DNA of 64,000 nucleotides from an uncultured Acidimicrobiales bacterium. Lineage in GTDB: Bacteria; Actinomycetota; Acidimicrobiia; Acidimicrobiales; SZUA-35. Both the position numbers and the translations under genes were made by a program. The stretch covers positions 19,443 through 83,442 of the forward strand of contig CALKZY010000017.1 in assembly GCA_938002965.1 (NCBI GenBank), in the 5' to 3' direction. The notes beneath the pieces are model-generated. The model worked only from the letters and a program-made list of their open reading frames with translations, did no database searches and was not told the origin of the DNA. Shown piece by piece: positions 1 to 64,000 of the stretch. Within the stretch, counting starts at the first letter, position 1. Every line of letters begins with the position of its first letter.

Positions 1-49
1 ACCCAGAACATGACCGGGCGCCGCTCACGCATGGACGGGATGGTTGGAG

Positions 50-70
50 CGGCAACGGGTTGCCGTTTCT
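50..70 (+). terminator. possible intrinsic terminator (short GC hairpin followed by TTTCT)
   Basis: CGGCAACGGGTTGCCG (50-65) is self-complementary, giving an effective stem of about 5-6 bp. It is followed by TTTCT. It would serve a + strand gene ending upstream of the window. Confidence 0.3.
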
Positions 71-114
71 CCGGCCCCCCTCCAACACGACTGGTTCCCT
101 TCGGGCGAGCCATC

Positions 115-747
115 TTACTTCTTCACCACCAAGGTCTTGCCGATCTTGTCCCACGGTGTTTGACGCTGGTCGTCGGTAAACAACATGATCAGACCGGCGA
201 CGGCGATTATGAAGTTGGCCAGTGACCCGACAAAGCCAAGTACCGGAAGGGCGGAAAGGATGCCGACGGCAATGTAGAGATACATTCGCCGGGTTCCGGT
301 TTGGACGTCAGCAGGAGAGCCATCGGCGTTGACGACTTTGGTTCCCAAAGCCATCTTGCCGAGGGTGGCACCCTGGTTTCCAACCATGAAAATTTCGTAG
401 GCGGCAACCAACAGAGTCGACACGATGCCCGCAAGCAGAACCCTTATCACGCTGATGTCGGCCGAGTCACCGTTGGCCAATGCAAAACCGGCGGAGAAGG
501 TTCCAAAAATCCCGCCTACGATGCCACCGATGACGGCCCATACAATGCCGTCGATGATGCGAGCACCAATCCTCGCTCCAGGTTCGGCCAATGCACTACT
601 TGATGCAACGGACCCGCCGGCGCCGGATGCACCCGCTACTGGTTGGGGACCTCCGACCCATGCCGATCCGTCCCAGTAGCGCTGGGTTCCAGGGGGGTCG
701 CCCTGGGCGTAATACCAACCCGCTGGTTGCGTTGGGTAGTCAGTCAC
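115..747 (-). CDS. RDD-family membrane protein with N-terminal DUF2510-like W/Y-rich motif
   Basis: 210-aa ORF. The N-terminus PAGWYYAQGDPPGTQRYWDGSAWVG resembles DUF2510. RIGARIIDGIVWAVIGG plus several hydrophobic spans are typical of RDD proteins. Confidence 0.75.
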   Translation of the reverse strand: MTDYPTQPAGWYYAQGDPPGTQRYWDGSAWVGGPQPVAGASGAGGSVASSSALAEPGARIGARIIDGIVWAVIGGIVGGIFGTFSAGFALANGDSADISVIRVLLAGIVSTLLVAAYEIFMVGNQGATLGKMALGTKVVNADGSPADVQTGTRRMYLYIAVGILSALPVLGFVGSLANFIIAVAGLIMLFTDDQRQTPWDKIGKTLVVKK

Positions 748-1003
748 TGCGTTCTCTCCACGTCTTTTGCCCGGCTGCCAATCGGCGGCAATCCGAAATC
801 CACCTATTTCCCTAGTTCAAAGTCTACCTCAGCACGGGTACGTCCACCCGCTATAGGGTCTCTCAGCTCCACACCTGGGAGGCCAAAACCCACCCGTGTA
901 GGCTGATTGGACACCACCACGCCCGGTTGTCCACCCACCACCGATGGCGACGCCGCAAGTGCCAAGAACTTGAGCCGGGCCACGCCCGACCGATCGGAAG
1001 ACT

Positions 1004-2029
1004 ATGACGAAGACTATTCTCGTGACCGGCGGCGCCGGTTTTATCGGTAGCCACACCGCAGTCGAGCTGTTGCAACGCGATTATGACGTTGTAATCGCTG
1101 ACGACCTGTCCAACAGCTCGGCCAAAGCCATCGACGTCGTGTCGTCGCTCGGCGGCGGAGGCAATGTTGCCTTCCACAAAGTCGACCTGACCGACGAGTC
1201 CCTGGTGGCCGAACTGTTCGACGAGCACCCCATCGAGGCGGTTGTGCACTTCGCCGGCCTCAAGGCGGTGGGTGAATCGGTTGAGAAGCCCATCCATTAC
1301 TACCGAACGAATCTCATCTCCACGATGAACCTCCTGTCCCAGATGGCGAACCATCAGGTATGGGACTTTGTGTTCTCATCATCGGCCACCGTCTACGGGA
1401 CGCCGGAGCAGCTTCCGATTCCAGAAACAGCGCCAACCGGTGCCACTAACCCTTACGGGCGAACAAAGCTCATGATCGAAGAGATCTGTCAAGATCTCGC
1501 CGCAGCGGACGACCGCTGGCGGATGAGCCTCCTTCGGTACTTCAACCCCGTAGGCGCCCACGCTTCGGGGCAGTTAGGGGAGGACCCGCGCGGCATCCCC
1601 AACAATCTCGTCCCGTTTGTCATGCAGGTGGCGGTCGGCCGTCGCGACAAGCTACAGGTTTTCGGTGGCGACTGGGACACTCACGACGGATCAGGCGTCC
1701 GCGATTACATTCATGTGGTTGATCTGGCCGCTGGGCACCTCGCGGCGCTGGAGACACTCAGCGAAGGGTGCGAGGCGTACAACCTTGGAACCGGCAACGG
1801 GTCTTCGGTTCTGGACATCATCAGTACCGCCGAACAGGTCAGCGGCAAGTCGATTCCCTATGACATTGTCGAGCGCCGCTCGGGCGACATCGCCACCTCA
1901 CTGGCCGATCCTTCCAAGGCCAACCAGGAGCTCGGATGGCGAGCCGACCGAAATCTCGAAGCAATGCTCACCGATTCCTGGCGTTGGCAGTCCATGAATC
2001 CGATGGGCTTCGCCGATAGCAGCGACTAG
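1004..2029 (+). CDS. galE: UDP-glucose 4-epimerase
   Basis: 341 aa with the Rossmann motif VTGGAGFIGSH. The catalytic region NPYGRTKLMIEE (YxxxK) and DYIHVVDLA fit, and the length is typical of GalE. Confidence 0.93.
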   Translation: MTKTILVTGGAGFIGSHTAVELLQRDYDVVIADDLSNSSAKAIDVVSSLGGGGNVAFHKVDLTDESLVAELFDEHPIEAVVHFAGLKAVGESVEKPIHYYRTNLISTMNLLSQMANHQVWDFVFSSSATVYGTPEQLPIPETAPTGATNPYGRTKLMIEEICQDLAAADDRWRMSLLRYFNPVGAHASGQLGEDPRGIPNNLVPFVMQVAVGRRDKLQVFGGDWDTHDGSGVRDYIHVVDLAAGHLAALETLSEGCEAYNLGTGNGSSVLDIISTAEQVSGKSIPYDIVERRSGDIATSLADPSKANQELGWRADRNLEAMLTDSWRWQSMNPMGFADSSD

Positions 2030-2051
2030 CCCGCCGGTCGGCCGGACACCT

Positions 2052-2966
2052 CTAGAGGGCGAGAACCTCGTGGCGGGTTGGTAACGAAGCCTGAGCCCCA
2101 ACCTTGGTAACGGCACCGGCAGCTACCCGCACAGCCCAGGCCACCGCCTGCCTTGGGTCGCCTGAAGTCAGCAGACCGTCGGCAAACCCGGCACAGAACG
2201 CATCTCCGGCCGCAGTTGTGTCGACTGCGGCTACCTCAACCGCTGGGACGAAATGTGATCCATCAGCGTCGACCACAACCGCACCATCGGCACCCAAGGT
2301 CACAATGACCGCCTTTAGGCGGCTATTGCGGCCGAGCACTCGTCTCGCCTGCGCGACGAGTTCATCGGTGTCGCCCGCCGTGTCACCGTTGTCGAGGGCA
2401 GCCAACTCATGTCGATTCGGTACGACAAAGTCGGCCCCTGCGACCGCAACCTGCGCCGAATCACCTGACACGGTCGGAGCCGGATTGACAACGACGACGG
2501 CCGACGGGGCCAACTTCGGCAGGTGTCCGATGAGTTCAACCGGCGTCTCGAATTGGGTCAGCACCACCTCGGCCGATCCGAGCACGTCGTTGGCCGCCAT
2601 CAACCCCTCGTAGCCAAGTGCTCCGTTAGCACCGGCAACCACCACAATCCGGTTTTCGCCTGAAGCGTCAACTTCGATTAGAGCTGTACCCGTCGGATTG
2701 TCCGGGTCAATCCCAACGGTTTCCACCGACACCTCGGCGTCTCGGAGATCACGTAGGAGACGGCGTCCCGCGTCGTCGTCACCAACTGCTCCGATCATTG
2801 CCACACTTCGGCCAAGACGGGCCGCTGCCACCGCCTGGTTGGCACCTTTGCCGCCGCCGCCGGATACGAGGTCGGTCCCGACCACTGTCTCGCCCGGGTC
2901 GGCGAAACGATCGACTCGCACCGAAAGATCCAGGTTCAAGCTGCCGAGCACCACAATCTCGGCCAT
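2052..2966 (-). CDS. rbsK: ribokinase (PfkB family)
   Basis: Motifs VLGSLNLDL, GGGKGANQAVAAARLG and DTTAAGDAFCAGF are present. Start is set at ATG 2966 (MAEIVVLGS). The longer ORF to 3101 overlaps the upstream gene, whose stop is 1 nt away. Confidence 0.85.
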   Translation of the reverse strand: MAEIVVLGSLNLDLSVRVDRFADPGETVVGTDLVSGGGGKGANQAVAAARLGRSVAMIGAVGDDDAGRRLLRDLRDAEVSVETVGIDPDNPTGTALIEVDASGENRIVVVAGANGALGYEGLMAANDVLGSAEVVLTQFETPVELIGHLPKLAPSAVVVVNPAPTVSGDSAQVAVAGADFVVPNRHELAALDNGDTAGDTDELVAQARRVLGRNSRLKAVIVTLGADGAVVVDADGSHFVPAVEVAAVDTTAAGDAFCAGFADGLLTSGDPRQAVAWAVRVAAGAVTKVGAQASLPTRHEVLAL

Positions 2967-2967
2967 A

Positions 2968-3984
2968 TCAGGCTCTGGCGTGCGAGCCGAGCTCGTCGAG
3001 GGCGTTGACCACCAACCGGCGCACTTCGCCGGCATCAAGGCGAGCGCAATGGCGAACCGGGTGAAAGACCCCGGCATCATCCCATGGGATGCCGGTATCA
3101 AGCGCCGAACGACGGAACCGGGTGTCGACCACTGTCATGCCCCTCGTCAGAGCTCCTCGGAGCTCGACCCCGACCGGACGCTCGACCATATCGAACAATT
3201 CCGGATGCGTTGCCGCCAACACTGCGCAGGGATCGTGTAGTCCCCCAATTCGCCGACCGCCGATGGCCTCGACTCGATCCAAATAGCTCGTAAAAAGATC
3301 CGCCACCACACCAGCCCCAGGGTTCACGGGTCGGCCCGCCTCGGTACCGGTTAATGCTCGAATGTCAGCGACCAAAGCGTCATCAACCACAAGCTGGCTG
3401 GTCAGGTCAAGGCCGCACATTCTGATCTCGGCCCCACACTCGAGTACAACGGCCAGCGCTTCAGGGTCGGCAAGGGCATTGAACTCGGCTGCCGCCGTTC
3501 GATTTCCGCCTAAGGCCGAACCCCCCATAAAGCTGATGCCGGCCAAGCGGTCGGCCAAGTCAGGAGCGCGTCGCAAAGCGGTAGCGATATTGGTTGCAGG
3601 GCCGATTGGGATCAGCCACAGTCCCTCTTCAGACCTCACTGTCTCAATCAAATACTCGACCGCATGAGTCGCCTCGGGCTCTTTCGTCAACTCCGGAAGG
3701 GACGGTCCGTCAAACCCGCTAGCACCGTGGATCTCCGGTGCGTGCAACGGCTCCGCTTCGAGGGGTCGTGCCTGCCCGACGTAAACCGGGACATCAAGGC
3801 CAAACAATTGGCAGGTCAACAGGGCGTTTCGGGTAACGTCGGCCAGCGGCGCATTGCCTCCAACGGTGGTGATTCCAATTAGCTCGCCATAATGACCGGC
3901 AACCACCAATGCCACAGCATCGTCCTGGCCCGGGTCGCAGTCGACGATGAGACGGGGCCTGTTTTGGTCCCCCAAGCCTGTCAT
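2968..3984 (-). CDS. inosine/uridine-preferring nucleoside hydrolase
   Basis: 338 aa. LIVDCDPGQDDAVAL matches the DxDxxxDD nucleoside hydrolase signature. The gene is immediately followed by ribokinase, a salvage gene pair. Confidence 0.85.
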   Translation of the reverse strand: MTGLGDQNRPRLIVDCDPGQDDAVALVVAGHYGELIGITTVGGNAPLADVTRNALLTCQLFGLDVPVYVGQARPLEAEPLHAPEIHGASGFDGPSLPELTKEPEATHAVEYLIETVRSEEGLWLIPIGPATNIATALRRAPDLADRLAGISFMGGSALGGNRTAAAEFNALADPEALAVVLECGAEIRMCGLDLTSQLVVDDALVADIRALTGTEAGRPVNPGAGVVADLFTSYLDRVEAIGGRRIGGLHDPCAVLAATHPELFDMVERPVGVELRGALTRGMTVVDTRFRRSALDTGIPWDDAGVFHPVRHCARLDAGEVRRLVVNALDELGSHARA

Positions 3985-4027
3985 CCGACGGCCAGGGCTT
4001 GATCACAGGACGTGACTAGGCGAGCTT

Positions 4028-4318
4028 TCATCGTTTGCCGAGGAACTCGTAGATTTCCTTGCACTCGGGACACACCGGAAACTTCTTGGGGTCACGATTC
4101 GGTACCCACTTCTTGCCGCAGAGAGCGCGCACCGGAGTCCCTTCCACCGCAGCCGACAGGATCTTGTCCTTCTTGACATAGTGAGCGAACTTTTCATGAT
4201 CACCGTCGTCCAAGATCGGATCGCCAAGCTTTGGATCAACGATCTCCTCCACAATCGTTGACGGCCCAGGCGACGAGCTAACCGGTGACTGTTGGATTCC
4301 AGAAGTCAGAGAAGGCAC
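4028..4318 (-). CDS. DUF3039 domain protein
   Basis: 96 aa. KFAHYV...ALCGKKWVPNRDPKKFPVCPECKEIY matches the actinobacterial DUF3039 family from memory. GTG start with AGGA about 9 nt upstream. Confidence 0.75.
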   Translation of the reverse strand: MPSLTSGIQQSPVSSSPGPSTIVEEIVDPKLGDPILDDGDHEKFAHYVKKDKILSAAVEGTPVRALCGKKWVPNRDPKKFPVCPECKEIYEFLGKR

Positions 4319-4328
4319 AGCTTCATCC

Positions 4329-4364
4329 TAGAAGGGCCTGATACTAGAAGGGCCTGATACTAGA
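4329..4364. repeat. 16-bp tandem direct repeat (2.25 copies) in divergent promoter/5'UTR region
   Basis: TAGAAGGGCCTGATAC occurs at 4329-4344 and identically at 4345-4360, followed by a partial TAGA. The repeat lies 11-46 nt upstream of the DUF3039 start. Confidence 0.8.
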
Positions 4365-4499
4365 TGAGCCCCGTACTGCAACGGCACATACGGTGGAGGC
4401 GCCGATGGCCCACACCTATGATCGACAGGGGCTGGCACAATTACTGCCCCGTCACCGACGCCAAGACAACCGTCAACCGCTACCAAGAGGAATCGCCAG

Positions 4500-4961
4500 A
4501 TGCTGGAACCAGGAACCGAGGCCCCGGACTTCACCGCCATGGGCAACAATGGCGAGAAACAGACGCTTTCTGACCTCCGAGGGTCCTGGGTTCTGCTGTG
4601 GTGGTATCCAAAGGCAGCGACTCCCGGTTGAACGATGGAAGCAGACGGCCTGCGTGATCAGGCCAAGCAGTTCGACGATGCGGGCGCCAAGATTCTCGGG
4701 ATCTCATACGACAGCCCTGAAGACAACAATGCATTCCACCAAGACCGCTGTCTTCCATTTCCCTTGCTATCAGACAGCGATCGATCGATTGGCGCGGCCT
4801 ACGGTGCCCAGCGCGGGCCAGACGAGGCCTTCGCCGACTTCCCTAAGCGGGTCAGCTATCTGATCGATCCTGACGGCGTGATCCTCAAGGCATACGAAGT
4901 CGACGACCCAGCGGGACATGGGGCAGAGGTGTACGCCGACCTGCAGGCAGCGCTGCGCTGA
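4500..4961 (+). CDS. bcp: Bcp/PrxQ-type peroxiredoxin with in-frame UGA (predicted selenocysteine) at the peroxidatic position
   Basis: ATG 4500 has AAGAGGAA 9 nt upstream. Translation gives MLEPGTEAPDFT...LLWWYPKAATPG-TGA(4629-4631)-TMEADGLRDQ..., continuous with the listed ORF 4635..4961. It aligns to E. coli Bcp YPKAMTPGCTVQACGLRD (from memory) with TGA at Cys45. Total is 153 codons, the typical Bcp length. Confidence 0.8.
4647..4664 (+). other. candidate bacterial SECIS hairpin for the peroxiredoxin UGA
   Basis: GGCCTG-CGTGAT-CAGGCC forms a 6-bp stem with a 6-nt loop containing GU. It starts 16 nt after the TGA at 4629. Confidence 0.4.
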
Positions 4962-4979
4962 GACGCCCTCTAGCGGCAG

Positions 4980-5594
4980 TCAGTGGATGAGGGCTACACC
5001 ATCGAGTGCTGGCCCAGGCACCGGCACTGGCCAAACCCCAGACGGCAACACCAAATGGGTCATGGCGACGTCGTGGGAGTCGGTCGGCAGTTTATCGACA
5101 AGGTGTCCCCCGGCGATACCGAGGAAGTCCGGCTGCAATCGATTCGTCGACGTGAGGCGAGCTAAGAAGCGGTCGTAGTAGCCTTTGCCGCGCCCCAACC
5201 GGTTCCCGGTGCGGTCAAACCCTAGAGCGGGGACAAGGACCGCACCGATGTCGCCGTCGTCGATCTGAGGGGCATCAGCGCACGGCTGCATGTACCCGTA
5301 GCGATGACGCTTCATCGGACCACCGAAGGGGTGAACAGTCAGGGCATACCCCTCATCGGGTGTCCGGGTGACGGCAAACCTTGAGTGGGGCGTCGGGTGG
5401 CTGGACATGACCTCGCTCAGATTGACCTCTTCGGGCAAGGCATCGTAGACAACGACCCGCTGGTCGGCCGGCACCTCGGCTGCCAAATAGTCGCTGACCA
5501 GCCGACAGATGCGGCTACTGGCCGCTCCCTCAACCTCTTCGAGTTCAGCCGATCGGAGTCGGTTGCGCCATGTCAACTTGCGGTCGCCAGTCAT
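4980..5594 (-). CDS. 5-formyltetrahydrofolate cyclo-ligase
   Basis: The C-terminal 204 aa of the 334-aa ORF carry GAVLVPALGFDRTGNRLGRGKGYYDRFL, the MTHFS signature. Start is moved to ATG 5594 because the upstream extension overlaps the divergent M20 gene. Confidence 0.8.
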   Translation of the reverse strand: MTGDRKLTWRNRLRSAELEEVEGAASSRICRLVSDYLAAEVPADQRVVVYDALPEEVNLSEVMSSHPTPHSRFAVTRTPDEGYALTVHPFGGPMKRHRYGYMQPCADAPQIDDGDIGAVLVPALGFDRTGNRLGRGKGYYDRFLARLTSTNRLQPDFLGIAGGHLVDKLPTDSHDVAMTHLVLPSGVWPVPVPGPALDGVALIH

Positions 5595-5663
5595 TTCGGC
5601 TCGCCTCCCGTTGTGGATCCGTCCAAGACTGCGTCTGGGGTTCGGAGCGTCTAACGTACATCC

Positions 5664-6842
5664 ATGGCAAACGATTCCGGCTCCCCCAACGGCAACCACC
5701 CTCGAAGCGCATCGCTCCTTAGCGAGCTTATTCAGATCAACAGTGTGAATCCCGATCAGGCGGGTCCGAAGTCCGGCCCAGGGGGCGAAGAGGAGCTGGC
5801 CAACTGGGTGGCTGACGCAAGCCGTGAACTCGGCGGCGACGTGACAGTTGACGACCTGGAGCCGGGAAGGCCGAACGTGTACGCCTACTTCGAAGGAACC
5901 ACCGACAAGACGGTGCTCATCGACGTCCACCTCGACACCGTTGGTGTCGAGCACATGACCGATGCGCCGTTCGATGGCCGCCACGAGGAAGGTCGAATCT
6001 GGGGTCGAGGCAGTGTGGATACCAAAGCCACTTTTGCCGTCGTCCTCGACCTCTTAGCCGCGCTTGGAGATGAAGATCTTGCGCTGCGACCGAACCTGAT
6101 TCTGGCTGGGACCGTAGGCGAGGAAGCGGGCGGATTTGCCGGTGCCTACCGCCTCGAAGAGTGGCTGGGCTCCGGTCGCGCTCATCCCGATCAGATCGTT
6201 GTAGCCGAGCCGACACTGTGCGCCCCGGTCTACGGGCACAAGGGTGGCCTCGGACTAGCCATTGCCGTGCGGGGCGAGGCGGCACACTCATCGAAACCTG
6301 AGTTGGGACGCAACGCCATCGTGGCCGCGGCCCGAGTGATCACCGCTTTGGAAGGCGAGCACCACCGGCTGACAAGTGAAGAAGCGGCCACGGAGGTCGG
6401 CAATGGCACCCTGGCGGTGACGACGGTCAACGGTGGTCTGGCCCCCAACATCATTCCAGACCGTTGCGAGATACAGGTAAACCGTCGAATCGCTCCCGGT
6501 GAAAACACCGAAACCATGTTGCCGAACCTTGAAGATCTGATCCGACAAGCCGCTCACCCAGAAGAGGTGGACATCGAGTTGACCTACGGCAAGGTTTTCC
6601 AGGCCTTCTACCGAGATGCCACCACCTCGTTGGTCACGGAGTTGGCCGAGCTGAGCAGCGAGGACGGCGCAGTAGCGGCATACGGCACCAACGCCGTCGC
6701 TTACGACCACCTTCCGTCTGACATCGTCGTCTTTGGACCCGGATCGATCGATCAGGCGCACAAGGCCCAGGAGTGGGTTGACGTTTCGGAGCTAACCAAG
6801 GCCGGCCAGATCTACCGGCAGTGGCTGACGGCAAGTCAATAG
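5664..6842 (+). CDS. M20 family metallopeptidase (ArgE/DapE-like deacylase)
   Basis: 392 aa. Features include LIDVHLDTV, GRGSVDTKA, AGTVGEEAGG and a C-terminal GPGSIDQAHKAQEWV, typical of ArgE/DapE/CPG2-type enzymes. Confidence 0.8.
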   Translation: MANDSGSPNGNHPRSASLLSELIQINSVNPDQAGPKSGPGGEEELANWVADASRELGGDVTVDDLEPGRPNVYAYFEGTTDKTVLIDVHLDTVGVEHMTDAPFDGRHEEGRIWGRGSVDTKATFAVVLDLLAALGDEDLALRPNLILAGTVGEEAGGFAGAYRLEEWLGSGRAHPDQIVVAEPTLCAPVYGHKGGLGLAIAVRGEAAHSSKPELGRNAIVAAARVITALEGEHHRLTSEEAATEVGNGTLAVTTVNGGLAPNIIPDRCEIQVNRRIAPGENTETMLPNLEDLIRQAAHPEEVDIELTYGKVFQAFYRDATTSLVTELAELSSEDGAVAAYGTNAVAYDHLPSDIVVFGPGSIDQAHKAQEWVDVSELTKAGQIYRQWLTASQ

Positions 6843-6958
6843 CCCCGCTGGGCCGCTGAAGCGTGGGATATTTCGCCCGTCGCCCACGGGACGAGATGGA
6901 ATGCCGGTAGAAACATAGACAGGCAAGTTGTGCCGCCAACACCTATCTTCCGGACGCT

Positions 6959-7420
6959 ATGAATCCTTCAAGCCCAGCAGATGCTCGAAATCGGGGCCGT
7001 TTTTGGTTGGCCCTGTCCCTGTCATCGGTTACCGCGCTTGCGGTGACGGTTCCACTGGCGTTCCGAGCGGCCGACGCCGGCCAGCAAGATGATCCGGCCA
7101 CGGGAGAAGTCACAACGCCACTGGCCGATATTGTCGAGCCCGAACCGACCGAGGACTCGATCGTCACTGATTCCGGCGTGACCTCGACGACCTTGTCGCC
7201 GTTGATCATCGACAAACGCCAATCCGTCGACGCCGACCTGGTGATTCGCTCCGGCACCTTGACCCCAGCAAGGCCGGCGCCAACCACGACAACCGTTGTT
7301 CAGACAATCTCAACCGAGTCGCTTCCCGAATCAACGACGGTCCCCGAGGGGTCGACGACGTCGACAACCGCAGCTGCAGCTGACCAATCTGGCTCCGACT
7401 CAGGCGCAGACGGCGGCTAG
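6959..7420 (+). CDS. hypothetical secreted Thr-rich protein
   Basis: 153-aa ORF with a signal-peptide-like N-terminus (RGRFWLALSLSSVTALAVTVPLAFRA) and a Thr/Ser-rich tail. No recognisable family. Confidence 0.45.
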   Translation: MNPSSPADARNRGRFWLALSLSSVTALAVTVPLAFRAADAGQQDDPATGEVTTPLADIVEPEPTEDSIVTDSGVTSTTLSPLIIDKRQSVDADLVIRSGTLTPARPAPTTTTVVQTISTESLPESTTVPEGSTTSTTAAAADQSGSDSGADGG

Positions 7421-7458
7421 TCGGCCAGATCGTAGATCGAGGCGGTGGAGCGCTCAGA

Positions 7459-8832
7459 CTATTGGGCGTTTAGAACGCCAAGTTTCTGCTTGAGACGCAG
7501 GACCCGCTCGACCGATGCATCGAGCCGCTCTACCGGAAGCTCACCTGAAGCCACTGCAGCCACCAGCGCGTCGGCTGACGAGACGAGGTCAGCGGGCTGA
7601 AGCAGCACGTCAGCCCCGGCGTTGACGGCCCCGACGGCCAACTCGCCTGCCTCAAAGGCATTCACGCCACCCATATTGAGGGCATCGGTCATAACAACAC
7701 CGTCGAATCCGAGTTCACCTCGAAGAAGATCTTGGATTAGTACCGGGGAAACGGTCGCCGGGTCGCCGGTGCTGTCGAGATTCGGCATGACGAGATGGCC
7801 GACCATAATAATCTCAACGCCTTGGGCAATGGCGGCATCAAACGGGACCCGATCTCTCTGCTCCCAGTCTTCTCTCGAGACGTTGATGGAAGGAAGCCCT
7901 TCGTGGCTGTCATCCACCGTGCCACCGTGGCCCGGCCAGTGCTTCGCTGCCGCGGCCACGCCAGCCCGTTGCAGACCGGTTATTGATGCTCCGACCATGT
8001 TGGCAACGAGCTGAGGATCATCGCCGAACGACCGTTGATCCAAGAAACCCGCACCGCCGGGCAACAAGACATCGGCTACCGGCGCGAGGACTACGTTGAT
8101 CCCCTGTTGCTGTACCTGCTGGCCGGTGACGTACGCCGCTTCAGTGACGGCCTCGATGTCTCCGGATAGCACGCCGGGGGCGGGGTAGGCCGAGACCTGG
8201 TCGGTCACCCGACTAACCTTGCCTCCCTCTTGGTCCACCGCGATCAGCAGCCCGAGGTTCCCATCAGATGCCTCAGCGTCCCGCAGCTCTTTCGATAGCA
8301 GTCGGAGTTGTTCGGCCGTCTGGACGTTGTCTTCTTGATAGAGCACTCCACCAAGGTGATACTCACGAATGATGTCGACCGCGTTCTCGACACCGGCAAA
8401 CCTGGCGTTCTGGCGAGCGGTGCCCGGGGAGTCCGCTACTCCGGCTGTTCCGAACAGCACTGGCATCAGTAGCTGTCCAACTTTTTGCTCAACCGTCATT
8501 TGCGACATGATCGACTGGATCTGCTGCTCCACTGCCGCTGCTTGGTCGGAGGCATTCGCCGAGACTGCAATCAGTTCCGGTTCAGTGGTGGTGGTAGCCG
8601 CAGTAGCTTCGACGGCCTGCTCCGCGCCATCGCTTGCGCCATCAGACCCGGCCACATCCGACAGGAGGTCAGATGCTCCCGAACATGATGCCACCAGTGA
8701 TGCAAAGGCCACGAGAAGCATCGTCATGACACAATTGCGGCGAGCAGCGGGCAAATCAACGCGGCAGTTCACAACGCCGGTCTGTGGGCCGTCCTCACTG
8801 ACGGTGGGAGATTTGCTGCTGAAGTCTGTCAT
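7459..8832 (-). CDS. glycoside hydrolase family 3 (NagZ-like beta-N-acetylhexosaminidase), lipoprotein
   Basis: GH3 N-terminal domain features are KVGQLLMPVLFG, AVDQEGGKVSR and KHWPGHGGT. Lipobox is LVASC. The start is uncertain (ATG 8832 or 8727; the ORF extends to 8988). Confidence 0.8.
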   Translation of the reverse strand: MTDFSSKSPTVSEDGPQTGVVNCRVDLPAARRNCVMTMLLVAFASLVASCSGASDLLSDVAGSDGASDGAEQAVEATAATTTTEPELIAVSANASDQAAAVEQQIQSIMSQMTVEQKVGQLLMPVLFGTAGVADSPGTARQNARFAGVENAVDIIREYHLGGVLYQEDNVQTAEQLRLLSKELRDAEASDGNLGLLIAVDQEGGKVSRVTDQVSAYPAPGVLSGDIEAVTEAAYVTGQQVQQQGINVVLAPVADVLLPGGAGFLDQRSFGDDPQLVANMVGASITGLQRAGVAAAAKHWPGHGGTVDDSHEGLPSINVSREDWEQRDRVPFDAAIAQGVEIIMVGHLVMPNLDSTGDPATVSPVLIQDLLRGELGFDGVVMTDALNMGGVNAFEAGELAVGAVNAGADVLLQPADLVSSADALVAAVASGELPVERLDASVERVLRLKQKLGVLNAQ

Positions 8833-9134
8833 CACGGATTTCGCTGGTCGATACACGATCGGGTCCCACATGAATCTGTCTCGGTTACATGTGGGCACGG
8901 GCACTCCGGGCGAGCGAACGTAGTTGATCACTCCCGCCGACGGCAACCACACACCGGGTGGTAACGAGACCAACGCACTCAAGGTCACGTCATCGTGTTA
9001 GCCGACACCTATGAGCGTAGGATTTCTCGTCGCCAACGGGGCTCATAGTTCCGAAAAAGTAGGGAGGTTGTGAAAAATGTGACCGATTCTTTCCGAATTC
9101 TGAGATGGCTCGGGCCGCAGGATAAAGTTCCCCC

Positions 9135-9839
9135 ATGACCAAGACGGACTGGAACCCGCTGCTGCGCTCCGAGTTCGATCAGTCCTACTGGCGAGAACTC
9201 ACGAAGTTTGTTCAGGACGAACGACGTCAACATCAGGTCTACCCACCACACGACGAGGTGTTCGCAGCCCTTCATCTGACGTCATTCGAGTCGGTCAGGG
9301 CGGTCATCTTGGGGCAGGACCCGTACCACGGTCCCGGGCAGGCTCATGGACTCTGTTTTTCGGTGCGACCAGGTGTTCCCGCTCCCCCGTCATTGAAGAA
9401 CATCTTCTCGGAGCTAGAAACCGATCTTGGCCTATCTCGCCCAGCAGATGGCTCCCTACTCCGGTGGGCAGAACAGGGAGTTCTGCTTCTCAACACCACG
9501 TTGACGGTCAGGGCTCGACAGGCAGCGTCGCATCAAGGCAAGGGGTGGGAGAAGTTCACCGACCGAATTATCGAAGTTGTTTCGGGCAAATCGGACCGCG
9601 TGGTGTTCGTTCTCTGGGGCTCGGCAGCACGGCGAAAGAAGCAGATGATTGATCTTTCCCGCCACGCTGTAGTGGAGTCGCCCCACCCGTCGCCGCTATC
9701 AGCTCACCGAGGTTTTCTCGGCTCGCGACCGTTCTCCCAGGTGAACAGCCTTCTCGAAGAGGCCGGTCGGACTCCCATTGATTGGAATCTCCATCCCGCT
9801 CCCCACGATTCCTCGGCTCAGCCTGCGCCTATCGACTGA
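9135..9839 (+). CDS. ung: uracil-DNA glycosylase (family 1)
   Basis: Motif A (GQDPYHGPGQAHGLCFSV) and motif B (HPSPLSA) are both present. 234 aa. Confidence 0.92.
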   Translation: MTKTDWNPLLRSEFDQSYWRELTKFVQDERRQHQVYPPHDEVFAALHLTSFESVRAVILGQDPYHGPGQAHGLCFSVRPGVPAPPSLKNIFSELETDLGLSRPADGSLLRWAEQGVLLLNTTLTVRARQAASHQGKGWEKFTDRIIEVVSGKSDRVVFVLWGSAARRKKQMIDLSRHAVVESPHPSPLSAHRGFLGSRPFSQVNSLLEEAGRTPIDWNLHPAPHDSSAQPAPID

Positions 9840-9877
9840 GACCTGTCGGCTACGACGTGTTGGCTGAGACCCGGCGA

Positions 9878-10666
9878 CTAATACATCGAGGCACCGGACT
9901 CGTCTCCATCCTCGCCTCGAACCTGGGCTAGGGCTGACCTGGCGCCGGCCAGTTGGGCCAGCAGGTTGGATGTGGCCGTAACCATCCGGAATCCTTGTTC
10001 GACTCGTTTCGCCGTCATAGCTGGGGTGCTATGGATGCCGGGCACAATTGACCTGGCGTTTGACAGTTCGACGATCTTCGACAGGGCCTCCTGATAGACG
10101 GCCGAGTCCGGGTGATCGGTGGCGGGAGGCAGACCATAGCTAATCGACAGATCTGCCGGGCCAACGTACACCGCGTCGATTCCTTCGACGTCGAGTATCT
10201 GATCCAACTGCTCGACGGCCTGCCTGGTTTCGATCATGGGGATGCAGGCAATCTGGCTATTGGCATCAGCGTGGTAGCCGCCGCCAAGAGCTGAGGCCGC
10301 CCGGGCTGGGCCCCAGCTTCGGGATCCCTGCGGAGCGTAACGACACGCCCGAACAGCGGCCTCGGCCTCTTCCGGTGAATTGACCATCGGGATGATGACT
10401 CCCATCGTCCCGGCGTCCAGAAGCTTGCCGATGATCCCCGGCTCGTTCCATGGAGCGCGGGCCAACGGAACCGATGTGGTTCGCATGGCCTGAAGCATCG
10501 ACGGCACGGCTGAATAGTCCAACAGCCCATGCTGAAGATCAAGGCAAAGGTAGTCATAGCCGACCGTTGCCAGCTGCTCAGCGGCGGCAACGTCTGGGGT
10601 GGACATCCAAAGTCCTATGGTCGTTCCTCCCTCAGCCCACGTCTTCTTGACCTCGTTTGCGATCAC
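9878..10666 (-). CDS. HpcH/HpaI family aldolase
   Basis: 262 aa. CLDLQHG, VIIPMVNSPEEA, PMIETRQAV and VGPADLS are characteristic of 2,4-dihydroxyhept-2-ene-1,7-dioate aldolase-like enzymes. Confidence 0.85.
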   Translation of the reverse strand: MIANEVKKTWAEGGTTIGLWMSTPDVAAAEQLATVGYDYLCLDLQHGLLDYSAVPSMLQAMRTTSVPLARAPWNEPGIIGKLLDAGTMGVIIPMVNSPEEAEAAVRACRYAPQGSRSWGPARAASALGGGYHADANSQIACIPMIETRQAVEQLDQILDVEGIDAVYVGPADLSISYGLPPATDHPDSAVYQEALSKIVELSNARSIVPGIHSTPAMTAKRVEQGFRMVTATSNLLAQLAGARSALAQVRGEDGDESGASMY

Positions 10667-10732
10667 TGCTACTGCCTCCGCGTTTGGGAACGAACAACGA
10701 CAAGCTAACAGCCTGAGGCCGATCCTGTCCCC

Positions 10733-12244
10733 TCAGTCGGCGACACGGAAAGTCCTAGCCATCAGAGGTCTAAGTCCAGGCACTGGGATCTTGGCCAGAG
10801 CCAGCAGGATCGGGTAGATCTCCAGTCGCCCAAGAATCATGTTGGCGATGCAGACCAACTTGGCGAAGGCGCTCAGGCCCGAGAAATCGCTCCGTGGTCC
10901 GACATCCGCCAGGCCGGGGCCTACGTTGCCGATCATCGTGGCCGACGCGGAGAAGGCCGTCAGGAGGTCCTCCCCGGTGAGGGCAATCAACAATCCTCCA
11001 CCACCGAACGCCGCCAACACCAAGATGAGGAATCCGGCGACCTTGCTGGCCACGCGATCGCTAACCACGGTGCCGCCAACTCGTATAGGACGAACCATGT
11101 TCTCGTGAATTTGGCTAAGCGTCTCCCGATGAGCAAGGCTGGCGACCGCCAAAACCCGAACCAGTTTCACGCCCCCCGAAGTGGATCCGGCCATGGCGCC
11201 CAGTGGCATCAGAATCAAAAGAACACTCTGCGCGGCCGGCGACCAGTCGGCGACAAAATCCACCGTCCCGTAGCCGGTGGTCGACGTGATCGACACCACG
11301 GTGAACATCGCACTTCGGAACTCGTCAAAGCCGCGACCGTCAGGCGACGCTGACAGAAACGTGATGATCGATGCCAAGGCGACAACGGCGACGTAGGTTC
11401 GAAACTCCACCGACCTCAACAGTGGACCCGGTCTCCCTCGAAACAGCCGGTACAGCAGAACGAAGCTCGTACCTGCTGTAAACATGGCCACGATGATCAC
11501 CCATTCGATGGCCGCTGACTCGAAGTGAGCGATCGACAGCGTGTGACGCGAAAAACCCCCAGTGGAAACCGTGGTAAAGGCGTGAGTCACTGCGTCATAC
11601 AATCCCATCCCAGCGATCAAAAATGCCACGATGACCACGACGGTAAAGGCGGCGTAGACGCCCCACAGATGTCGGGCCGTACTTCGAACCTTCGGCGTGA
11701 TCCGCTCCCCGGTGGGACCGGGGGCCTCGGCTTGGAACAGGCTCATCCCCCAGTTCCCGGCCGAAGGCAGCACAGCCACCACGAGAACGATTACTCCCAT
11801 TCCGCCCAGCCACTGGGTCATCGACCGCCAGAAGAGAATTCCAGATGAGGCGGCGAACGTGGTCGGGTCGTCTTCGGCTGCTTGGAGCACCGTGGCCCCG
11901 GTGGTAGTGAAGCCCGAGACGGACTCGAACAGGGCGTCTTCCACCGATACTAGAGTTCCGGTGGCCAGATATGGCATAGCTCCCACCACAGACATGGCTA
12001 CCCAAGCCGAGGTCACAGCAAAGAAGATATCGAGTCTGGGGATGCGGTCCGGCACCTCGGTGAGGAGGCGCAGCGAATAGCCAAGGGTCACGACGACGAG
12101 CCCGATCACCGTCAGAACCCTCCAGTCGCTTGAGGATCCGTAGATCAGCTCAACCAAAGCGGCTACGACCATACCCGCTCCACAAACAGCAAGCGTCAGC
12201 CCCAGAACCTGACCGAGGACACTTGGACGTTGGGGCAGGCTCAT
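10733..12244 (-). CDS. trkH: Trk-type potassium uptake protein TrkH
   Basis: 503-aa polytopic protein. It carries repeated selectivity-filter-like motifs (GFTTTGATV, STGGFS, TSTTGYGT, GNVGPG). The start overlaps the trkA stop as ATGA. Confidence 0.9.
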   Translation of the reverse strand: MSLPQRPSVLGQVLGLTLAVCGAGMVVAALVELIYGSSSDWRVLTVIGLVVVTLGYSLRLLTEVPDRIPRLDIFFAVTSAWVAMSVVGAMPYLATGTLVSVEDALFESVSGFTTTGATVLQAAEDDPTTFAASSGILFWRSMTQWLGGMGVIVLVVAVLPSAGNWGMSLFQAEAPGPTGERITPKVRSTARHLWGVYAAFTVVVIVAFLIAGMGLYDAVTHAFTTVSTGGFSRHTLSIAHFESAAIEWVIIVAMFTAGTSFVLLYRLFRGRPGPLLRSVEFRTYVAVVALASIITFLSASPDGRGFDEFRSAMFTVVSITSTTGYGTVDFVADWSPAAQSVLLILMPLGAMAGSTSGGVKLVRVLAVASLAHRETLSQIHENMVRPIRVGGTVVSDRVASKVAGFLILVLAAFGGGGLLIALTGEDLLTAFSASATMIGNVGPGLADVGPRSDFSGLSAFAKLVCIANMILGRLEIYPILLALAKIPVPGLRPLMARTFRVAD

Positions 12245-13584
12245 TCGGAGCCGAATATCGACTTCGCTGCGGCAAGCGACGCGGCGTGGCCGAACACCAC
12301 AACGTGATCGCCTGCCTCAAGCTCGGTTCCGCCTCGGGCGATGACCGGCTCCTGGCCGGCCCTGATGACGGCTCCGATGAGGAGGTCGTCGGGAAGTTCA
12401 AGTTCGGCTATTCGAGAGCCGTCAGCTTCGCTCCCAAACCTGATCTCAACTTCGTCAACTTCCGAGTTGCCTTCAAGGAACGTGGCTACGGCCGTCACAC
12501 CGACCCGCATGGAGCGCAGGACGGCATTGGCCGACGCGGTCCTGGGGCTAAGAGCAGCGTCAATGCCGAAACGTCGAACGAGGGGCAACAATTCCAGCCG
12601 GTGAAGCACCGCTACGGTGAATGCGCTGCCTTCGGCCATGGCAAAGGCGCAAGCCAGAACGTTGGAGGGGTCCTCACCGGTGGCGGCGATCACGACGTCC
12701 ATTGACCCGATCCCCTCCTCAACAAGAATGTTGGTGTTGGTCACGTCGCCTTGAACGACAACCACTCGGCGCAACCGGCTGGACAGCATCTCTGCCCGAT
12801 CGGGATCACGTTCCACCAGCACGACGTCGACGCCTTCGTATTCCAGATGCTCCGCAACTCGGGTTCCCACTGCCCCACCGCCAAGAACCATGGCCTTGCG
12901 AACACGCTTCGATTCGACGCCCAGCAGCTGCAAGACGGTTCGCTTGGCCGACGCCGGACAGAGAATTCGAACGTGATCACCAGCGTTCAGCCGGTCGTTC
13001 CCCGAGGGAATTATGGTCCGGTCGTCGCGAGTGATCGCCCCGCAGAGAAAGTCGGAGCGCGCCTGTCCGATTTCTTCCAGCGTCTTGCCCGCTATCGATG
13101 CGCCATCGGCGACATAGGCGCCAACAACGACCAGCTGGCCTTCAGCCATCGGGTAGATTTCGTCGGCGCCGGTCGAGTGAACAAGCTCGATAATCTCGTC
13201 AGCGGTTTCGGCGTCTGGATCAATTACCACGTCGGCACCAACCCGCCGAAGTAGCTTCTTCCCAGCGTCGCCACGCAGCTCATCTGTTTCAACCCGAACA
13301 ACGGTCGTTCGGACGCCGCGCTCTTTGGCCAACATCGACGCCACCAGATTCACTTCATCGGACTGGGTGACGGCCGCCAGCAAGCCGGCGTTCTCAACCC
13401 CGGCTTCAACCAAATTGGAGGGCAACGTTCCGGAGCCGACGATAACTTGCACGTCCAACTCGGCGCCTATCGCTGCCGCCCGATGAGCGTCTTGCTCGAT
13501 AACAACGACGTCCACGCCTTCGCCGGTCAGACGCTCGGCGAGGTAGCCGCCCACCTCTCCGGCACCAACAATCACCACATGCAT
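12241..13584 (-). CDS. trkA: Trk system NAD-binding protein TrkA (two RCK modules)
   Basis: Two Rossmann motifs are present (VVIVGAGEVGGYLAERL and MVLGGGAVGTRVAEHL), each followed by an RCK_C-like segment. Start chosen is ATG 13584; a GTG at 13620 is possible. Confidence 0.88.
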   Translation of the reverse strand: MHVVIVGAGEVGGYLAERLTGEGVDVVVIEQDAHRAAAIGAELDVQVIVGSGTLPSNLVEAGVENAGLLAAVTQSDEVNLVASMLAKERGVRTTVVRVETDELRGDAGKKLLRRVGADVVIDPDAETADEIIELVHSTGADEIYPMAEGQLVVVGAYVADGASIAGKTLEEIGQARSDFLCGAITRDDRTIIPSGNDRLNAGDHVRILCPASAKRTVLQLLGVESKRVRKAMVLGGGAVGTRVAEHLEYEGVDVVLVERDPDRAEMLSSRLRRVVVVQGDVTNTNILVEEGIGSMDVVIAATGEDPSNVLACAFAMAEGSAFTVAVLHRLELLPLVRRFGIDAALSPRTASANAVLRSMRVGVTAVATFLEGNSEVDEVEIRFGSEADGSRIAELELPDDLLIGAVIRAGQEPVIARGGTELEAGDHVVVFGHAASLAAAKSIFGSE

Positions 13585-13620
13585 AGGTTGTACGTTCCGC
13601 TTTCTACGCAGCCGGATCAC

Positions 13621-14400
13621 TCATGAAGTCGACCAACGACGCAGACGTACCAGAAGTTCATCGAAGATCTCGGGTAGACCGCGGGCCCTACTCCCATAGG
13701 TATGGATCGGCGCCCTGGCGTTGTGAGCCTCATTGATCAGAACTCGATTGGGGATGACCGGGCTCCATACCGCCCGTCGACCTACCATCCCGTAGAGTTC
13801 CTCGATCCGGTTGTTGGCATCTTTGGATGTCGGGGGGACGCGGTTGAGAATCACTCCGGCGATGTCGAGTTCGCTGTTGTGCTGATCCCAAATCGAGTCG
13901 ATGAGGTCGAGTACAGGGTTGATGCCGCGCAGACCAAACACGGTTGGCTCAACAATGATGAGAGCACCGTCAGCGGCCGTCAAACCACAAGATGTGTTCA
14001 GACCGAGAGACGGCGCACAATCGATGAGGACCAGTTCGAAGTCATCGGAGACGCCTTCCAGCGCCCGTCGCAGCCGCTGGGCCGTAGTGGGTCCCTGACG
14101 GTCGTTCTCTCGTTCGGTCAGGTCATGGCCGCCTGGCAGAAGCCAGACGTCTTCGCCCCACCCGGACGGCACGATCATGTCGGCTGCAGAACCGGTCTTC
14201 GACGATCGCATGGCGTCACCCGTACCGAAGTTATCCAGTGATGGTTCCACTCCGAGTGACCAGGTCGCGTTCGCCTGGGCGTCAAGGTCGACAACCAGCG
14301 TCCGGATTCCAGCGTTCAACGCTGCCGACGCCAAGCCCAAGACCACAGTGGTCTTGCCGACGCCACCCTTTTGGTTGAGTATCGCGACCGAACGCTTCAT
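13621..14400 (-). CDS. ParA/Soj-like ATPase (orphan)
   Basis: Deviant Walker A ILNQKGGVGKTT is present, with Walker B-like LVLIDCAP. ATG 14400 is preceded by GAAGAGGA. No parB or parS was recognised nearby. Confidence 0.85.
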   Translation of the reverse strand: MKRSVAILNQKGGVGKTTVVLGLASAALNAGIRTLVVDLDAQANATWSLGVEPSLDNFGTGDAMRSSKTGSAADMIVPSGWGEDVWLLPGGHDLTERENDRQGPTTAQRLRRALEGVSDDFELVLIDCAPSLGLNTSCGLTAADGALIIVEPTVFGLRGINPVLDLIDSIWDQHNSELDIAGVILNRVPPTSKDANNRIEELYGMVGRRAVWSPVIPNRVLINEAHNARAPIHTYGSRARGLPEIFDELLVRLRRWSTS

Positions 14401-14561
14401 GCCATCCTCTTCCCTGGAAGCCAACCTAAGCCATTGTTGATCGGCTCTACTCTAGAGCGAGATCACAAAAGAAGGGGGGACGCGACCGACTGGACAGGCG
14501 GGAATCGGACCGATCAGGCCTCGCGGATGGAGGGAACTAGGTGTGGGCGGTTGAATGAGGA

Positions 14562-14999
14562 TTAGAGAGCCACGCCGCCGGTTTGAGACCGATCCTGGCG
14601 GTGGAGATCAATTACGTCGGCGTTTTTTCGATCCTCGAGGATGCCTCGCAGCCTTGCGATCTCACGCTCATGCTCATCTCGCTTCCGGCGGGCAGCGGTG
14701 AGGGCGCCATCAGCTCGGGCTATCAAGCTGCGCAGGTTGGCAAGCTCAGCGACCATATTGGCGTCGTGAACGCCGGTGGTCTGGCTTTCCGCCGCAACGG
14801 GCTGGCGCATGGGGTCTTCCAGCTCAGCGCGCAAGGCGAAGAGGTCGTTAACGGCTTGAGTTCGCTGACGCTCTATTTTCCGGCGGCTCTCAACAAGCTT
14901 CCGGGTGATCGCTTGGTGACGTCGGTCAAGAACCCACATCCCGACGCCTCCGATGAGGAGGCCGATCATGAGGCCGATCACCAAATTCAAGTTCCACAT
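14562..14999 (-). CDS. hypothetical membrane-anchored coiled-coil protein
   Basis: 145 aa. An N-terminal TM (LVIGLMIGLLIGGVGMWVL) is followed by a charged helical region. No family recognised. Confidence 0.55.
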   Translation of the reverse strand: MWNLNLVIGLMIGLLIGGVGMWVLDRRHQAITRKLVESRRKIERQRTQAVNDLFALRAELEDPMRQPVAAESQTTGVHDANMVAELANLRSLIARADGALTAARRKRDEHEREIARLRGILEDRKNADVIDLHRQDRSQTGGVAL

Positions 15000-15094
15000 T
15001 TTGTGTATCCGCCGATCCTGTTCCCAGTTAGATCCGTTGACTAGTGTAATGCGTCAAGGCGACCGAAACCAGCCCCAGAACACTGGTGAGGCCC

Positions 15095-15142
15095 GTTTCG
15101 GCCAAAAAGCCGCCGTTTCAGAAGCGTTTCATTCCTGTTTCA
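15095..15142 (-). promoter_or_regulatory. phased TGAAAC direct repeats (candidate response-regulator binding site)
   Basis: On the + strand GTTTCA occurs at 15115, 15126 and 15137, exactly 11 bp apart, with GTTTCG at 15095. The repeats lie 116-143 nt upstream of the minus-strand start at 14999. Confidence 0.3.
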
Positions 15143-15299
15143 GGCATGTCTACCGACCTCAGATGGTCAACCTGCCCAGCGACAACGGGCCAACGCCTTC
15201 CTCAAACACCCGCCAGCATCAGGCCAAATGCCAGTACTCATTCGGCAACAGTGCTTGCCACAGCTCGACCGAATGGCCCAATCAATCGGCCAACTCTGA

Positions 15300-15938
15300 T
15301 CAATAGGCGTCAAAAAGAGCGTTCTGGTTGGACTCGTTCTTACCGGCCAACCAGTGTCGCCGACATCGCAGGTCATAGCTGACGGCCAGTTCGCTAAGCC
15401 GATCTTCTTGAAGGTCGGCGCCGCCAACAACCTTAAGATCGCCCTCGTACACCTGACGCCCGTTTACCAGGCGCGCATTGTGGGTTGCCCGTGCCCCACA
15501 CCAACACCGGGCCTCCACCTGAAGTTCCATTCGCCGGTCAGCGACCTCAAGCAACCGACGGGTGCCGGGGAAAAGATTGCCCTGGAACGAAGTCAACAGC
15601 CCGAAGGCATAGACCTCGACACCTAACTCGTCGACCACTCTGGCCAGTTGGTCGATTTGTCCGGGCTCATAGAACTGGGCCTCGTCGCACACCACGGCGT
15701 GCAGGCCATTTCGCAGCAGGTGCTCTTGAAAGACAAGGCGCTCCAGATCAACTGTTCCATCGATCAGCGCCGCTTCGGCCGAGACACCCAGGCGACTGGA
15801 GACAACCCCCTCGTTTCGATCCATCTGTGTCACCAACAAACACGGAAGTCCACCTTTGCTCAGATTGTGGTGGATCTGCAGCGCCTGTGTTGACTTTCCG
15901 GAACCCATGGTCCCGTAAAAGAAGCGAAGTTCGGCCAT
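15300..15938 (-). CDS. tdk: thymidine kinase
   Basis: 212 aa. The P-loop is FFYGTMGSGKST, and C-terminal Cys residues (CWCG ... CRRH) fit the zinc-binding lasso of type II TK. Confidence 0.9.
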   Translation of the reverse strand: MAELRFFYGTMGSGKSTQALQIHHNLSKGGLPCLLVTQMDRNEGVVSSRLGVSAEAALIDGTVDLERLVFQEHLLRNGLHAVVCDEAQFYEPGQIDQLARVVDELGVEVYAFGLLTSFQGNLFPGTRRLLEVADRRMELQVEARCWCGARATHNARLVNGRQVYEGDLKVVGGADLQEDRLSELAVSYDLRCRRHWLAGKNESNQNALFDAY

Positions 15939-16106
15939 CGCAACGACGATAGCGGGCCATCTCGATGCTGTCCCGTGGAGCCGATGCCTAGGCGAAACTG
16001 CCCAGCTGACGGATAAACAGGGTCAGAACGTTTCGGTCATGTAGAGGAGTGACCGGTACGATAAAGAGCAAATGGGCGTTGCGGAACGAATGCTAGAGAG
16101 CTGGTT

Positions 16107-16868
16107 ATGACCAGCTACACCCGCCTACGAGCAGATGGTGCCGACGGCCTACAGCGAGGGCCCGCTGGGTGGTTTGGTCGACCGGTCTTTCTTGAGCTTC
16201 GCAACAGGTATGAACGCCGTGCTTTGGAAGCGAGTCCCCTGTGGCACGCTGAAGGCGTCCCCTTAGGCCTCGGTCGCCCCTTACTCCTCATTCCCGGGTT
16301 CCTGGCCAACCCCATGAGTTGCGATCCGATGCGAGCCATCCTTGAACGGGCGGGCTGGCAGGTGAAAGTCGCCGACATCGGAAGAAACTCAGGTCCCGCC
16401 TACACCTCGCTGGACGTTTGTACCGATCATCTTCAGGCAATGGCCGGTGACGGGCGCACACCGGTAACAATTGTCGGACACTCCCGGGGCGGGCAGTACG
16501 GGCGAATATTGGCCGTGCGGCACGAACACCTGGTTCGACAGGTGGTGGCACTGGGTGCCCCATTGCTCCTCAAATATCCAAGATTTGCCCCAGTCCGAGT
16601 GCCGATTGAGGTACTCGAGGTCAGTTGGCGGAGCGGAGCTCTCGGCCCGGTTGATGTTGTCCAAGAGGACGCAGTTGACCGGGACCGGTTCCTGCCTTTC
16701 CCCGATCAGATCGGCTTTGTGTCGGTGTACTCCAGAAACGACGGGATCGTGGACTGGAGAGCGAGCCGCGATCCCGCTGCCCGTATGATCGAGGTCTCGT
16801 CTTCTCATCGCGGCCTTGTAAACGGATTGGCGGGAATGACCGCCGTCGCAGACGCCCTCGACGTCTGA
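16107..16868 (+). CDS. alpha/beta hydrolase (lipase/esterase-like)
   Basis: 253 aa with the nucleophile elbow VGHSRGG. The start is uncertain. Confidence 0.7.
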   Translation: MTSYTRLRADGADGLQRGPAGWFGRPVFLELRNRYERRALEASPLWHAEGVPLGLGRPLLLIPGFLANPMSCDPMRAILERAGWQVKVADIGRNSGPAYTSLDVCTDHLQAMAGDGRTPVTIVGHSRGGQYGRILAVRHEHLVRQVVALGAPLLLKYPRFAPVRVPIEVLEVSWRSGALGPVDVVQEDAVDRDRFLPFPDQIGFVSVYSRNDGIVDWRASRDPAARMIEVSSSHRGLVNGLAGMTAVADALDV

Positions 16869-16949
16869 CGCAGGCTCTGGGCAATCCGATTCTCCCAGGT
16901 GAGCGTGCCGAGGTTGTGAACAGCTCCTGCCCAGGGGCAATGTGGCGAC

Positions 16950-17819
16950 ATGGAACTGGGAACGAACTTTGAACGGGTTGGCGTCGTCGGGGCCGGCCTC
17001 ATGGGCTCTGGCATCGCCGAGGTGGCGGCCAAGGCGGGAATTAACGTCACGGTTGTCGAGGCGTCATCGGTTGCCGCCGAGTCGGGACTAAACCGAATCC
17101 GCAAATCGATCGATCGGGCGGTGGCCAAGTCGAAGCTTGCCGAGGACGAGGGGGCTGCCATCATGTCACGGATTCATATCTCCGAGGACTTAGCCAGCTT
17201 GGCTGACCGTCAAATGGTCATCGAAGCTGTTGTCGAAGACGAGCAGATCAAAGTCGATCTGTTCCGCAACCTCGACGAAGTCGTCTCTGACGACGCCATC
17301 TTGGCATCCAACACATCGTCAATCCCCATCATGAAATTGGCAATGGCTACCTCGCGCCCCGAAAAAGTCATTGGCATTCACTTCTTCAACCCGGTCCCGG
17401 TGCTCGACCTGGTCGAGCTCGTTATCTCCCTGCACACATCTCCAGAGACGCACGAGATGGCCCGAAATTTCGCTGAGGCGCAGCTCGGCAAGTCTGTGAT
17501 CGAGTCTCAGGATCGCGCCGGGTTCATCGTGAACGCGCTGCTTATCCCCTACGTCTTGTCTGCAATCCGGATGTTCGAGTCGGGATTCGCCTCGAAAGAA
17601 GACATCGACCAAGGCATGGTGGTTGGGTGTGCTCATCCCATGGGGCCCTTAGCCTTGGCCGACCTCATCGGCCTGGATACAACAATGGCGGTGGCCGAAT
17701 CACTCTATGAAGAGTTTCGCGAGCAGCTCTATGCCCCGCCGCCGCTCCTTGCCCGCATGGTCGACGCCGGACTACTCGGACGCAAGACCGGCCGCGGGTT
17801 TTACGAATACGCTCGGTAG
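16950..17819 (+). CDS. hbd: 3-hydroxybutyryl-CoA / 3-hydroxyacyl-CoA dehydrogenase
   Basis: 289 aa. VGVVGAGLMGSGIA is the Rossmann motif. SNTSS, HFFNPV and the C-terminal GRKTGRGFY are typical of 3HCDH. Confidence 0.9.
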   Translation: MELGTNFERVGVVGAGLMGSGIAEVAAKAGINVTVVEASSVAAESGLNRIRKSIDRAVAKSKLAEDEGAAIMSRIHISEDLASLADRQMVIEAVVEDEQIKVDLFRNLDEVVSDDAILASNTSSIPIMKLAMATSRPEKVIGIHFFNPVPVLDLVELVISLHTSPETHEMARNFAEAQLGKSVIESQDRAGFIVNALLIPYVLSAIRMFESGFASKEDIDQGMVVGCAHPMGPLALADLIGLDTTMAVAESLYEEFREQLYAPPPLLARMVDAGLLGRKTGRGFYEYAR

Positions 17820-17827
17820 TGAAAACG

Positions 17828-17867
17828 TCTGCGGGCCCCAGCGGCTGGTAAGCCCGGGGCCCGCAGA
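17828..17867. terminator. bidirectional terminator hairpin between convergent genes
   Basis: TCTGCGGGCCCC (17828-17839) pairs perfectly with GGGGCCCGCAGA (17856-17867), a 12-bp stem. It lies between the hbd stop and the stop of the 718-aa gene. Confidence 0.6.
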
Positions 17868-17901
17868 ACTTCCGCCTAAGCGGATTATGAGTTTGCTGTT
17901 A

Positions 17902-20058
17902 CTAGCTTGGCGACTCGTTCAGGAACGTCTTACGAGTCGGCCGGTCGTACGGAGAGCGTAGGGGGAAGCGTTTCACCAATCCCTTGGCTTGGCTCACCCA
18001 CTCGTCTCGCTCGATGCGGCCTGGGAAGGCGTCAATCGCATCAGTTACCTTGGCTACGTCAGCTTTCTTAAAGGCTGACAACTGCTCCCAGGTCTGGATA
18101 CCGAAGCCGTTGAGCGTCTTCTCCATCACCGGACCGATGCCGTTCACGACCTTCAGATCATCTTTGTGAACTGCCCCGGCCGTGCCGAGCTTGGTCGTTC
18201 CACGCTGCCAGTCCGAACCTGAAGGCGGCTTCTTCGACACCTTCTTAACCGCTTTCTTGGCGGCCTTCTTCTTGGCAGGCTTCTTCTTTGCCTTCGGTGC
18301 TGAGGTGTTCTCCCCCGGAACGTGCCCGGCGTCGAGGAGCTTCTGCGCTCCACCCTTCCAATCATCACGTTCAATCCGACCAGGGAAGGCATCGATTGCC
18401 TCGGTGACCTTGTCGACGTCACCCTTGGTGAAGGCTGCCACCTGCTCCCAGGTTTGGATGCCGAAGCTATTCAGCGTCTTCTCCATCACCGGACCGATAC
18501 CGTTGATCCGCTTCAAGTCGTCGCGATGGTTGGCTCCCGGCGTTCCAAGCTTGGTAGTGCCCTGGCGCCATGAGTTGCTCTTGGAGGCTGAACTCTTCGA
18601 TGCTTTCTTGGCCTTTTTCTTCGCCTTGCCAGCAGCCTTTTTGGCATCCTTGGCGTCTCGCTCAGCGTCAGCAAGTTGCTTGCGGAGCTGCTCGATTGTC
18701 CGGTCCCGTGTCGGCACCAGTGCGGCCTTGCGTTCCGCATCAGCCAGTTGCCGGCGCAGATCCTTGGACTGATCGCTCTCGCTCTTCGCTGTAACACGAG
18801 CGGTCTCAAGATCTTTGCTTGTGGTCGTAAGCCTTGACTCGAGGCCAGACACCTTGCTGGCGTCAGCCTTGAACTTGGCCAGCTCCGACTGCAAACCAGC
18901 AACCTTGCCAGCATCAGCCTTCGCCCTAGCCAACTCCGACTGCAAACCAGCAACCTTGCCAGCATCAGCCTTCGCCTTAGCCAACTCAGCCTCAAGACCA
19001 GCAACCTTGCCAGCCTCAGCCCGTGACTTAGCCAACTCAGCCTCAAGACCAGCTGACTTATCAGCCTCTGCCTTGAAACCCTGAATCTGCGACTGCAGAC
19101 CACCAACCTTGCCAGCCTCAGCCTTCGACACGTCCAAGTCCTTAGACAAAGTCGCAACCCGAGCCTCAAGACCAGCAACCTTGCCAGCATCAGCCTTCGC
19201 CTTAGCCAACTCAGCCTCAAGACCAGCAACCTTGCCAGCATCAGCCTTCGCCTTAGCCAACTCAGCCTCAAGACCAGCTGACTTATCAGCCTCTGCCTTG
19301 AAACCCTGAATCTGCGACTGCAGACCACCGACCTTGCCAGCCTCAGCCTTGAACTTCGCCAACTCGGCTTCCAGTCCACCAACCTTGCCAGCATCAGCCT
19401 TCGCCTTAGCCAACTCGGCTTCCAGTCCACCAACCTTGCCAGCATCAGCCTTCGCCTTAGCCAACTCAGCCTCAAGACCAGCAACCTTGCCAGCCTCAGC
19501 CTTGAACTTCGTAAGATCGGCTTGTAGACCGGACACCTTGCCAGCATCAGCCTTTGACACGTCCAAGTCTTTCGACAAAGACGCAACTCGAGCCTCAAGA
19601 CCACCGACCTTGCCAGCCTCAGCCTTGAACTTCGTAAGATCGGCTTGTAGACCGGACACCTTGCCGGCCTCAGCCTTCAGGCTGCTGATTTCGGTCTCAA
19701 GCTCAGAGGTCCGATCAGCCTTGCCGCGAAGGGCGACGACCTGTTGTTCAAGGCCGGGAACCAAGTCGGCTTTCGACTTGAAGCCCTTCAGCTCTGACTC
19801 GAGGCTTGGAACCTTGTCGGCTCGCTGCCGGACTCCATCTAGTTCAAGCTGAATCTCGTCAGCCCTTGTCTCTGCTGTCTTCAGCTCCGTAACCCGACGA
19901 CGTAGTCGATCGGTCTCGGCTTCGCTCTCGAGGCGGATTCGTTCCCGCTCGGCGACTTCGCCACGACGACGCCACCACCACCAAAGCAGTCCGAGTAGCA
20001 ATCCCAGGAGGAAGCACAGCAGCAGTGCCAATGCAATCGTTCCGAATAACCAACCCAT
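17902..20058 (-). CDS. membrane-anchored repeat protein: N-terminal TM, about 20 x 17-residue coiled-coil repeats, two C-terminal Lys-rich plus helix-hairpin-helix-like modules
   Basis: 718 aa. The TM (LFGTIALALLLCFLLGLLLGLLWWWW) is followed by RRRGE. Residues about 78-420 are tandem KA[DE]AGKV[AG]GL[EQ]AELAKA units. Two copies of ...DDLK.[IV]NGIGPVMEKTLN.FGIQTWEQ...FPGRIERD[DE]W follow, each preceded by a KKAKK-type tract. Confidence 0.8.
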   Translation of the reverse strand: MGWLFGTIALALLLCFLLGLLLGLLWWWWRRRGEVAERERIRLESEAETDRLRRRVTELKTAETRADEIQLELDGVRQRADKVPSLESELKGFKSKADLVPGLEQQVVALRGKADRTSELETEISSLKAEAGKVSGLQADLTKFKAEAGKVGGLEARVASLSKDLDVSKADAGKVSGLQADLTKFKAEAGKVAGLEAELAKAKADAGKVGGLEAELAKAKADAGKVGGLEAELAKFKAEAGKVGGLQSQIQGFKAEADKSAGLEAELAKAKADAGKVAGLEAELAKAKADAGKVAGLEARVATLSKDLDVSKAEAGKVGGLQSQIQGFKAEADKSAGLEAELAKSRAEAGKVAGLEAELAKAKADAGKVAGLQSELARAKADAGKVAGLQSELAKFKADASKVSGLESRLTTTSKDLETARVTAKSESDQSKDLRRQLADAERKAALVPTRDRTIEQLRKQLADAERDAKDAKKAAGKAKKKAKKASKSSASKSNSWRQGTTKLGTPGANHRDDLKRINGIGPVMEKTLNSFGIQTWEQVAAFTKGDVDKVTEAIDAFPGRIERDDWKGGAQKLLDAGHVPGENTSAPKAKKKPAKKKAAKKAVKKVSKKPPSGSDWQRGTTKLGTAGAVHKDDLKVVNGIGPVMEKTLNGFGIQTWEQLSAFKKADVAKVTDAIDAFPGRIERDEWVSQAKGLVKRFPLRSPYDRPTRKTFLNESPS
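18799..19827 (-). repeat. in-frame tandem coding repeat array (51-nt unit, 225-nt higher-order unit)
   Basis: Units of 17 codons recur about 20 times. A block of more than 70 nt starting at 19031 is repeated identically starting at 19256, an offset of 225 bp (75 codons). Confidence 0.9.
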
Positions 20059-20138
20059 CTTCTAATTAGCTCCCTTTGTGATGTCGCCGACGTCGGCTCG
20101 TGATTTCGATTTCGTTCTTGTCGTTCGATCTGTCAATG

Positions 20139-21164
20139 TCATGATTGAAGTTCCCAAGCAATGCGACGATTTCGCTGCTTGTCTTCAGGTGTGGCCTCAG
20201 GGTCGATAAGCAGTTCGCTTTCACCCCGGCCTTCCGATGCCAGTCGATCAGCATCGACTTCGCCCGTTTCAACCAGGTAGGCCACTACTGCCACAGCCCG
20301 AGCCTCGCTCAGGGCCTGGTTGGCACCTTCGTCTCCGTCGCTGTCGGTGTGTCCGACGACGAGCAGGTTACCCACCTCAGGGTTGGCGTTGATCATCTCG
20401 GCCGCAGCATCGAGTGTTGCGGTCGATTCGGATCGGATCGTTGCTCTGTTGACATCGAACTCGATCGGTTCCAGCTCGAACAGGTCGTTAAGCGACTGTT
20501 CGATCGGCGCCACGGTGACTCGATCCACCAAATCAAGACCGCCAGCGGTGGCTACCACCGACGCCTGACTGATCCACTCGGTCTTTTGAGCCTCGGACTC
20601 TGCCTCACCGGTGATGACAAGCTCGCCACCTTCACCGACGCTGTCGCCATCAATCGTGAGATTGTCGGTGACGTTGGTCGCTCCGTACTCTGCTTCGGCG
20701 CTACTGACGATTGATTCGCGCGTCGCCTCATCAGGCACCGTGCCATCGAGGACGATGGCTCCTCCGGCAGCTGCTGCGGCCAGACCCATTGGCGCCAGCT
20801 CAATCTCCGGCTCCGGTTCTGGGTCCGGTTCGGGTTCGGGCGCCGGTTCAGCATCGCCCTCTGTGATCCGGTATTCGACGTTGTCGATTTGATCCCGGGA
20901 TCGCACTGCCTGGACCGCTGCATCCTGATTGGCTGCGGGGCCTTCTAGAACTACGTTTAGTCCATCGCCACCAAGGCCATCGAGCCCACGGCCCTGAAGG
21001 CCGACGTAGCTGACGGCCGAGTCAAGCCCTGCTCCTTCTAGTGCTGCCACTGCAGCATCCGCCGCACGGCCTCTCGCAGCGCTGGCCATAATTAGGCCCA
21101 TGATCGCCGCGCAGAGAAGCATGCCGAGCAGTGGCCAAAGCCACCAACTTCGAAAGTTTCGCAT
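20139..21164 (-). CDS. OmpA/MotB-like peptidoglycan-binding protein with BON-like domains and N-terminal TM
   Basis: 341 aa. N-terminal TM is WWLWPLLGMLLCAAIMGLIM, followed by a PEPEPDPEPEPE linker. BON-like segments are present (IVLDGTVPDEATRESIVSSAE...VTDNLTI). The C-terminal OmpA-like domain is LLVVGHTDSDGDEGANQALSEARAVAVVAYL...NRRI. Confidence 0.8.
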   Translation of the reverse strand: MRNFRSWWLWPLLGMLLCAAIMGLIMASAARGRAADAAVAALEGAGLDSAVSYVGLQGRGLDGLGGDGLNVVLEGPAANQDAAVQAVRSRDQIDNVEYRITEGDAEPAPEPEPDPEPEPEIELAPMGLAAAAAGGAIVLDGTVPDEATRESIVSSAEAEYGATNVTDNLTIDGDSVGEGGELVITGEAESEAQKTEWISQASVVATAGGLDLVDRVTVAPIEQSLNDLFELEPIEFDVNRATIRSESTATLDAAAEMINANPEVGNLLVVGHTDSDGDEGANQALSEARAVAVVAYLVETGEVDADRLASEGRGESELLIDPEATPEDKQRNRRIAWELQS

Positions 21165-21414
21165 CTGTACTCCTGCATCTGTTTACCACTCAGGAGACGG
21201 ACGGCCAGCACCAAAAGTCGCGAAGAAACGCCGAGTTAACGGGCGAAACAACGGTGGTTCGATTGATCTAACCCGGGGCACGGGCCGAAACGTCTACCTA
21301 ACGTTTTAGTCGGCAGATCCCCCGCGCGCTATAGAAACACTATTTGCGCGTCTCTGGTGCCCCATGATTCAGGATTCATTACCCGAGATCACTGGGGCAC
21401 CCAACAGAGGGGGG

Positions 21415-22701
21415 CTAGAGGTTGAACACCCGGATGTAGTCCACTTCAAACGTCGCGTGCTTCGACAGCACGCCGGATCCAAGGCCACCGGGTGATCCCC
21501 CGACAGCCAAGTTGATCTTGATCTCGGGAATGGTCTCGTTGAACGGTGCGGGGTAGCCCTGTCTCGTGGCTGCAGAGTCGACGGAGAATGTCTCCCGACC
21601 ATCCATATACCAGGTGAGCTTGCCGCCGTAGCCGTAGTCGAATCGAATGGTATGCCACTCGTCGCTGAAGGGGCCGTCGAGGTAGGCGGGGCGGTTCTGC
21701 AAGGAATGACTGCCCTGTTGATTTGCGTAGTGCATCGAGAACATCGCTCGATTGGGATTCTCTGCTGTCATGACTTCGAGGTAGTCGAGCTCGCCGCCGG
21801 TCGGCCAACCGCCGCCCGCCCAGCTCGATGACCACACGGCTGGCCAGAGCCCTGCCTGGTTTGAAGAATCGGCCACGGTCAGTTTCACCCGAAACTCAAT
21901 GGCTTGGCCGGGGGAGAAAGAGAGCCCACGGCTTCGTACCATGCCGGAGCTCACCGTCCGCTGAGAACCCCCTGGGCATGTGACGGTTTCGTCGGCGGCC
22001 CGAAGGATCAGCTTGCCGGCTTCAACTGCGACGTTGTTCGGCTGGTAGCACTGTCGTTCCCCGTTGCCATCTCCGTAGGTGGAATGCTCTCGAAGCCAGC
22101 GACTGGTGTTGAGCGAATCAAAGCCCTCAAACCACTCACCAGCGCCGCTCGGTGTAGTGGTCGTCGTGGTTGCTGGTCGCAATGTTGTAGACGGAGCGGC
22201 GGTACTCGTCGACCTCGATGTAGTCGTTGTCGTAGCCATGATCGTAGTTGTGGACGGCCACGTGGTTCCGACGGTCGAGGCAGTCGTGGAAGACGACTTC
22301 GATGTGGAGGCGGTGGTCGAAGACCGCTTGGAAGACGTCGTGGGAGACGTCGATGGTGAAACGGGGTCCGTTGTCACCGTTGATGAGACCGGCTCAGACG
22401 TCGTCGTCGACGTCTGACTACTGGTAGAGCTGCCACGGCCGTTGTTCTCTACCACCAGAACGCCGCGCTTGGTTACCCGGTCACGCTGCAGGCCCAACGC
22501 CTTTCCCTTGCCCTTGGGGTTTCGTACGACCTCTGCCGCCGGATCCGTCGCCGCAGACCGCCCGGTCTTGCTGTCGGCCACCCCAATGGAAGTTGCCGTC
22601 ATGGCCCCGATGGCGATGACAAAGCCGAGGACGATAAGCGCCGGCACCGATCGGTACTTCGCAGGTCGCCTTCGACCTCGACCAACTACTCTTCTTGCCA
22701 T
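21415..22701 (-). CDS. glycoside hydrolase family 16 (beta-glucanase/laminarinase-like) with TM anchor and long Thr/Ser linker
   Basis: Catalytic motif is GGELDYLE (ExDxxE). The N-terminal anchor is RSVPALIVLGFVIAIGAM, followed by about 100 aa of S/T-rich linker. Start is set to ATG 22701, preceded by AAGGAG. Confidence 0.8.
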   Translation of the reverse strand: MARRVVGRGRRRPAKYRSVPALIVLGFVIAIGAMTATSIGVADSKTGRSAATDPAAEVVRNPKGKGKALGLQRDRVTKRGVLVVENNGRGSSTSSQTSTTTSEPVSSTVTTDPVSPSTSPTTSSKRSSTTASTSKSSSTTASTVGTTWPSTTTIMATTTTTSRSTSTAAPSTTLRPATTTTTTPSGAGEWFEGFDSLNTSRWLREHSTYGDGNGERQCYQPNNVAVEAGKLILRAADETVTCPGGSQRTVSSGMVRSRGLSFSPGQAIEFRVKLTVADSSNQAGLWPAVWSSSWAGGGWPTGGELDYLEVMTAENPNRAMFSMHYANQQGSHSLQNRPAYLDGPFSDEWHTIRFDYGYGGKLTWYMDGRETFSVDSAATRQGYPAPFNETIPEIKINLAVGGSPGGLGSGVLSKHATFEVDYIRVFNL

Positions 22702-23077
22702 TCTCGGCTCCTTGCCACCGCATGTTCGGTGCTGCCCCGTAAGGCAGACCTCGGTCGGCGCAACCACGCACACCCACCGTCCTCAACAACCGCCTCCGAG
22801 CACCTCAACGCGGGACCCAGAGTGAGCATGACTGCAACCGCCCAGCTCAGTTGAGCTGCCTAGCCAGTCGCTTCATGTCCTCTCTTTTGGAGGGTACGGA
22901 AGGCACCGAGACCCGGCAAGACAAGGATGAGTAAAGATAGCCACAAGGCAGATGCAAAAGGGACCTGAGCGTAGGCCATGCGTCCCACTGCAGCGCCGAG
23001 GGTGGTTCGAACGGACCACAACGACGACGCTCGACATCACCGACTTATGCGGCTGATGACTACCTTTTGGGGAGCAG

Positions 23078-23782
23078 TTAGTCCCGGAGCAACCTGAGGA
23101 TGTACCAGAACATCATCATCAGCGAACCGAAAAGGCTGACCGCTGCACCCACGTAGGCCCAGGCCGGGTATTCCCGGACGATGTTCTGAGTCTGGTAGAG
23201 GATCGACGCCCCGGCCAGCGCAATCATGGCGATTGAGAAGATCGGGCCGAGTTCAAAGCCGAATACCACCGCAGCGATGATGAGGCCGATCGCGGCGATG
23301 CTGCCCCACATAATCAGGGGGCGAAGCGGTGACAGATCGCGTCGCGTGACCATCGCTACTGCCGACAGGGCGGCGAATCCGACGATAGTTATCACCGCAG
23401 CGGTCAAGACCGTCGAGGTACCACCACCGCTGCCATTGAAGAACATGTACAGGAAGGGCGCAAAGATCAGCGCCTCGGCCAAGGCCATGGCGAACAGTGC
23501 CCCGTACTGCGTCCTGGTGTCACCAAGCGAATGGGCTGAGCGGGTAGCTATTGAGCTGACGATGGCAAACCCACCGAGAATCAACAGCCAGGCAAAGCCA
23601 CCTGATCCAGCGACGAAATTGTAGAAGGCCTCGGCTATACCGAGGGTGAAGAGAAGAGCCTCGAAGCCAATGAACGCCGCGACGGCCAAGGCTAAGTGCT
23701 GGTAGACCCTGACCAGAAACGTCGAGCGTGTCTGCTCGTCGGCATTAATAACCGGGGTGCTGGATGTCTGTGCGAATGCCAT
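23078..23782 (-). CDS. Bax inhibitor-1/YccA family membrane protein
   Basis: Seven hydrophobic spans. The N-terminus ...STFLVRVYQHLALAVAAF and the C-terminal charged tail LRLLRD are typical of BI-1/YccA. ATG 23782 is preceded by GGGAGA. Confidence 0.85.
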   Translation of the reverse strand: MAFAQTSSTPVINADEQTRSTFLVRVYQHLALAVAAFIGFEALLFTLGIAEAFYNFVAGSGGFAWLLILGGFAIVSSIATRSAHSLGDTRTQYGALFAMALAEALIFAPFLYMFFNGSGGGTSTVLTAAVITIVGFAALSAVAMVTRRDLSPLRPLIMWGSIAAIGLIIAAVVFGFELGPIFSIAMIALAGASILYQTQNIVREYPAWAYVGAAVSLFGSLMMMFWYILRLLRD

Positions 23783-23942
23783 TTTCCGAATCTCCCTGGC
23801 ATGTGAAGCCGATCGAGGGTCAAAGGCCCAAACCGGCGATGCAACACGCCTCAAAACAGATGTCTGCTTGTTAGAACGCTAGCGGGACCCGATTTGTTCC
23901 AGACGACTTTCGTATTAGCGGGTACCCCGATCTTTTCGCTCA

Positions 23943-25397
23943 TCAATAGATCAGTTGATCGCTGGCCCGCTCGGCCACCGCCATGACAGTCAATTGAGGG
24001 CCGATGAACGGCAAGTCGGGAAGAACTGAGGAGTCTGCCACCACAACGTTAGACAGACCCTCGAACCTGGCCACTCCACCATCGCAATCAGAGGCTGTCC
24101 TCATCCGCAGCGTTCCCGCCAGATGGAAGGTCGGGCCCGGATGCTCACCCATCCAACCCAACAAATCGTCGGCGCTGTTGAGACATTGGCTGTCCGGCTC
24201 AGGCGGTCGACCTCCTGTTGAAGGCCTGGCATTGACTACAGCCAACAGGTCGGACAGTTGCCTCACAGCTTCGCCCATCGTGGCGGCTACCACCTTTGAT
24301 CGAGGCCCCCACTGACACGGCCCGATACTGACAGGTCCCCGGCCGCCGGAAACATCCGTGACCACTCGTCGCGCCGACGACGCCGATGACACCAAGGCCA
24401 GTCCCCTCGCTCGCCTCTCCCCTCGTTCTTCATTAGCAAGTTCACGAGCACCTTCATTGGTAAACGGCCCAATCAGGTGCAGAACCGCCTGACCCGAACC
24501 ATCTCCGATGCAGTCCAAACTGGGCGTCCACCGACAGACTCGACGAACCAACGCACGGTGCCCGACAGGAGTCGAGGAAACGACGCTCGGCCAGTCAAAC
24601 ATCAGTCCAATCGATCCATGGTCGAGAGCCTCGATCTGATCGCCCTCCAACATGCCGGACCTGGCCAGCAGAAGAGGGGTCTGCAACGCTCCCGCACACA
24701 GCACTATCAGGTCGCCGGCCACGAACGCACCATCGGCCAACTCGACACCGGTCGCTCGGCTACCTTCGCGTCGCAGTCGATGCACCGTCGAGTTGGTCAT
24801 CAATTCAAAACACTCCCCCACCCCGGCCAGTTGATCGGCAGTTAGCACTCGGCTGAGCGTGCCCGCCTCGGCGCCTTCGGCCGCCAATGTAGGAATCAAC
24901 AACTTGTCTGACTCGCCACTCAAGGTTGTTGCCGTACCGGCCGTCCCAATCGGAGCAAGCAGTTGGTCGAAGATGAGACTGGACTCGTCCCTCACCTCAA
25001 AGGGTGGGCCGAGACCGCTCAACGCTCGCTTTATCCACGGGTCAAAAGAGTCGAATCCCCAGCCGACACCCCCGGTTTCCGACCAACGGTTCAGCTCAGA
25101 TCTCGAGGGTCTGGCCAAAAGAGCGCCGTTAACCGCCCCTGAGCCGCCGAGCCCACGGCCCTGCCTATAGACGCTCTCATGGCCACCCGACATCTGGGTG
25201 GCGTCGGTCCAAGCCCGATTCTCCGGGCCGGTTTGCTCAACGTCAAGGTGTCGCAGCTCAGCTGGCAGAGGCAGCCCCGGTCCGGCCTCGATAAGGACAA
25301 CCGATCGGCCGCCTTCAGCCAGACGCCGAGCGACAATGCAGCCACTCACTCCCCCGCCGACAACGATGGCGTCGGCCGATCTCAACAATGGCAGCAC
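23943..25397 (-). CDS. GMC family oxidoreductase
   Basis: FAD motif is DAIVVGGGVSGCIVARRLAEGGRSVVLIEAG and the C-terminal active-site region is FHLAGTLRM. A GTG start at 25397 is chosen because the longer ORF overlaps the upstream gene. Confidence 0.75.
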   Translation of the reverse strand: MLPLLRSADAIVVGGGVSGCIVARRLAEGGRSVVLIEAGPGLPLPAELRHLDVEQTGPENRAWTDATQMSGGHESVYRQGRGLGGSGAVNGALLARPSRSELNRWSETGGVGWGFDSFDPWIKRALSGLGPPFEVRDESSLIFDQLLAPIGTAGTATTLSGESDKLLIPTLAAEGAEAGTLSRVLTADQLAGVGECFELMTNSTVHRLRREGSRATGVELADGAFVAGDLIVLCAGALQTPLLLARSGMLEGDQIEALDHGSIGLMFDWPSVVSSTPVGHRALVRRVCRWTPSLDCIGDGSGQAVLHLIGPFTNEGARELANEERGERRARGLALVSSASSARRVVTDVSGGRGPVSIGPCQWGPRSKVVAATMGEAVRQLSDLLAVVNARPSTGGRPPEPDSQCLNSADDLLGWMGEHPGPTFHLAGTLRMRTASDCDGGVARFEGLSNVVVADSSVLPDLPFIGPQLTVMAVAERASDQLIY

Positions 25398-25411
25398 CTC
25401 GCAGGCTGGAT

Positions 25412-26164
25412 TTAGGGCAAACCCAGCGAGCCGAGCAGGACTCGGGTCAAAATGGCGACGGCAACAGCGATCACAAACCCCGCTCCCAGCCAAACAATGC
25501 CGCGACGTCGCAGCGAGCCAGCCGAGGCGAGACGAAGTGGTCCAAATCCAAGATCCCGGACCGCCCATGACGGCTGCAATTGCCGGCCCTTCTCAACGAC
25601 AATCATTTCGCCCGGCGTACCGGGGGTTCTACCGTAGGTCTTTCCCGCCCAGCCGATCAGCCATAGCAACGAGCCGAAAAGGAGCAGAAGCATCGGAACG
25701 AGCTGAATGTACAACCTCGTCAGCTCCCCGAGTCGAGACGAACGGGGATAGACGACGGAGTTGTCACCGGTTGGAAAGAAGATATCAATCTGCTCCCCAA
25801 CGTAAGGGCGAGAGGATGTCAGCGAGCCGCGAGCGGCAACCATCCGTCCCGGCACCTCAGTCAAACGGCCATCCACGGTGAGCGAGCCCGCACAGCGCCA
25901 CTGACCATTATCTCCACCCGATTCGTCACATTGAGCTACCTGGAACGAACCAGCACCCGCGAACTCGGTATCAAATGAAGTCAGAAACCGGATCCGACTG
26001 ACCAAAAGCATCACACTGACGATCAGCAAGGCACCAATGATCACCGGGATCAAGCGACGCCCGTACTCAGCAATTGTCGCCCACGTCGATGCGGCATCGT
26101 CCGGACGGTCCACCACCATAGGTGACCCTGGATCTACTGCAACGACCTCTGCCCCCTTAGACAT
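25412..26164 (-). CDS. hypothetical membrane protein (3 predicted TM spans)
   Basis: 250-aa ORF with hydrophobic spans IPVIIGALLIVSVMLLV, LVPMLLLLFGSLLWLIGW and IVWLGAGFVIAVAVAIL. It is co-directional with and tightly spaced between its neighbours. Confidence 0.5.
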   Translation of the reverse strand: MSKGAEVVAVDPGSPMVVDRPDDAASTWATIAEYGRRLIPVIIGALLIVSVMLLVSRIRFLTSFDTEFAGAGSFQVAQCDESGGDNGQWRCAGSLTVDGRLTEVPGRMVAARGSLTSSRPYVGEQIDIFFPTGDNSVVYPRSSRLGELTRLYIQLVPMLLLLFGSLLWLIGWAGKTYGRTPGTPGEMIVVEKGRQLQPSWAVRDLGFGPLRLASAGSLRRRGIVWLGAGFVIAVAVAILTRVLLGSLGLP

Positions 26165-26248
26165 GCCGAGTAATTGTAGACCCTCTGAGCGGGATGGGCC
26201 AGCACGGCATCCATTCCCACTGGCCGCTGAAGCAACAACAAGAGGCCA

Positions 26249-28231
26249 CTACCCGGACCTGTAGCGGTCTCGCAATCGGCGAACCAATCGGACTGTTCTA
26301 ACTCCGACACGACTGGCCGGTGACGACAGCACCTCCGAGCCCTGACTCCACTGCCGTGGCTGACGGCAACCCAAAACATCGGACAGGTGGTACGGAGCGA
26401 CCACGGGTCGAACCGTCGTCCCTGCCTCGTCATGTTCGAAGCCAAGAGCAGTCATGGACTCGGCTTCCTGCTTAGAAGGGCGATTCCACCACTGCCCCAG
26501 CGTTGTGCGAACCTCGCTGTCCAACACCACCGGCGAAGCCCCCCAGCCGGTCAACGTTTTTTGTGACGGCACAAGAGCAGCCATTCTCGTCGCTCCTCGC
26601 CACATCTCGCTGCGATACTCGTGGCCCAGATCGGCCGGACCTTGTTCATAGACGAGCTCGACTTCACCACCGGGCCCGCGCGAATAGTCGACAACTCTGG
26701 CCTTGCCTGATGCCGTTATCGTCTCCACGGTGGACACTGGGCCGTCCAGCGGGTCCGGAGACGAGACACCGTCGAATGCAAACCGTTGAATACGCACTCC
26801 ATCTTCGATGCCTGGTATGACCTTGTCACCGCCAAAGTGAAGATGCAGCGGCTCGTGCTCCAAGTACTCCCGCAACACCGATGACAGCAGCCAGGCCAAA
26901 CGACCACGCCAGCCAACATCAATGAGTGCCAGTTGTTCACGGCCGATCCCCTGACTGCGGACATGATCCAAAAGCAGGTCGCGTCGAGTGGCGGACCGAG
27001 CCTGAATCAGCTTCGCAGCCATCGGATCAAACAGCAGCTCATGCCAATGAGCAACGTTCTTCGGACTCAATGCGTTATCGGGTGCCAGCCGGGCCAATGG
27101 ATGGCCCACGCCAAGAACGTCAGCTACGTCTTGTGTGTCGAATCCGATTCGATCAAGAAGCAGAGAGAACGGAACGACATGACGGTTCACCTCAAGGAAG
27201 GCGTCGTCGGAGGCCGTCCCGTCGCTCAACCATTGGTCAATACCGACAGCTGATGCCGAGGCCAAGGTAACGATCAGACGGTTGCAGTGCAGGTATGAAG
27301 ATGGTAGGGCGCCCAGGTGATCACCACTCATGACTTCAGAGACCAACATGGGCAGCTCGCCGTCTCGGGCTAGAAATCCGACGTGGCCGACATCGTGTTG
27401 CCGACACTGCTCGGCCACCCACAAAACAAAGGCGGCCATGACGGGCCCGGCAACCTGGGTACCAACAAGCTGGAGCTGATACTCACGCTCACTTACCAAA
27501 CCGACCCGCCGCTCCTCCTCCAACTCGAGTCGGGCAAGTCGCGAGGCGGACGCCAACGCCGGGCCGAAACTTCTCGGCCGATGACTCATTGCCTCCTCGT
27601 GTCGGGTGAGGTTCCCGTCATCGACGATGAACGGCCGGAAGCCGTGGGCCGCGGCCATCACACCGTCGGACCACGCATTGTTCCCGGCGTGCCAAACCAC
27701 AACCGGTCGATCGGGCCAGATTCTGTCGAACAGTCGCCCGTCGGACTTTGTGGTTCCCTCCTCACAGGAGGCGATCACCCGATCGCCCTCCTCAAACAGA
27801 TGGAAACTCTCAAGAATCTGTTGGAGTAGGGCTGAGGATCGATCGGTGTCGGAGATGAACGTGACATGTCCCACAACAGACCGAACTTTGGCCAGCGCTG
27901 CCCGGACACCGGCAACCGGCCGACACATTTCGACCTCGAGAATGCCTGCCTCTTGCGCCCGCAGGCCTTGGCCCTCCGCTGCAGAATGTCGCTGCGCCAC
28001 CCGATGGTCGATGGCGTGCTCTATCGGATCATCTCCGGCCAGGTCACGAACGATACAGGTGTCAAAAACGTCGACCGTGACCGCATCGGGCCGATCCTGG
28101 ACAACCCTGTCGGCGAACGTCGGCCACGACAGCTGCTCCAGACCGAAACCCTGCCGGTGAAACCGGATGAGCAGGCGGGGACCAACCCAAGGGACAGCGG
28201 CGAGACGCTGGGCGAGGACAGGGGGAAACAC
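26249..28231 (-). CDS. large HAD-superfamily-like hypothetical protein (COG5610-like)
   Basis: 660 aa. DVFDTCIVR resembles HAD motif I of the D[IV]FDT[LC][IL]xR type. A later LIDVGWRGR segment resembles the second module of COG5610-type proteins, from memory. Confidence 0.55.
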   Translation of the reverse strand: MFPPVLAQRLAAVPWVGPRLLIRFHRQGFGLEQLSWPTFADRVVQDRPDAVTVDVFDTCIVRDLAGDDPIEHAIDHRVAQRHSAAEGQGLRAQEAGILEVEMCRPVAGVRAALAKVRSVVGHVTFISDTDRSSALLQQILESFHLFEEGDRVIASCEEGTTKSDGRLFDRIWPDRPVVVWHAGNNAWSDGVMAAAHGFRPFIVDDGNLTRHEEAMSHRPRSFGPALASASRLARLELEEERRVGLVSEREYQLQLVGTQVAGPVMAAFVLWVAEQCRQHDVGHVGFLARDGELPMLVSEVMSGDHLGALPSSYLHCNRLIVTLASASAVGIDQWLSDGTASDDAFLEVNRHVVPFSLLLDRIGFDTQDVADVLGVGHPLARLAPDNALSPKNVAHWHELLFDPMAAKLIQARSATRRDLLLDHVRSQGIGREQLALIDVGWRGRLAWLLSSVLREYLEHEPLHLHFGGDKVIPGIEDGVRIQRFAFDGVSSPDPLDGPVSTVETITASGKARVVDYSRGPGGEVELVYEQGPADLGHEYRSEMWRGATRMAALVPSQKTLTGWGASPVVLDSEVRTTLGQWWNRPSKQEAESMTALGFEHDEAGTTVRPVVAPYHLSDVLGCRQPRQWSQGSEVLSSPASRVGVRTVRLVRRLRDRYRSG

Positions 28232-28444
28232 TCATAGAGCATAGAGTCCATCCGCGCTGACTTTTGCCCGCCCAGGCAGCTCTTCTCGCTGCCTCTTGGA
28301 CTATCTTGACCGTCACTGAGTACGATCAGCGGTTTCGACCGCGAATAACCTTCAGCTCCGAACTGTTGAAATCGGGTAGCTTCGACCTCGAGGCTGACAG
28401 CACTACAGCTCACATTTGCAAGGAACGGGTCAACGATGTCGTCC

Positions 28445-29497
28445 ATGGCAACGCCACGAAAACGGCTCACAGAATTCAGTCACGGCGCTGGTTGAGCTTG
28501 CAAGCTCAGCCCTTCTGAGCTTGCGCACGTGTTGCGCGATCTAAACCCGGTTGCTGACGAACGGCTCATGGTTGACGCCACGACCGGTGACGATGCTGCC
28601 ATCTGGCGAATGGATGACGAACGAGCCCTCGTCTTAACTGCCGATTTCATCACCCCCATCGTCGACGACGCCACACAATGGGGACGGATCGCTGCGGCCA
28701 ACGCCGTATCGGACGTCTATGCCATGGGCGGCCGACCTTTGGTTGCGCTCAACCTTGTCGGATGGAACCGTGACGAACTCCCACTTAAGCTGCTGGCCGA
28801 AGTACTGGCAGGTGCAGGCGAAATTGCGGCCGAAGCAGGGTTTGTCATAGCCGGCGGTCACACCGTCGACGATCCCGAGCCCAAATTTGGACTGGCAGTC
28901 GTCGGAGAAGCTCACCCTGACCGTCTCCTCACCAACGCCGGGTTCTTACCTGGCCAGGATCTTATATTGACCAAGCCGCTCGGCATCGGGGTTGTCGCCA
29001 CCGCCATGAAGCGCGGAGCGTTGGCTGGTCCAGAGTTCGCTGCCCTGAGCGAATCAGCCGTCGAGTCAATGACGAAGCTAAATGATGTGGCAGCCAAGGT
29101 CGCCCTCGAAGCCGGTGCGACCGGGGCAACGGACATAACCGGATTTGGCCTGCTAGGCCATATGGCCAGAGCAGCCCGGGAGTCAAGAGTCGACGTTTCA
29201 ATTCACATCCCTAACGTCCCAGTCCTGGCTGGGGTCGCCGAACTGGCTCGTGCCGGTTTCGTGCCTGGCGGGTCAAGCAGAAACTTGGAGTCAGTACGTT
29301 CTCAACTGAACGTCGGATCGGCGGACGAAACCGGTGTCCTGCTCCTGGCAGACGCTCAGACATCCGGAGGACTCCTCTTCGGGGTCGCCGCGGACAAGAC
29401 AAACGAATGCCTCGACCAGCTAACCGATTCCGGTCATCAAGCTGCCGTCATCGGCCGAACCGATGAGGGTGCCGGTCAAATCAACCTTGTGGAGTAG
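28445..29497 (+). CDS. selD: selenide, water dikinase (selenophosphate synthetase) with in-frame UGA (predicted Sec)
   Basis: From ATG 28445 the translation reads MATPRKRLTEFSHGAG-TGA(28493-28495)-ACKLSPSELAHVLRDL..., continuous with listed ORF 28529..29497. E. coli SelD is [20 protein letters not shown] (from memory), so TGA aligns with Cys17 and the Lys20 equivalent is conserved. 350 codons, with the AIR-synthase-like motifs DDAAIW and GRIAAANAVSDVYAMGG. An in-frame ATG at 28436 is an alternative start. Confidence 0.88.
28500..28524 (+). other. candidate bacterial SECIS hairpin for selD UGA
   Basis: GCAAGCTCAG (28500-28509) pairs perfectly with CTGAGCTTGC (28515-28524). The loop is CCCTT. 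The hairpin begins 5 nt after the TGA. Confidence 0.45.
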
Positions 29498-29503
29498 CGG
29501 AGG

Positions 29504-30682
29504 TCAGCGCTCACGAGTAGCGGAGACGTCACCGGCCCGTACCTGCTCGGCAATCTCCTCGGCCGCTTCGCGAATCTCACCAGGAACGTCCTTGTCGAAG
29601 TCGTGATAGTCGCTGTAGCCCACCATGCCTAGGACTTCGCCCGACTTTGGCTCGCCGTCGGCCACCGCATCAAGCATCTCTTCTAGGCCGTCACCAACCA
29701 ACTTCACAATGCTGTTAACCAAGCATGGCTGGGCGTCGGAGATGACGTCCCACTTGTCGAAATCGACTCCGATGCAAAAGACCGAGTCGCCCGACGAGGC
29801 CGTCTCGACCAAGGCTCCGTGGCCCGTTTCTCCTCCGGTTGCGAATAGTACATCTGCGCCGGCATCAAGAGCTTGGGCAGCGGTAGCCGCTCCCCAAGCG
29901 GGATCAGCGAACGCCGTGTCGAGATCGCCGGGGTGGAAGAAGGCGTCGACATCGGTCCGGGAATTCGTGTACCGCACGCCGTTGGCGAAACCATCACGCA
30001 GGTCCGAGACCGGTGGTACAAGAGCGCTGCCGAGAATTTGGGCGACATCGCCCGATTCGGTCAAAAGTCCGGCCAGTGCTCCTGCAAGAAATCCGACCTC
30101 ATGATCCGAAAAGCTGAGAAGTCCTAGGTTCTCCGCCTCACTCAAACCAACGAGGTCGACACCGACAAAGTAGGTTTCGGGGTAGGCGGCTACGGCCTCG
30201 GACAAGATCGAGGTTCCGCTCCTCGCAGGGACCACCACGACGTCATATCCGCGATCAACCAAAATGTCGATGTTGTTGCGGAAGTCTTCTTCGTTATCCG
30301 ATGAGAGATCGACCACAGTGCCGTCATGATCATCGCCCCATTTGATCGCGGCGTCTATGACGGCGCTTTGTATTCCCACATCGGCCGCCGTGGCCATTCC
30401 CGAAGCCACGCCAACACACAGCTGGTCGGCATCATCGCCGGTTGAGCAGTCGTCAACCACAATGACGCCATCTGCTCCAAGCTCGGTGTCCTCCAATGCT
30501 TGAGGTGTCTGACCATCGTCCGCTGCTTCACGGTCACCCGATGTGCAACCGCCAATCGTCAGGCCGGCGACCACAATCAGCAGACTCAGCAGTCGGCTCC
30601 TGGTCCGGAACAGACGAAGTCGGTCCTGTTCCATTCGGTTGCGGGTCGGGCCGGGATCGGTGGTGTCATAGCGGCAGTTCAT
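29504..30682 (-). CDS. BMP family (PnrA/Med-like) substrate-binding lipoprotein
   Basis: Lipobox is LTIGGC. HEVGFLAGALAG and FCIGVDFDKW are typical of Bmp/PnrA nucleoside-binding lipoproteins. No ABC permease or ATPase genes lie adjacent. Confidence 0.8.
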   Translation of the reverse strand: MNCRYDTTDPGPTRNRMEQDRLRLFRTRSRLLSLLIVVAGLTIGGCTSGDREAADDGQTPQALEDTELGADGVIVVDDCSTGDDADQLCVGVASGMATAADVGIQSAVIDAAIKWGDDHDGTVVDLSSDNEEDFRNNIDILVDRGYDVVVVPARSGTSILSEAVAAYPETYFVGVDLVGLSEAENLGLLSFSDHEVGFLAGALAGLLTESGDVAQILGSALVPPVSDLRDGFANGVRYTNSRTDVDAFFHPGDLDTAFADPAWGAATAAQALDAGADVLFATGGETGHGALVETASSGDSVFCIGVDFDKWDVISDAQPCLVNSIVKLVGDGLEEMLDAVADGEPKSGEVLGMVGYSDYHDFDKDVPGEIREAAEEIAEQVRAGDVSATRER

Positions 30683-30758
30683 GGTCGTACCTGAAATCTA
30701 TCGGCACTTGACGACACGTTTGAGTGTCTGCGACCTTTGGCCGGAGACGGATGCGGCC

Positions 30759-31565
30759 CTACTTCAGATACTGGCCAAGCAGCGACTGGCCGGCTACAGC
30801 CACCAACCGACGCTCCTGGTCATAGATTTGAGTTAGCGCCAGACCTGTCCCGTCAGACGTCACCGTGGTCTCCGCGTCTAGGCAGAACCAGCGCCCCTTC
30901 GGCGTCTCGGCGAAGGCGATGTTCAGATCTGTGTTGATCATCCCGAACCGAGCCTCCCGATCGAACGTTGCGGAAATCCCCGACCCGAGATCGCTAACGG
31001 CGGCCACTCGCTGCGCCCCTGACGGAATCTGCCCCTCGACCACTGCGACAGTGAGATCAATCCAGTCCACCGCCGGACCCGCCTCTTCGAACTGACCGGA
31101 AACAAAGCGATGAGCAACAGCGTGGCTATGAAACGGGGTGCTGTCTGCTGGAGTCCACCACCTCGGCGCATCGACCGTCGCCACCTCTTCGGGGGCTGGC
31201 AGGTCGACGTAAACTGCAGCGCAATCCGGATCGGGAGCTGACGAGGTTCGGACCAAAAGACCTCTTGCCTGGGCTACCACTCGATCATCGGACAGTAGCC
31301 GAGCGTCGACATGAGCCACTCGCCTGCTGACGGGCAGGCGAGTACTCTGGAAACGAAGTGGGCTGAGCGGCACACCAGCCAAAAGGTCGACGTGAATACG
31401 GTTCAATCTCTCACCGGGCTCCAAGTGTTGTTCAACTACATAGGTGAGCAAGGCCGACGGCGGGCCACCGTGTTGGGCCGAAGCCATCCATGGCCCCATC
31501 GTCAAAGCGGACGGGTGGGCAATAGATCCGTCGACGGCATAGAGAAAGGGCGACACCTCGATGAC
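30759..31565 (-). CDS. acyl-CoA thioesterase-like (TesB-type double hotdog) protein
   Basis: The N-terminal region ...MGPWMASAQHGGPPSALL and the overall size resemble the thioesterase family with two hotdog halves. The start is uncertain (GTG 31565 or 31556; the ORF extends to 31685). Confidence 0.55.
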   Translation of the reverse strand, partial: VIEVSPFLYAVDGSIAHPSALTMGPWMASAQHGGPPSALLTYVVEQHLEPGERLNRIHVDLLAGVPLSPLRFQSTRLPVSRRVAHVDARLLSDDRVVAQARGLLVRTSSAPDPDCAAVYVDLPAPEEVATVDAPRWWTPADSTPFHSHAVAHRFVSGQFEEAGPAVDWIDLTVAVVEGQIPSGAQRVAAVSDLGSGISATFDREARFGMINTDLNIAFAETPKGRWFCLDAETTVTSDGTGLALTQIYDQERRLVAVAGQSLLGQYLK

Positions 31566-31747
31566 ACTAGCGACCGGAGATCGACATGAGCGAACGCAAC
31601 AACCTTGCTTGCGCGCCTCAAATCTATTGATGGACGACGGTGATACCGACCTTCTCGGCCAGCCGCTCCGCCAATAGCGGAACATGAACCGAGGAGATCG
31701 AGGTTCCTCTCAGTGTCAGCGGGTCACCGACCAGGAGTTCAGCCGCA

Positions 31748-32155
31748 TCAGCGAGATCGACCTCTTGAATTCGGCAGTGATCGAACCCAACGCCTGCGAA
31801 CCGACTGAAATGGCAAGTTGATCTTGCTCAGACTTGAACCGTAGAAGTCGCAATCACGAAGAATCGAATTATCGAAGACCGTCGACGCGATACTGATCAT
31901 GCGGAAGAGACACTCGCTCAACAAGCAATTCTCAAAAACGACATTGAGAAGGTTCTCGGTGAATCTTGTCCCGGCAAACTTCGATTGTGAGAAAAACGAG
32001 TTCCGGACCGAGACCAGCGTGAACAGCGAGAGGTCGCAGCCAACAAAACTGCACTCGTCTAAGGAGACCGGAGTCCCGCAGAGTAACTCCGCGTCGGCAC
32101 CGGTAAAAGGCAACACGGCGGAGATCAAGCGGTTCGGACTCGTCGAAGTCCCCAT
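31748..32155 (-). CDS. pentapeptide-repeat protein
   Basis: 135 aa. Consecutive 5-residue A(D/N)LxX-like repeats are present (CSFVGCDLSLFTLVSVRNSFFSQSKFAGTRFTENLLNVVFENCLLSECLF...). The gene is visibly more AT-rich than its neighbours and contains two in-frame TTA Leu codons. Confidence 0.6.
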   Translation of the reverse strand: MGTSTSPNRLISAVLPFTGADAELLCGTPVSLDECSFVGCDLSLFTLVSVRNSFFSQSKFAGTRFTENLLNVVFENCLLSECLFRMISIASTVFDNSILRDCDFYGSSLSKINLPFQSVRRRWVRSLPNSRGRSR

Positions 32156-32246
32156 CCAGCCATTCCGGGGCCATTGCCGACAGATACATCGTTGCGAGGC
32201 GACGGGGTTTGATCATCAGAAGTCCGACAGGTGGAGGTTATCTCGG

Positions 32247-32331
32247 TGCCCGGGGCGGGACTCGAACCCGCACGGAGGTTTCCCTCCCGAGGGGTTTAAG
32301 CCCTCTGCGTCTGCCATTCCGCCACCCGGGC
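32247..32331 (-). tRNA. tRNA-Leu (anticodon UAA)
   Basis: The reverse complement folds as a cloverleaf. Acceptor is GCCCGGG/CCCGGGC and D arm is GCG-GAATGGCAGA-CGC. Anticodon stem GAGGG/CCCTC carries loop CTTAAAC (anticodon TAA). There is a long variable arm, T arm GCGGG-TTCGAGT-CCCGC and discriminator A. CCA is not encoded. Confidence 0.9.
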
Positions 32332-32438
32332 CGATCTAGTTGGCGCACGGACTGCGCCGGGCCCAGTCTAGGAGGCGCTGAACGGTGCACCATCGACCGC
32401 CGGGTTGGCTAGTTGGTCTGCCGGCTCGCAACCGCAGG

Positions 32439-33866
32439 CTAGAACCGGAAACCGGGCGTTACGTGATTAGGAGAGGTGGCAACACCAAGCAGATTCAACA
32501 TGGCCGGAGCGATCTCGAACACGTCGACGGGTTCGAGACCAACCTTTGAAAATCTTCCAGAGTTACAGACGCCCAGTGTCCCGAGCGGGCTGTGTCGACC
32601 GCTCGAATGATCATCGACCTTCAAGATCTCGACCCCAACCTCGCCAGGGCGGCCGATCGAGCCTCCCAACGCCAGGTTGCCCTCATCCAGAACCTCGAGA
32701 TCGTAGGTGAAGGTAAGAACTGCGTCGGTCCGGTCGACACGAGCCTCATCGCTACCTCCCGACAGGTTCGCCAGCACCTTCTCAGCCTGCTCGCATTCAT
32801 CGGCCGTCGGGAACCGCAACGTCAGATTGGGGGTCATGGCTCCGAGGATCTCATAGCGCCCAGAGATCCCAATAGCATCAAGGAAAAGCTGCGGATCGCG
32901 AATAACCGCTTCCAAGGACCTCGAAGCATCCAAACGAGCGCTGGGCCCCTGCCCCATGGAAGAAACAATCACGAGAACGCGTTCATTCAGGCGGCACCAG
33001 TGAGCCACGTCACCAAGAAACCGGTCGACCAGTTCAACCGCAACGACAATTTCATCGTTGTGTCGACTAACCCAGTCTTCGTCGTAGTGGCTCGAGGTGA
33101 AGTCGTTGGGAAACATTGCGTACCAATAGCGATGCATCGCAGCCGCTACGTGATTGGTGAAGAACACCGCCAGATCCGGCGCCTCATCGTTCAACAGCCG
33201 GAGGAACAGGTCCGACAGGATCAAGAACTGGGCTGAGCGCAGCCGCTCCTTCGGTACCTTTCCAGCAGCCACCAGCCCGAGCATGCGGGCCAAGTTTGCC
33301 GCTGTCGCCGGACGCAGGGGTAGATGGCGCACCCCTTCAATTAGCGACTTCACTTGAGAGCGGTCCACAGCCAAACGGCTCTGACGTGAGTTTCGCTCCG
33401 TCAACTCCAGATTCAGTCGCTGAAATCCTTCAAAACGCGACGGCACTGTCGTCGGCTCGGAGGCGAAACAGTCAGGAATGACGAATCGGTAATCACCAGG
33501 TCGGCACTGCTGCTTCAGCGGCGACGAATGTAACACATTGACCAGTCCAACTGACCTACTGGCAGCGGCCTGCTGCCAGTAGAAGGGAAACTCAGCCGGC
33601 TTCGGGTCGTTGTACCACCAGATTCCGTGCCGCGCATAGGGGACGCCGGTGCCGACCGAGGCCCAGGTCTGAGACGGATACAGCTCGCGATCCAGCGATT
33701 CCGCAATCTTCGTTTCGACGAGCAACTTGTCGTCAACCATGGACTTGAGGAACGGCGCTCGGCCTCGCTCCGCCACGTCGGAGATCACCCGCAACGGGAT
33801 CTCGTTGATCTCAATAACAACAGCGCGGCCGGACATGAGTTCACAATCGGCACTACCGAAGCCCAC
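32439..33866 (-). CDS. hypothetical protein, possibly alkaline-phosphatase-superfamily (phosphodiesterase/pyrophosphatase-like)
   Basis: 475-aa ORF. PSQTWASVGTG, NHVAAAMHRYW and DDHSSGRHS loosely resemble metal-ligand and nucleophile segments of AP-superfamily enzymes. The functional call is weak, and the start is either 33866 or ATG 33836. Confidence 0.55.
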   Translation of the reverse strand: MGFGSADCELMSGRAVVIEINEIPLRVISDVAERGRAPFLKSMVDDKLLVETKIAESLDRELYPSQTWASVGTGVPYARHGIWWYNDPKPAEFPFYWQQAAASRSVGLVNVLHSSPLKQQCRPGDYRFVIPDCFASEPTTVPSRFEGFQRLNLELTERNSRQSRLAVDRSQVKSLIEGVRHLPLRPATAANLARMLGLVAAGKVPKERLRSAQFLILSDLFLRLLNDEAPDLAVFFTNHVAAAMHRYWYAMFPNDFTSSHYDEDWVSRHNDEIVVAVELVDRFLGDVAHWCRLNERVLVIVSSMGQGPSARLDASRSLEAVIRDPQLFLDAIGISGRYEILGAMTPNLTLRFPTADECEQAEKVLANLSGGSDEARVDRTDAVLTFTYDLEVLDEGNLALGGSIGRPGEVGVEILKVDDHSSGRHSPLGTLGVCNSGRFSKVGLEPVDVFEIAPAMLNLLGVATSPNHVTPGFRF

Positions 33867-33911
33867 CTGAGACGGCCCGGTGCACCGCCCTTGCGATAGG
33901 AAGGCGCTGCT

Positions 33912-34397
33912 TTAGCTTCGGTTCATCAATCTGACGACGGATCGGTAAAGATCCATGGCAGGATCAACCACTAGTCGCAGGAAAATGCTGACTATAAAAA
34001 GCTGGGTGATGATTCCGGCTGCCTTTGCCAATCGATACAGCGTCCCGAACTCGAGCTCGGTATGGTCGACGCGCATGTTTCCGGTTCCGCCCTCTACTGG
34101 CCCGAAGAGGCACGATCCATAGGCTCGGTCGCGCAAACCGAACCGGTTGGAGCGCTCAAAGTCGACTAGCTTTCGCTCCAACTCTTCGGCTTGGCTGCGG
34201 CAGGCCTGTTCGGTGACAATCGAGTCAAAAGGAGCGGCCACGGCTGAACGGGCGAACCGCCAGACAAACAGCGAGCCGATCAGAATCAGAACGACGATCA
34301 CCCCTCGAACCGCAAGAGCGGCAGGGTCCAAGGCAGCTAGCGGGTTGGGTCGGTCATCGGCGGTTGGGGTGGTTGGGGTTTCAGTCGCCATAGTCAT
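33912..34397 (-). CDS. hypothetical membrane protein
   Basis: 161 aa with two hydrophobic spans (GVIVVLILIGSLFVW and IITQLFIVSIFL). No family recognised. Confidence 0.5.
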   Translation of the reverse strand: MTMATETPTTPTADDRPNPLAALDPAALAVRGVIVVLILIGSLFVWRFARSAVAAPFDSIVTEQACRSQAEELERKLVDFERSNRFGLRDRAYGSCLFGPVEGGTGNMRVDHTELEFGTLYRLAKAAGIITQLFIVSIFLRLVVDPAMDLYRSVVRLMNRS

Positions 34398-34559
34398 TCC
34401 GGAAGTCTCTGGACACCAGTATGGCTGATGCCTTCAGCCAAAAGGCGCCGGAAGATCAATTCGACATGCCAACGAGCGCCTGTTCTCCTGTCGGTACCTA
34501 TGTCTCGCCGCCAACCCCAATTTGTAGATCTGTTGTTCGTCAGTGTTGATGGACCCGGC

Positions 34560-35051
34560 TTAGGCCGCCCGTCGATCTTCGGAGCGCCGGGTCGGCGTGT
34601 CGACATGGCCACTCTCCGGTTCAAGCTCGGACAAAGCGCCCATAGCGGCAACCCACAGCTGATCCCGAACGCTGAAATCGGCGTTGCGTCGATCGCCTGT
34701 TGCGGAACGCTCGTTGGAGGCGGAGATCCGACCCGCCTGCAGCACGCCTTCGACCATGTCGGCCGCTACCGACACCTTGGGCCTGGATCGGTAGCGCACA
34801 GCTACCGTAGCCCGCTGGCCGGGGCTTCGCCGGATAGAGCGTCCCGCTCCACCCGCAGTGGGTGGACTACGGAACGTCGGCACGGCCAGACCCAGTTCCT
34901 CCGCGGCAGCGCAGAGGGATCGAGCCAGATAGGCAAACTCGACCGAGTTAAGAGATGACGTCAGGATCTCAGGATCAGCGAATAGCCCGGATTCAACGTC
35001 CGAAGCGGTGTACGACTCCACGTCATCCACTATGTCGGAACGCTGTGACAC
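34560..35051 (-). CDS. hypothetical protein
   Basis: 163-aa ORF co-directional with its neighbours. No motif recognised. Confidence 0.45.
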   Translation of the reverse strand: MSQRSDIVDDVESYTASDVESGLFADPEILTSSLNSVEFAYLARSLCAAAEELGLAVPTFRSPPTAGGAGRSIRRSPGQRATVAVRYRSRPKVSVAADMVEGVLQAGRISASNERSATGDRRNADFSVRDQLWVAAMGALSELEPESGHVDTPTRRSEDRRAA

Positions 35052-35125
35052 TCAACAGACCGCACTGCCCCGAAGCCAGCGAACCGCACTGCGACGCTCC
35101 GTTTCTTGGAGCTACGTCACAGAAT

Positions 35126-36214
35126 CTAGTGGACCGTCTGGCGAGCTTGCGAAGCGCCGCCCGACGCCGACTCCGGGTTGCGCTGAACAAACGCCACCCA
35201 TGCGACAAAGCCGCTCACGATCGGTACCCACCACGAAACAAGGCGGTAGGCGATCGTGGCCAAACTGGCGTCTTGAGCGCTAATACCCGAGATGATCAAG
35301 AGGTAATACAGGCCGACCTCGACGAAGCCGACGCCACCCGGTGTGATCGGCACCATTCCCAAAACCTGAGCCCCGGCATAGGCCAGCAGAACAATACTGA
35401 GGCGGGGATCAGCACCGACGCTGTACAAAGCTGCGATCAGGGCCAAGTAGTCGAACGCCCACTTGCCAGCGGCTGCCCCGACAACCTGCGGCCAGCCGCC
35501 ACCAACGACCTCCAGCAGGCGATCCCGCTCAATCAGTGCTTTGCCCCGCTCAATGCTCCAGGAACGCCGGAGGAATCCCCCCGTCGTCTCCACCAGACGG
35601 GCAATCGCCTCCTCGCAGTAGCGCAACGGTTTGTTGAAGGCCATGCCGATCGCGCCCAATGCGGCCAGCGACACGAACATCACACCGCCGGCGATAGCCG
35701 CCGGAAGCAAGCTTTCAGGAATAGGGGCGCCGAGCAGCGCAAGAAGGCTGGCCACGGCTGGAATTGCCACCAACGCCGCGGTAGTGATGATCGAGCTTAC
35801 GGCCAAGGCCCCACCGGCCTTGGCGGCATCCACTCCCGAAGAGGTGAGCATTCGGTAGTAGACCGCTCCGCCGGTGGCGGCACCGCCGGGAATCACCCGA
35901 CTGACAGCGTTCGACACCAACTGGCTTGTGGCGGCCACAAACCAGGAGACGCCGGGAAGAACAAGTCGAGTTAGCCACCACAGGCAAACGAAGCTAGCCA
36001 GCTCAAGCGCCAGCATTACAGCAAACCAACCGGGGCGAATCGTCCTCAGCCTGGGCCCCGACGACAGAATGTCGCGCAGCTGATCCTGCAGAAAGTAGAA
36101 GGCTACGACACTGATGGAAAGGGCAACACCCCACCACAGCACCTGCTTGACGAAGGCCGTGCTACCGGGCGCCGAGCGTATTTCTTCGACGGACGGAATC
36201 CGGCCAAATCTCAC
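35126..36214 (-). CDS. flippase-like / lysylphosphatidylglycerol-synthase TM-region family membrane protein (YbhN-like)
   Basis: 362 aa and polytopic. MVPITPGGVGFVEVGL matches the conserved PGGxGxxE segment of the LPG_synthase_TM family. The GTG start overlaps the maf stop as GTGA. Confidence 0.7.
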   Translation of the reverse strand: MRFGRIPSVEEIRSAPGSTAFVKQVLWWGVALSISVVAFYFLQDQLRDILSSGPRLRTIRPGWFAVMLALELASFVCLWWLTRLVLPGVSWFVAATSQLVSNAVSRVIPGGAATGGAVYYRMLTSSGVDAAKAGGALAVSSIITTAALVAIPAVASLLALLGAPIPESLLPAAIAGGVMFVSLAALGAIGMAFNKPLRYCEEAIARLVETTGGFLRRSWSIERGKALIERDRLLEVVGGGWPQVVGAAAGKWAFDYLALIAALYSVGADPRLSIVLLAYAGAQVLGMVPITPGGVGFVEVGLYYLLIISGISAQDASLATIAYRLVSWWVPIVSGFVAWVAFVQRNPESASGGASQARQTVH

Positions 36215-36984
36215 GGCCGAGCGACCTCGGCTGATGTCTCACCGCTGGCAACCGGCGGCTCCACCAGATCCAAGCGAACGGCAGGCCCCGCGGGATCGCT
36301 CACCGAGTCGCCCAATTCCGAGAGACCACAAGGAGGTGTCAATTGCTCGTCGACGACCGATGCAAGCTGTGGAATCGAGAGGTCGGCCTGGCGAAGAAGC
36401 CGATCGACACTAACCATCGGCAGACCGACGACATTGTCGTAGCTTCCGATGATCCCCTCGACGAACACTGAGCCTCGACCCTGGATGCCATAGGCGCCGG
36501 CCTTGTCCATCGGCTCGCCCGTACCCACGTACCAGTCAATGTCATTCGTATCGAGCGATCGGAACCGGACAGTCGTTTGGGTCACGGTGGAGAATAGCTC
36601 ATCGCCCACCTTGACTGCGCTGCCGGTAAAGACTTTGTGATCAGCTCCGGATAGGGCCTTCAACATCTTCTTCGCTTCGGCCATCGAAGACGGCTTACCC
36701 AGGGTTTCGCCGTGGATGTCAACCACGGTGTCAGCAGCTAGGACTACAACGAGCTCATCCGGATTAATCTCCAGCTGAAATCGAGCCTGCCAACCAGCTT
36801 CAGCTTTTGCTCGGGCCAGCCGTTCAACGAGCGCGGCGGAAGATTCTCCCGGCTGAGGCGTCTCGTCAACATCGGTTGGAAACCGAAATGGAACGATGCC
36901 CAGATTACGAAGTAGCTCCATGCGTCGCGGCGAACCCGACGCCAGCACAAGAGTCGCCGACATCGACGACTCGCTCGTATTCAT
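36211..36984 (-). CDS. maf: Maf-like nucleoside triphosphate pyrophosphatase
   Basis: LVLASGSPRRMELL, AADTVV and GAYGIQG motifs are present. A C-terminal extension of about 50 aa follows. Confidence 0.85.
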   Translation of the reverse strand: MNTSESSMSATLVLASGSPRRMELLRNLGIVPFRFPTDVDETPQPGESSAALVERLARAKAEAGWQARFQLEINPDELVVVLAADTVVDIHGETLGKPSSMAEAKKMLKALSGADHKVFTGSAVKVGDELFSTVTQTTVRFRSLDTNDIDWYVGTGEPMDKAGAYGIQGRGSVFVEGIIGSYDNVVGLPMVSVDRLLRQADLSIPQLASVVDEQLTPPCGLSELGDSVSDPAGPAVRLDLVEPPVASGETSAEVARP

Positions 36985-37082
36985 ACCTTAATGGTAGAAC
37001 GAAAATCGGCATCACCGTCGTCCACATGTCGTTTTGGCGAACGGTATGGCTACCAAACCAAGTGAGGTGCCAGACTGTCGCC

Positions 37083-37835
37083 ATGAGCTTGGTAGAAGTA
37101 GTAATTCGAGAGCGAGTGGCAACGGTCACACTGAACGACCCCGGCCGGCGTAACGCCGTCACTCTGGAAATGTGTGACGAAATGAGCGCAGCCTTTACCG
37201 AGCTTGAAGCCAACCAGGATGTCCACGCCATTGTCATAACCGGAGCAGCCCCGGCGTTTTGCGCCGGAGCTGACCTCTCGCACCTCGGCGATTCGGCCGA
37301 AGAGGGACTCCTGGCAATTTACGAAGGATTCCTCCGAGTCGGCCGATCCCCGCTACCGACCATCGCCGCGGTCAACGGTGCCGCCGTCGGTGCCGGTATG
37401 AATCTCGCCCTCATCTGCGACCTTCGCTTAGCGGCCAAGTCGGCCAAATTCGACGACCGCTTCTTGAATCTCGGATTGCACCCCGGCGGCGGTCACACCT
37501 GGATGTTCCAGAACATTTGTGGGCCTCAAGCCGCCACGGCCGCCATTTTGTTCAGTCAGATCATGGATGGAACCGAGGCCGCCCGGGTAGGGCTCGCTCA
37601 TCAGGTCTACGAGGATGATGAGTTGCTTGACGCTGCCCAGGCCATGGCCGAGGGCGCCGGCCGGGCACCACGGGACTTAGTGATCACCACCAAGCGCACC
37701 ATGCAAGACATCAGAACTGCGCCGACTCAGCGAGCCGCAGTACACGCCGAGCTTGGTCCTCAGGTTTGGTCAACCCGCCAACCAGTCTTCGCTGAGAAGC
37801 TGGCCAAACTTCAATCGAAAATCTCGTCCCGATAG
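37083..37835 (+). CDS. enoyl-CoA hydratase/isomerase family protein
   Basis: RVATVTLNDPGRRNA, AFCAGADL and AAVNGAAVGAGMNLAL are present. Start is set to ATG 37083, since the upstream part of the ORF overlaps maf on the other strand. Confidence 0.85.
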   Translation: MSLVEVVIRERVATVTLNDPGRRNAVTLEMCDEMSAAFTELEANQDVHAIVITGAAPAFCAGADLSHLGDSAEEGLLAIYEGFLRVGRSPLPTIAAVNGAAVGAGMNLALICDLRLAAKSAKFDDRFLNLGLHPGGGHTWMFQNICGPQAATAAILFSQIMDGTEAARVGLAHQVYEDDELLDAAQAMAEGAGRAPRDLVITTKRTMQDIRTAPTQRAAVHAELGPQVWSTRQPVFAEKLAKLQSKISSR

Positions 37836-37854
37836 AGCCAGGTCTAATCAACGA

Positions 37855-38445
37855 CTACAACCAGGCAATCGTGATCTCCCGACTTCTCACCATCCACTCC
37901 TCGGCCGTGATGGCGAATCGGACGTGGTCCTCCCAGACACCGTTTATCTCAAGATAGCGCTGGGCTACACCCTCGTTCCGTAATGCCAGCTTCTCGACCA
38001 CGCGAAGTGAGGCGCTGTTGCGAGGCACAATCGAGATCTGGACGCGATGTAGCTTCAGTTCTTCGAAAGCAAACTTCAATACCGCCACCACCGCCTCCGG
38101 GACGTAGCTGTTGCCTGCCTGTTGTTCGTCGACCCAGTATCCGAGGTAGGCACTCTGGAAGGGACCGCGCTGCACAGCGTTGACGTTCACCTCACCGCTG
38201 AAAACGCCCCCGATAAAGATTCCGAAGCCGTAGCCGGTTCCCATCTGCCACTCCCGGTCACGGGCATGACATCGCAAGGCGAAGGCGCTGCGATCCTCAA
38301 CCGGGTTCGGTGATCCTGCCGGTCGTGACGGTTCCCACTTGATCAGCCAGTCAGCATTACGCCGCCTGACCTCCTGCCACCGCCAGAAGTCTTCAGGCTT
38401 CAGCGGCCGGAGCAGGATACGTCTGCCCAGGAGACTGCGAGTCAC
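37855..38445 (-). CDS. GNAT family N-acetyltransferase (RimJ/RimL-like)
   Basis: 196 aa. LRPLKPEDF...GYWVDEQQAGNSYVPEAV...LHRVQISIVPRNSASLRVVEKLALR is typical of ribosomal-protein-type acetyltransferases. Confidence 0.8.
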   Translation of the reverse strand: MTRSLLGRRILLRPLKPEDFWRWQEVRRRNADWLIKWEPSRPAGSPNPVEDRSAFALRCHARDREWQMGTGYGFGIFIGGVFSGEVNVNAVQRGPFQSAYLGYWVDEQQAGNSYVPEAVVAVLKFAFEELKLHRVQISIVPRNSASLRVVEKLALRNEGVAQRYLEINGVWEDHVRFAITAEEWMVRSREITIAWL

Positions 38446-39416
38446 AGCCCGATCTTAGCGTCGCCCAACATGTGGTCGACGACCAAGCCGTCGACCATGT
38501 CAACGGTCGAGATCTCGATGCTGTCGATGGCGAACTGGCGAAAGAGCTCAACAACGATGCAAAGGGCGCCTAGAACACCGTCGACGTGGTGGGCCAGCAG
38601 GCCCGGATTGTGCAGCCGGTCCGCTCTACTCTCGGTAGCCAGTACCCGGAAGATCTCCTCGGCTGCTTCATGTTCGAGGATGTAGCCGGCAACCGGGTCA
38701 GGACCATCGGCGATGTCAACTCCAATCTCAACAGCAGCAATCTGCACACATGCCCCCAGCCCTACCAGCTTCCCGCTGGAAATCGCTTCGGCCAGCTCCC
38801 GGTGCTCGCGTCGAAGATCATCGAGATGCAGCTCGACCACAGACAAAGCGGCGGACAATTCCCTAGGGTCCGGCGGGTCTAACTGCAGGTATTCAGCGGC
38901 AAGCGTGCGGCCGCCGAGCGGCATCGAGAAAGACAAGGTCCGATCGACCGTGACCACGCCTCCCGATCCATCACCCAGTGTCGCAAGCTCGGTGGACGCC
39001 GCTCCAAGATCAACGACCGAGAGCGACTCCCCGGCAAAGGCCACCTGAGAACGTACGGCGGCGAGAGACAGTGCAGCCTCCTCATTCGACGTCAACACCC
39101 GCAGTTCAGCGTCAAGGTGGTTCGATGCCAGTTTCGAAACTGCATCTTGATTGGCTTGCGCTCGCCGCATCACCTCGCTGGCCACGACCACCGGCGGGCC
39201 AAGTTCACGGTCGGCTTGGACAGCACTCAAGTCCGAAAACGCCGACTCCAGCGACATAAGGGCGGCACCTGAAAGCTCTCCTGACTGGTCGAGACCACTC
39301 GACAGGCCGATGTCGCGGCTATGGCGCTCAGCGGAGCCGTCGGCCAGGATGCGCCACTTCAACGAACCCGATCCGATCTCCACGAACCATGTGGCATCCC
39401 CGCCGCTCCTAGCCAT
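38442..39416 (-). CDS. ppx: Ppx/GppA family phosphatase
   Basis: FVEIGSGSLKW is the ASKHA phosphate-1-like motif, and VVDLGAASTEL is also present. Start is set to ATG 39416, overlapping the DUF501 stop by 8 nt. Confidence 0.8.
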   Translation of the reverse strand: MARSGGDATWFVEIGSGSLKWRILADGSAERHSRDIGLSSGLDQSGELSGAALMSLESAFSDLSAVQADRELGPPVVVASEVMRRAQANQDAVSKLASNHLDAELRVLTSNEEAALSLAAVRSQVAFAGESLSVVDLGAASTELATLGDGSGGVVTVDRTLSFSMPLGGRTLAAEYLQLDPPDPRELSAALSVVELHLDDLRREHRELAEAISSGKLVGLGACVQIAAVEIGVDIADGPDPVAGYILEHEAAEEIFRVLATESRADRLHNPGLLAHHVDGVLGALCIVVELFRQFAIDSIEISTVDMVDGLVVDHMLGDAKIGL

Positions 39417-39903
39417 CACCGAACTGCTCCCCCCGCTCTGAGAGCTGTTGGTGAACCCAGGCTCCAACGGGATCGGCCCCTCCAGCGAGAAAGTGAGCGT
39501 AGTGGGCGTGAAGACACTTGACTCCCTGGCGGGTGCCACCCACCCCTCCTGACGGTGCCGGACCCGAGTGACCTTGAGGAATTAGCCTCGAACGTTCCCT
39601 GGCATAGGCGGCGTGGGTCTCACGAAGTTCGTCAGGGTCAACTGTGCGTTCTGCCGTCTTTACCCCACCTAGGGCCTCCAGGCGTCCTATGGCCTTGTTT
39701 AGCTTGGGGTCGATCAACCAGAACCGCGTCGGCATGGGCCGTCCGTCGTCCAGCAGAGGATGGTTGGCCAAGACCACTGGCGAACCATCGTTTCGGACGA
39801 CGGCTACTTCGTATGCGCCCTGGGGGCGCCGGCCGAGAAGCTCGGCCACGAGTTCGTCCCCACTGGGAACCGACGGCTGATTAGAGCTTGAAGGCTTGGT
39901 CAA
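39409..39903 (-). CDS. DUF501 domain protein
   Basis: 164 aa. PMPTRFWLIDP...VKCLHAHYAHFLAGG matches DUF501, the family found next to ppx in actinobacteria. Confidence 0.8.
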   Translation of the reverse strand: MTKPSSSNQPSVPSGDELVAELLGRRPQGAYEVAVVRNDGSPVVLANHPLLDDGRPMPTRFWLIDPKLNKAIGRLEALGGVKTAERTVDPDELRETHAAYARERSRLIPQGHSGPAPSGGVGGTRQGVKCLHAHYAHFLAGGADPVGAWVHQQLSERGEQFGDG

Positions 39904-39922
39904 CGAAACCCCACCAGAGCGA

Positions 39923-40690
39923 TCAGCGGTTTATGACCCACCAGATAATGGCGGCCAGGATGGCGGCTCCACCGGCCGCGGGGACAAACCTCTTTGCCGC
40001 CGCTCCACCGGCAACATCCAAAAGGTCCACAGCTTCGGCCTCGGGGCTGTCGATCTTGCGAACCCCGGGTGAGGGTGTAGTGCTGGCAGACCCCGTCGGC
40101 GAGGACGAAGCGGCCGGCGAAGACGAGGTGGCCGGGGCCGAAGAGACGGACGGCGAAGCAGACGAACTCGACGCCGTGGCTGCCGTGGCGTCACCAATCG
40201 AGGCATCTGTGACTGACGAGGAGTCTGACGAAGCGGACGACCCACCATCGGTCGCCAGTTTGTCCCGCAGGTTGTCGGTGAACTGTCCGAGGATCTTCTT
40301 GGAGACATCTTCGATGGCGCCGCGCCCGAAGCTGGCGATCTTGCCGGTCAGGCCCAAGTCCGTGTGAATGGTCACCTTAGTTTGCTCGGCGGCGAGCTCT
40401 TCCATGGTGGCGGTGACCATGGCGTTGGCGTTGCCTTGGCGGGGATCACGCCCCTCGGCCTTCAACCTCGCCACATGGTTGACAGCATCCTGCTCAACAA
40501 AGGAGGCTTTGCCTTTGTAGTTGGCTGAGATGGGGCCGACCTTGATTTTGACTAGCCCGCGGTACTCGTCGCCTTCGATTTCGGTCAACTGAGCGCCGGG
40601 CATGCACGGCGCAATGAACTCAAGATCGTTGAGAATCTTCCACGTCTCTTCGATGTTCCGCTCGATTACAAAGTCGTTTGTCAGCTCCAT
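39923..40690 (-). CDS. coxG: SRPBCC/CoxG-like protein with Ser-rich linker and C-terminal TM anchor
   Basis: The N-terminus MELTNDFVIERNIEETWKILNDLEFIAPCMPGA...ISANYKGKASF is typical of CoxG. A Ser/Ala/Thr-rich tract follows, and the C-terminus is GGAAILAAIIWWVINR. Confidence 0.75.
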   Translation of the reverse strand: MELTNDFVIERNIEETWKILNDLEFIAPCMPGAQLTEIEGDEYRGLVKIKVGPISANYKGKASFVEQDAVNHVARLKAEGRDPRQGNANAMVTATMEELAAEQTKVTIHTDLGLTGKIASFGRGAIEDVSKKILGQFTDNLRDKLATDGGSSASSDSSSVTDASIGDATAATASSSSASPSVSSAPATSSSPAASSSPTGSASTTPSPGVRKIDSPEAEAVDLLDVAGGAAAKRFVPAAGGAAILAAIIWWVINR

Positions 40691-41340
40691 GCCCGCAAAT
40701 CCTTCACTGTGTCGATATCTACAGGGTTACCCACGCACGGTACCTCGGAAACCAGCTCCGGGCGCGCTCGAAGCACCGATCGGGCACCGGCATCACCGAT
40801 TCTCGGCACCTCCGGCCACACCTCTCGATCGAGTTTGACCGGGGGTCGTCGAACGCCATCGAAACTGGCAACCACTAGTGGGGCGGCACCGCCGGCAACG
40901 GATGACCAAGCCGAAGAAGGTACCAGGGGTTGGTCGGCCAGCCCAATTACCAGCGCACCGTGTCCATCGGCGTCAGCGGCATCGATGGCTGCCCCGACCG
41001 ACGTCGCCTGGCCCGCCTTCCAGTCATCGTTGTGGACGATGAACAACTCGTCCAGCGGGAGCCCCGACCTGTTATGCCTCAGCCAAGCGAGGACCGGGCC
41101 TAGATCAACCGAACCGGTCACGAGATAAACCTGGTCGAGCGCTCCCTCAACCAGAGCTTCGAGCAAAGCTCCGACCGCCCAGGTTGCTAGCGGACGCCCC
41201 CGAAAGTCAGCCAACAGCTTGTGCAGCACCCAAGAAGGTTCTGCCGAAGAGGGATCGGGTGAACCGCTTTCGTCGGAAGAGATGGAGTGGACGAATCTGC
41301 TCCCCTCCCCGGCTGCCAACAACGCTCCGGCCACCGTCAT
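40681..41340 (-). CDS. MobA/MocA-like nucleotidyltransferase (molybdenum cofactor cytidylyl/guanylyl transferase family)
   Basis: 219 aa. AGALLAAGEGSRF is the NTP-transferase P-loop-like motif. The gene lies among cox-type genes. Confidence 0.7.
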   Translation of the reverse strand: MTVAGALLAAGEGSRFVHSISSDESGSPDPSSAEPSWVLHKLLADFRGRPLATWAVGALLEALVEGALDQVYLVTGSVDLGPVLAWLRHNRSGLPLDELFIVHNDDWKAGQATSVGAAIDAADADGHGALVIGLADQPLVPSSAWSSVAGGAAPLVVASFDGVRRPPVKLDREVWPEVPRIGDAGARSVLRARPELVSEVPCVGNPVDIDTVKDLRAWS

Positions 41341-41433
41341 CGGCTAATTCGGCGTTCCAAGAGGTCCAAGGTCATGTAGCCAACGCTAGCTGCAATCACC
41401 ATCTGCGGCGGATCTGCTGCGACGCAGACGCCG

Positions 41434-43260
41434 TCAGGTCAGGCGCCAGATCGTTAGGTCCGGCCCGTCTCCTGGAAGGCGGGCAATTCCATTGCTCACG
41501 TCGATGGCATCACCGTTCAGCACCGGCTCAAGGCGCGAAGCCCCGACCAATCCAACCAGGGTGGGTTTGGTCTCACCCCGAGAAGCCCGAATCAACAGGC
41601 GGTCATCGGCGGTTTCGCGCATGAAACAGATGGCGTCGGGGGTAATCGATACCCAGCGGAACCCGCCTCGTTGCAAGGCTCGTTCGTTGTTGCGAACAGC
41701 AATCATCGACCGATAGCAGTCGAGGAATCGCTTATTCCATTTCGAGGAGTCCCACGGCATGGTCACCCTGGCCTTTTCCGACGTTTCCCCGGTTAACCCG
41801 ACCTCGTCTCCGTAGAGGAACGTTGGAGTGCCTGGAAGACAAAGAAGGAGCCCGAAGCCCACCAGGGCCAGATCGTCGCTGACAGCCATTGAGCGCCACC
41901 GGGCGGTGTCGTGCGAGGCTAGCAAACTCATCGATGCCTTAGTCACCGACCACGGCATCGCAGCGCGAATTACGTCCATGGCACGAGCCATCTGCACTGC
42001 GTTGCGACTCGACTGGCCGGGGCCGGCCGTGAAGGCGCTGAGCGAGGTGAAATCTCCGAGCCAGGACACAACCGGTCGAGTAATGCCGGCGTAGTTCATC
42101 ACTCCGTGCCAGCCATCGCCCGGCGCGTCCAAGCTGGCGTCAAAGAAGTGCTCGCCCACCAGCCACAGATCAGGATCGATGTCGTCCATGGTGGCCCGGG
42201 TCTGGCGGGCTACGTCTTGGTTCATGTCGAGACTGCCGAGACGGCCCGTCATGTTGGCCACGTCGATACGCCAGCCGTCCATGTTGAACGGTCCCCGCAG
42301 ATACCGACCGAGCACCGAGTCAGGCCCTTTGTAGTAACGTCGCCGCAGTTCGTCGGACCCGTGATCAAGTTTCGGCAGGCTGGAGACCCCTAACCACGCC
42401 TCGTACGCACCAGGGTGATCGGTGAAATAGTAAAAGGCGGCTTCATCGCTGTCAGCGTCGGCTTGAGCCGCCTGAAACCACTCGTGTCGGTCGCCGGTGT
42501 GGTTCAAGGTCAGATCGGTCATGATCTTGAGGCCTCGGTCATGGGCGGCCTTGGACAGCCGAATCAATGCCTCATCGCCACCCAAAAGAGGGTCGACCCG
42601 GTCAAACGTTGAGGCGTCGTATCGATGGTTTGATCGGGCTGGAAAGACAGGGTTCAGATAGATGCCCTTTACTCCCAGTCCGACGATGTGGTCCAAGTGT
42701 TGGATGATGCCGTCCAGGTCGCCTCCGTACAGCTGTGGCATAGCAGCCGGGCCGTCGGCCACCGGGTCGTCCCATGCCGACCACTCGACCCAGGACACGT
42801 CATGTCCGTCGACCTCGCTCTGCCCATCGGAGTCACCGAAGCGGTAGTTGCCGGTGGTGGCGAATCGGTCCGGGAAGATCTGATACCAAACCCCATCGCC
42901 CACCCACGCCGGCGGCTGACCGGTCGTTGTCAGACGGAAGTCGTGGACGTCACCCGGGTCGTAGTCGATGAGACCGAGACCGTTCAGCCAACGAGGGCCG
43001 TCGGGTGTCTCCAGGTGGAACCGGTAGTTGACAACATTGTTATGGCACGGCAGTTGAAAGCGAAGCCGACCACCATCCTCTTTACCTTCAACCCACTCTT
43101 GTTCGCCGTCACGCACGGTCCGAAGCCACGATCGCCCAATCGCTTCCGTGCCGAGATCGACGGTGACCTCCACCGAGTCTCCCGGCAGGGGGCCAGGGTC
43201 AGAAACGTACCGCTCCGATGAATCGTGGTGGGGCGGGACGTAGGCAAATTCTCGAGACAT
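41434..43260 (-). CDS. glycoside hydrolase family 13 (maltodextrin glucosidase/neopullulanase-like alpha-amylase)
   Basis: GH13 conserved regions are present: GIYLNPVFPARSNHRYD, GWRIDVANM, LVGEHF and LASHDTAR. 608 aa with an N-terminal beta-domain. Confidence 0.88.
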   Translation of the reverse strand: MSREFAYVPPHHDSSERYVSDPGPLPGDSVEVTVDLGTEAIGRSWLRTVRDGEQEWVEGKEDGGRLRFQLPCHNNVVNYRFHLETPDGPRWLNGLGLIDYDPGDVHDFRLTTTGQPPAWVGDGVWYQIFPDRFATTGNYRFGDSDGQSEVDGHDVSWVEWSAWDDPVADGPAAMPQLYGGDLDGIIQHLDHIVGLGVKGIYLNPVFPARSNHRYDASTFDRVDPLLGGDEALIRLSKAAHDRGLKIMTDLTLNHTGDRHEWFQAAQADADSDEAAFYYFTDHPGAYEAWLGVSSLPKLDHGSDELRRRYYKGPDSVLGRYLRGPFNMDGWRIDVANMTGRLGSLDMNQDVARQTRATMDDIDPDLWLVGEHFFDASLDAPGDGWHGVMNYAGITRPVVSWLGDFTSLSAFTAGPGQSSRNAVQMARAMDVIRAAMPWSVTKASMSLLASHDTARWRSMAVSDDLALVGFGLLLCLPGTPTFLYGDEVGLTGETSEKARVTMPWDSSKWNKRFLDCYRSMIAVRNNERALQRGGFRWVSITPDAICFMRETADDRLLIRASRGETKPTLVGLVGASRLEPVLNGDAIDVSNGIARLPGDGPDLTIWRLT

Positions 43261-43291
43261 GGCGGCGGCTTCCCTCGACGGTGGTGGATGG

Positions 43292-43332
43292 TCAGACCAG
43301 GCTACTCCGATTGCTGGAGCAGCCTGGTCTGA
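43292..43332 (-). terminator. terminator-like hairpin after coxL-like gene
   Basis: TCAGACCAGGCT (43292-43303) pairs perfectly with AGCCTGGTCTGA (43321-43332), a 12-bp stem starting 3 nt after the TAG stop. No U-tract is present. Confidence 0.5.
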
Positions 43333-43335
43333 GCT

Positions 43336-45627
43336 CTAACCGGCTTCGTTGATGGCCTGCCAAACAGTCTGAGCTGTAAGCGGCATGTCGATGTGCTTTA
43401 CCCCGAGGTGGGAGACAGCATCGATGACGGCATTGTGAATGGCCGGGGTCGATCCGATCGTGCCCGACTCGCCGATGCCCTTGGCCCCTAGAGGATTACG
43501 GGGACTCGGCGTCTCGGTGTTTGAGGTCTCGAATGAGCACAGCTCAGCTGCCGAGGGAATCCCGTAGTCCATCAGGTTGCTCGTCAAAAGGTTGCCGTCA
43601 TCGTCGTAATGGCATACCTCGTAGAGGGCCTGAGCGGCACCCTGAGCGATACCACCATGCTGCTGACCGGTGACGATCATCGGATTCAGGATCTGACCGC
43701 AGTCGTCCACAGCGATGTGACGCAACATGGTGACATGTCCGGTTTCGGTGTCAACCTCGACCAGGCTGATATGAGCCCCGAATGGGAAGGTGGCGTCGGT
43801 GCCATCGAAGTCAAGCTCGTGAGCCAGTCCGGCATCCATCCCGGCCGGGCGCTTCGAGTCGTCATTTGCCGCCTTGGCCAGGTCGGCCCACGACACTGCT
43901 GAGCCGGGGTCACCGGCCACCTGCAGGCCTCCGGCACCGGTAACCAGGTCGGCCTCGTTGGCTTCGAGCATGTGGGCCGCCAGTTGCTTGGCCTTGGCCA
44001 CCACCGTTTCTGAGGCGACAAAGACCGCCGACCCCGCGGTCTGCAGCGATCGTGAACCCATCGTTCCTGATCCCCTGGGGATCTCGTCGGTGTCCGACTG
44101 AAGGATTGTGATGTCGTCCATCTCTACACCGAAGTGCTCGGCCACGATCATGGAGAAAGAGGTGATGTGACCCTGCCCGTGGGCGCTGGTGCCGACTCGC
44201 GCTGTGATGTGACCGTCTTCGGCCACAGAAACAGCTCCGTATTCGACGTGCAATCCGGCTGGGGCCGTGATCTCCACATAGGAGCTCACACCAATTCCTA
44301 ATTGCTTGGGGTCACCCGAGGATCGTCGAGCGGCCTGCTGAGCCAACAATGATTGGTAGTCAGCCGCCTCCAACAACGCATCGAGTGACTTCTCGTACTC
44401 GCCGCTGTCGTAGTTAACACCACCGTGGGTGGTGAAGGGGAACTCGTCGGGCTGAATGAAGTTCTTGCGCCGAATCTCGGTCGGATCAATACCAAGCTCA
44501 TCTGCGGCGACATCGAGGATGCGCTCCAACAGCTGAGTGGCTTCCGGGCGCCCAGCGCCTCGGTAGGCGCCGATGGCGGCCGTGTTGGTCACGGCCGTCT
44601 TGGCGTCGAACTTCATGTTCGGAATGGTGTAGACACCCTGAATCATCTGCTGGGTGAACAGAGTCAAGATGGCGCCAATGCACGGGTACGCACCGGCGTC
44701 AGCAACCACGTTGCAGTCCATGCCGACGATCTTGCCGTCGGAGGTGAACCCCATCTTGGCGTCGAGAACCATGGCTCGGCCATGCACCATGTTGATCATG
44801 TTCTCGGTGCGTTCCTCGGTCCAGCGGATGGCCCGGCCGAGTTGCTGTGCGATCTTGGTCACGATGAAGTACTCGACGTAGCCGCTGGCCTTTGGGCCAA
44901 AGCCACCACCGACGGCGGGAGGCGCCGCCACCCGAAGATTCTCAGTGTCAATGCCGCAGATGCCGACCACGCCGTCTCGCAGAGCGATCGGAGCCTGGTT
45001 GGACATCCAGAGGGTCATATGGTCGCCGTCGGGAATGGCGAGACAGCCGTTTGGTTCCATCGGCACGCCGGCCAAGCGTTGCGAAACCAGCCTGACCTCG
45101 GCGACATGATCGGCGCCCTCGTTGGGATCGCCCTCATACTCGATGGCGGTCGGGAAGCAAAGATTACCGCCTGCTTCCTCGAACAGAATCGGAGCGCCTT
45201 CGGCCAACGCCGCCTCGGGGTCGGTAACCACCGGAAGCGGATCATAGTCGACGACCACGTTCTCGGCGGCGTCAGCAGCCTGCTCTCGGGTGTCGGCCAC
45301 GACAACGGCGACAACGTCGCCAACGCAGCGAACTTTGCCTACGGCGAAGCATGGCCGATTGAAGATCTCGGGCATCATGGCGAAACCCTGGAACGACGGC
45401 ATTTCGAGGTTCCCTGCGTGCCATACGCCTGCTACCCCGGGCATCCCCTCGGCGGCGGAGGTGTCAATCGAGGTGATCGTGGCGTGGGCAAACGGAGAGC
45501 GAACGAAGAACGTGTGTCCAATGCCGTCGACGACAATATCGTCCACGTACAGTTCGTCTCCAGTGAGCAGGGCCGGGTCTTCACGGCGTAGAACCGCATT
45601 TCCGAGAATCGAACCTTCTACTGCCAT
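43336..45627 (-). CDS. xanthine dehydrogenase family molybdopterin-binding subunit, form-II CoxL-like
   Basis: 763 aa. The active-site loop AIGAYRGAGRPEA carries the AYRGAGR signature of form-II CoxL-like proteins rather than the AYxCSFR of bona fide CO dehydrogenase. Confidence 0.9.
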   Translation of the reverse strand: MAVEGSILGNAVLRREDPALLTGDELYVDDIVVDGIGHTFFVRSPFAHATITSIDTSAAEGMPGVAGVWHAGNLEMPSFQGFAMMPEIFNRPCFAVGKVRCVGDVVAVVVADTREQAADAAENVVVDYDPLPVVTDPEAALAEGAPILFEEAGGNLCFPTAIEYEGDPNEGADHVAEVRLVSQRLAGVPMEPNGCLAIPDGDHMTLWMSNQAPIALRDGVVGICGIDTENLRVAAPPAVGGGFGPKASGYVEYFIVTKIAQQLGRAIRWTEERTENMINMVHGRAMVLDAKMGFTSDGKIVGMDCNVVADAGAYPCIGAILTLFTQQMIQGVYTIPNMKFDAKTAVTNTAAIGAYRGAGRPEATQLLERILDVAADELGIDPTEIRRKNFIQPDEFPFTTHGGVNYDSGEYEKSLDALLEAADYQSLLAQQAARRSSGDPKQLGIGVSSYVEITAPAGLHVEYGAVSVAEDGHITARVGTSAHGQGHITSFSMIVAEHFGVEMDDITILQSDTDEIPRGSGTMGSRSLQTAGSAVFVASETVVAKAKQLAAHMLEANEADLVTGAGGLQVAGDPGSAVSWADLAKAANDDSKRPAGMDAGLAHELDFDGTDATFPFGAHISLVEVDTETGHVTMLRHIAVDDCGQILNPMIVTGQQHGGIAQGAAQALYEVCHYDDDGNLLTSNLMDYGIPSAAELCSFETSNTETPSPRNPLGAKGIGESGTIGSTPAIHNAVIDAVSHLGVKHIDMPLTAQTVWQAINEAG

Positions 45628-45698
45628 TTGTACTTGCTCCTCGTGCTTCTGGTTGCTTGCGCTGGTCGGTTTGATCGATGTTGTTCAGTACTGTTTCG

Positions 45699-45771
45699 GG
45701 CGTCAGGGCCGACGCCGTTTTTTCTGGGCGTCGAGAGTGACGCCATTTCTTTGGGCGTCGAGAGTGACGCC
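45699..45771. repeat. three tandem palindromic units GGCGTC-N6-GACGCC spaced 27-28 bp
   Basis: The units lie at 45699-45716 (spacer AGGGCC), 45727-45744 and 45754-45771 (both with spacer GAGAGT). Units 2 and 3 share 21 identical nt (GGGCGTCGAGAGTGACGCCAT). They lie between the xdhC stop and the coxL start. Confidence 0.85.
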
Positions 45772-45788
45772 ATGCCGGACTGAGCCGG

Positions 45789-46616
45789 TCAATGTATGGC
45801 GCCGGAAACATCCTTCAGGGCTGCGGCCTTGCGGCCTGAGCGCATTGAAATAATTTCGGCACAGATGGAAATTGCGGTCTCCTCGGGAGTACGTCCCCCA
45901 AGATCCAATCCAATAGGACCCCTAATTCGGCTGATGTCAGCTTCGGTGACGCCTTCGGCCCGCAGACGTTCGTTGCGGTCCTCAGTCGTTCGGCGCGATC
46001 CCATAGCCCCGATGTAGCCGACATCGGTCTGCAGAGCCTCGAGGGCGGCAGGAATGTCGAACTTCGGATCATGAGTCAGAATGCAGATCGCGTCACGGCC
46101 ACTCAACTGAGGACCAACTTTCGTCAGCAACCGGTTCGGCCAGTCAACGACGACCTCGTCGGCATAGGGAAAACGCTGGTTGGTGGCAAATACCGGCCGG
46201 GCGTCACAAACCGTGACGCGATAGCCGAGTACTTTCGCCACCCTTGTTAGCGCCGCGGTGAAGTCGACGGCTCCGAAGATCAGCATCTGCGGAGGAGGGG
46301 CAAACGTCTCAACAAAGACTGCTACATCCTCCGCTCTCGCTTCACCCCGTGGGCCGTAGTGACGAAGTCCGGTGGTACCGGCTGATAGCTCTCCGGTGGC
46401 ATCACGAATAACGACCCGATCAAGATCATCGTTTCCGAACGAACCAAGCGGCTTGTCACCGACGCCGATCAGGATCTTGGAGCCGAGTTCGGGCAAGTCG
46501 GTTGGATCGGTCTCATCGACCGGTTCCAAAGCGACCACGGTGGCCAAAACCGCCGGGGTCTCGCCGTCTATCGCCCGACCCAACAGGTCGAACAGGTCGG
46601 TCGAATCGCTCGTCAT
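45789..46616 (-). CDS. XdhC/CoxI family accessory protein (second XdhC_CoxI-like segment plus Rossmann-like C-domain)
   Basis: PAVLATVVAL... is followed by MLIFGAVDFTAALTRVAKVLGYRVTVCDARP, the XdhC_C Rossmann domain. Start is set to ATG 46616. Confidence 0.8.
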   Translation of the reverse strand: MTSDSTDLFDLLGRAIDGETPAVLATVVALEPVDETDPTDLPELGSKILIGVGDKPLGSFGNDDLDRVVIRDATGELSAGTTGLRHYGPRGEARAEDVAVFVETFAPPPQMLIFGAVDFTAALTRVAKVLGYRVTVCDARPVFATNQRFPYADEVVVDWPNRLLTKVGPQLSGRDAICILTHDPKFDIPAALEALQTDVGYIGAMGSRRTTEDRNERLRAEGVTEADISRIRGPIGLDLGGRTPEETAISICAEIISMRSGRKAAALKDVSGAIH

Positions 46617-46659
46617 GAGAGCGAGCGCTTTCTCGGTCGAGTGGATCGCGCTGTCCGTG

Positions 46660-46974
46660 TTACCAATCGAGTGGCTCCAGATACAGGTGAATCGTGCCTC
46701 CGCAGGTAAGTCCGACAGCAAATGCCTCGTCATCAGAGTAACCAAAGGTCACGATTCGACGAGAACCGTCCTCCAGGCACTGCAGTGACTCGGTCACCAC
46801 CGCGCCTTCGACACACCCACCTGAGACTGATCCTGCTACTTCGCCATTCTCGTTGACGGCCATCGCCGCTCCAGGCAGGCGCGGTCCCGAGCCGTCGACA
46901 TCGACGACGCGGGCCAGAGCCACCTTGAGGCCTTGATTTCGCCAACGGCGAAGGTCGGGAAGAATCTCTTTCAC
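46660..46974 (-). CDS. XdhC/CoxI N-terminal-domain-only protein
   Basis: 104 aa. ALARVVDVDGSGPRLPGAAMAVNENGEVAGSVSGGCVEGAV...GLTCGGTIHLYLEPL is a complete XdhC_CoxI N-domain ending at a TAA stop. Confidence 0.7.
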   Translation of the reverse strand: MKEILPDLRRWRNQGLKVALARVVDVDGSGPRLPGAAMAVNENGEVAGSVSGGCVEGAVVTESLQCLEDGSRRIVTFGYSDDEAFAVGLTCGGTIHLYLEPLDW

Positions 46975-47008
46975 GGTTTAACGGATCTCCTGATCGAGTT
47001 CGTCCGAC

Positions 47009-47839
47009 CTACGAGAAGCCGGCGCCTTCCAAGGCCCGTCGGGTTAGTACACGGGCCAGGTGCTGGCGATAGTCGACCGATGCATTGAGATCGCTCGACG
47101 GCTCCATGCCTTCGGCCGCTACCTCAGCTGCTTCACTCGCTGATGCTCCACCGGCCAAAGCGGCTTCAACCGCAGCGGCACGTACGGGTGTCGGGTGCAT
47201 GTTGACGAGAGCCACGCGAGCTGATCCATTGACCTGCTGAGCGGAGACCCCGACGATGGCCCAGTCCTGCGCCCGGCGATTGAATTTCTGGAAGTTCCAG
47301 CCGCCGCCAGTGTGCTTGGGAATGCGGACCTCGGTGATCATTTCAGTGGGATCAAGGCTCGACTCAAGGAATCCGGCGAACAGGTCCTCGGCGGCAATCT
47401 CTCGCTCGCCACCTGATGCGCTACGGGCCACAACAGTGCCACCAAGCGCCAACAAGGCGGAAGGGTGATCAGCGGCGGCATCGGCGTGGGCCAGTGACCC
47501 TCCGATGGTGCCGCGGTGACGAACCTGAGGATCGCCGACATGGGCGGTGGCCTCGGCCAGTAACGGTGCATGCTCGGCAACCAACGGATCGATCTCGATA
47601 TCGCGGTGTCGAGTCAACGCCCCGATGGCCAAATGATCGCCGCCGTCGTTCACATACGACAGGTCACCAAGTCGACCGATGTCGACGACTACCGATGGGT
47701 AAGCCAAACGAAGCTTCATCATCGGCAGCAAAGAATGTCCGCCAGCCAACAGCTTGGCTTCGTCGCCGTGTTCGGCCAATGCCGCCAAGGCTTCATCGGC
47801 CGAAGCGGCCCGTACGTAGTCAAATGCGACTGGAATCAC
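47009..47839 (-). CDS. xanthine dehydrogenase family FAD-binding subunit (CoxM-like)
   Basis: FDYVRAAS...[15 protein letters not shown] is the FAD_binding_5 domain, and a C-terminal CO_deh_flav_C-like domain follows. The GTG start at 47839 overlaps the coxS stop as GTGA. Confidence 0.85.
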
Positions 47840-48312
47840 TGGGAACCTCCGCTGGCCGACAGAACGGCCTTCACGATGTTGTGGTATCCGGTGCAACGGC
47901 AGAGGTTGCCCTCCAGACCTTCACGCACCTCGGCCTCGCTTGGGCTGGGATTCTCATCGAGCAGAGAGATGGAAGCCATGACCATGCCCGGAGTGCAGTA
48001 GCCACACTGAAGCGCATGGCAGTTCATGAAAGCTTCCTGCATCGGGTGAAGTTCTTCGCCGTCGGCAAGGCCTTCGATGGTTTTGACCTGTTGCCCGTCG
48101 GCCTGAGCCGCCAGCATGGTGCACGACTTCACGGCTTCGCCGTTCACGTGGACCGTGCATGCGCCGCAAGAGGACGTGTCGCAACCGATATTCGTTCCGG
48201 TCAACCCAACCTGATCGCGAATGTAGTGGACGAGCAGTGTTCGAGGCTCCACGTCATGGCTATGGCTGGATCCGTTGACGTCAACGGTGATCTCCACTGA
48301 GTCTCCCTTCAT
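47836..48312 (-). CDS. (2Fe-2S)-binding small subunit (CoxS-like)
   Basis: Two cluster motifs are present: [12 protein letters not shown] and [13 protein letters not shown], then NLCRCTGY. Start is ATG 48312. Confidence 0.9.
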
Positions 48313-48581
48313 AGAGTCAGATACTCCGAATCGCAGAACCACGATCCGGGCTAAAACATCGCCGCACCGCAGCCCAAAGACATGCGTACGGTCGGCGCCA
48401 GCACCGATTCTTGCACACTGTGCCCCCGACTGCCGAGTTCGAGGTCAAGAATTTGGGCAGGCTTATCGAGTTGCCGCCAAAAAGGCGACGGCCAGCCTTA
48501 CGGCTGGCCGTCTTCACACCGTCCGGGAGGGAAATCGGACGGGCGAACTTTGTTAACGCTCTCTACTGGGTCCGACTACTC

Positions 48582-48613
48582 ATGGACCCTAACCACTAAT
48601 TATGGACCCTAAC
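48582..48613. promoter_or_regulatory. 12-bp direct repeat ATGGACCCTAAC x2 at 20-bp spacing upstream of the cox-like operon
   Basis: Identical 12-mers lie at 48582-48593 and 48602-48613, in the 341-nt non-coding gap upstream of coxS. GGGTCC (48568-48573) is the inverted complement of GGACCC in the first copy. Confidence 0.3.
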
Positions 48614-48653
48614 TTCGGTCTTGCCCACAACGAGTAGTCACGTTTTTAAAGGT

Positions 48654-49691
48654 TTAGCCGATCTGCTCAAAGCGAACCAGTCGGTTGGCTCGCAGCGCTT
48701 CATCAGAATCGCCAGCGCCAAACTCCTCGGTCTCGCCGTAGCCGACGGACGTCAGAACGTCGCCGCTCGCTCCAGCATCGACCAGGTACTGTCTGACGGC
48801 ATTCGCTCGATCATCGCTCAGTTGCAGGTTGGCTGCTTCGTCGCCTCGAATGTCGGTATAGCCCTGGACTTCGATGCGGACGTCGTCGCCAGCTGCAGTC
48901 AGGATCTCGGCCGCAGCGTCCAGGTCACCGAAGGACTCGGGGAGAATCTGGGCTGAGGATGTAGCGAACTGAACCTGAGGCAGAGCGTTCAGATCAGCGG
49001 TCACGCTGACCATGAGCTCGTTGTCGATCACATTGGTGACGCCGGGAACTGCAGCAGCAGCATCAAGCGTGGGCTGACGATCATCCTCAGCGTCGATGGT
49101 TCCAGCAACGGTGATTTCCGTTCCCACACCGGTGGCCGTCGCCCCGGTTACGCCCTGGTCCTGCAGTGCTGAAAGCACTGAGGGCTCAAGAATCTCCAGT
49201 TGGTTGTCTACCGACTCGATTCCCTCAACTGCGGCTGCAGCTGTTTCAGCTTCGTCGCTTTCACCCTGGTTGGCCACGTATCCGGTGAGGATGGCGGCAG
49301 CACCGTCGTTCGTTCCGGTGATATCACCGGGGAACGGATCGACCGATGCCTGCACGTCACCAATGACGGGCGCCGGAGGCGCAGTCGTTGTGGTCGTAGG
49401 GGCTTCGGTTGTGGTTGTGGTGGTCGCAGCCGTGGTCACCGTTGTGCTGACCGGAGCGGCTACCTCGGCGTCTCCTTCGGAGTCGTCCTCGACGGCTATA
49501 GCCGCCGGAACGATGTCACCGTCGCCACCTCGCCAGACCGACCAGCCAAAGGCCAGCAGCAGCGCGGCTACAACGGCAAGGCCGGCAAGTAGCGTCTGGT
49601 CGTCAGCCGACACCCGCCACTCCGGAATGAGCTTCTCGCCGTATCCGCCTCCCTCGTCATCGGATAGCGTGCTTCTCCCTGCAGTATTCAC
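48654..49691 (-). CDS. OmpA/MotB-like peptidoglycan-binding protein with BON-like domains and N-terminal TM (paralog of 20139..21164)
   Basis: 345 aa. TM is LLAGLAVVAALLLAFGW, followed by a Thr-rich linker. BON-like segments are present (ITVAGTIDAEDDRQPTLDAAAAVPGVTNVIDNELMV). The OmpA-like C-terminus is IEVQGYTDIRGDEAANLQLSDDRANAVRQYL...NRLV. Confidence 0.8.
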   Translation of the reverse strand: MNTAGRSTLSDDEGGGYGEKLIPEWRVSADDQTLLAGLAVVAALLLAFGWSVWRGGDGDIVPAAIAVEDDSEGDAEVAAPVSTTVTTAATTTTTTEAPTTTTTAPPAPVIGDVQASVDPFPGDITGTNDGAAAILTGYVANQGESDEAETAAAAVEGIESVDNQLEILEPSVLSALQDQGVTGATATGVGTEITVAGTIDAEDDRQPTLDAAAAVPGVTNVIDNELMVSVTADLNALPQVQFATSSAQILPESFGDLDAAAEILTAAGDDVRIEVQGYTDIRGDEAANLQLSDDRANAVRQYLVDAGASGDVLTSVGYGETEEFGAGDSDEALRANRLVRFEQIG

Positions 49692-49891
49692 ATCAACTCC
49701 TGATGTCCGGGCATCTCAAACCCTAGTCATTGGCGGACTCGTCATCGTTCAGACGGTCTGTGGCGGCAAAAGTCGCGGATTATTACCTGACGACTGCCTA
49801 AATCGTAGGCGCGGTGGCCCGTGATGACGGTGATGGCCCGGGGTCGATTTTGAACGCCCGTACCACCGACCGCTAACGGGGCAAGGCAGAA

Positions 49892-51696
<1,805 letters not shown>

Positions 51697-51853
51697 TTAC
51701 CCCGTAGAACCTGAGCTGCGAGTCTCTACCGGACACCGGCCACGAGCCCATCGCCGTGAGCGGCATGCCGGAGTCCAATGAATGAACGGTCGTTTCCCGA
51801 TGACACATCTCAATCACGGCGCCAATCGGGCAAGAAGGTCGGTTACCTGAGCC

Positions 51854-53113
51854 ATGGCAACGTCCTTCGAACTCGACGGATTTGAGCCCATTGAACGCAT
51901 CGGTGGCGGTGGCTTCGGCGACGTCTGGCTAGCCCGCCAGACTAACGTCGACCGCAAGGTCGCGGTGAAGGTCGGCCACGCTCCAATTCAAGACAACATC
52001 ATCAAGCTCCGATTTGAACGAGAGTGCAAGGCCCTGGGGCGGCTGTCAGGTCATCCGAACATCATTGATGTCTATACCGCAGGCACCCTCGGCGACGGAC
52101 GGCCTTATCTTGCCCTCGAATACATCGACGGCGGAACGCTTTGGGAACGACTTCGACGACAAGGCCTGAGCGAGATCGACCTCTGCCAACTAGGCGAGCA
52201 GATTTCGGGAGCATTGACCGTTGCCCATTCGGCCGGCGTCTTGCACCGTGACCTCAAGCCCGAGAACATTCTGATGCGATCCAACGGCGATGCCGTACTC
52301 GGTGACTTCGGCATCGCCCGACTTCAAGACGGTGCCAACACGACATCGGCTGCCATTACAGCCAGCGTGGCTTACGCTGCACCTGAGGTTCTGGGTGGCA
52401 CCAAGGCCAGCGCCGCCAGCGACTTGTACGGTCTCGGCGTCTGTCTGCTCGCATCGATTCTTCAGTCAGTTCCCTTTGTGGACAAGAAGGACGACTCCAT
52501 TCACCCGATCATCAACCGGGTGATGAGCGAGGCTCACCCGCCGCTGAGGAATCGAGGATTGTCCGAAGAACTAACCGACCTAATCGATGCACTCCTACAC
52601 AAGTCGCCCGAGCAGCGGCCTCAATCGGCCGAAGAGGCGAACCAACTCTTCCAGGAGCTCTACTACCGTCGGCGAAGCGAGCCTGTAGGCGGACCCGGAT
52701 CGGTGCTGGGATCCGAGGGCCCGACCTCCATCGGGCGCCGAGCCCAGTCGTCGACTCTGGCGGCGCCAGCAGCTGGAGCCATCGGATCTGGAGGACTCAC
52801 CGATCGTGGACCGGCGACCCGCTCAGCTCCTGCCCCGGCACCGGCCTTCGACAACGGTCCGGCTTTCGGTAACCAACCGGCGACCCGTTCGACGGGTCCC
52901 ACTGCTTCAAACTGGACCGGCTCCAACGGTCTAGGAAGTGCTCCGGCAAGAACCATCAGCACCGGCTCCAGCAGCCAAGCCGACGGATTCGCCCAGTCCG
53001 GGCAAGGCTTTCTGGATCAGATTTCGCCCAAGGTCCGGGCGTTCGCTGCCGCCTACGCCCTTACGTTAATCGTAGGCCTACTTCTCATTCTGTTGTTAGC
53101 ACAGATTCTCTAG
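51854..53113 (+). CDS. Ser/Thr protein kinase with C-terminal TM anchor
   Basis: Canonical Hanks motifs are present: GGGGFGDVW, VAVK, HRDLKPENIL, DFGIA and APE. A Pro/Ala/Ser-rich linker follows, then the terminal TM AAYALTLIVGLLLILLLAQIL. Confidence 0.88.
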   Translation: MATSFELDGFEPIERIGGGGFGDVWLARQTNVDRKVAVKVGHAPIQDNIIKLRFERECKALGRLSGHPNIIDVYTAGTLGDGRPYLALEYIDGGTLWERLRRQGLSEIDLCQLGEQISGALTVAHSAGVLHRDLKPENILMRSNGDAVLGDFGIARLQDGANTTSAAITASVAYAAPEVLGGTKASAASDLYGLGVCLLASILQSVPFVDKKDDSIHPIINRVMSEAHPPLRNRGLSEELTDLIDALLHKSPEQRPQSAEEANQLFQELYYRRRSEPVGGPGSVLGSEGPTSIGRRAQSSTLAAPAAGAIGSGGLTDRGPATRSAPAPAPAFDNGPAFGNQPATRSTGPTASNWTGSNGLGSAPARTISTGSSSQADGFAQSGQGFLDQISPKVRAFAAAYALTLIVGLLLILLLAQIL

Positions 53114-53174
53114 CCCCCCCCGCATCTGGGCGGCTGGCTTAGGGCGTGGCGACAGTAGCCGTCCGATCACCCGA

Positions 53175-54644
53175 TCACCCGATCACCCAAGAACCGGACG
53201 GCCGATCGTCCTCGGCTTCCTGCTGAACGTTCGACTCTTGTGCCCGCAGCCCGGCGAGCAGATCCAGAACGGCTTGCCGGAGTAGATGCTCAAGGTCGAG
53301 GCCAAGGGTGCGGGCCGCCATGGCCACCGCCAACAGCGTTCGACCAACTTCGGTCTCGGTCTTTGGTTGCAGCTCCGACAAGGTAAGAAGCGACTCTGAA
53401 ACCGACGCGTACGGACCCGTCGCCGGTAGGCCGAAGGTCCGAATAGCTTTACCCAGTGCCTTGTCGGCAAAGGCCAGCGAAGGAAGGTCGGCCGGAATAC
53501 CGTCAAAAACCGAGCGGCGCCCGGACTGCTGTGTCTTCTTAGCCTCCCAAGTCTTGGCCATGGCCGACAGATCCCGGGTGTCGTCGTCACCTTCGTCGGG
53601 GCGAGGCGGCAGTATGTCACCGTCGAAGCTGACCGCAGGGTCAAAAACGTGTGGGTGGCGCTCGACCATCTTTTGAGTGAGCGTGCGGGCGACGTCGCCC
53701 ACGGTGAACTGCCCCTCTTCAGCGGCGAGCCTGCTGTGAAACAAGATCTGGAACCAGAGATCGCCCAACTCGCTCTCTAGCTCCTCATAGGCCAGACCCG
53801 CCTCGTCCGGACCGGCCTCGACGACCCCGTCCAAGGCGTCAAGAACTTCATACGCCTCCTCACGAAGGTACTTTCGCAACGACCCGTGATCTTGAGTCTG
53901 ATCCCAGGGGCACTGCTCTCGCAGGCGGTCCATCATGGCGATCGACAACAACAACTCGGAGCCCACAGGTTGGGCCATCTCGGGAATGAACAACGTGGTG
54001 AGGTGATCGGCTTCGACCCGGTCCAACTCGTCCCATCGGACCTCAGTAATGGTCTCGCTCTGTGTACCAAGCCCCTGGAGCACAACAACGGGGGTAGACG
54101 GTGGCTGGTCCACCGCCAGCTTGATGTCAGACAACACCCACTGCGCGTGAGTGTGAGCCACGAGCAACGGGCCCCGTTGCTCAGCAGCCTGAGTGTTGAA
54201 TCGATGTCCATCGATCAGGCGAACACCCTCATCAACGGGGTCCACCCGCAGGCGACTCCAGGCAACGTCGAGGAACGACATAGCCGGAAGGAGATCCAAC
54301 TCGATGCTCTCGGGCAGTTCGCCGACTCTGTCTTGGAGGTGCCGGACCGAACGCTCGAGTACCAGCGGAGACCCGGGAACAGCGTAGACGACCTGACCGG
54401 CGCTGGATGTTTCGTTCACTAACGAGTCGGCTATTTGATGGTAGACGTCATCAAACGTCTCAGATTCCTCGTAGAGGTGATCAAAGCTTCGGTAGCTCTC
54501 GATCATCTCGATATTGGGGTGCCTGGCCGTGCGCAGGAACACCGGCAGTCCAGAGTTAAGGAGATCCTCGGTTTGGCGAGTGCGGTACCCGGGGCCGCCA
54601 GGCCCCAGTCCACAGACGATCAGCCGCGAAGCCGTTGCACTCAC
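53175..54644 (-). CDS. mazG: MazG nucleotide pyrophosphohydrolase fused to N-terminal tetrapyrrole-methylase-like domain (YabN-type)
   Basis: The N-domain is LIVCGLGPGGPG.... The MazG motifs are EEAYEVLDAL and ELGDLWFQILFH, followed by a second degenerate MazG repeat. The GTG start at 54644 overlaps the upstream stop as GTGA. Confidence 0.85.
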   Translation of the reverse strand: MSATASRLIVCGLGPGGPGYRTRQTEDLLNSGLPVFLRTARHPNIEMIESYRSFDHLYEESETFDDVYHQIADSLVNETSSAGQVVYAVPGSPLVLERSVRHLQDRVGELPESIELDLLPAMSFLDVAWSRLRVDPVDEGVRLIDGHRFNTQAAEQRGPLLVAHTHAQWVLSDIKLAVDQPPSTPVVVLQGLGTQSETITEVRWDELDRVEADHLTTLFIPEMAQPVGSELLLSIAMMDRLREQCPWDQTQDHGSLRKYLREEAYEVLDALDGVVEAGPDEAGLAYEELESELGDLWFQILFHSRLAAEEGQFTVGDVARTLTQKMVERHPHVFDPAVSFDGDILPPRPDEGDDDTRDLSAMAKTWEAKKTQQSGRRSVFDGIPADLPSLAFADKALGKAIRTFGLPATGPYASVSESLLTLSELQPKTETEVGRTLLAVAMAARTLGLDLEHLLRQAVLDLLAGLRAQESNVQQEAEDDRPSGSWVIG

Positions 54645-55702
54645 TCGGAGACGGAGGCTCCCTCGACGATTCTGAGCGTCGCAGTGTCCCACGATCCAAT
54701 CACCGGGTCGACCTCAACGGTTGCGCCTGAAAGTGCTTCGGTGATACGACTGTTCAACTCGGCCGACGGGTCGACCGGCTGTTCGTCGTAGCTTTCTACC
54801 ACGATCACATGCCAACCGAACTGAGTCTGAACGGGCCCGACGACCTCGCCGATTCCGGCCTCGTCGACAGCGGCCGCGAATTCGGGAACGTAATTGGTGG
54901 AAGCGGCACAACCAAGATCGCCACCTGAAGGTCCTGACGGCCCGGTCGAGCGCACGATGGCCGTTTCGGCGAAATCAGCCCCGGCTTCCAGTTCGGTGAG
55001 AACCTCTTGAGCGACCGATTCCTCGTCCACGAGAATATGTCGGACACAGGGGACTTCGGCGACGGCCCCGCCGCCACCGGCTATCGCCTCGATCAGTGCT
55101 TGCTGGTCGGCCTGCAGCTCGGATACAAAGCCGAGGTAGGGCACGTCATCGAACATCGCCTGAGCATCTCCCTCAGGGTCATCGCTGTCGCCGTACCACG
55201 AGACGATGAGTTCCAACAGCGAGCCACGAGCGGCTTCAACTTCGGCATCGGATGGTTCAGCATCCAACGCCGCTAGTTGTCGGTCCAATACCTTTCCAAC
55301 AATGTGCTCGCCGGCCACCGTGCTGTAGAACCCAGGGGGAACCACGCCACCGAAGCCTCGGCGGATGAATTCCTCGCTCTCCCAAACCGACAGGGCGACC
55401 TCGTTGAGTTCACCGTGGGTCAGCTGCCACTGCTCGTCACCAAAGTCGACGTCAATGGCAACCTCACCGGCCGGTGAGGTGACCGGGGGTTCCGATGGTT
55501 GCAGGGGAGGCACCGTGGAGGTCGGCAGAGCTCCATCATCGTCACCGGACTCACTGTCGGAGTCACCGCCTTCGACTTCGTCAGAAGCGACCGTGGCGCT
55601 GGTCTCCTCCTCGGTGTCTAGGGCATCGTCCGACGTGCGGTCTACTCCGCAGGCCGATGCCACCAGCACCAAGCTGAGGAGGGTCAAAAAGAATTTGCTC
55701 AC
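54641..55702 (-). CDS. PpiC/parvulin-type peptidyl-prolyl isomerase lipoprotein (PrsA-like)
   Basis: Signal and lipobox are MSKFFLTLLSLVLVASAC. The rotamase domain is VRHILVDEES...GDLGC...FGWHVIVVE. Confidence 0.8.
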   Translation of the reverse strand: MSKFFLTLLSLVLVASACGVDRTSDDALDTEEETSATVASDEVEGGDSDSESGDDDGALPTSTVPPLQPSEPPVTSPAGEVAIDVDFGDEQWQLTHGELNEVALSVWESEEFIRRGFGGVVPPGFYSTVAGEHIVGKVLDRQLAALDAEPSDAEVEAARGSLLELIVSWYGDSDDPEGDAQAMFDDVPYLGFVSELQADQQALIEAIAGGGGAVAEVPCVRHILVDEESVAQEVLTELEAGADFAETAIVRSTGPSGPSGGDLGCAASTNYVPEFAAAVDEAGIGEVVGPVQTQFGWHVIVVESYDEQPVDPSAELNSRITEALSGATVEVDPVIGSWDTATLRIVEGASVSE

Positions 55703-55753
55703 CCCGGCAGGCTAGCGGCTCAGACGGCTAGCCAGCGGTCATCAAAGCCCCGA

Positions 55754-56773
55754 CTAGTCGACACTCCAGGTCGCTAGCGATCGTAGTAACTCACCGAGAT
55801 CGCCGGGGCCGTTCTTCTCAGCCGCCTCTGCCAGTTGACGATTGACGGCCTCGCCGTACTCGGGGGCATCCACCGCTCGGAAAATGCCGAACGGAGTGGG
55901 GCTGTAGTTGTCTTGAGACAACATCCCGAGTGCGAAGGCCATGGCCGGGCTGCTGGTCGACTCGTCGTGAACAAGAAGTGCCGACTCATCGACTTCGGCG
56001 ACATCGACGACCTCAGCCGCACCGTCAACCATGTGAAGTCCACGGTTGTTGTCAGCGCCGAAGCGAATCTGCTCGCCATGACTCAAGTTGATCATCATGT
56101 CGGCCCGATTGTCCCGTTTGAGAATCGGGTCGTATGCACCGTCGTTGAAGACATTGCAGTTCTGATAGATCTCGATGAAGGCCGCGCCACGATGCTCGTG
56201 GGCCCGACGAAAGACCTCAATCATGTGCTTGCGGTCGAGATCGTGGGTGCGAGCCACAAACGTTGCCCCAGCACCGGCGGCCAGAGCAATCGGATTGAAG
56301 GGACGGTCGACTGAGCCCATCGGAGTCGACTTCGTGACCTTGCCAACTTCACTGGTCGGTGAGTACTGGCCCTTGGTCAACCCGTAGATCTGGTTGTTGA
56401 AGAGCAGGACCGTCATGTTGACGTTTCGTCGGAGAGCGTGGATCAGGTGATTACCACCGATAGACAGCATGTCGCCATCACCACCGACCACCCAAACGTT
56501 GAGATCGGGACGGCTCATGGCCAGCCCGGTTGCGATTGCCGGTGAGCGACCGTGAATGGTGTGCATCCCATAGGTCGACATGTAGTACGGGAATCGGGCG
56601 GCGCAGCCGATACCAGATACGAACGCCGTGTCTTCACGCTTGACGTCTAGTTCGGTGTGTAGAAACTGCATGGCGGCCAAAATGCCGTAGTCACCGCAGC
56701 CTGGGCACCAGCGAACTTCCTGGTCGGAAGTCCAGAACGGACGCTTGGTCGGATCGAGTTGTACGTCAGTCAT
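55754..56773 (-). CDS. korB: 2-oxoacid:ferredoxin oxidoreductase beta subunit
   Basis: WCPGCGDYGIL and the TPP-binding GGDGD...NNQIYGLTKGQ are present. 339 aa. Confidence 0.9.
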   Translation of the reverse strand: MTDVQLDPTKRPFWTSDQEVRWCPGCGDYGILAAMQFLHTELDVKREDTAFVSGIGCAARFPYYMSTYGMHTIHGRSPAIATGLAMSRPDLNVWVVGGDGDMLSIGGNHLIHALRRNVNMTVLLFNNQIYGLTKGQYSPTSEVGKVTKSTPMGSVDRPFNPIALAAGAGATFVARTHDLDRKHMIEVFRRAHEHRGAAFIEIYQNCNVFNDGAYDPILKRDNRADMMINLSHGEQIRFGADNNRGLHMVDGAAEVVDVAEVDESALLVHDESTSSPAMAFALGMLSQDNYSPTPFGIFRAVDAPEYGEAVNRQLAEAAEKNGPGDLGELLRSLATWSVD

Positions 56774-56784
56774 CGTGTCACTTC

Positions 56785-58656
56785 CTACCCGTTCATAGCT
56801 GTTTGAATGATTTCGGCGAGTTCAGCGGCCGTAAACGGCACACCCATCACTTTATTGATTGGCGTGGCGTCAACCAGATATTCAGCTCGGATGAGCCGAA
56901 CCAGTTGACCCCGGTTCAGTTCAGGCACAAATACATGTTGGCGACCATTAAGCACCTCGGCCAAATTCGGTGGGAACGGGTTGAGGTGCGTCAGGTTGGC
57001 ATGGTCGACGTCCAGCCCAGCAGTCCGCAGCCGTTCGGCGGCCGATGTGATCGCCCCTCGGGTTGATCCCCAACCCAAGATGAGAATGGGAGCATTGCCC
57101 GGCCCCTCGACTGAGACCGGCGGAATGTCCGAAGCGATACCGGCGATTTTCGCTTCGCGAAGTTCAGTCATCCGGCCGTGATTGGCAGGGTCGTAGTTGA
57201 CGTTGCCGGTGACATCCTGCTTTTCCAGACCGCCCACTCGGTGCTCGAGGCCTGGGGTGCCTGGAACCGCCCAAGGACGGGCCAGCGTTTCAGGGTCTCT
57301 CTTGTAGGGCATGAAGACCGGTTGACCGGTTGGATCTTCGGCGTTGGGTTCAGTAGCAAACTCGACGCTGATGTCCGGCAGGGTCGAGACGTCGGGTAGT
57401 AGCCAGGGTTCGGCGCCGTTGGCCAGGTAGCCATCGGTCAACAAGATGACCGGTGTTCGGTACTTGAGCGCCAGCCTCGAGGCCTCGATGGCCGCATAGA
57501 AACAATCGGCCGGGGTTGAAGCGGCGACGATTGGAAGCGGTGCTTCCCCGTGACGGCCGTACATCGCCATCATGAGATCCGAAGCCTCGGTTTTGGTTGG
57601 CAGACCGGTAGACGGGCCACCTCGCTGAACGTCGACAATGACCAGCGGAATCTCGATGCTTACCGCCAGGCCGATTGTCTCACCCTTGAGCGCAACTCCC
57701 GGACCCGACGTGGTCGTGAAGGACAGACTGCCACCAAAGGCTGCACCAAGTGCAGCTCCGACGCCTGCTATCTCATCTTCAGCTTGGAAGGTCCGGACAC
57801 CAAAGTTTTTGTGCCTGCTCAGTTCGTGGAGGATGTCCGAAGCAGGAGTGATGGGGTACGTGCCCAAAAACACCGGAAGCTTCGACAGTTCCCCAGCGGC
57901 CACCATTCCCCATGCCGTTGCTACGTTGCCGGTGATGTTGGTGTACTCACCGGGTTGCTGTTTGGCCGGGTCGACCTTGAACGGCGAGCCGAACATCTCG
58001 GCGGTTTCGCCGAAGGCGTGACCGGCTTTGAAGGCGGCGGTGTTAGCCGCGGCCACAGCCGGCAGTTTGCCGAACTTGCCGTCAATCCACTCGAACGTCG
58101 GCTGGGTTGGACGGGAGTACATCCAGCTGACCAAACCGAGGGCAAAAAAGTTCTTGGCCCGCTCGGCGTCCCGCTTCTTGACCTCAATGTCTTCGGTGGC
58201 CCCAAGGGTCAACTTGGTCATGTTCACCCGGTGAACGACGTATCCGTCAAGCTCCCCCGTTTCGCGTGGATCGGACTCGAATCCAGCCTTCTCGAGGTTG
58301 CGCTCGTCGAAGGCATCGTCGTTCAGGATGAGTGTGCCGCCGTCGCGCAGTCTGCTGAGTTCGGACTTGAGGGCAGCCGGGTTCATGGCCACCAGCACAT
58401 CGGGAGCGTCACCCGGTGTGTAGATCTCGTGATCCGAGATGTGCACCTGGAATGCCGAAACGCCAGCCAAGGTTCCCTGGGGCGCCCGAATTTCGGCCGG
58501 AAACTCCGGCAATGTCGCCAAGTCGTTTCCGGCTAAAGCACTGGCCGAGGTGAAACGGTCCCCAGTCAACTGCATACCGTCGCCCGAGTCTCCGGCAAAA
58601 CGAATAACAACCTGATCGAGCGATGTCTGCTCAACCGGTTCAGCGGTGTCTGTCAC
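56785..58656 (-). CDS. korA: 2-oxoacid:ferredoxin oxidoreductase alpha subunit
   Basis: 623 aa. The N-terminal gamma-like domain (RFAGDSGDGMQ) is fused to the alpha domain (YPITPASDILHEL). The gene is adjacent to korB. Confidence 0.9.
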   Translation of the reverse strand: MTDTAEPVEQTSLDQVVIRFAGDSGDGMQLTGDRFTSASALAGNDLATLPEFPAEIRAPQGTLAGVSAFQVHISDHEIYTPGDAPDVLVAMNPAALKSELSRLRDGGTLILNDDAFDERNLEKAGFESDPRETGELDGYVVHRVNMTKLTLGATEDIEVKKRDAERAKNFFALGLVSWMYSRPTQPTFEWIDGKFGKLPAVAAANTAAFKAGHAFGETAEMFGSPFKVDPAKQQPGEYTNITGNVATAWGMVAAGELSKLPVFLGTYPITPASDILHELSRHKNFGVRTFQAEDEIAGVGAALGAAFGGSLSFTTTSGPGVALKGETIGLAVSIEIPLVIVDVQRGGPSTGLPTKTEASDLMMAMYGRHGEAPLPIVAASTPADCFYAAIEASRLALKYRTPVILLTDGYLANGAEPWLLPDVSTLPDISVEFATEPNAEDPTGQPVFMPYKRDPETLARPWAVPGTPGLEHRVGGLEKQDVTGNVNYDPANHGRMTELREAKIAGIASDIPPVSVEGPGNAPILILGWGSTRGAITSAAERLRTAGLDVDHANLTHLNPFPPNLAEVLNGRQHVFVPELNRGQLVRLIRAEYLVDATPINKVMGVPFTAAELAEIIQTAMNG

Positions 58657-59018
58657 GTGAATCCCCTACTCCCACTAGTTGAAGGAAGATCGATATCGCC
58701 GCTCGGTAATGTCTATCCGGAGATCTGGCGACAGTCACTCTTCCAGTAGTTCCTCTGATATGACGGCGCCCCTGGTGGGTTGGAACGCTACGTCGACAAA
58801 ACTACTACTGTGCATTCCCGGCTCGGCAGTGAAACTGTCGACACATCATGGCCGACAACGACACTGTTCTCGCCGGTCGGATCTGCGTTCTGGTAAGTTG
58901 CCCGAGGGAATCACCGGACCACAGATCTGGTTTTTCCACGATAACGGCGTTGACGGTCCTCCTGACGAATCTCGGGGACATTCCCGGTGTCACGCCAACA
59001 AGATCAACCGGAGCGCCC

Positions 59019-60212
59019 ATGGCCGATCTTCCCACATTCGCATCAAATCGACAGCCTCATCTCAACGCCAGGTTGCAGGGTTTCGGAACCACCATCTTCG
59101 CCGAGATGTCGGCGTTGGCAGCGAAGACGAACGCCATAAACCTTGGACAAGGGTTTCCCGACACCGACGGCCCCCAAGAGGTCATTGAGGCCGCGGTTGC
59201 CGCTCTGCGAGCTGGACACAACCAATATCCTCCGGGCCCCGGCACGGCTGAATTACGCCAGGCCATAGCCGATCATCAGGCCCGTTTCTACGGCCTTGCC
59301 ACCGACCCCGACCATGTCTTGGTCACTACTGGGGCTACCGAGGCACTTACCGCAACCATGCTCGCCCTGTGCGAAACGGGCGACGAGGTGTTGGCGTTCG
59401 ATCCGACCTACGACAGCTACAACGCCGCGGTTTCGATGGCCGGCGCCCGGTTGCGGACCGTAACCCTGAAGCCCTCCGACGATGGACGATTCAGCTTCGA
59501 TCACGACCTGTTCGTCTCGCTCATCTCGGCCAAGACACGGGCGGTGCTGTTGAACACCCCGCACAACCCGACCGGCAAAGTATTCACCTCTGACGAGCTG
59601 AATCTGATCGCCGATTGCTGCCGCCAAAACGATCTGTTGTTGATCACCGACGAAGTCTACGAACACATGGTATTCGATGGTGTCCATCAACCTCCAGCAG
59701 GCCTGGACGGTATGGCCGAACGGACCATCACTATTTCGTCGGCAGGAAAGACCTTCTCGGTCACCGGCTGGAAGATCGGGTGGGCCATCGCTCGGCCGGA
59801 TCTCCTCACGGCCATTCGCACCGCCAAACAGTTCCTCACCTTCGTCAGTGGCGCCCCGTTCCAACCGGCCGTGGCCACCGGATTGGTCTTGGGTGACGAC
59901 TACTTTGACGGGTTGACATCGCAGCTCCGCCATAAACGGGATCTTCTCGGCGACTATCTGGAACGCTCCGGGTTCGACGTCTACCAGCCCGAAGGAACGT
60001 ACTTCACCATGGTCGACATCAGCCCAGTGAGTGACCTGGACGGGATCGGTTTCTGTCTTTCTCTTCCGGAACGAGCCGGAGTGGTGGCCGTACCGGCCCA
60101 AGTATTCTACGAGGATCAGTCCGAAGGCTCATCGCTGGTGCGTTTCTGCTTCACCAAGCGCGACGAGGTACTGATCGAGGCTGGCGAGCGGCTACAAGCA
60201 ACGTTCGGATAG
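59019..60212 (+). CDS. class I/II pyridoxal-phosphate aminotransferase (YbdL/kynurenine-aminotransferase-like)
   Basis: INLGQGFPD, LNTPHNPTG and the PLP-lysine region SAGKTFSVTGWKIGW are present. Start is set at ATG 59019 with GGAG 7 nt upstream. The in-frame extension to 58848 has atypical codon usage. Confidence 0.88.
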   Translation: MADLPTFASNRQPHLNARLQGFGTTIFAEMSALAAKTNAINLGQGFPDTDGPQEVIEAAVAALRAGHNQYPPGPGTAELRQAIADHQARFYGLATDPDHVLVTTGATEALTATMLALCETGDEVLAFDPTYDSYNAAVSMAGARLRTVTLKPSDDGRFSFDHDLFVSLISAKTRAVLLNTPHNPTGKVFTSDELNLIADCCRQNDLLLITDEVYEHMVFDGVHQPPAGLDGMAERTITISSAGKTFSVTGWKIGWAIARPDLLTAIRTAKQFLTFVSGAPFQPAVATGLVLGDDYFDGLTSQLRHKRDLLGDYLERSGFDVYQPEGTYFTMVDISPVSDLDGIGFCLSLPERAGVVAVPAQVFYEDQSEGSSLVRFCFTKRDEVLIEAGERLQATFG

Positions 60213-60240
60213 GTCGCCTCGACACCTTTGGGGCGACGGC

Positions 60241-62019
60241 TTAGTCAGCAGCGTTGTCTTGGAGCTGCTCGGCTGCCTCGTCGGCCCTTCCAGCGGTGAC
60301 CGCCTCGGCGGTGTCGGCCCGCCGACGAACCGCGGTCAACTCCCCCAGGTTGGCGACGAACAGCACAATTGCCGCCGCGGTCAAAAGCGCGGCAACTACG
60401 TAGACGCTGACACTCAGCACACCCGATGCCACCGCCCTTAGGGCAAGAAAGGCAGCTACGACCACGGCGTAGACCGCGGTCAAGCGAAGGGCTGGACCGA
60501 AGTGGCGGCGCACCAACTGCTCAAGCAGAGAGAACCCGGCGGCCACAACGGCAACCACGGTGGTCACCCGAAGCGGATCGAATACCAGCATGGAGGCAAA
60601 GGCCAGGATTAGTAGCGGGACGCTGACAGCGGCCCAGCCGGCCAACAACCAACCGGCCTCCTGTGGGGGCGCAAGCGGAACTGCGGCCTGAACAAGGTGA
60701 TCTCGAATTCCGGTTACCTTCTGTTGGCCCCGTCGCAGTCGGGCCTGAAGGTCGGATAGTTCTACCCGTCGCCGAAGAAGGTCGCTCAACCGTTCGGAAG
60801 CCTCATAACGACGGACCGGGTCATCCACCTGGCCGAACACGGGAAGAAGCCGAGATGACCGGTCAATCTCAGAGTCGACCTCCTCCAACGCCAGACGAAT
60901 GCTCTCCTCGGACGCTACCGCTCGAGCCTGGGACGGCGGATTCGTTCCGTGAAGACCGGCGAAACCTACAGGGTCGGCCCACGATGCCCGCACATCGCCT
61001 GACCGGGTGAATTTTGGTCCGGCAGGTCCACGTTCTCCATTGGTTCTGTCTCCGGTGTCGAGGCCCCAGAGGCCGCGATACTGACCGGCCCAGGGAACAC
61101 TGTCGTCCAACAGACGAAGGTCCCAGTCGCCGTGCTCCAATCCGTCTCCAGGGGCAGAATCGACAAATGGGACACCAACTGCCGGACCGAGACCTCGTTC
61201 GGCTGCCTGGTCAGGGATCTGTAGAGCCCGGCGGACCCATCGTTGGAGACGCAGCAGCCATCGCAGTCCGGGGACATCAATGCGGGTTATGTAGTCACCC
61301 GGCAAAAAGAACAACGCATGTGATCCAGCTCCGACGAACAAGACCGGACGGTCCCCGCGGCGCTGTAGCTCGACGTCATCCCAGTGCCGGCGAAGGTTGG
61401 CACCGTCCAACTCGTGATTGGATACCACCACCCAGACGGGGCTGCGATCAGATGGATCACACATGATCCAGATCTGTTCCCAGTCAGCCTCATGATCGTT
61501 CAAACCCCGATAGCCGGACCGCCAATCATTCATGGCGTAGAAATAGGCGTAGTGGAGGACCGTCCAGTTGGCGATTTCAGCCACTCGACCGTACACGACC
61601 GGCCGGGGTCCAGTTTCAAGTTCCGCCGATTTGATAGCAGCGGCAGGGGTCGTCAAACCAGGGGTGGTAGGCCTAAACCACACGCTGGCTAAAAAGAGAG
61701 CATCAACCATGCGACCGAAGAGGCCGACGCGACCGAGACGCGGGCCCAACAACCGGCGGGCCAGCTGACGAGCGTCGGTCCGAACTACGGCTCGACGTTC
61801 GGTGTCGGAAATGAACTGGAGGTAGGTGCCCACCGGCAGTTCACCGGTCAGATCGGCCAATCGAACGTGCCCGGCTTCGGCCAGCTGCTCGGTGTCGGAC
61901 CAAAGTGAGCACGACTGAACGTACGGATCCACCGGTGCGGGAAAGAAAAGCTCTCGCTGATCGAAGCGCAATACCGGTGCGTGTCGGATCAGAAGATCGC
62001 GGTCGTCTCGAGTGTTCAT
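60241..62019 (-). CDS. membrane protein with N-terminal Vps62/DUF946-like domain and C-terminal multi-TM region
   Basis: 592 aa. RHAPVLRFDQRELFFPAPVDPYV and YAYFYAMNDW...NDHEADWEQIWI resemble Vps62-family motifs from memory. A coiled-coil segment follows, then about 4 hydrophobic spans. Confidence 0.6.
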   Translation of the reverse strand: MNTRDDRDLLIRHAPVLRFDQRELFFPAPVDPYVQSCSLWSDTEQLAEAGHVRLADLTGELPVGTYLQFISDTERRAVVRTDARQLARRLLGPRLGRVGLFGRMVDALFLASVWFRPTTPGLTTPAAAIKSAELETGPRPVVYGRVAEIANWTVLHYAYFYAMNDWRSGYRGLNDHEADWEQIWIMCDPSDRSPVWVVVSNHELDGANLRRHWDDVELQRRGDRPVLFVGAGSHALFFLPGDYITRIDVPGLRWLLRLQRWVRRALQIPDQAAERGLGPAVGVPFVDSAPGDGLEHGDWDLRLLDDSVPWAGQYRGLWGLDTGDRTNGERGPAGPKFTRSGDVRASWADPVGFAGLHGTNPPSQARAVASEESIRLALEEVDSEIDRSSRLLPVFGQVDDPVRRYEASERLSDLLRRRVELSDLQARLRRGQQKVTGIRDHLVQAAVPLAPPQEAGWLLAGWAAVSVPLLILAFASMLVFDPLRVTTVVAVVAAGFSLLEQLVRRHFGPALRLTAVYAVVVAAFLALRAVASGVLSVSVYVVAALLTAAAIVLFVANLGELTAVRRRADTAEAVTAGRADEAAEQLQDNAAD

Positions 62020-62107
62020 GGCTCTACGCGAGTCGGCGCCGGAACAAATGCCGGCGCCGACTTATCAGAATGTTCCATCGGGCAGCGCCGATCGGATGCA
62101 GTCCTTA

Positions 62108-62665
62108 TCAGGCTGCAGCAGGAATACGCAGCACCTGGCCGATGTAAATCTTGTCCGGGTCGCTGAGCATGGGGCGGTTGGCCTCGAAGATAACCATGTA
62201 CTTGTTGGCGTCACCGTAGTGGTCCTTGGCGATTCCGCTCAGCGTGTCGCCGGAAACGACTACATGCATGTCGGACTCTTCAGCCGGAGTGTCAACCTCG
62301 ATCTCTTCTTCCACCGTGCCGACGTCGGCGACGTTGCCGACAGCCAAAATCACCCGCTCACGGGTTTCCTGATCAGCCACGGTGCCGGAAATTGTGGCTA
62401 CACCGTCGTGATAGCGGATGTCGAGGTTCTTCACGTCAAAGCCCAGCTCTCGAACGTAGCGCTCGAGGCCGATGGCCTTCTTGGAGTCGTCGAGTCGACG
62501 CATCTTGGCCTGCTTGGCGGCCGCAGCTTTACGAGCCTTCACCCGCTTGGACATTTCAGCGGCCCGCTCGGCGGAAGCGGCTTCAGCCTTAGCCTGCTTT
62601 TCTTCCTTACTGTCGCCAATGCCAACCTTGGCGCCAGCCTCACGAATAAAATCGAACACGCCCAT
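62108..62665 (-). CDS. kbp: BON plus LysM domain protein (Kbp/YgaU-like)
   Basis: MGVFDFIREAGAKVG parallels E. coli Kbp MGLFNFVKDAGEKLW. The C-terminal LysM GDTLSGIAKDHYGDANKYMVIFEANRPMLSDPDKIYIGQVLRIP parallels E. coli ...[25 protein letters not shown] (from memory). SD is GAGGAG. Confidence 0.85.
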   Translation of the reverse strand: MGVFDFIREAGAKVGIGDSKEEKQAKAEAASAERAAEMSKRVKARKAAAAKQAKMRRLDDSKKAIGLERYVRELGFDVKNLDIRYHDGVATISGTVADQETRERVILAVGNVADVGTVEEEIEVDTPAEESDMHVVVSGDTLSGIAKDHYGDANKYMVIFEANRPMLSDPDKIYIGQVLRIPAAA

Positions 62666-62983
62666 ATGATCACTTACTCCTCATGCCGCTTTCCGCAGCT
62701 TCTCTTCAGCCGCCTGGGCGGCGTATCTCTCAGTGGTCTTCTCGCAACCTAGCACGTGTTAGGGCGGGCCTGGCCGATTCCGATAGTCCGACCGCCCAGA
62801 CCAGCAGAGAACCGAAATTAGATCAATTCGATTTGATAGTGGCCCGTTGGGCCGTCTCGCAATCTCTAGCGATACGGTTCAATCACCACCGAAGCCGGAC
62901 GCCGGCAGGGCAAAGTACCGTGCGGTGCTTGAGACACCTAGACTAGGGCGTTGACCACTTGACGAAGGAGCCAGCATCAGGCG

Positions 62984-63805
62984 ATGCAGGAGATCGCGGA
63001 CTACAAGATCATTCACCAGTTGGGCGAAGGCAGCCAGGGCCAATACTGGCTAGCCGAGACACCGCCGCGCTTGGGCGTCGCCGATCCACAAGTAGCGGTG
63101 AAGACAATCATCCACGCCGCCAGCGATGCTGAGTTTGACCGGCTTTCTGAGCACCTCCGGGCCTACGCCTCGGTTCGATCACCCTACCTTCACGAGATCT
63201 TTGACATCGGCCAACAGGGCTCAGTTGTGTACCTGGCCGGCCGTTTCGAAACCGGAGGCACCTTGACCAGGCCAGCCCGGCCGTCATCAAGAGTTGATGT
63301 GCTGAGGGCCGTGGCAGGAGCCGCCCGAGGCGCCCACGCCCTCCATGAGGTAGGCATTCCCCACCGCTCCATCCGGCCAGGAAACATCGTTCTCAGTGAT
63401 GATCGGTCCAGGCTAAGCGACGTCGGGATCTCTCAACTTCTCAGCCCGGGCCAAACGGTCACCGGAGCCGCCCAGATGGGTGCCATTGACTACTTGGCAC
63501 CCGAAGTTGTTCAGGGCCAGCCGGCCTCGAGGGCAACTGACATCTGGGCCTTGGGTGCCACCCTTCACAAGACACTCACCGGTTTCTCAATCTTCCCGGA
63601 TATCCCGAGCGGATCCTTGGTAGACGCCCTTCGGTTCCTACTCACCGAGCAACCGGTTATGGGAGACGCTCTGCGCAACGGCGAGCGTCGCATCATCGAA
63701 TCGACGGTCCAGCCGGACCCAGCAGATCGACCGTCAACAGCGCTTGAGGTGGCGGAAGCCATCGACGATGAGGCCAACCGCCAGCAGGGAGGACCTCGAT
63801 CATGA
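62984..63805 (+). CDS. Ser/Thr kinase-like protein, predicted pseudokinase or atypical kinase
   Basis: The kinase fold is recognisable (LGEGSQGQYW, VAVK, APE). The catalytic loop reads HRSIRPGN instead of HRDLKPxN, and DFG is DVG. Confidence 0.8.
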   Translation: MQEIADYKIIHQLGEGSQGQYWLAETPPRLGVADPQVAVKTIIHAASDAEFDRLSEHLRAYASVRSPYLHEIFDIGQQGSVVYLAGRFETGGTLTRPARPSSRVDVLRAVAGAARGAHALHEVGIPHRSIRPGNIVLSDDRSRLSDVGISQLLSPGQTVTGAAQMGAIDYLAPEVVQGQPASRATDIWALGATLHKTLTGFSIFPDIPSGSLVDALRFLLTEQPVMGDALRNGERRIIESTVQPDPADRPSTALEVAEAIDDEANRQQGGPRS

Positions 63806-64000
63806 CCGACATCGATCTTCGTGGTGGCCAGATCCACCGTGGCCTCGGCATCGTGGCCCGTTGGCCCGATATCGCAATCGTCATCCCAAGTGACCCTTCT
63901 CACGACGCCGTCGTGGATGAGATGCTGGTCAACCTGGAACCTAATCCAGCCTCTCAGACCGTCATTCGGGCAATCAACGAGTTGTTGTCGAGCAATCGGC
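63802..64000 (+). CDS. hypothetical protein (5' partial, runs off window)
   Basis: The ATG at 63802 overlaps the kinase-like stop as ATGA. The frame is open to the window end (MTDIDLRGGQIHRGLGIVARWPDIAIVIPSDPSHDAVVDEML...). Confidence 0.4.
   Translation, partial: MTDIDLRGGQIHRGLGIVARWPDIAIVIPSDPSHDAVVDEMLVNLEPNPASQTVIRAINELLSSNR

Follow-up and report, generated by a model that had tools for sequence, protein, structure and literature searches.

Does the TGA codon at positions 4629-4631 end a reading frame, or is it decoded as selenocysteine (Sec) at the catalytic position of a peroxiredoxin? In the mechanical list of open reading frames of the window (the whole 64-kb stretch of DNA analysed here) the gene, called Prx in the following, is represented solely by a frame of 108 aa at 4635-4961. 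The preliminary description of this DNA had pointed to this restriction and to a longer frame running through the TGA, and our own reading confirmed both: an ATG at 4500 opens the frame, 43 sense codons lead to the TGA (codon 44), and another 109 sense codons follow, which gives 153 codons in full. We consider it very probable that the product of 4500-4961 is a thiol peroxidase of 153 residues and of the Bcp/PrxQ type, with U44 as its peroxidatic residue, and that the UGA is decoded by means of a downstream hairpin serving as the SECIS element. The frame, the protein family, the position and conservation of the UGA, as well as the hairpin's conservation and covariation, are directly supported by the data presented below. 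The features from which the argument starts are:

4500-4961, forward strand: predicted complete coding sequence of a Sec-containing peroxiredoxin (Bcp/PrxQ type) of 153 codons, closed by the stop TGA at 4959-4961
4485-4492, forward strand: Shine-Dalgarno-like AAGAGGAA, read from the sequence, 7 nt 5' of the ATG at 4500
4629-4631, forward strand: UGA codon 44 at the peroxidatic position, predicted to encode Sec; TGA in 76/80 relatives, with two samples in agreement

Reading frame and start of translation

Within 4500-4961 the TGA at 4629-4631 is the only one in frame before the terminal stop. The start at 4500 is widely shared, with ATG at the equivalent codon in 75 of 81 aligned homologs, whose N-termini read ML..., and with an ortholog length of 153 aa in 55 of these 81 genes. 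The spacing of 9 nt that had been given for the Shine-Dalgarno sequence needs correction, as AAGAGGAA at 4485-4492 is separated from the ATG by 7 nt. Across the TGA, the window was matched with 0 differences by contigs of two independent marine-metagenome runs (~139x and ~53x), and because these two independent high-depth samples agree base for base, the TGA is not an assembly artefact. The genes neighbouring Prx encode a nucleoside hydrolase, a PfkB kinase, a 5-formyl-THF cyclo-ligase and an M20 peptidase; a redox partner encoded adjacent to Prx was not found among them.

Protein family and active site

With C written for the internal stop (residue 44), the Pfam family AhpC-TSA (PF00578) matched residues 4-129 of 153, spanning the TGA, with E=1.6e-35 and 122.2 bits (cutoff 26), and solved relatives in the PDB were aligned over nearly the full length with E-values from 1e-22 to 1e-19 (5enu at 1e-22, further 5iph, 5iox, 3gkk and 3drn). 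The best 14 PDB matches are Bcp/PrxQ chains, and AhpE, Prx1 and Prx6 follow at 1e-11 or worse. Together, the Pfam profile and the PDB chains settle the fold. The highest NCBIfam matches were likewise the Bcp and PrxQ models, each of them below its cutoff: the E. coli Bcp equivalog NF006960 matched residues 2-140 with a score of 100.8 (cutoff 140) and the Deinococcus PrxQ model NF053650 scored 96.7 (cutoff 260). The PrxU model NF040737 also remained below its cutoff, with 63.2 bits against 270. By these sequence comparisons Prx belongs to a Bcp/PrxQ-like clade of its own, and is an equivalog of neither E. coli Bcp nor PrxQ. Its active site can be located as follows:

4608-4631, forward strand: predicted active-site motif P37-x3-T41-x2-U44 (PKAATPGU), aligned to YPKxxTPGC of solved Bcp/PrxQ proteins
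4848-4850, forward strand: Arg117, the conserved peroxiredoxin active-site Arg, in an invariant alignment column and aligned to PDB Bcp chains

In the alignments to the Bcp/PrxQ structures 5enu, 5iph and 5iox the TGA falls on the Cys of YPKxxTPGCT, so that the UGA sits exactly on the peroxidatic Cys, as had been proposed in the preliminary description. The motif YPKxxTPG*, including the stop, is near-universal across the related loci, and R117 matches the R of (E/K)R(S/V)(T/S)(F/Y)LID in the Bcp chains of the PDB.

The +5 position, directly before GLRD, is Asp49. This agrees with the earlier remark that a +5 resolving thiol is absent, and the relatives give the same picture: 76 of the 77 Sec forms carry one of Q, K, R, T, D and E at position 49, the last one has Cys, and a +5 Cys is present in the Cys-type relative L080. 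The only Cys of the window protein, C84, is replaced by Gly in the database entry P0001 (99% identity) and is found in only 1/77 Sec forms, and it was rejected on these grounds as a candidate for the resolving Cys. Cys63 occurs in 59 of the 77 Sec forms, with Ala at this position in the window protein, and 16 of the 77, including the closest relatives of the window (L001 and L002), are without any Cys.

Conservation of the UGA codon in related genomes

A genome scan with one genome per species yielded the 80 closest loci (49-84% identity), nearly all of them from MAGs of Acidimicrobiales/Acidimicrobiia. When the peroxidatic codon was read in their DNA, 76 of 80 had TGA and four had TGC (L059, L065, L077 and L080). 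Because it is kept in 76/80 related genomes, the TGA at codon 44 goes beyond chance; a strain-specific TGA surrounded by TGC-carrying relatives, the pattern that the preliminary description had set against its own proposal, is the reverse of what is seen. Cys-type relatives that share the alignment at the UGA position comprise L059, L065, L077, L080-L083 and P0002-P0012, and the protein search returned full-length Cys-type relatives with 62-63% identity that read YPKADTPGCT. An alternation of UGA with TGC is the classic signature of a Sec/Cys pair (PMC1794560; PMC13188914).

Judged from the substitution pattern, the sequence before and after the UGA is under normal coding constraint, the 42 codons that precede it being no less constrained than the part that follows. 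The amino-acid identity of the relatives to the window is 61% 5' of the UGA and 52% 3' of it, and substitutions at codon positions 1/2/3 amount to 0.30/0.26/0.57 upstream and 0.34/0.30/0.53 downstream, i.e., the third-position excess is found up- and downstream alike.

The protein search also brought up many fragments of 103-111 aa that are restricted to the C-terminal ~70% of the query and are the footprint of truncated gene calls. That Prx would be annotated as a fragment had been predicted, and the 99%-identical entry P0001 is indeed a nameless protein of 108 aa. Directly after the UGA most orthologs read TL, TA or TI, not TM, i.e., Met46 is mostly missing, and gene callers begin the Prx fragment at differing positions (103-111 aa). 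With Met46 lacking in most orthologs and the fragment starts varying, there is no conserved internal start from which a 108-aa product alone, an outcome that had been named as speaking against Sec, could be made.

A conserved hairpin downstream of the UGA

4647-4664, forward strand: candidate bacterial SECIS (bSECIS) hairpin, stem 4647-4652/4659-4664, loop CGUGAU at 4653-4658, within the codons G50-L51-R52-D53-Q54-A55

The hairpin GGCCUG-CGUGAU-CAGGCC has a folding energy of -9.3 kcal/mol. The GGCCUG/CAGGCC stem with its GU-containing loop had been described correctly, and only its distance has to be stated differently: the UGA and the stem are separated by 15 nt, so that the stem begins with nt 16 past the UGA. 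The bacterial SECIS model consists of a loop of 3-9 nt on an upper stem of 4-16 bp; a G as the first or second loop nucleotide, as a rule with G or U after it; a UGA-to-loop distance of 16-37 nt; and a minimum free energy of -7.5 kcal/mol or lower (PMC13188914, Fig. 2A). The window hairpin passes all four criteria, having a 6-nt loop and a 6-bp stem, G-U at loop positions 2-3, a UGA-to-loop distance of 21 nt, and the energy given above. When uninterrupted stems are demanded, 67/77 Sec-type genes pass all four, as compared with 146/1540 (9.5%) of codon-shuffled controls, and most of the Sec-type genes that fail still fold a bulged or mismatched hairpin. In most relatives the stem has 7 bp, and the median energy is -10.5 kcal/mol over the 75 relatives with a candidate hairpin.

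The peptide GLRDQA, when written in the preferred codons of GC-rich genomes, is partly self-complementary, and L081 and L082, two Cys-type loci nested in the Sec clade, still carry the stem. For these two reasons the presence of the hairpin alone is no proof of SECIS function, and an explicit count of pairs is the informative test. In the alignment of 77 sequences 89.4% of cells are paired, a value that drops to 17-58% once the 3' partner is slid, and 26 cells show double changes, compared with 7.0±2.3 in shuffles (0/500 shuffles reach 26). The codons of Leu51 and Gln54 are linked, with 48 cases of CUG/CAG, nine of UUG/CAA, one of UUG/CAG and none of CUG/CAA (Fisher p=9e-10, for sequences that are not independent), and compensatory U-A and A-U pairs are found repeatedly, in different regions of the tree, together with G-U intermediates. 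Similarly, synonymous codons change jointly where AGC goes with GCU, keeping the stem pairs, and in GFRDR(T/A) variants, where the amino acids are altered, the stem is retained as GGGGUUC/GAACCCC. In the loop, Arg52 is encoded by CGU in 77/77 Sec forms, as against a share of 9.8% for CGU among the Arg codons in the rest of these genes; in four more distant Cys forms Arg52 is CGC and the hairpin is absent. The pair counts, the linked rare codons, the GFRDR(T/A) stems and the invariant CGU yield a signal beyond the codon confounder, and the alignment thus indicates selection at the RNA level that exceeds what GLRDQA codons bring about. Conservation of the hairpin, on which the preliminary description had made its reading depend, was found, and with compensatory changes. 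We take the hairpin at 4647-4664 to be the SECIS element, to which SelB would bind.

Searches on a broader scale were less telling. As a whole, the 72-nt stretch 4629-4700 folds no better than its shuffles (z=0.32), the signal residing only in the local hairpin, and RNAalifold on a 50-nt alignment gave 4 pairs with a consensus energy of -0.36 kcal/mol, which is weak because the relatives differ in register, with loops of 5, 6 or 7 nt or with bulges. Rfam, at the gathering threshold on the window and at E<=10 on the UGA/hairpin regions of Prx and selD, returned only tRNA-Leu and chance lncRNA/miRNA matches. To our knowledge Rfam has no general bacterial SECIS model, and the miss is uninformative either way.

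selD and the Sec pathway

28436-29497, forward strand: selD, Sec-type selenophosphate synthetase, UGA at 28493-28495; the only Sec-pathway gene in the window

The claim that the window encodes a Sec-type selD holds true. Its product scores 371 bits with TIGR00476 (cutoff 125) and has 40% identity over 347 aa to E. coli SelD in tblastn, with the stop at the position of Cys17 and in the context SHGAG*ACK. This UGA is kept in 76/80 related metagenome loci, and 3' of it lie two hairpins, one with a perfect 10-bp stem and one that is bSECIS-compliant with a loop, CGUGU, resembling that of Prx.

ARAGORN and Pfam, the latter on 20 ORFs that took in every SelA- or SelB-sized one, gave no gene for SelA, SelB or tRNA-Sec in the 64-kb window, a slice that is uninformative for the genome as a whole. 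Nor were such genes found by ARAGORN and tblastn in ~1.8 Mb of flanks of 160 related loci, a weak negative in that the SelA and SelB queries for tblastn were E. coli sequences run with no positive control; the SelD query did match. We assume that a complete Sec pathway is encoded in this genome. In Actinomarina (Acidimicrobiia) 84/84 complete genomes are reported in a 2026 preprint to carry selA, selB, selC and selD, with SelD in its Sec form (bioRxiv 10.64898/2026.04.03.716425).

A survey of the window for other Sec genes gave 198 same-frame pairs of ORFs joined by a UGA, 17 of them with a bSECIS-like hairpin. Only Prx and selD look coding on both sides, and the remaining pairs were rejected as Arg/Pro-rich off-frame translations.

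Alternative explanations

Were the gene a pseudogene or a nonsense allele in which the TGA simply ends translation, the product would be no more than the 108-aa ORF at 4635-4961, and the ORF list and the public gene calls do hold only this piece, in a window where UGA is often a genuine stop. Such a decayed gene is, however, hard to reconcile with a TGA kept in 76/80 species-level relatives and with purifying selection on the 43 codons upstream of it, nor is there a ribosome-binding site ahead of 4635 or, in most orthologs, a Met46; a product starting at 4635 would be without the whole PxxxTxxC site and the first beta-strands. We see practically no chance for this explanation and, as far as a comparison of sequences can decide, pseudogene, strain-specific nonsense allele and sequencing error are all excluded. 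The UGA might instead be read through as an amino acid other than Sec, by near-cognate insertion of Trp or Cys or by a lineage-wide reassignment, with the hairpin slowing the ribosome or being a by-product. Sec incorporation rests here on sequence, the searches for selA, selB and selC in the window and the related flanks gave nothing, and the hairpin persists in two Cys-type relatives, all of which would be compatible with read-through of this kind. Reassignment was rejected on the basis of stop-codon usage, as UGA ends 20/45 long ORFs in the window and the Prx gene itself. As to the near-cognate variant, the UGA is found only at the catalytic Cys and alternates solely with TGC among the relatives, the hairpin has the features specific to Sec insertion, including an invariant loop G-U held by a rare codon, Trp at the peroxidatic position would leave a dead enzyme, and the window encodes a SelD whose own UGA is conserved. 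Read-through without Sec is therefore, in our estimate, very unlikely.

It is also conceivable that Prx is a selenoprotein while 4647-4664 is not a functional SECIS, its conservation stemming from the GLRDQA helix and from codon bias, and another element directing the insertion of Sec. GGC-CUG...CAG-GCC are after all the preferred G, L, Q and A codons of GC-rich genomes, the stem is retained in the Cys forms L081 and L082, and the RNAalifold consensus of -0.36 kcal/mol is weak. Codon preference is nevertheless at odds with rare synonymous codons that covary to hold the pairs (UUG with CAA, AGC with GCU) and with CGU in 77/77 genes over a background of 9.8%, as is a constraint on the helix with the GFRDR(T/A) variants, which keep the stem despite the amino-acid change; other conserved structure was not found in the 70 nt past the UGA. 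We regard this explanation as extremely improbable. The interpretation of the gene as a Sec-peroxiredoxin, first advanced in the preliminary description, is supported by the TGA in 76/80 relatives, by the covariation in the hairpin and by the lack of a conserved internal start.

Comparison with known peroxiredoxins and SECIS elements

In relating the protein to known families we take COG1225 to be the Bcp class. Sec-containing peroxiredoxins with a TxxU motif (PF00578/COG1225) have been catalogued as a bacterial selenoprotein family since 2005 (PMC1088965, PMC1794560, PMC13188914), in accordance with the earlier statement that such families are already known, and twelve of them had been counted in genomes by 2006 (PMC1794560). 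The window protein shares with this family the AhpC/TSA fold, the predicted Sec at the peroxidatic position of PxxxTxxU with Cys in homologs, the candidate bSECIS directly downstream inside the coding sequence, and the origin from marine metagenomes; it is placed there by these defining features, not by alignment to published members. With Bcp/PrxQ proteins (NF006960; 5enu, the Xanthomonas Bcp 5iph/3gkk and the Sulfolobus Bcp 3drn) it has in common the length of ~155 aa, the motif YPKxxTPG(C/U)T and the active-site Arg, but it differs in having a predicted Sec for the peroxidatic Cys and D49 for the +5 resolving Cys. PrxU of Eubacterium acidaminophilum is referred to in the literature as an experimentally characterised Sec-peroxiredoxin (Sohling et al., 2001, as cited in PMC13188914) and is, like the window protein by prediction, a bacterial peroxiredoxin with UGA-encoded Sec at the peroxidatic position. 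It belongs, however, to another Prx subfamily, with a model length of ~233 aa, and because the window protein reaches 63.2 bits with a cutoff of 270, it is no ortholog of PrxU. The hairpin, finally, resembles the bSECIS of the E. coli fdhF type in being a stem-loop that lies within the CDS shortly after the UGA, has G-U in a small apical loop and keeps a spacing within 16-37 nt, but its sequence is unrelated, and its stem of 6-7 bp is uninterrupted, with a bulge in some relatives only.

Proposed mechanism of decoding and catalysis

We infer Sec insertion, SelB binding, substrate and reductant along the following lines, the steps of decoding being those established for the Sec pathway of bacteria. 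As the ribosome translates the gene, the hairpin 15 nt past the UGA would serve as the bacterial SECIS, on which SelB carrying Sec-tRNA(Sec) could dock and, competing with RF2, bring Sec to the UGA. Selenophosphate from the window-encoded SelD, itself probably a UGA/Sec protein, would be the selenium donor. The site formed by P37, T41, U44 and R117 may then reduce H2O2 or organic hydroperoxides, whereby U44 would be converted to a selenenic acid. As the protein has no +5 Cys, C84 is not conserved and 16/77 Sec forms are Cys-less, recycling probably follows a '1-Sec' scheme in which the Se-OH is attacked by an external thiol, either of a thioredoxin-like protein or a low-molecular-weight thiol.

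Evolution of Sec and Cys forms

An earlier survey of genomes inferred for peroxiredoxins five changes from Cys to Sec and none from Sec to Cys (PMC1794560). In a quick neighbor-joining tree of the present relatives, Cys forms are scattered inside the Sec clade, and the hairpin is retained in the two that look most recent, in one of them with the CGU as well. This nesting, together with the relic hairpins, suggests Sec-to-Cys reversions in the Prx clade of Acidimicrobiia, which we put forward as a lead from that quick tree. A broader proposal would be that Sec is ancestral and dominant in a distinct Bcp/PrxQ-like clade of Acidimicrobiia, in which the Cys-less 16/77 are obligate '1-Sec' enzymes and Sec has repeatedly been replaced by Cys with a relic SECIS left behind. 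We hold this proposal tentatively, as a possibility that does not quite amount to a probability. If true, the clade would show a direction, Sec to Cys, that earlier surveys had not inferred for Prx, in a group of genes that is systematically truncated in annotation. The Acidimicrobiia are largely aerobic Actinomycetota of the sea and of soils.

Significance for annotation and for Sec use in Acidimicrobiia

Prx is a genuine but ordinary selenoprotein gene of a type already known, and it leaves the understanding of Sec decoding and of peroxiredoxins unchanged. Its interest is modest and lies in the Acidimicrobiia-wide spread of the clade, in its Cys-less members, in the Cys revertants with relic hairpins and in the fact that no NCBIfam model names the clade. 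For annotation, the databases carry Prx, like dozens of orthologs from Acidimicrobiia MAGs, as unnamed fragments of 103-111 aa; a dedicated selenoprotein model would mend many records and make selenoproteome counts more accurate for a lineage that is abundant in the sea and in soils. A selenoenzyme of peroxide defence, as predicted here, and the Sec-type SelD add to the evidence for a wide use of Sec by Acidimicrobiia, and the clade, with Sec forms that have or lack Cys63, Cys-less forms, and probable Cys revertants, some with a relic SECIS and some lacking it, may offer a natural series for studying the benefit of Sec.

Sequence context of the peroxiredoxin gene

The intergenic region preceding the Sec-peroxiredoxin (Prx) gene contains a short repeat:

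4328-4364, intergenic, some 135 nt ahead of the Prx start: perfect tandem repeat (2.3 copies) of the 16-mer CTAGAAGGGCCTGATA

This repeat is not present in the two closest relatives of the window, L001 and L002, and is therefore an insertion or duplication specific to the lineage of the window. No promoter-like or terminator-like sites were found within positions 4250-5100.

In both marine-metagenome runs, the matching Logan contigs break on either side of a 35-nt stretch (4623-4657) that takes in the Prx UGA together with the Prx hairpin's 5' half. In run X2 the depth of this stretch is 120 as compared to 53 and 43 in the flanking contigs, a pattern that suggests a second co-occurring population in which 4623-4657 is identical.

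Other genes of the window

Three long ORFs gave no Pfam match at E<=1e-4, one of them directly upstream of selD. A fourth combines weak partial matches to two domain types:

17905-20061, minus strand: ORF of 719 aa, weak partial matches to a SoxA/TsdA-type cytochrome c domain and helix-hairpin-helix motifs
26252-28231, minus strand (opposite to selD): ORF of 660 aa, no Pfam match
32245-32331, minus strand: tRNA-Leu(UAA)
32442-33911, minus strand: ORF of 490 aa, no Pfam match
60244-62061, minus strand: ORF of 606 aa, no Pfam match

The cytochrome c domain and helix-hairpin-helix motifs suggested for the 719-aa ORF by these weak partial matches would be an unusual pairing. The tRNA-Leu is the sole tRNA in the 64-kb window, and no tRNA-Sec was found within it.

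Candidate SECIS elements of selD

Of 80 related metagenome loci, 76 keep the UGA of the Sec-type selD. In the window this UGA is followed on its 3' side by two hairpins, both of them candidate SECIS elements:

28436-29497, plus strand: Sec-type selD, UGA at 28493-28495
about 28500-28524, plus strand: hairpin 1, perfect 10-bp stem, loop CCCUU without G
plus strand, spacing 32 nt: hairpin 2, in agreement with the bSECIS consensus model (PMC13188914, Fig. 2A), loop CGUGU

The loop of hairpin 2 is similar to that of the Prx hairpin (CGUGAU).

Cysteine and selenocysteine in the peroxiredoxin family

Among 77 Sec-type Prx genes (the window and the Sec forms among loci L001-L079), 59 encode Cys, a possible resolving residue, at protein position 63; the remainder, including the window, have Ala, Gly, Val or Leu there, and 16 of the 77 lack any Cys. 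Two Cys-type relatives retain a SECIS-like hairpin:

L081:285-334: P0003, TGC at the peroxidatic codon, SECIS-like hairpin retained
L082:1630-1679: P0004, TGC at the peroxidatic codon, SECIS-like hairpin retained

The hairpin loop codon is CGC in L081 and still CGU in L082, and a neighbor-joining tree places both loci within the Sec clade. Both have the look of recent Sec-to-Cys reversions bearing a relic SECIS.

Follow-up and report, generated by a model that had tools for sequence, protein, structure and literature searches.

In the window, a stretch of 64,000 nucleotides of DNA from an uncultured Acidimicrobiales bacterium, two neighboring genes, hereafter B and A, form a conserved two-gene unit, and the pairing of A with B has not been described before. 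The upstream gene B encodes a transmembrane (TM)-anchored protein with BON-like and OmpA-like domains, and the downstream gene A a membrane-anchored repeat protein that ends in two helix-hairpin-helix (HhH) modules. A sequence-only reading of this DNA had pointed to two co-directional genes separated by 80 nt, and these are indeed found as follows:

20139..21164, (-): gene B, 341-aa TM-anchored BON-like/OmpA-like predicted peptidoglycan-binding protein, pI 4.05
20059..20138, (-): intergenic spacer between B and A, 80 nt, with a GGGAG Shine-Dalgarno sequence for A
17902..20058, (-): gene A, 718-aa repeat protein with a membrane anchor and, at its end, two HhH modules, pI 9.64

The GGGAG sequence lies 11 nt before the start codon of A, no terminator-like site is found in the 80-nt gap, and we infer that B and A are co-transcribed.

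Conservation of the gene pair

A same-strand BON/OmpA gene precedes the A-like gene in 28/28 related loci with upstream sequence, at a distance of -1 to 126 nt; adjacency is thus kept in related genomes, when its loss had been named beforehand as an outcome that would speak against a joint role. These 28 loci represent three genomic contexts in two phyla (Acidimicrobiales and the gammaproteobacterial Granulosicoccaceae): the window-type Acidimicrobiales locus, a second type of Acidimicrobiales locus, where one more OmpA gene and a gene resembling those of lipoproteins are present (L017, L021, L026, L031, and L038), and Granulosicoccaceae contigs of 47–53% GC (L027, L033, and L035). Because the whole neighborhood is syntenic within Acidimicrobiales, the contexts that back the pairing independently of one another number only about three. 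In a reverse search, B homologues at 37–49% identity were followed by A-like genes. The OmpA neighbor is absent beside the more distant A-like proteins P0020, P0022, and P0023, and the A-like neighbor is absent beside more remote BON/OmpA paralogues.

The two genes stay side by side in two further genomic contexts and in a second phylum, and the stop and start codons of the pair overlap in three loci (L021, L026, and L039), which argues against the two genes being neighbors, possibly co-transcribed, that act independently of each other. Such independence, which we hold to be quite unlikely, would make B a generic ArfA/OsmY-type envelope-stress or wall-binding protein and A an unrelated membrane-anchored coiled-coil protein; in its favor, both architectures are also found alone elsewhere, and the strong synteny of the order makes the number of co-occurrences look larger than it is. 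If the genes did act independently, the locus would amount to an OmpA-family protein beside one more member of a large uncharacterized coiled-coil family.

Domains, anchors, and predicted topology

The features of protein B, predicted to be a TM-anchored BON/OmpA-like wall binder, are the following:

21081..21149, (-): residues 6–28, single hydrophobic segment (signal-anchor), from hydropathy
20787..20861, (-): residues 102–126, acidic Pro/Glu linker (EPEPEPDPEPEPE), from the translation
20649..20765, (-): residues 134–172, BON-like domain core, from Pfam BON and BON_like, both sub-threshold, and an ArfA_OmpATb_N match
20166..20459, (-): residues 236–333, OmpA-like peptidoglycan-binding domain with the motif GHTD...N..LS..RA..V intact, from Pfam and the 3nb3 alignment

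Pfam OmpA (PF00691) matches B at 7.6e-18 and 65.1 bits (gathering score 27.2) over profile positions 2–98 of 98, that is, as a full domain. The peptidoglycan-binding motif GHTD..G....N..LS..RA..V aligns with that of E. coli OmpA (3nb3), and in the same alignment the segment GHTDSDGDEGANQALSEARAVAVV corresponds to the conserved peptidoglycan-contact motif TD..G....N..LS..RA..V; the sequence matches of B in the PDB include OmpA C-terminal domains and Rv0899 (2l26, 1.3e-9). Pfam BON (PF04972) reaches 3.4e-5 and 24.5 bits, just below its gathering score of 27, but stands above threshold in B orthologues (50.2 bits in L026) and is precomputed for many homologues. Of the BON/OmpA-like character ascribed to B at the outset, the OmpA part therefore holds as it was given, when the BON part is sub-threshold in the window protein alone. 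R2 and R5 stand before the hydrophobic segment, which begins with the Trp-rich motif RSWWLWPLL, kept as an RRWWWxPL-type motif in B orthologues, and the long Lys/Ala-rich tails that precede the TM in B orthologues of other lineages set the orientation as N-in. An 18-nt tandem repeat lies at 20805..20849, in the linker region. The acidic linker also draws a low-complexity Trypan_PARP match in Pfam.

Protein A comprises:

19975..20058, (-): residues 1–28, TM helix at the N-terminus, containing GLLLG and a WWWW belt, from hydropathy and flanking charge
18805..19815, (-): residues 82–418, array of 19 units of 17 residues, consensus KVAGLEAELAKFKADAG
18574..18648, (-): residues 471–495, first Lys-rich tract (10 K/R, 1 D/E)
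18316..18564, (-): residues 499–581, HhH module copy 1 (COG3743/PRK12373 C-terminal type), from the HMM envelope, NCBIfam, and Pfam
18214..18309, (-): residues 584–615, second Lys-rich tract (13 K/R, 0 D/E)
17953..18204, (-): residues 619–702, HhH module copy 2, from the HMM envelope, AlphaFold2, and PDB sequence matches
17905..17952, (-): residues 703–718, C-terminal tail (...SPYDRPTRKTFLNES), from the alignment

The one hydrophobic segment of A (residues 1–28) has 0 K/R before it and RRR (residues 30–32) directly after it, with 6 K/R within the next 17 residues. The same bias is seen in 89/100 TM-bearing module proteins, and A-type modules are also fused to the cytoplasmic proteins NuoE, L21, and S2. 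On the strength of the charge bias and of these fusions, A is predicted to be oriented N-out/C-in with its bulk in the cytoplasm, in agreement with the sequence-only reading; a repeat region lying outside the cell is not what the topology suggests. We accordingly give almost no credence to a TolA- or ComEA-like arrangement in which the bulk of A would lie outside the cytoplasm and meet B near the wall: the proteins to which the module is fused can only be cytoplasmic, and TolQ/TolR-like (MotA/ExbB, ExbD-type) genes are absent near A and B, and these points, with the charge bias, stand against the TolA-like composition of A (an Ala/Lys/Glu/Asp-rich helix after one TM), the ability of ComEA HhH domains to act outside the membrane, and the L026-type loci, whose additional OmpA gene and faint PD40-like lipoprotein are reminiscent of Tol-Pal. 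Residues 8–40 of A also give a weak Pfam LapA_dom match.

The near-perfect 17-residue repeats first noticed in A are borne out by the 19 units of the array, by a lag-17 identity of 0.47 in the repeat region, and by a 51-nt period in Tandem Repeats Finder (scores 250–1036). Two of the 19 units are 24 residues long (17+7), insertions that fit heptad logic, and the hydrophobic power at 17/5 = 3.4 is 141 versus a maximum of 99 in 200 shuffles, the strongest periodicity peak being at 2.42 and not at 3.40. A heptad-based coiled coil would call for a period near 3.5 in an unbroken helix. Each 17-mer has one Gly at position 4 and another at position 17, so that a rigid helix running through the array without a break is hypothetical. 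Orthologues of A span 329–1049 aa overall, with repeats of period 14, 17, 21, 24, or 28 residues that are punctuated by Gly or Pro; this variation in stalk length and period disfavors a ruler role, and the rigid spacer or ruler initially suggested for A is not supported. A Pfam match to the SoxA/TsdA cytochrome c domain (PF21342) at residues 382–434 scores 53.6 bits against a gathering score of 27, but CxxCH is absent and the only Cys of A is C15, in the TM, so that this match is spurious and drawn by the repeat.

The C-terminal modules and their candidate ligands

Judging by profile matches, the C-terminal module of A belongs to the catalogued, uncharacterized COG3743/PRK12373 C-terminal domain, a module type that counts ~25,500 clusters at 50% identity. 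Two stretches of A are matched by each of the profiles of NuoE PRK12373 (1.9e-36; 127 vs. cut-off 514), L21 (6.1e-31; 108 vs. cut-off 193), and S2 (2.2e-20; 73 vs. cut-off 526), and the phasin PhaH profile matches at 4e-16 (60 vs. cut-off 250). Only C-terminal profile positions are matched (e.g., 274–385 of 400), below the cut-offs, and A was thus rejected as a NuoE, L21, S2, or PhaH protein. In Pfam, A matches DUF4332 (24.8 vs. 23.2) and IMS_HHH (25.2 vs. 24.4), with HHH_5 below threshold (24.2 vs. 27). Searched against the PDB, the module profile retrieves 9wqv_a (1.5e-23) and 8yy9_O (2e-22), as does the sequence of copy 2 (1.5e-15 and 3.4e-11, respectively), whose AlphaFold2 model (pLDDT 91) shows a short N-terminal hairpin and five helices. 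In two cryo-EM papers, the function of the module is called unknown or obscure (PMC12079452, PMC13066640; 2025–2026). A TM anchor, a spacer, and modules are combined in 100 of the 147 best representative module proteins, and the A clade adds a W-x-x-G-T-T-K-L-G-T-P-G hairpin before each module. The initial statement that no characterized system has this architecture hence holds for characterized systems, but the module is catalogued (COG3743) and the TM–spacer–module layout is common.

The twin arrangement of Lys-rich tract and HhH module is present as first read, and the module does contain an HhH motif: its profile picks up the HhH motifs of Dpo4/Dbh (5e-5) and Pol beta (0.02), and LKVVNGIGPVMEKTL fits the consensus h-x-x-h-x-G-h-G-x-x-x-A-x-x-h except that a near-invariant Glu takes the place of the Ala. 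The residues that do not vary are DDL, GIG, E, Q, and W, for the most part acidic or structural. Foldseek returned no significant match for the module (best E 0.55, query-normalised TM 0.5–0.6), the weak matches including DNA-binding RadA N-terminal domains and also protein-binding NusA C-terminal and SAM domains; a match of the C-terminal module to a well-characterized non-nucleic-acid-binding family, which had been set down as evidence to the contrary, was not found. Net charge averages -3.3 for the modules collected in this analysis and -1.8 for a set of 665 modules from representative proteins; only 13–25% of modules are net-positive and 63–73% net-negative; in the window, copy 1 carries -1 (over residues 496–583) and copy 2 +3 (over residues 616–703). 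Mostly acidic modules fit poorly with a simple DNA clamp. The polylysine is lineage-specific among A orthologues: the first Lys-rich tract is not conserved, the maximum K count per 15 residues ranges from 2 to 10, and the minimal orthologues (329–350 aa) are devoid of any basic tract. With acidic modules, lineage-specific polylysine, and no significant Foldseek match, the probable DNA-binding end of the sequence-only reading is weakened, so that a DNA-tethering or DNA-binding role of the modules appears weakly supported, and both DNA and protein are candidate ligands. The C-terminal tail, common to the aligned Acidimicrobiales orthologues, may be a short linear motif.

Two readings of the modules can be set against each other on this evidence. 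On the one hand, the same scaffold could carry modules that bind proteins or self-associate, A being a hub that draws in or clusters complexes of the cytoplasm or the membrane at wall-fixed sites. Their likeness, in weak fold or profile matches, to the acidic (HhH)2 repeats of NusA or to SAM domains, their net acidity and mostly acidic or structural invariant residues, their attachment to large complexes that have no part in DNA metabolism (NuoE, the RC-LH1 subunit Urf1/protein-O, and phasin), their valency, which is high and reaches 26 copies in one protein, and the minimal orthologues without a basic tract all favor this reading, which we nonetheless regard as somewhat unlikely, as the GIG of the HhH hairpin is classically the part that binds the DNA backbone, the N-terminal domains of RadA/Rad51, which bind DNA, come first among the weak fold matches, and the polylysine tracts of this orthologue resemble histone tails. 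On the other hand, the pair could be a peptidoglycan–membrane–nucleoid tether or ruler whose HhH modules and polylysine bind chromosomal DNA non-specifically. This is unlikely in our view given the acidic modules, the polylysine missing in many orthologues, the variable length and period of the stalk, and, for a rigid rod, the Gly residues of each repeat, when the HhH motif with its polymerase profile matches, the two Lys-rich tracts (10 and 13 K/R), the predicted cytoplasmic topology of A, and a conserved partner predicted to bind the wall would all suit it.

A putative wall-anchored scaffold and known systems

The reading that we prefer, tentatively and with real reservations, is that B and A each supply one half of a membrane scaffold that is anchored in the wall and presents HhH modules on the cytoplasmic side. 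B would be inserted N-in, its BON-like and OmpA-like domains gripping peptidoglycan at the outer face of the cytoplasmic membrane, and A would be inserted N-out/C-in, its helical repeat stalk, of species-dependent length, reaching into the cytoplasm with one to three COG3743-type HhH modules at the far end. The genes would be co-transcribed, with translational coupling in some lineages, and we infer that their products associate via the TM and the Trp/Arg-rich juxtamembrane segments, which would hold the cytoplasmic modules in place relative to the wall. Domain content, the repeats, the kept adjacency, and a topology read from charge are what the sequences show; contact between A and B, co-transcription, binding to peptidoglycan, and any ligand go beyond them. 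The Lys-rich linkers of this orthologue make nucleoid DNA or another polyanion its leading candidate ligand, when the conserved core of the system would work without such linkers.

If A and B do interact, they would provide a simple coupling between wall and interior that serves the monoderm envelope of Acidimicrobiales as well as the diderm one of Granulosicoccaceae, with a logic comparable to that of HubP/FimV but split over two proteins, and a genomic context for an abundant domain without known function that is carried by NuoE, L21, S2, and Urf1/protein-O. A bolder extension, decidedly unlikely in our eyes, is that the pair is an unrecognized trans-envelope tether that fixes the nucleoid or a large complex to peptidoglycan by means of a split OmpA/BON anchor together with a stalk that crosses the membrane, the module being a general positioning device for large assemblies; if true, this would give a first function to the COG3743 HhH module found on complex I, ribosomal proteins, RC-LH1 subunits, and phasins.

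Among known systems, EzrA and TolA resemble A in layout, with one N-terminal TM and then a long helical stretch. EzrA is also oriented N-out/C-in, in the cytoplasm, whereas TolA is turned the other way and depends on TolQ/TolR; both are unrelated to A in sequence, and neither is known to end in HhH modules or to have a BON/OmpA partner gene. The h-x-x-h-x-G-h-G hairpin of the module, set in a five-helix bundle, is shared with RuvA domain II, ComEA, Pol beta, the Dpo4 thumb, and the RadA N-terminal domain, but matches to these canonical DNA-binding HhH domains are weak (profile matches 5e-5 to 0.02, fold matches TM 0.5–0.6), the module family is net acidic, and the second-helix Ala of canonical HhH gives way to the near-invariant Glu. 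The polar hub proteins HubP/FimV of Vibrio and Pseudomonas likewise join an external peptidoglycan-binding domain, through one TM, to a long cytoplasmic part that is rich in repeats and serves as a scaffold fixed to the wall, but as one polypeptide, with LysM, acidic repeats, a FimV C-terminal motif, and no known HhH modules, when A and B are two proteins with OmpA/BON domains and give no LysM or FimV match in Pfam and NCBIfam profile searches.

For B, the closest likeness in layout is ArfA/OmpATb (Rv0899) of M. tuberculosis, also from an actinobacterium, with an N-terminal TM, a BON domain (in B, BON-like), and an OmpA-like domain. B was rejected as its equivalog, since NCBIfam ArfA_OmpATb_N matches at 1.7e-8 and 34.8 bits against an equivalog cut-off of 81 and the operon partner is A rather than ArfB/ArfC, the small membrane proteins that accompany ArfA in its operon. 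For A, the module family is that of the COG3743/PRK12373 carriers, namely NuoE, L21, and S2, the Urf1/protein-O/protein-3h subunits of RC-LH1, and the phasin PhaH. These bear a single module on an enzyme, a ribosomal protein, or a U-shaped TM hairpin, at the C-terminus in NuoE, L21, and S2, which are alphaproteobacterial, and in Urf1/protein-O, whereas A bears two modules behind a 470-residue stalk; Urf1/protein-O is, like A, TM-anchored with a flexible linker.

A conserved gene pair

Two minus-strand ORFs of the window make up the pair considered here, one encoding a protein with BON-like and OmpA-like domains (B) and the other a membrane-anchored repeat protein (A):

20139..21164, minus strand: B, upstream ORF call, 341 aa
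17902..20058, minus strand: A, downstream ORF call, 718 aa

These coordinates reproduce those of the earlier sequence-only reading, as does the 80-nt gap between the genes (20059..20138), where a GGGAG Shine-Dalgarno lies 11 nt 5' of the ATG of A and a sequence scan found no terminator-like site; promoter and terminator scans gave counts equal to the shuffle expectation. That reading described both ORFs accurately, far beyond chance, since the ORFs, their domains (BON below threshold in this protein), the 17-residue repeats and the twin Lys-rich tracts with their modules were all recovered. The pair is built from familiar domains, its key module among the catalogued ones. It is real and conserved, no description of it was found in the literature searched, and its function is one that we infer.

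The closest genomic matches of the window are Acidimicrobiales MAGs, with neighbour proteins up to 98% identical in the closest, and the exact B sequence is also recorded on a 208-kb contig. The expected co-occurrence of A and B was found throughout: in each of the 28 related loci whose sequence extends upstream, the A-like gene is preceded on its own strand by another gene, at a distance of -1 to 126 nt (in L021, L026, and L039 the stop codon of one overlaps the start codon of the next), a count that common ancestry inflates because the whole neighbourhood is shared in most loci (GMC oxidoreductase, Bax-inhibitor-like, GH16-like, B, A, convergent 3-hydroxyacyl-CoA dehydrogenase, hydrolase, thymidine kinase, small TM coiled-coil gene, and ParA-like gene). 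That preceding gene resembles either B or a longer protein of BON/OmpA type; in L036 the match is confined to the BON part. Independent support for the pairing comes from two further contexts, namely a second Acidimicrobiales locus type with other flanks (ArsC, P-II, and Clp_N-like; L017, L021, L026, L031, and L038) and Granulosicoccaceae (Gammaproteobacteria) contigs from three separately binned MAGs (47-53% GC vs ~61% in the second Acidimicrobiales type), where a 635-689-aa BON/OmpA gene lies 69-80 nt before the A-like gene. That A and B are independent neighbours, a reading to be weighed between the shared ancestry and these two contexts, seems to us improbable.

The B-A pairing defines a clade, because close homologues are paired both ways and remote A-like proteins and BON/OmpA paralogues are not. 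Of the four sampled B homologues on which this reverse co-occurrence rests, since a B-seeded genome scan gave 4 loci only, two at 37-49% identity have an A-like gene downstream and the other two, more remote BON/OmpA paralogues, do not; the more distant A-like proteins P0020, P0022, and P0023 have no OmpA neighbour. A further mark of the paired clade is a W-x-x-G-T-T-K-L-G-T-P-G extension N-terminal to each module.

Several other genes accompany the pair. The second locus type has an extra BON/OmpA gene of 283-297 aa upstream (3330..4199 in L026; likewise in L017, L021, L031, and L038) and a lipoprotein-like gene of 450-470 aa downstream of the A-like gene, with faint PD40/Tricorn_N matches (8771..10180 in L026), a gene set loosely like Tol-Pal. 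In the window, a ParA/MinD-like ATPase (13621..14424, minus strand; AAA_31 1e-34, CbiA, MipZ) comes right after the TrkA stop codon and next to a 145-aa protein (14562..14999, minus strand) with an N-out-type TM, then a coiled coil, and no Pfam match. Both genes are syntenic with B-A in most Acidimicrobiales loci, and the ATPase and its adjoining membrane-anchored coiled coil could form a positioning system in their own right. Directly upstream of B, the product of 21415..22773 (minus strand) is anchored by a TM, has a long linker rich in Ser/Thr, and matches SKN1/KRE6 (GH16-like glucanase) weakly, below threshold (2e-6); the gene is syntenic with the pair in loci of the window type. The window has a single detected RNA gene, a tRNA-Leu (anticodon TAA; 32245..32331, minus strand).

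The C-terminal HhH module

Towards its C-terminus A has a Lys-rich tract and a module of ~84 residues, both present twice (modules at 499-581 and 619-702), the twin Lys-rich/HhH-like modules of the sequence-only reading, and no further module copy was found in the window outside A. The C-terminal tail, RPTRKTFLNES, is conserved. The module is not a new element: NCBIfam places it in C-terminal extensions of alphaproteobacterial NuoE (1.9e-36), L21 (6e-31), S2 (2e-20), and the phasin PhaH (4e-16), and relatives carry the JGI name "predicted flap endonuclease-1-like 5' DNA nuclease" (COG3743). A is not NuoE, L21, S2, phasin, or cytochrome; it is one of the many uncharacterised TM-anchored proteins that carry a COG3743 module. 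NuoE, L21, and S2 were rejected as identities of A with the C-terminal extension alone matched, and a phasin or PHA-granule protein with PhaH matched in the module part only; a further PHA lead, the convergent 3-hydroxyacyl-CoA dehydrogenase, was dropped with that neighbour missing in the other two contexts. An above-threshold Pfam match to a SoxA/TsdA cytochrome c domain was also discarded, A having no CxxCH and no Cys outside the TM. This SoxA-TsdA_cyt-c match (53.6 bits vs a gathering score of 27) falls at 18757..18915, that is, residues 382-434 in the repeat region, a false positive and a possible trap for automatic annotation.

A homologue search with the 103-aa module gave 17 close matches and was replaced by an exhaustive profile search, which returned 25,505 clusters (50% identity, E <= 1e-3), 15,336 of them also at E <= 1e-10, and up to 26 module copies per protein. 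At one extreme, P0051 (3033 aa, with an N-terminal TM segment), P0052 (3115 aa), and P0053 (2280 aa) carry 20-26 tandem modules; at the other, Erythrobacteraceae proteins of ~200 aa consist of a TM and one module, and across the Erythrobacteraceae/Sphingomonadales loci L041-L117 a conserved protein of ~170-240 aa has an N-terminal TM, a basic juxtamembrane stretch, DVLDEGA..RNQALID, and one module. The only PDB sequences with the module are Rhodovulum Urf1 (9wqv_a) and Dinoroseobacter protein-O (8yy9_O). In both the 8yy9 and 9wqv cryo-EM structures the module is outside the resolved model, the Rhodovulum mature protein is a truncated N-terminal fragment, and the function of domain or protein is termed "obscure" or "unknown" (PMC12079452, PMC13066640); no functional study of COG3743, DUF4332, H3TH, or the NuoE C-terminal extension was found in the literature searched. 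In Rhodobacteraceae loci L051 and L080, a NuoE-module fusion precedes a membrane protein that is also module-ended, which is the Urf1/protein-O arrangement.

A two-module structure prediction from 8 sequences (pLDDT 54) was unusable and was replaced by a confident single-module run on a 58-sequence alignment (pLDDT 91, pTM 0.81), in which a short N-terminal hairpin and an HhH at LKVVNGIGPVMEKTL belong to a fold of five helices in all. Foldseek against the PDB gave no significant match (best E 0.55), the weak ones (query-normalised TM 0.5-0.6) being RadA/Rad51 N-terminal (HhH)2, NusA C-terminal repeats, Y-family polymerase thumbs, and SAM domains. Beyond Urf1, profile-to-PDB matches were to the Dpo4/Dbh HhH (5e-5) and a haloarchaeal L32e extension (5e-4), and more weakly to Pol beta (0.02) and the NusA acidic repeats (0.05).

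Membrane topology and the repeat stalk

After its one hydrophobic segment (residues 6-28), B continues through an acidic linker of Pro and Glu into a BON-like segment and then an OmpA-like domain of full length. Of its earlier description as BON/OmpA-like, the OmpA part stands (7.6e-18, with a peptidoglycan-contact motif that aligns with E. coli OmpA), whereas the BON match is sub-threshold in the window protein alone (3.4e-5; 24.5 bits vs a gathering score of 27); NCBIfam ArfA_OmpATb_N matches at 1.7e-8. With two K/R before its TM and two after, the orientation of B is ambiguous from its own charges. To our knowledge, BON and OmpA-like domains are extracytoplasmic in every characterised case. 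B orthologues in the two non-window contexts have long Lys/Ala-rich N-terminal tails ahead of the TM, predicted cytoplasmic (Granulosicoccaceae L027, L033, and L035, and L017, L031, L036, and L038), so the wall anchor in those lineages would itself bear a basic cytoplasmic tract.

For A, four lines point to a probable N-out/C-in topology, as the claim of a cytoplasmic bulk had it. Its single hydrophobic segment (residues 1-28) has no K/R ahead and RRR directly after; the same charge bias occurs in 89 of 100 TM-bearing proteins (opposite in 4) drawn from the 147 best module-containing representatives; the module is fused to the cytoplasmic proteins NuoE, ribosomal L21, ribosomal S2, and phasin; and Urf1/protein-O is a TM-hairpin protein with its C-terminal module after a flexible linker. 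An extracytoplasmic, TolA/ComEA-like A, to be set against these four lines, is very unlikely. Trp/Arg belts stand at the predicted cytoplasmic interface of both proteins (RRWWWxPL at the TM start of B, LLWWWWRRR at the TM end of A), compatible with side-by-side packing and no proof of it.

The near-perfect 17-residue repeats noticed in A are borne out by 19 units (two with a 7-residue insertion), the consensus KVAGLEAELAKFKADAG, a lag-17 identity of 0.47, and a DNA period of 51 nt (Tandem Repeats Finder, scores up to 1036). Some coiled-coil logic is present in this stalk, since hydrophobic positions 2, 5, 9, 12, and 16 (17/5 = 3.4) give a power at 3.4 of 141, where shuffles reached 99 at most, and each of the two 24-residue units is a 17-mer plus exactly one heptad; a 2.42-residue alternation is stronger than the 3.4 peak. 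The rigid spacer once proposed loses ground here, as Gly at positions 4 and 17 of each 17-mer (Pro in orthologues) leaves a continuous rigid helix not established. A fixed-length ruler is likewise unlikely: orthologues of A vary in length between 329 and 1049 aa and in module number between one and three, their main spacer periods are 14, 17, 21, 24, or 28 residues, and the near-perfect 17-mer array is a feature of close relatives of the window. A better fit is a stalk that is flexible or segmented and differs in length between species. At 18001..20000 the array also gives the strongest local GC skew of the window (-0.206), and it produces long ORFs that are spurious, some in its other frames and some on the complementary strand (e.g., 18513..19604 and 19334..19852). 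A-like genes split over two frames within the array (L017 7725..10368, L019 5842..10355, L038 5932..8662) most likely reflect assembly or frameshift error in repetitive DNA, not biology.

Proposed DNA binding and a proposed wall-anchored scaffold

The best-supported reading, which we hold tentatively, is that of a wall-fixed scaffold: B would anchor to peptidoglycan outside the membrane, A would be held beside it in the membrane with its HhH modules projected into the cytoplasm, and together they would form the scaffold. What the scaffold would hold is the point on which the nucleoid-tether, protein-hub, and independent-neighbour readings part. The HhH motif and the Lys-rich linkers of A (10 and 13 K/R) fit the DNA-binding end and nucleoid tether first proposed, but the modules are net acidic (mean charge -3.3 in a smaller set of 85 modules and -1.8 over 665 of the representatives, with only 13-25% net-positive), and the near-invariant residues (DDL, GIG, E, L, G, Q, W, A) are mostly acidic or structural. 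Lys density is also variable, from 2 to 10 K in the densest 15 residues of orthologues; basic linkers are rare (net charge >= +4 in the 30 residues upstream of 7% of representative modules), and minimal one-module orthologues of 329 and 350 aa have acidic linkers and no Lys tract. The DNA-tether idea is thus weakened along with the ruler, and we consider it unlikely. NusA has acidic (HhH)2 repeats that bind protein, and HhH modules scaffolding protein rather than DNA are a somewhat less doubtful alternative.

Among known systems, ArfA/OmpATb has an architecture like that of B, but B does not reach the equivalog threshold, and its operon partner is another one. The nearest functional analogue of the proposed wall-fixed scaffold is HubP/FimV, which likewise combines a wall-binding domain, a TM, and a repeat-rich cytoplasmic hub. 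Profile searches of A and B found no LysM or FimV signature. HubP/FimV is one polypeptide with LysM and no HhH, whereas A-B is split over two genes, and the pair would be of the kind of wall-anchored membrane scaffolds.
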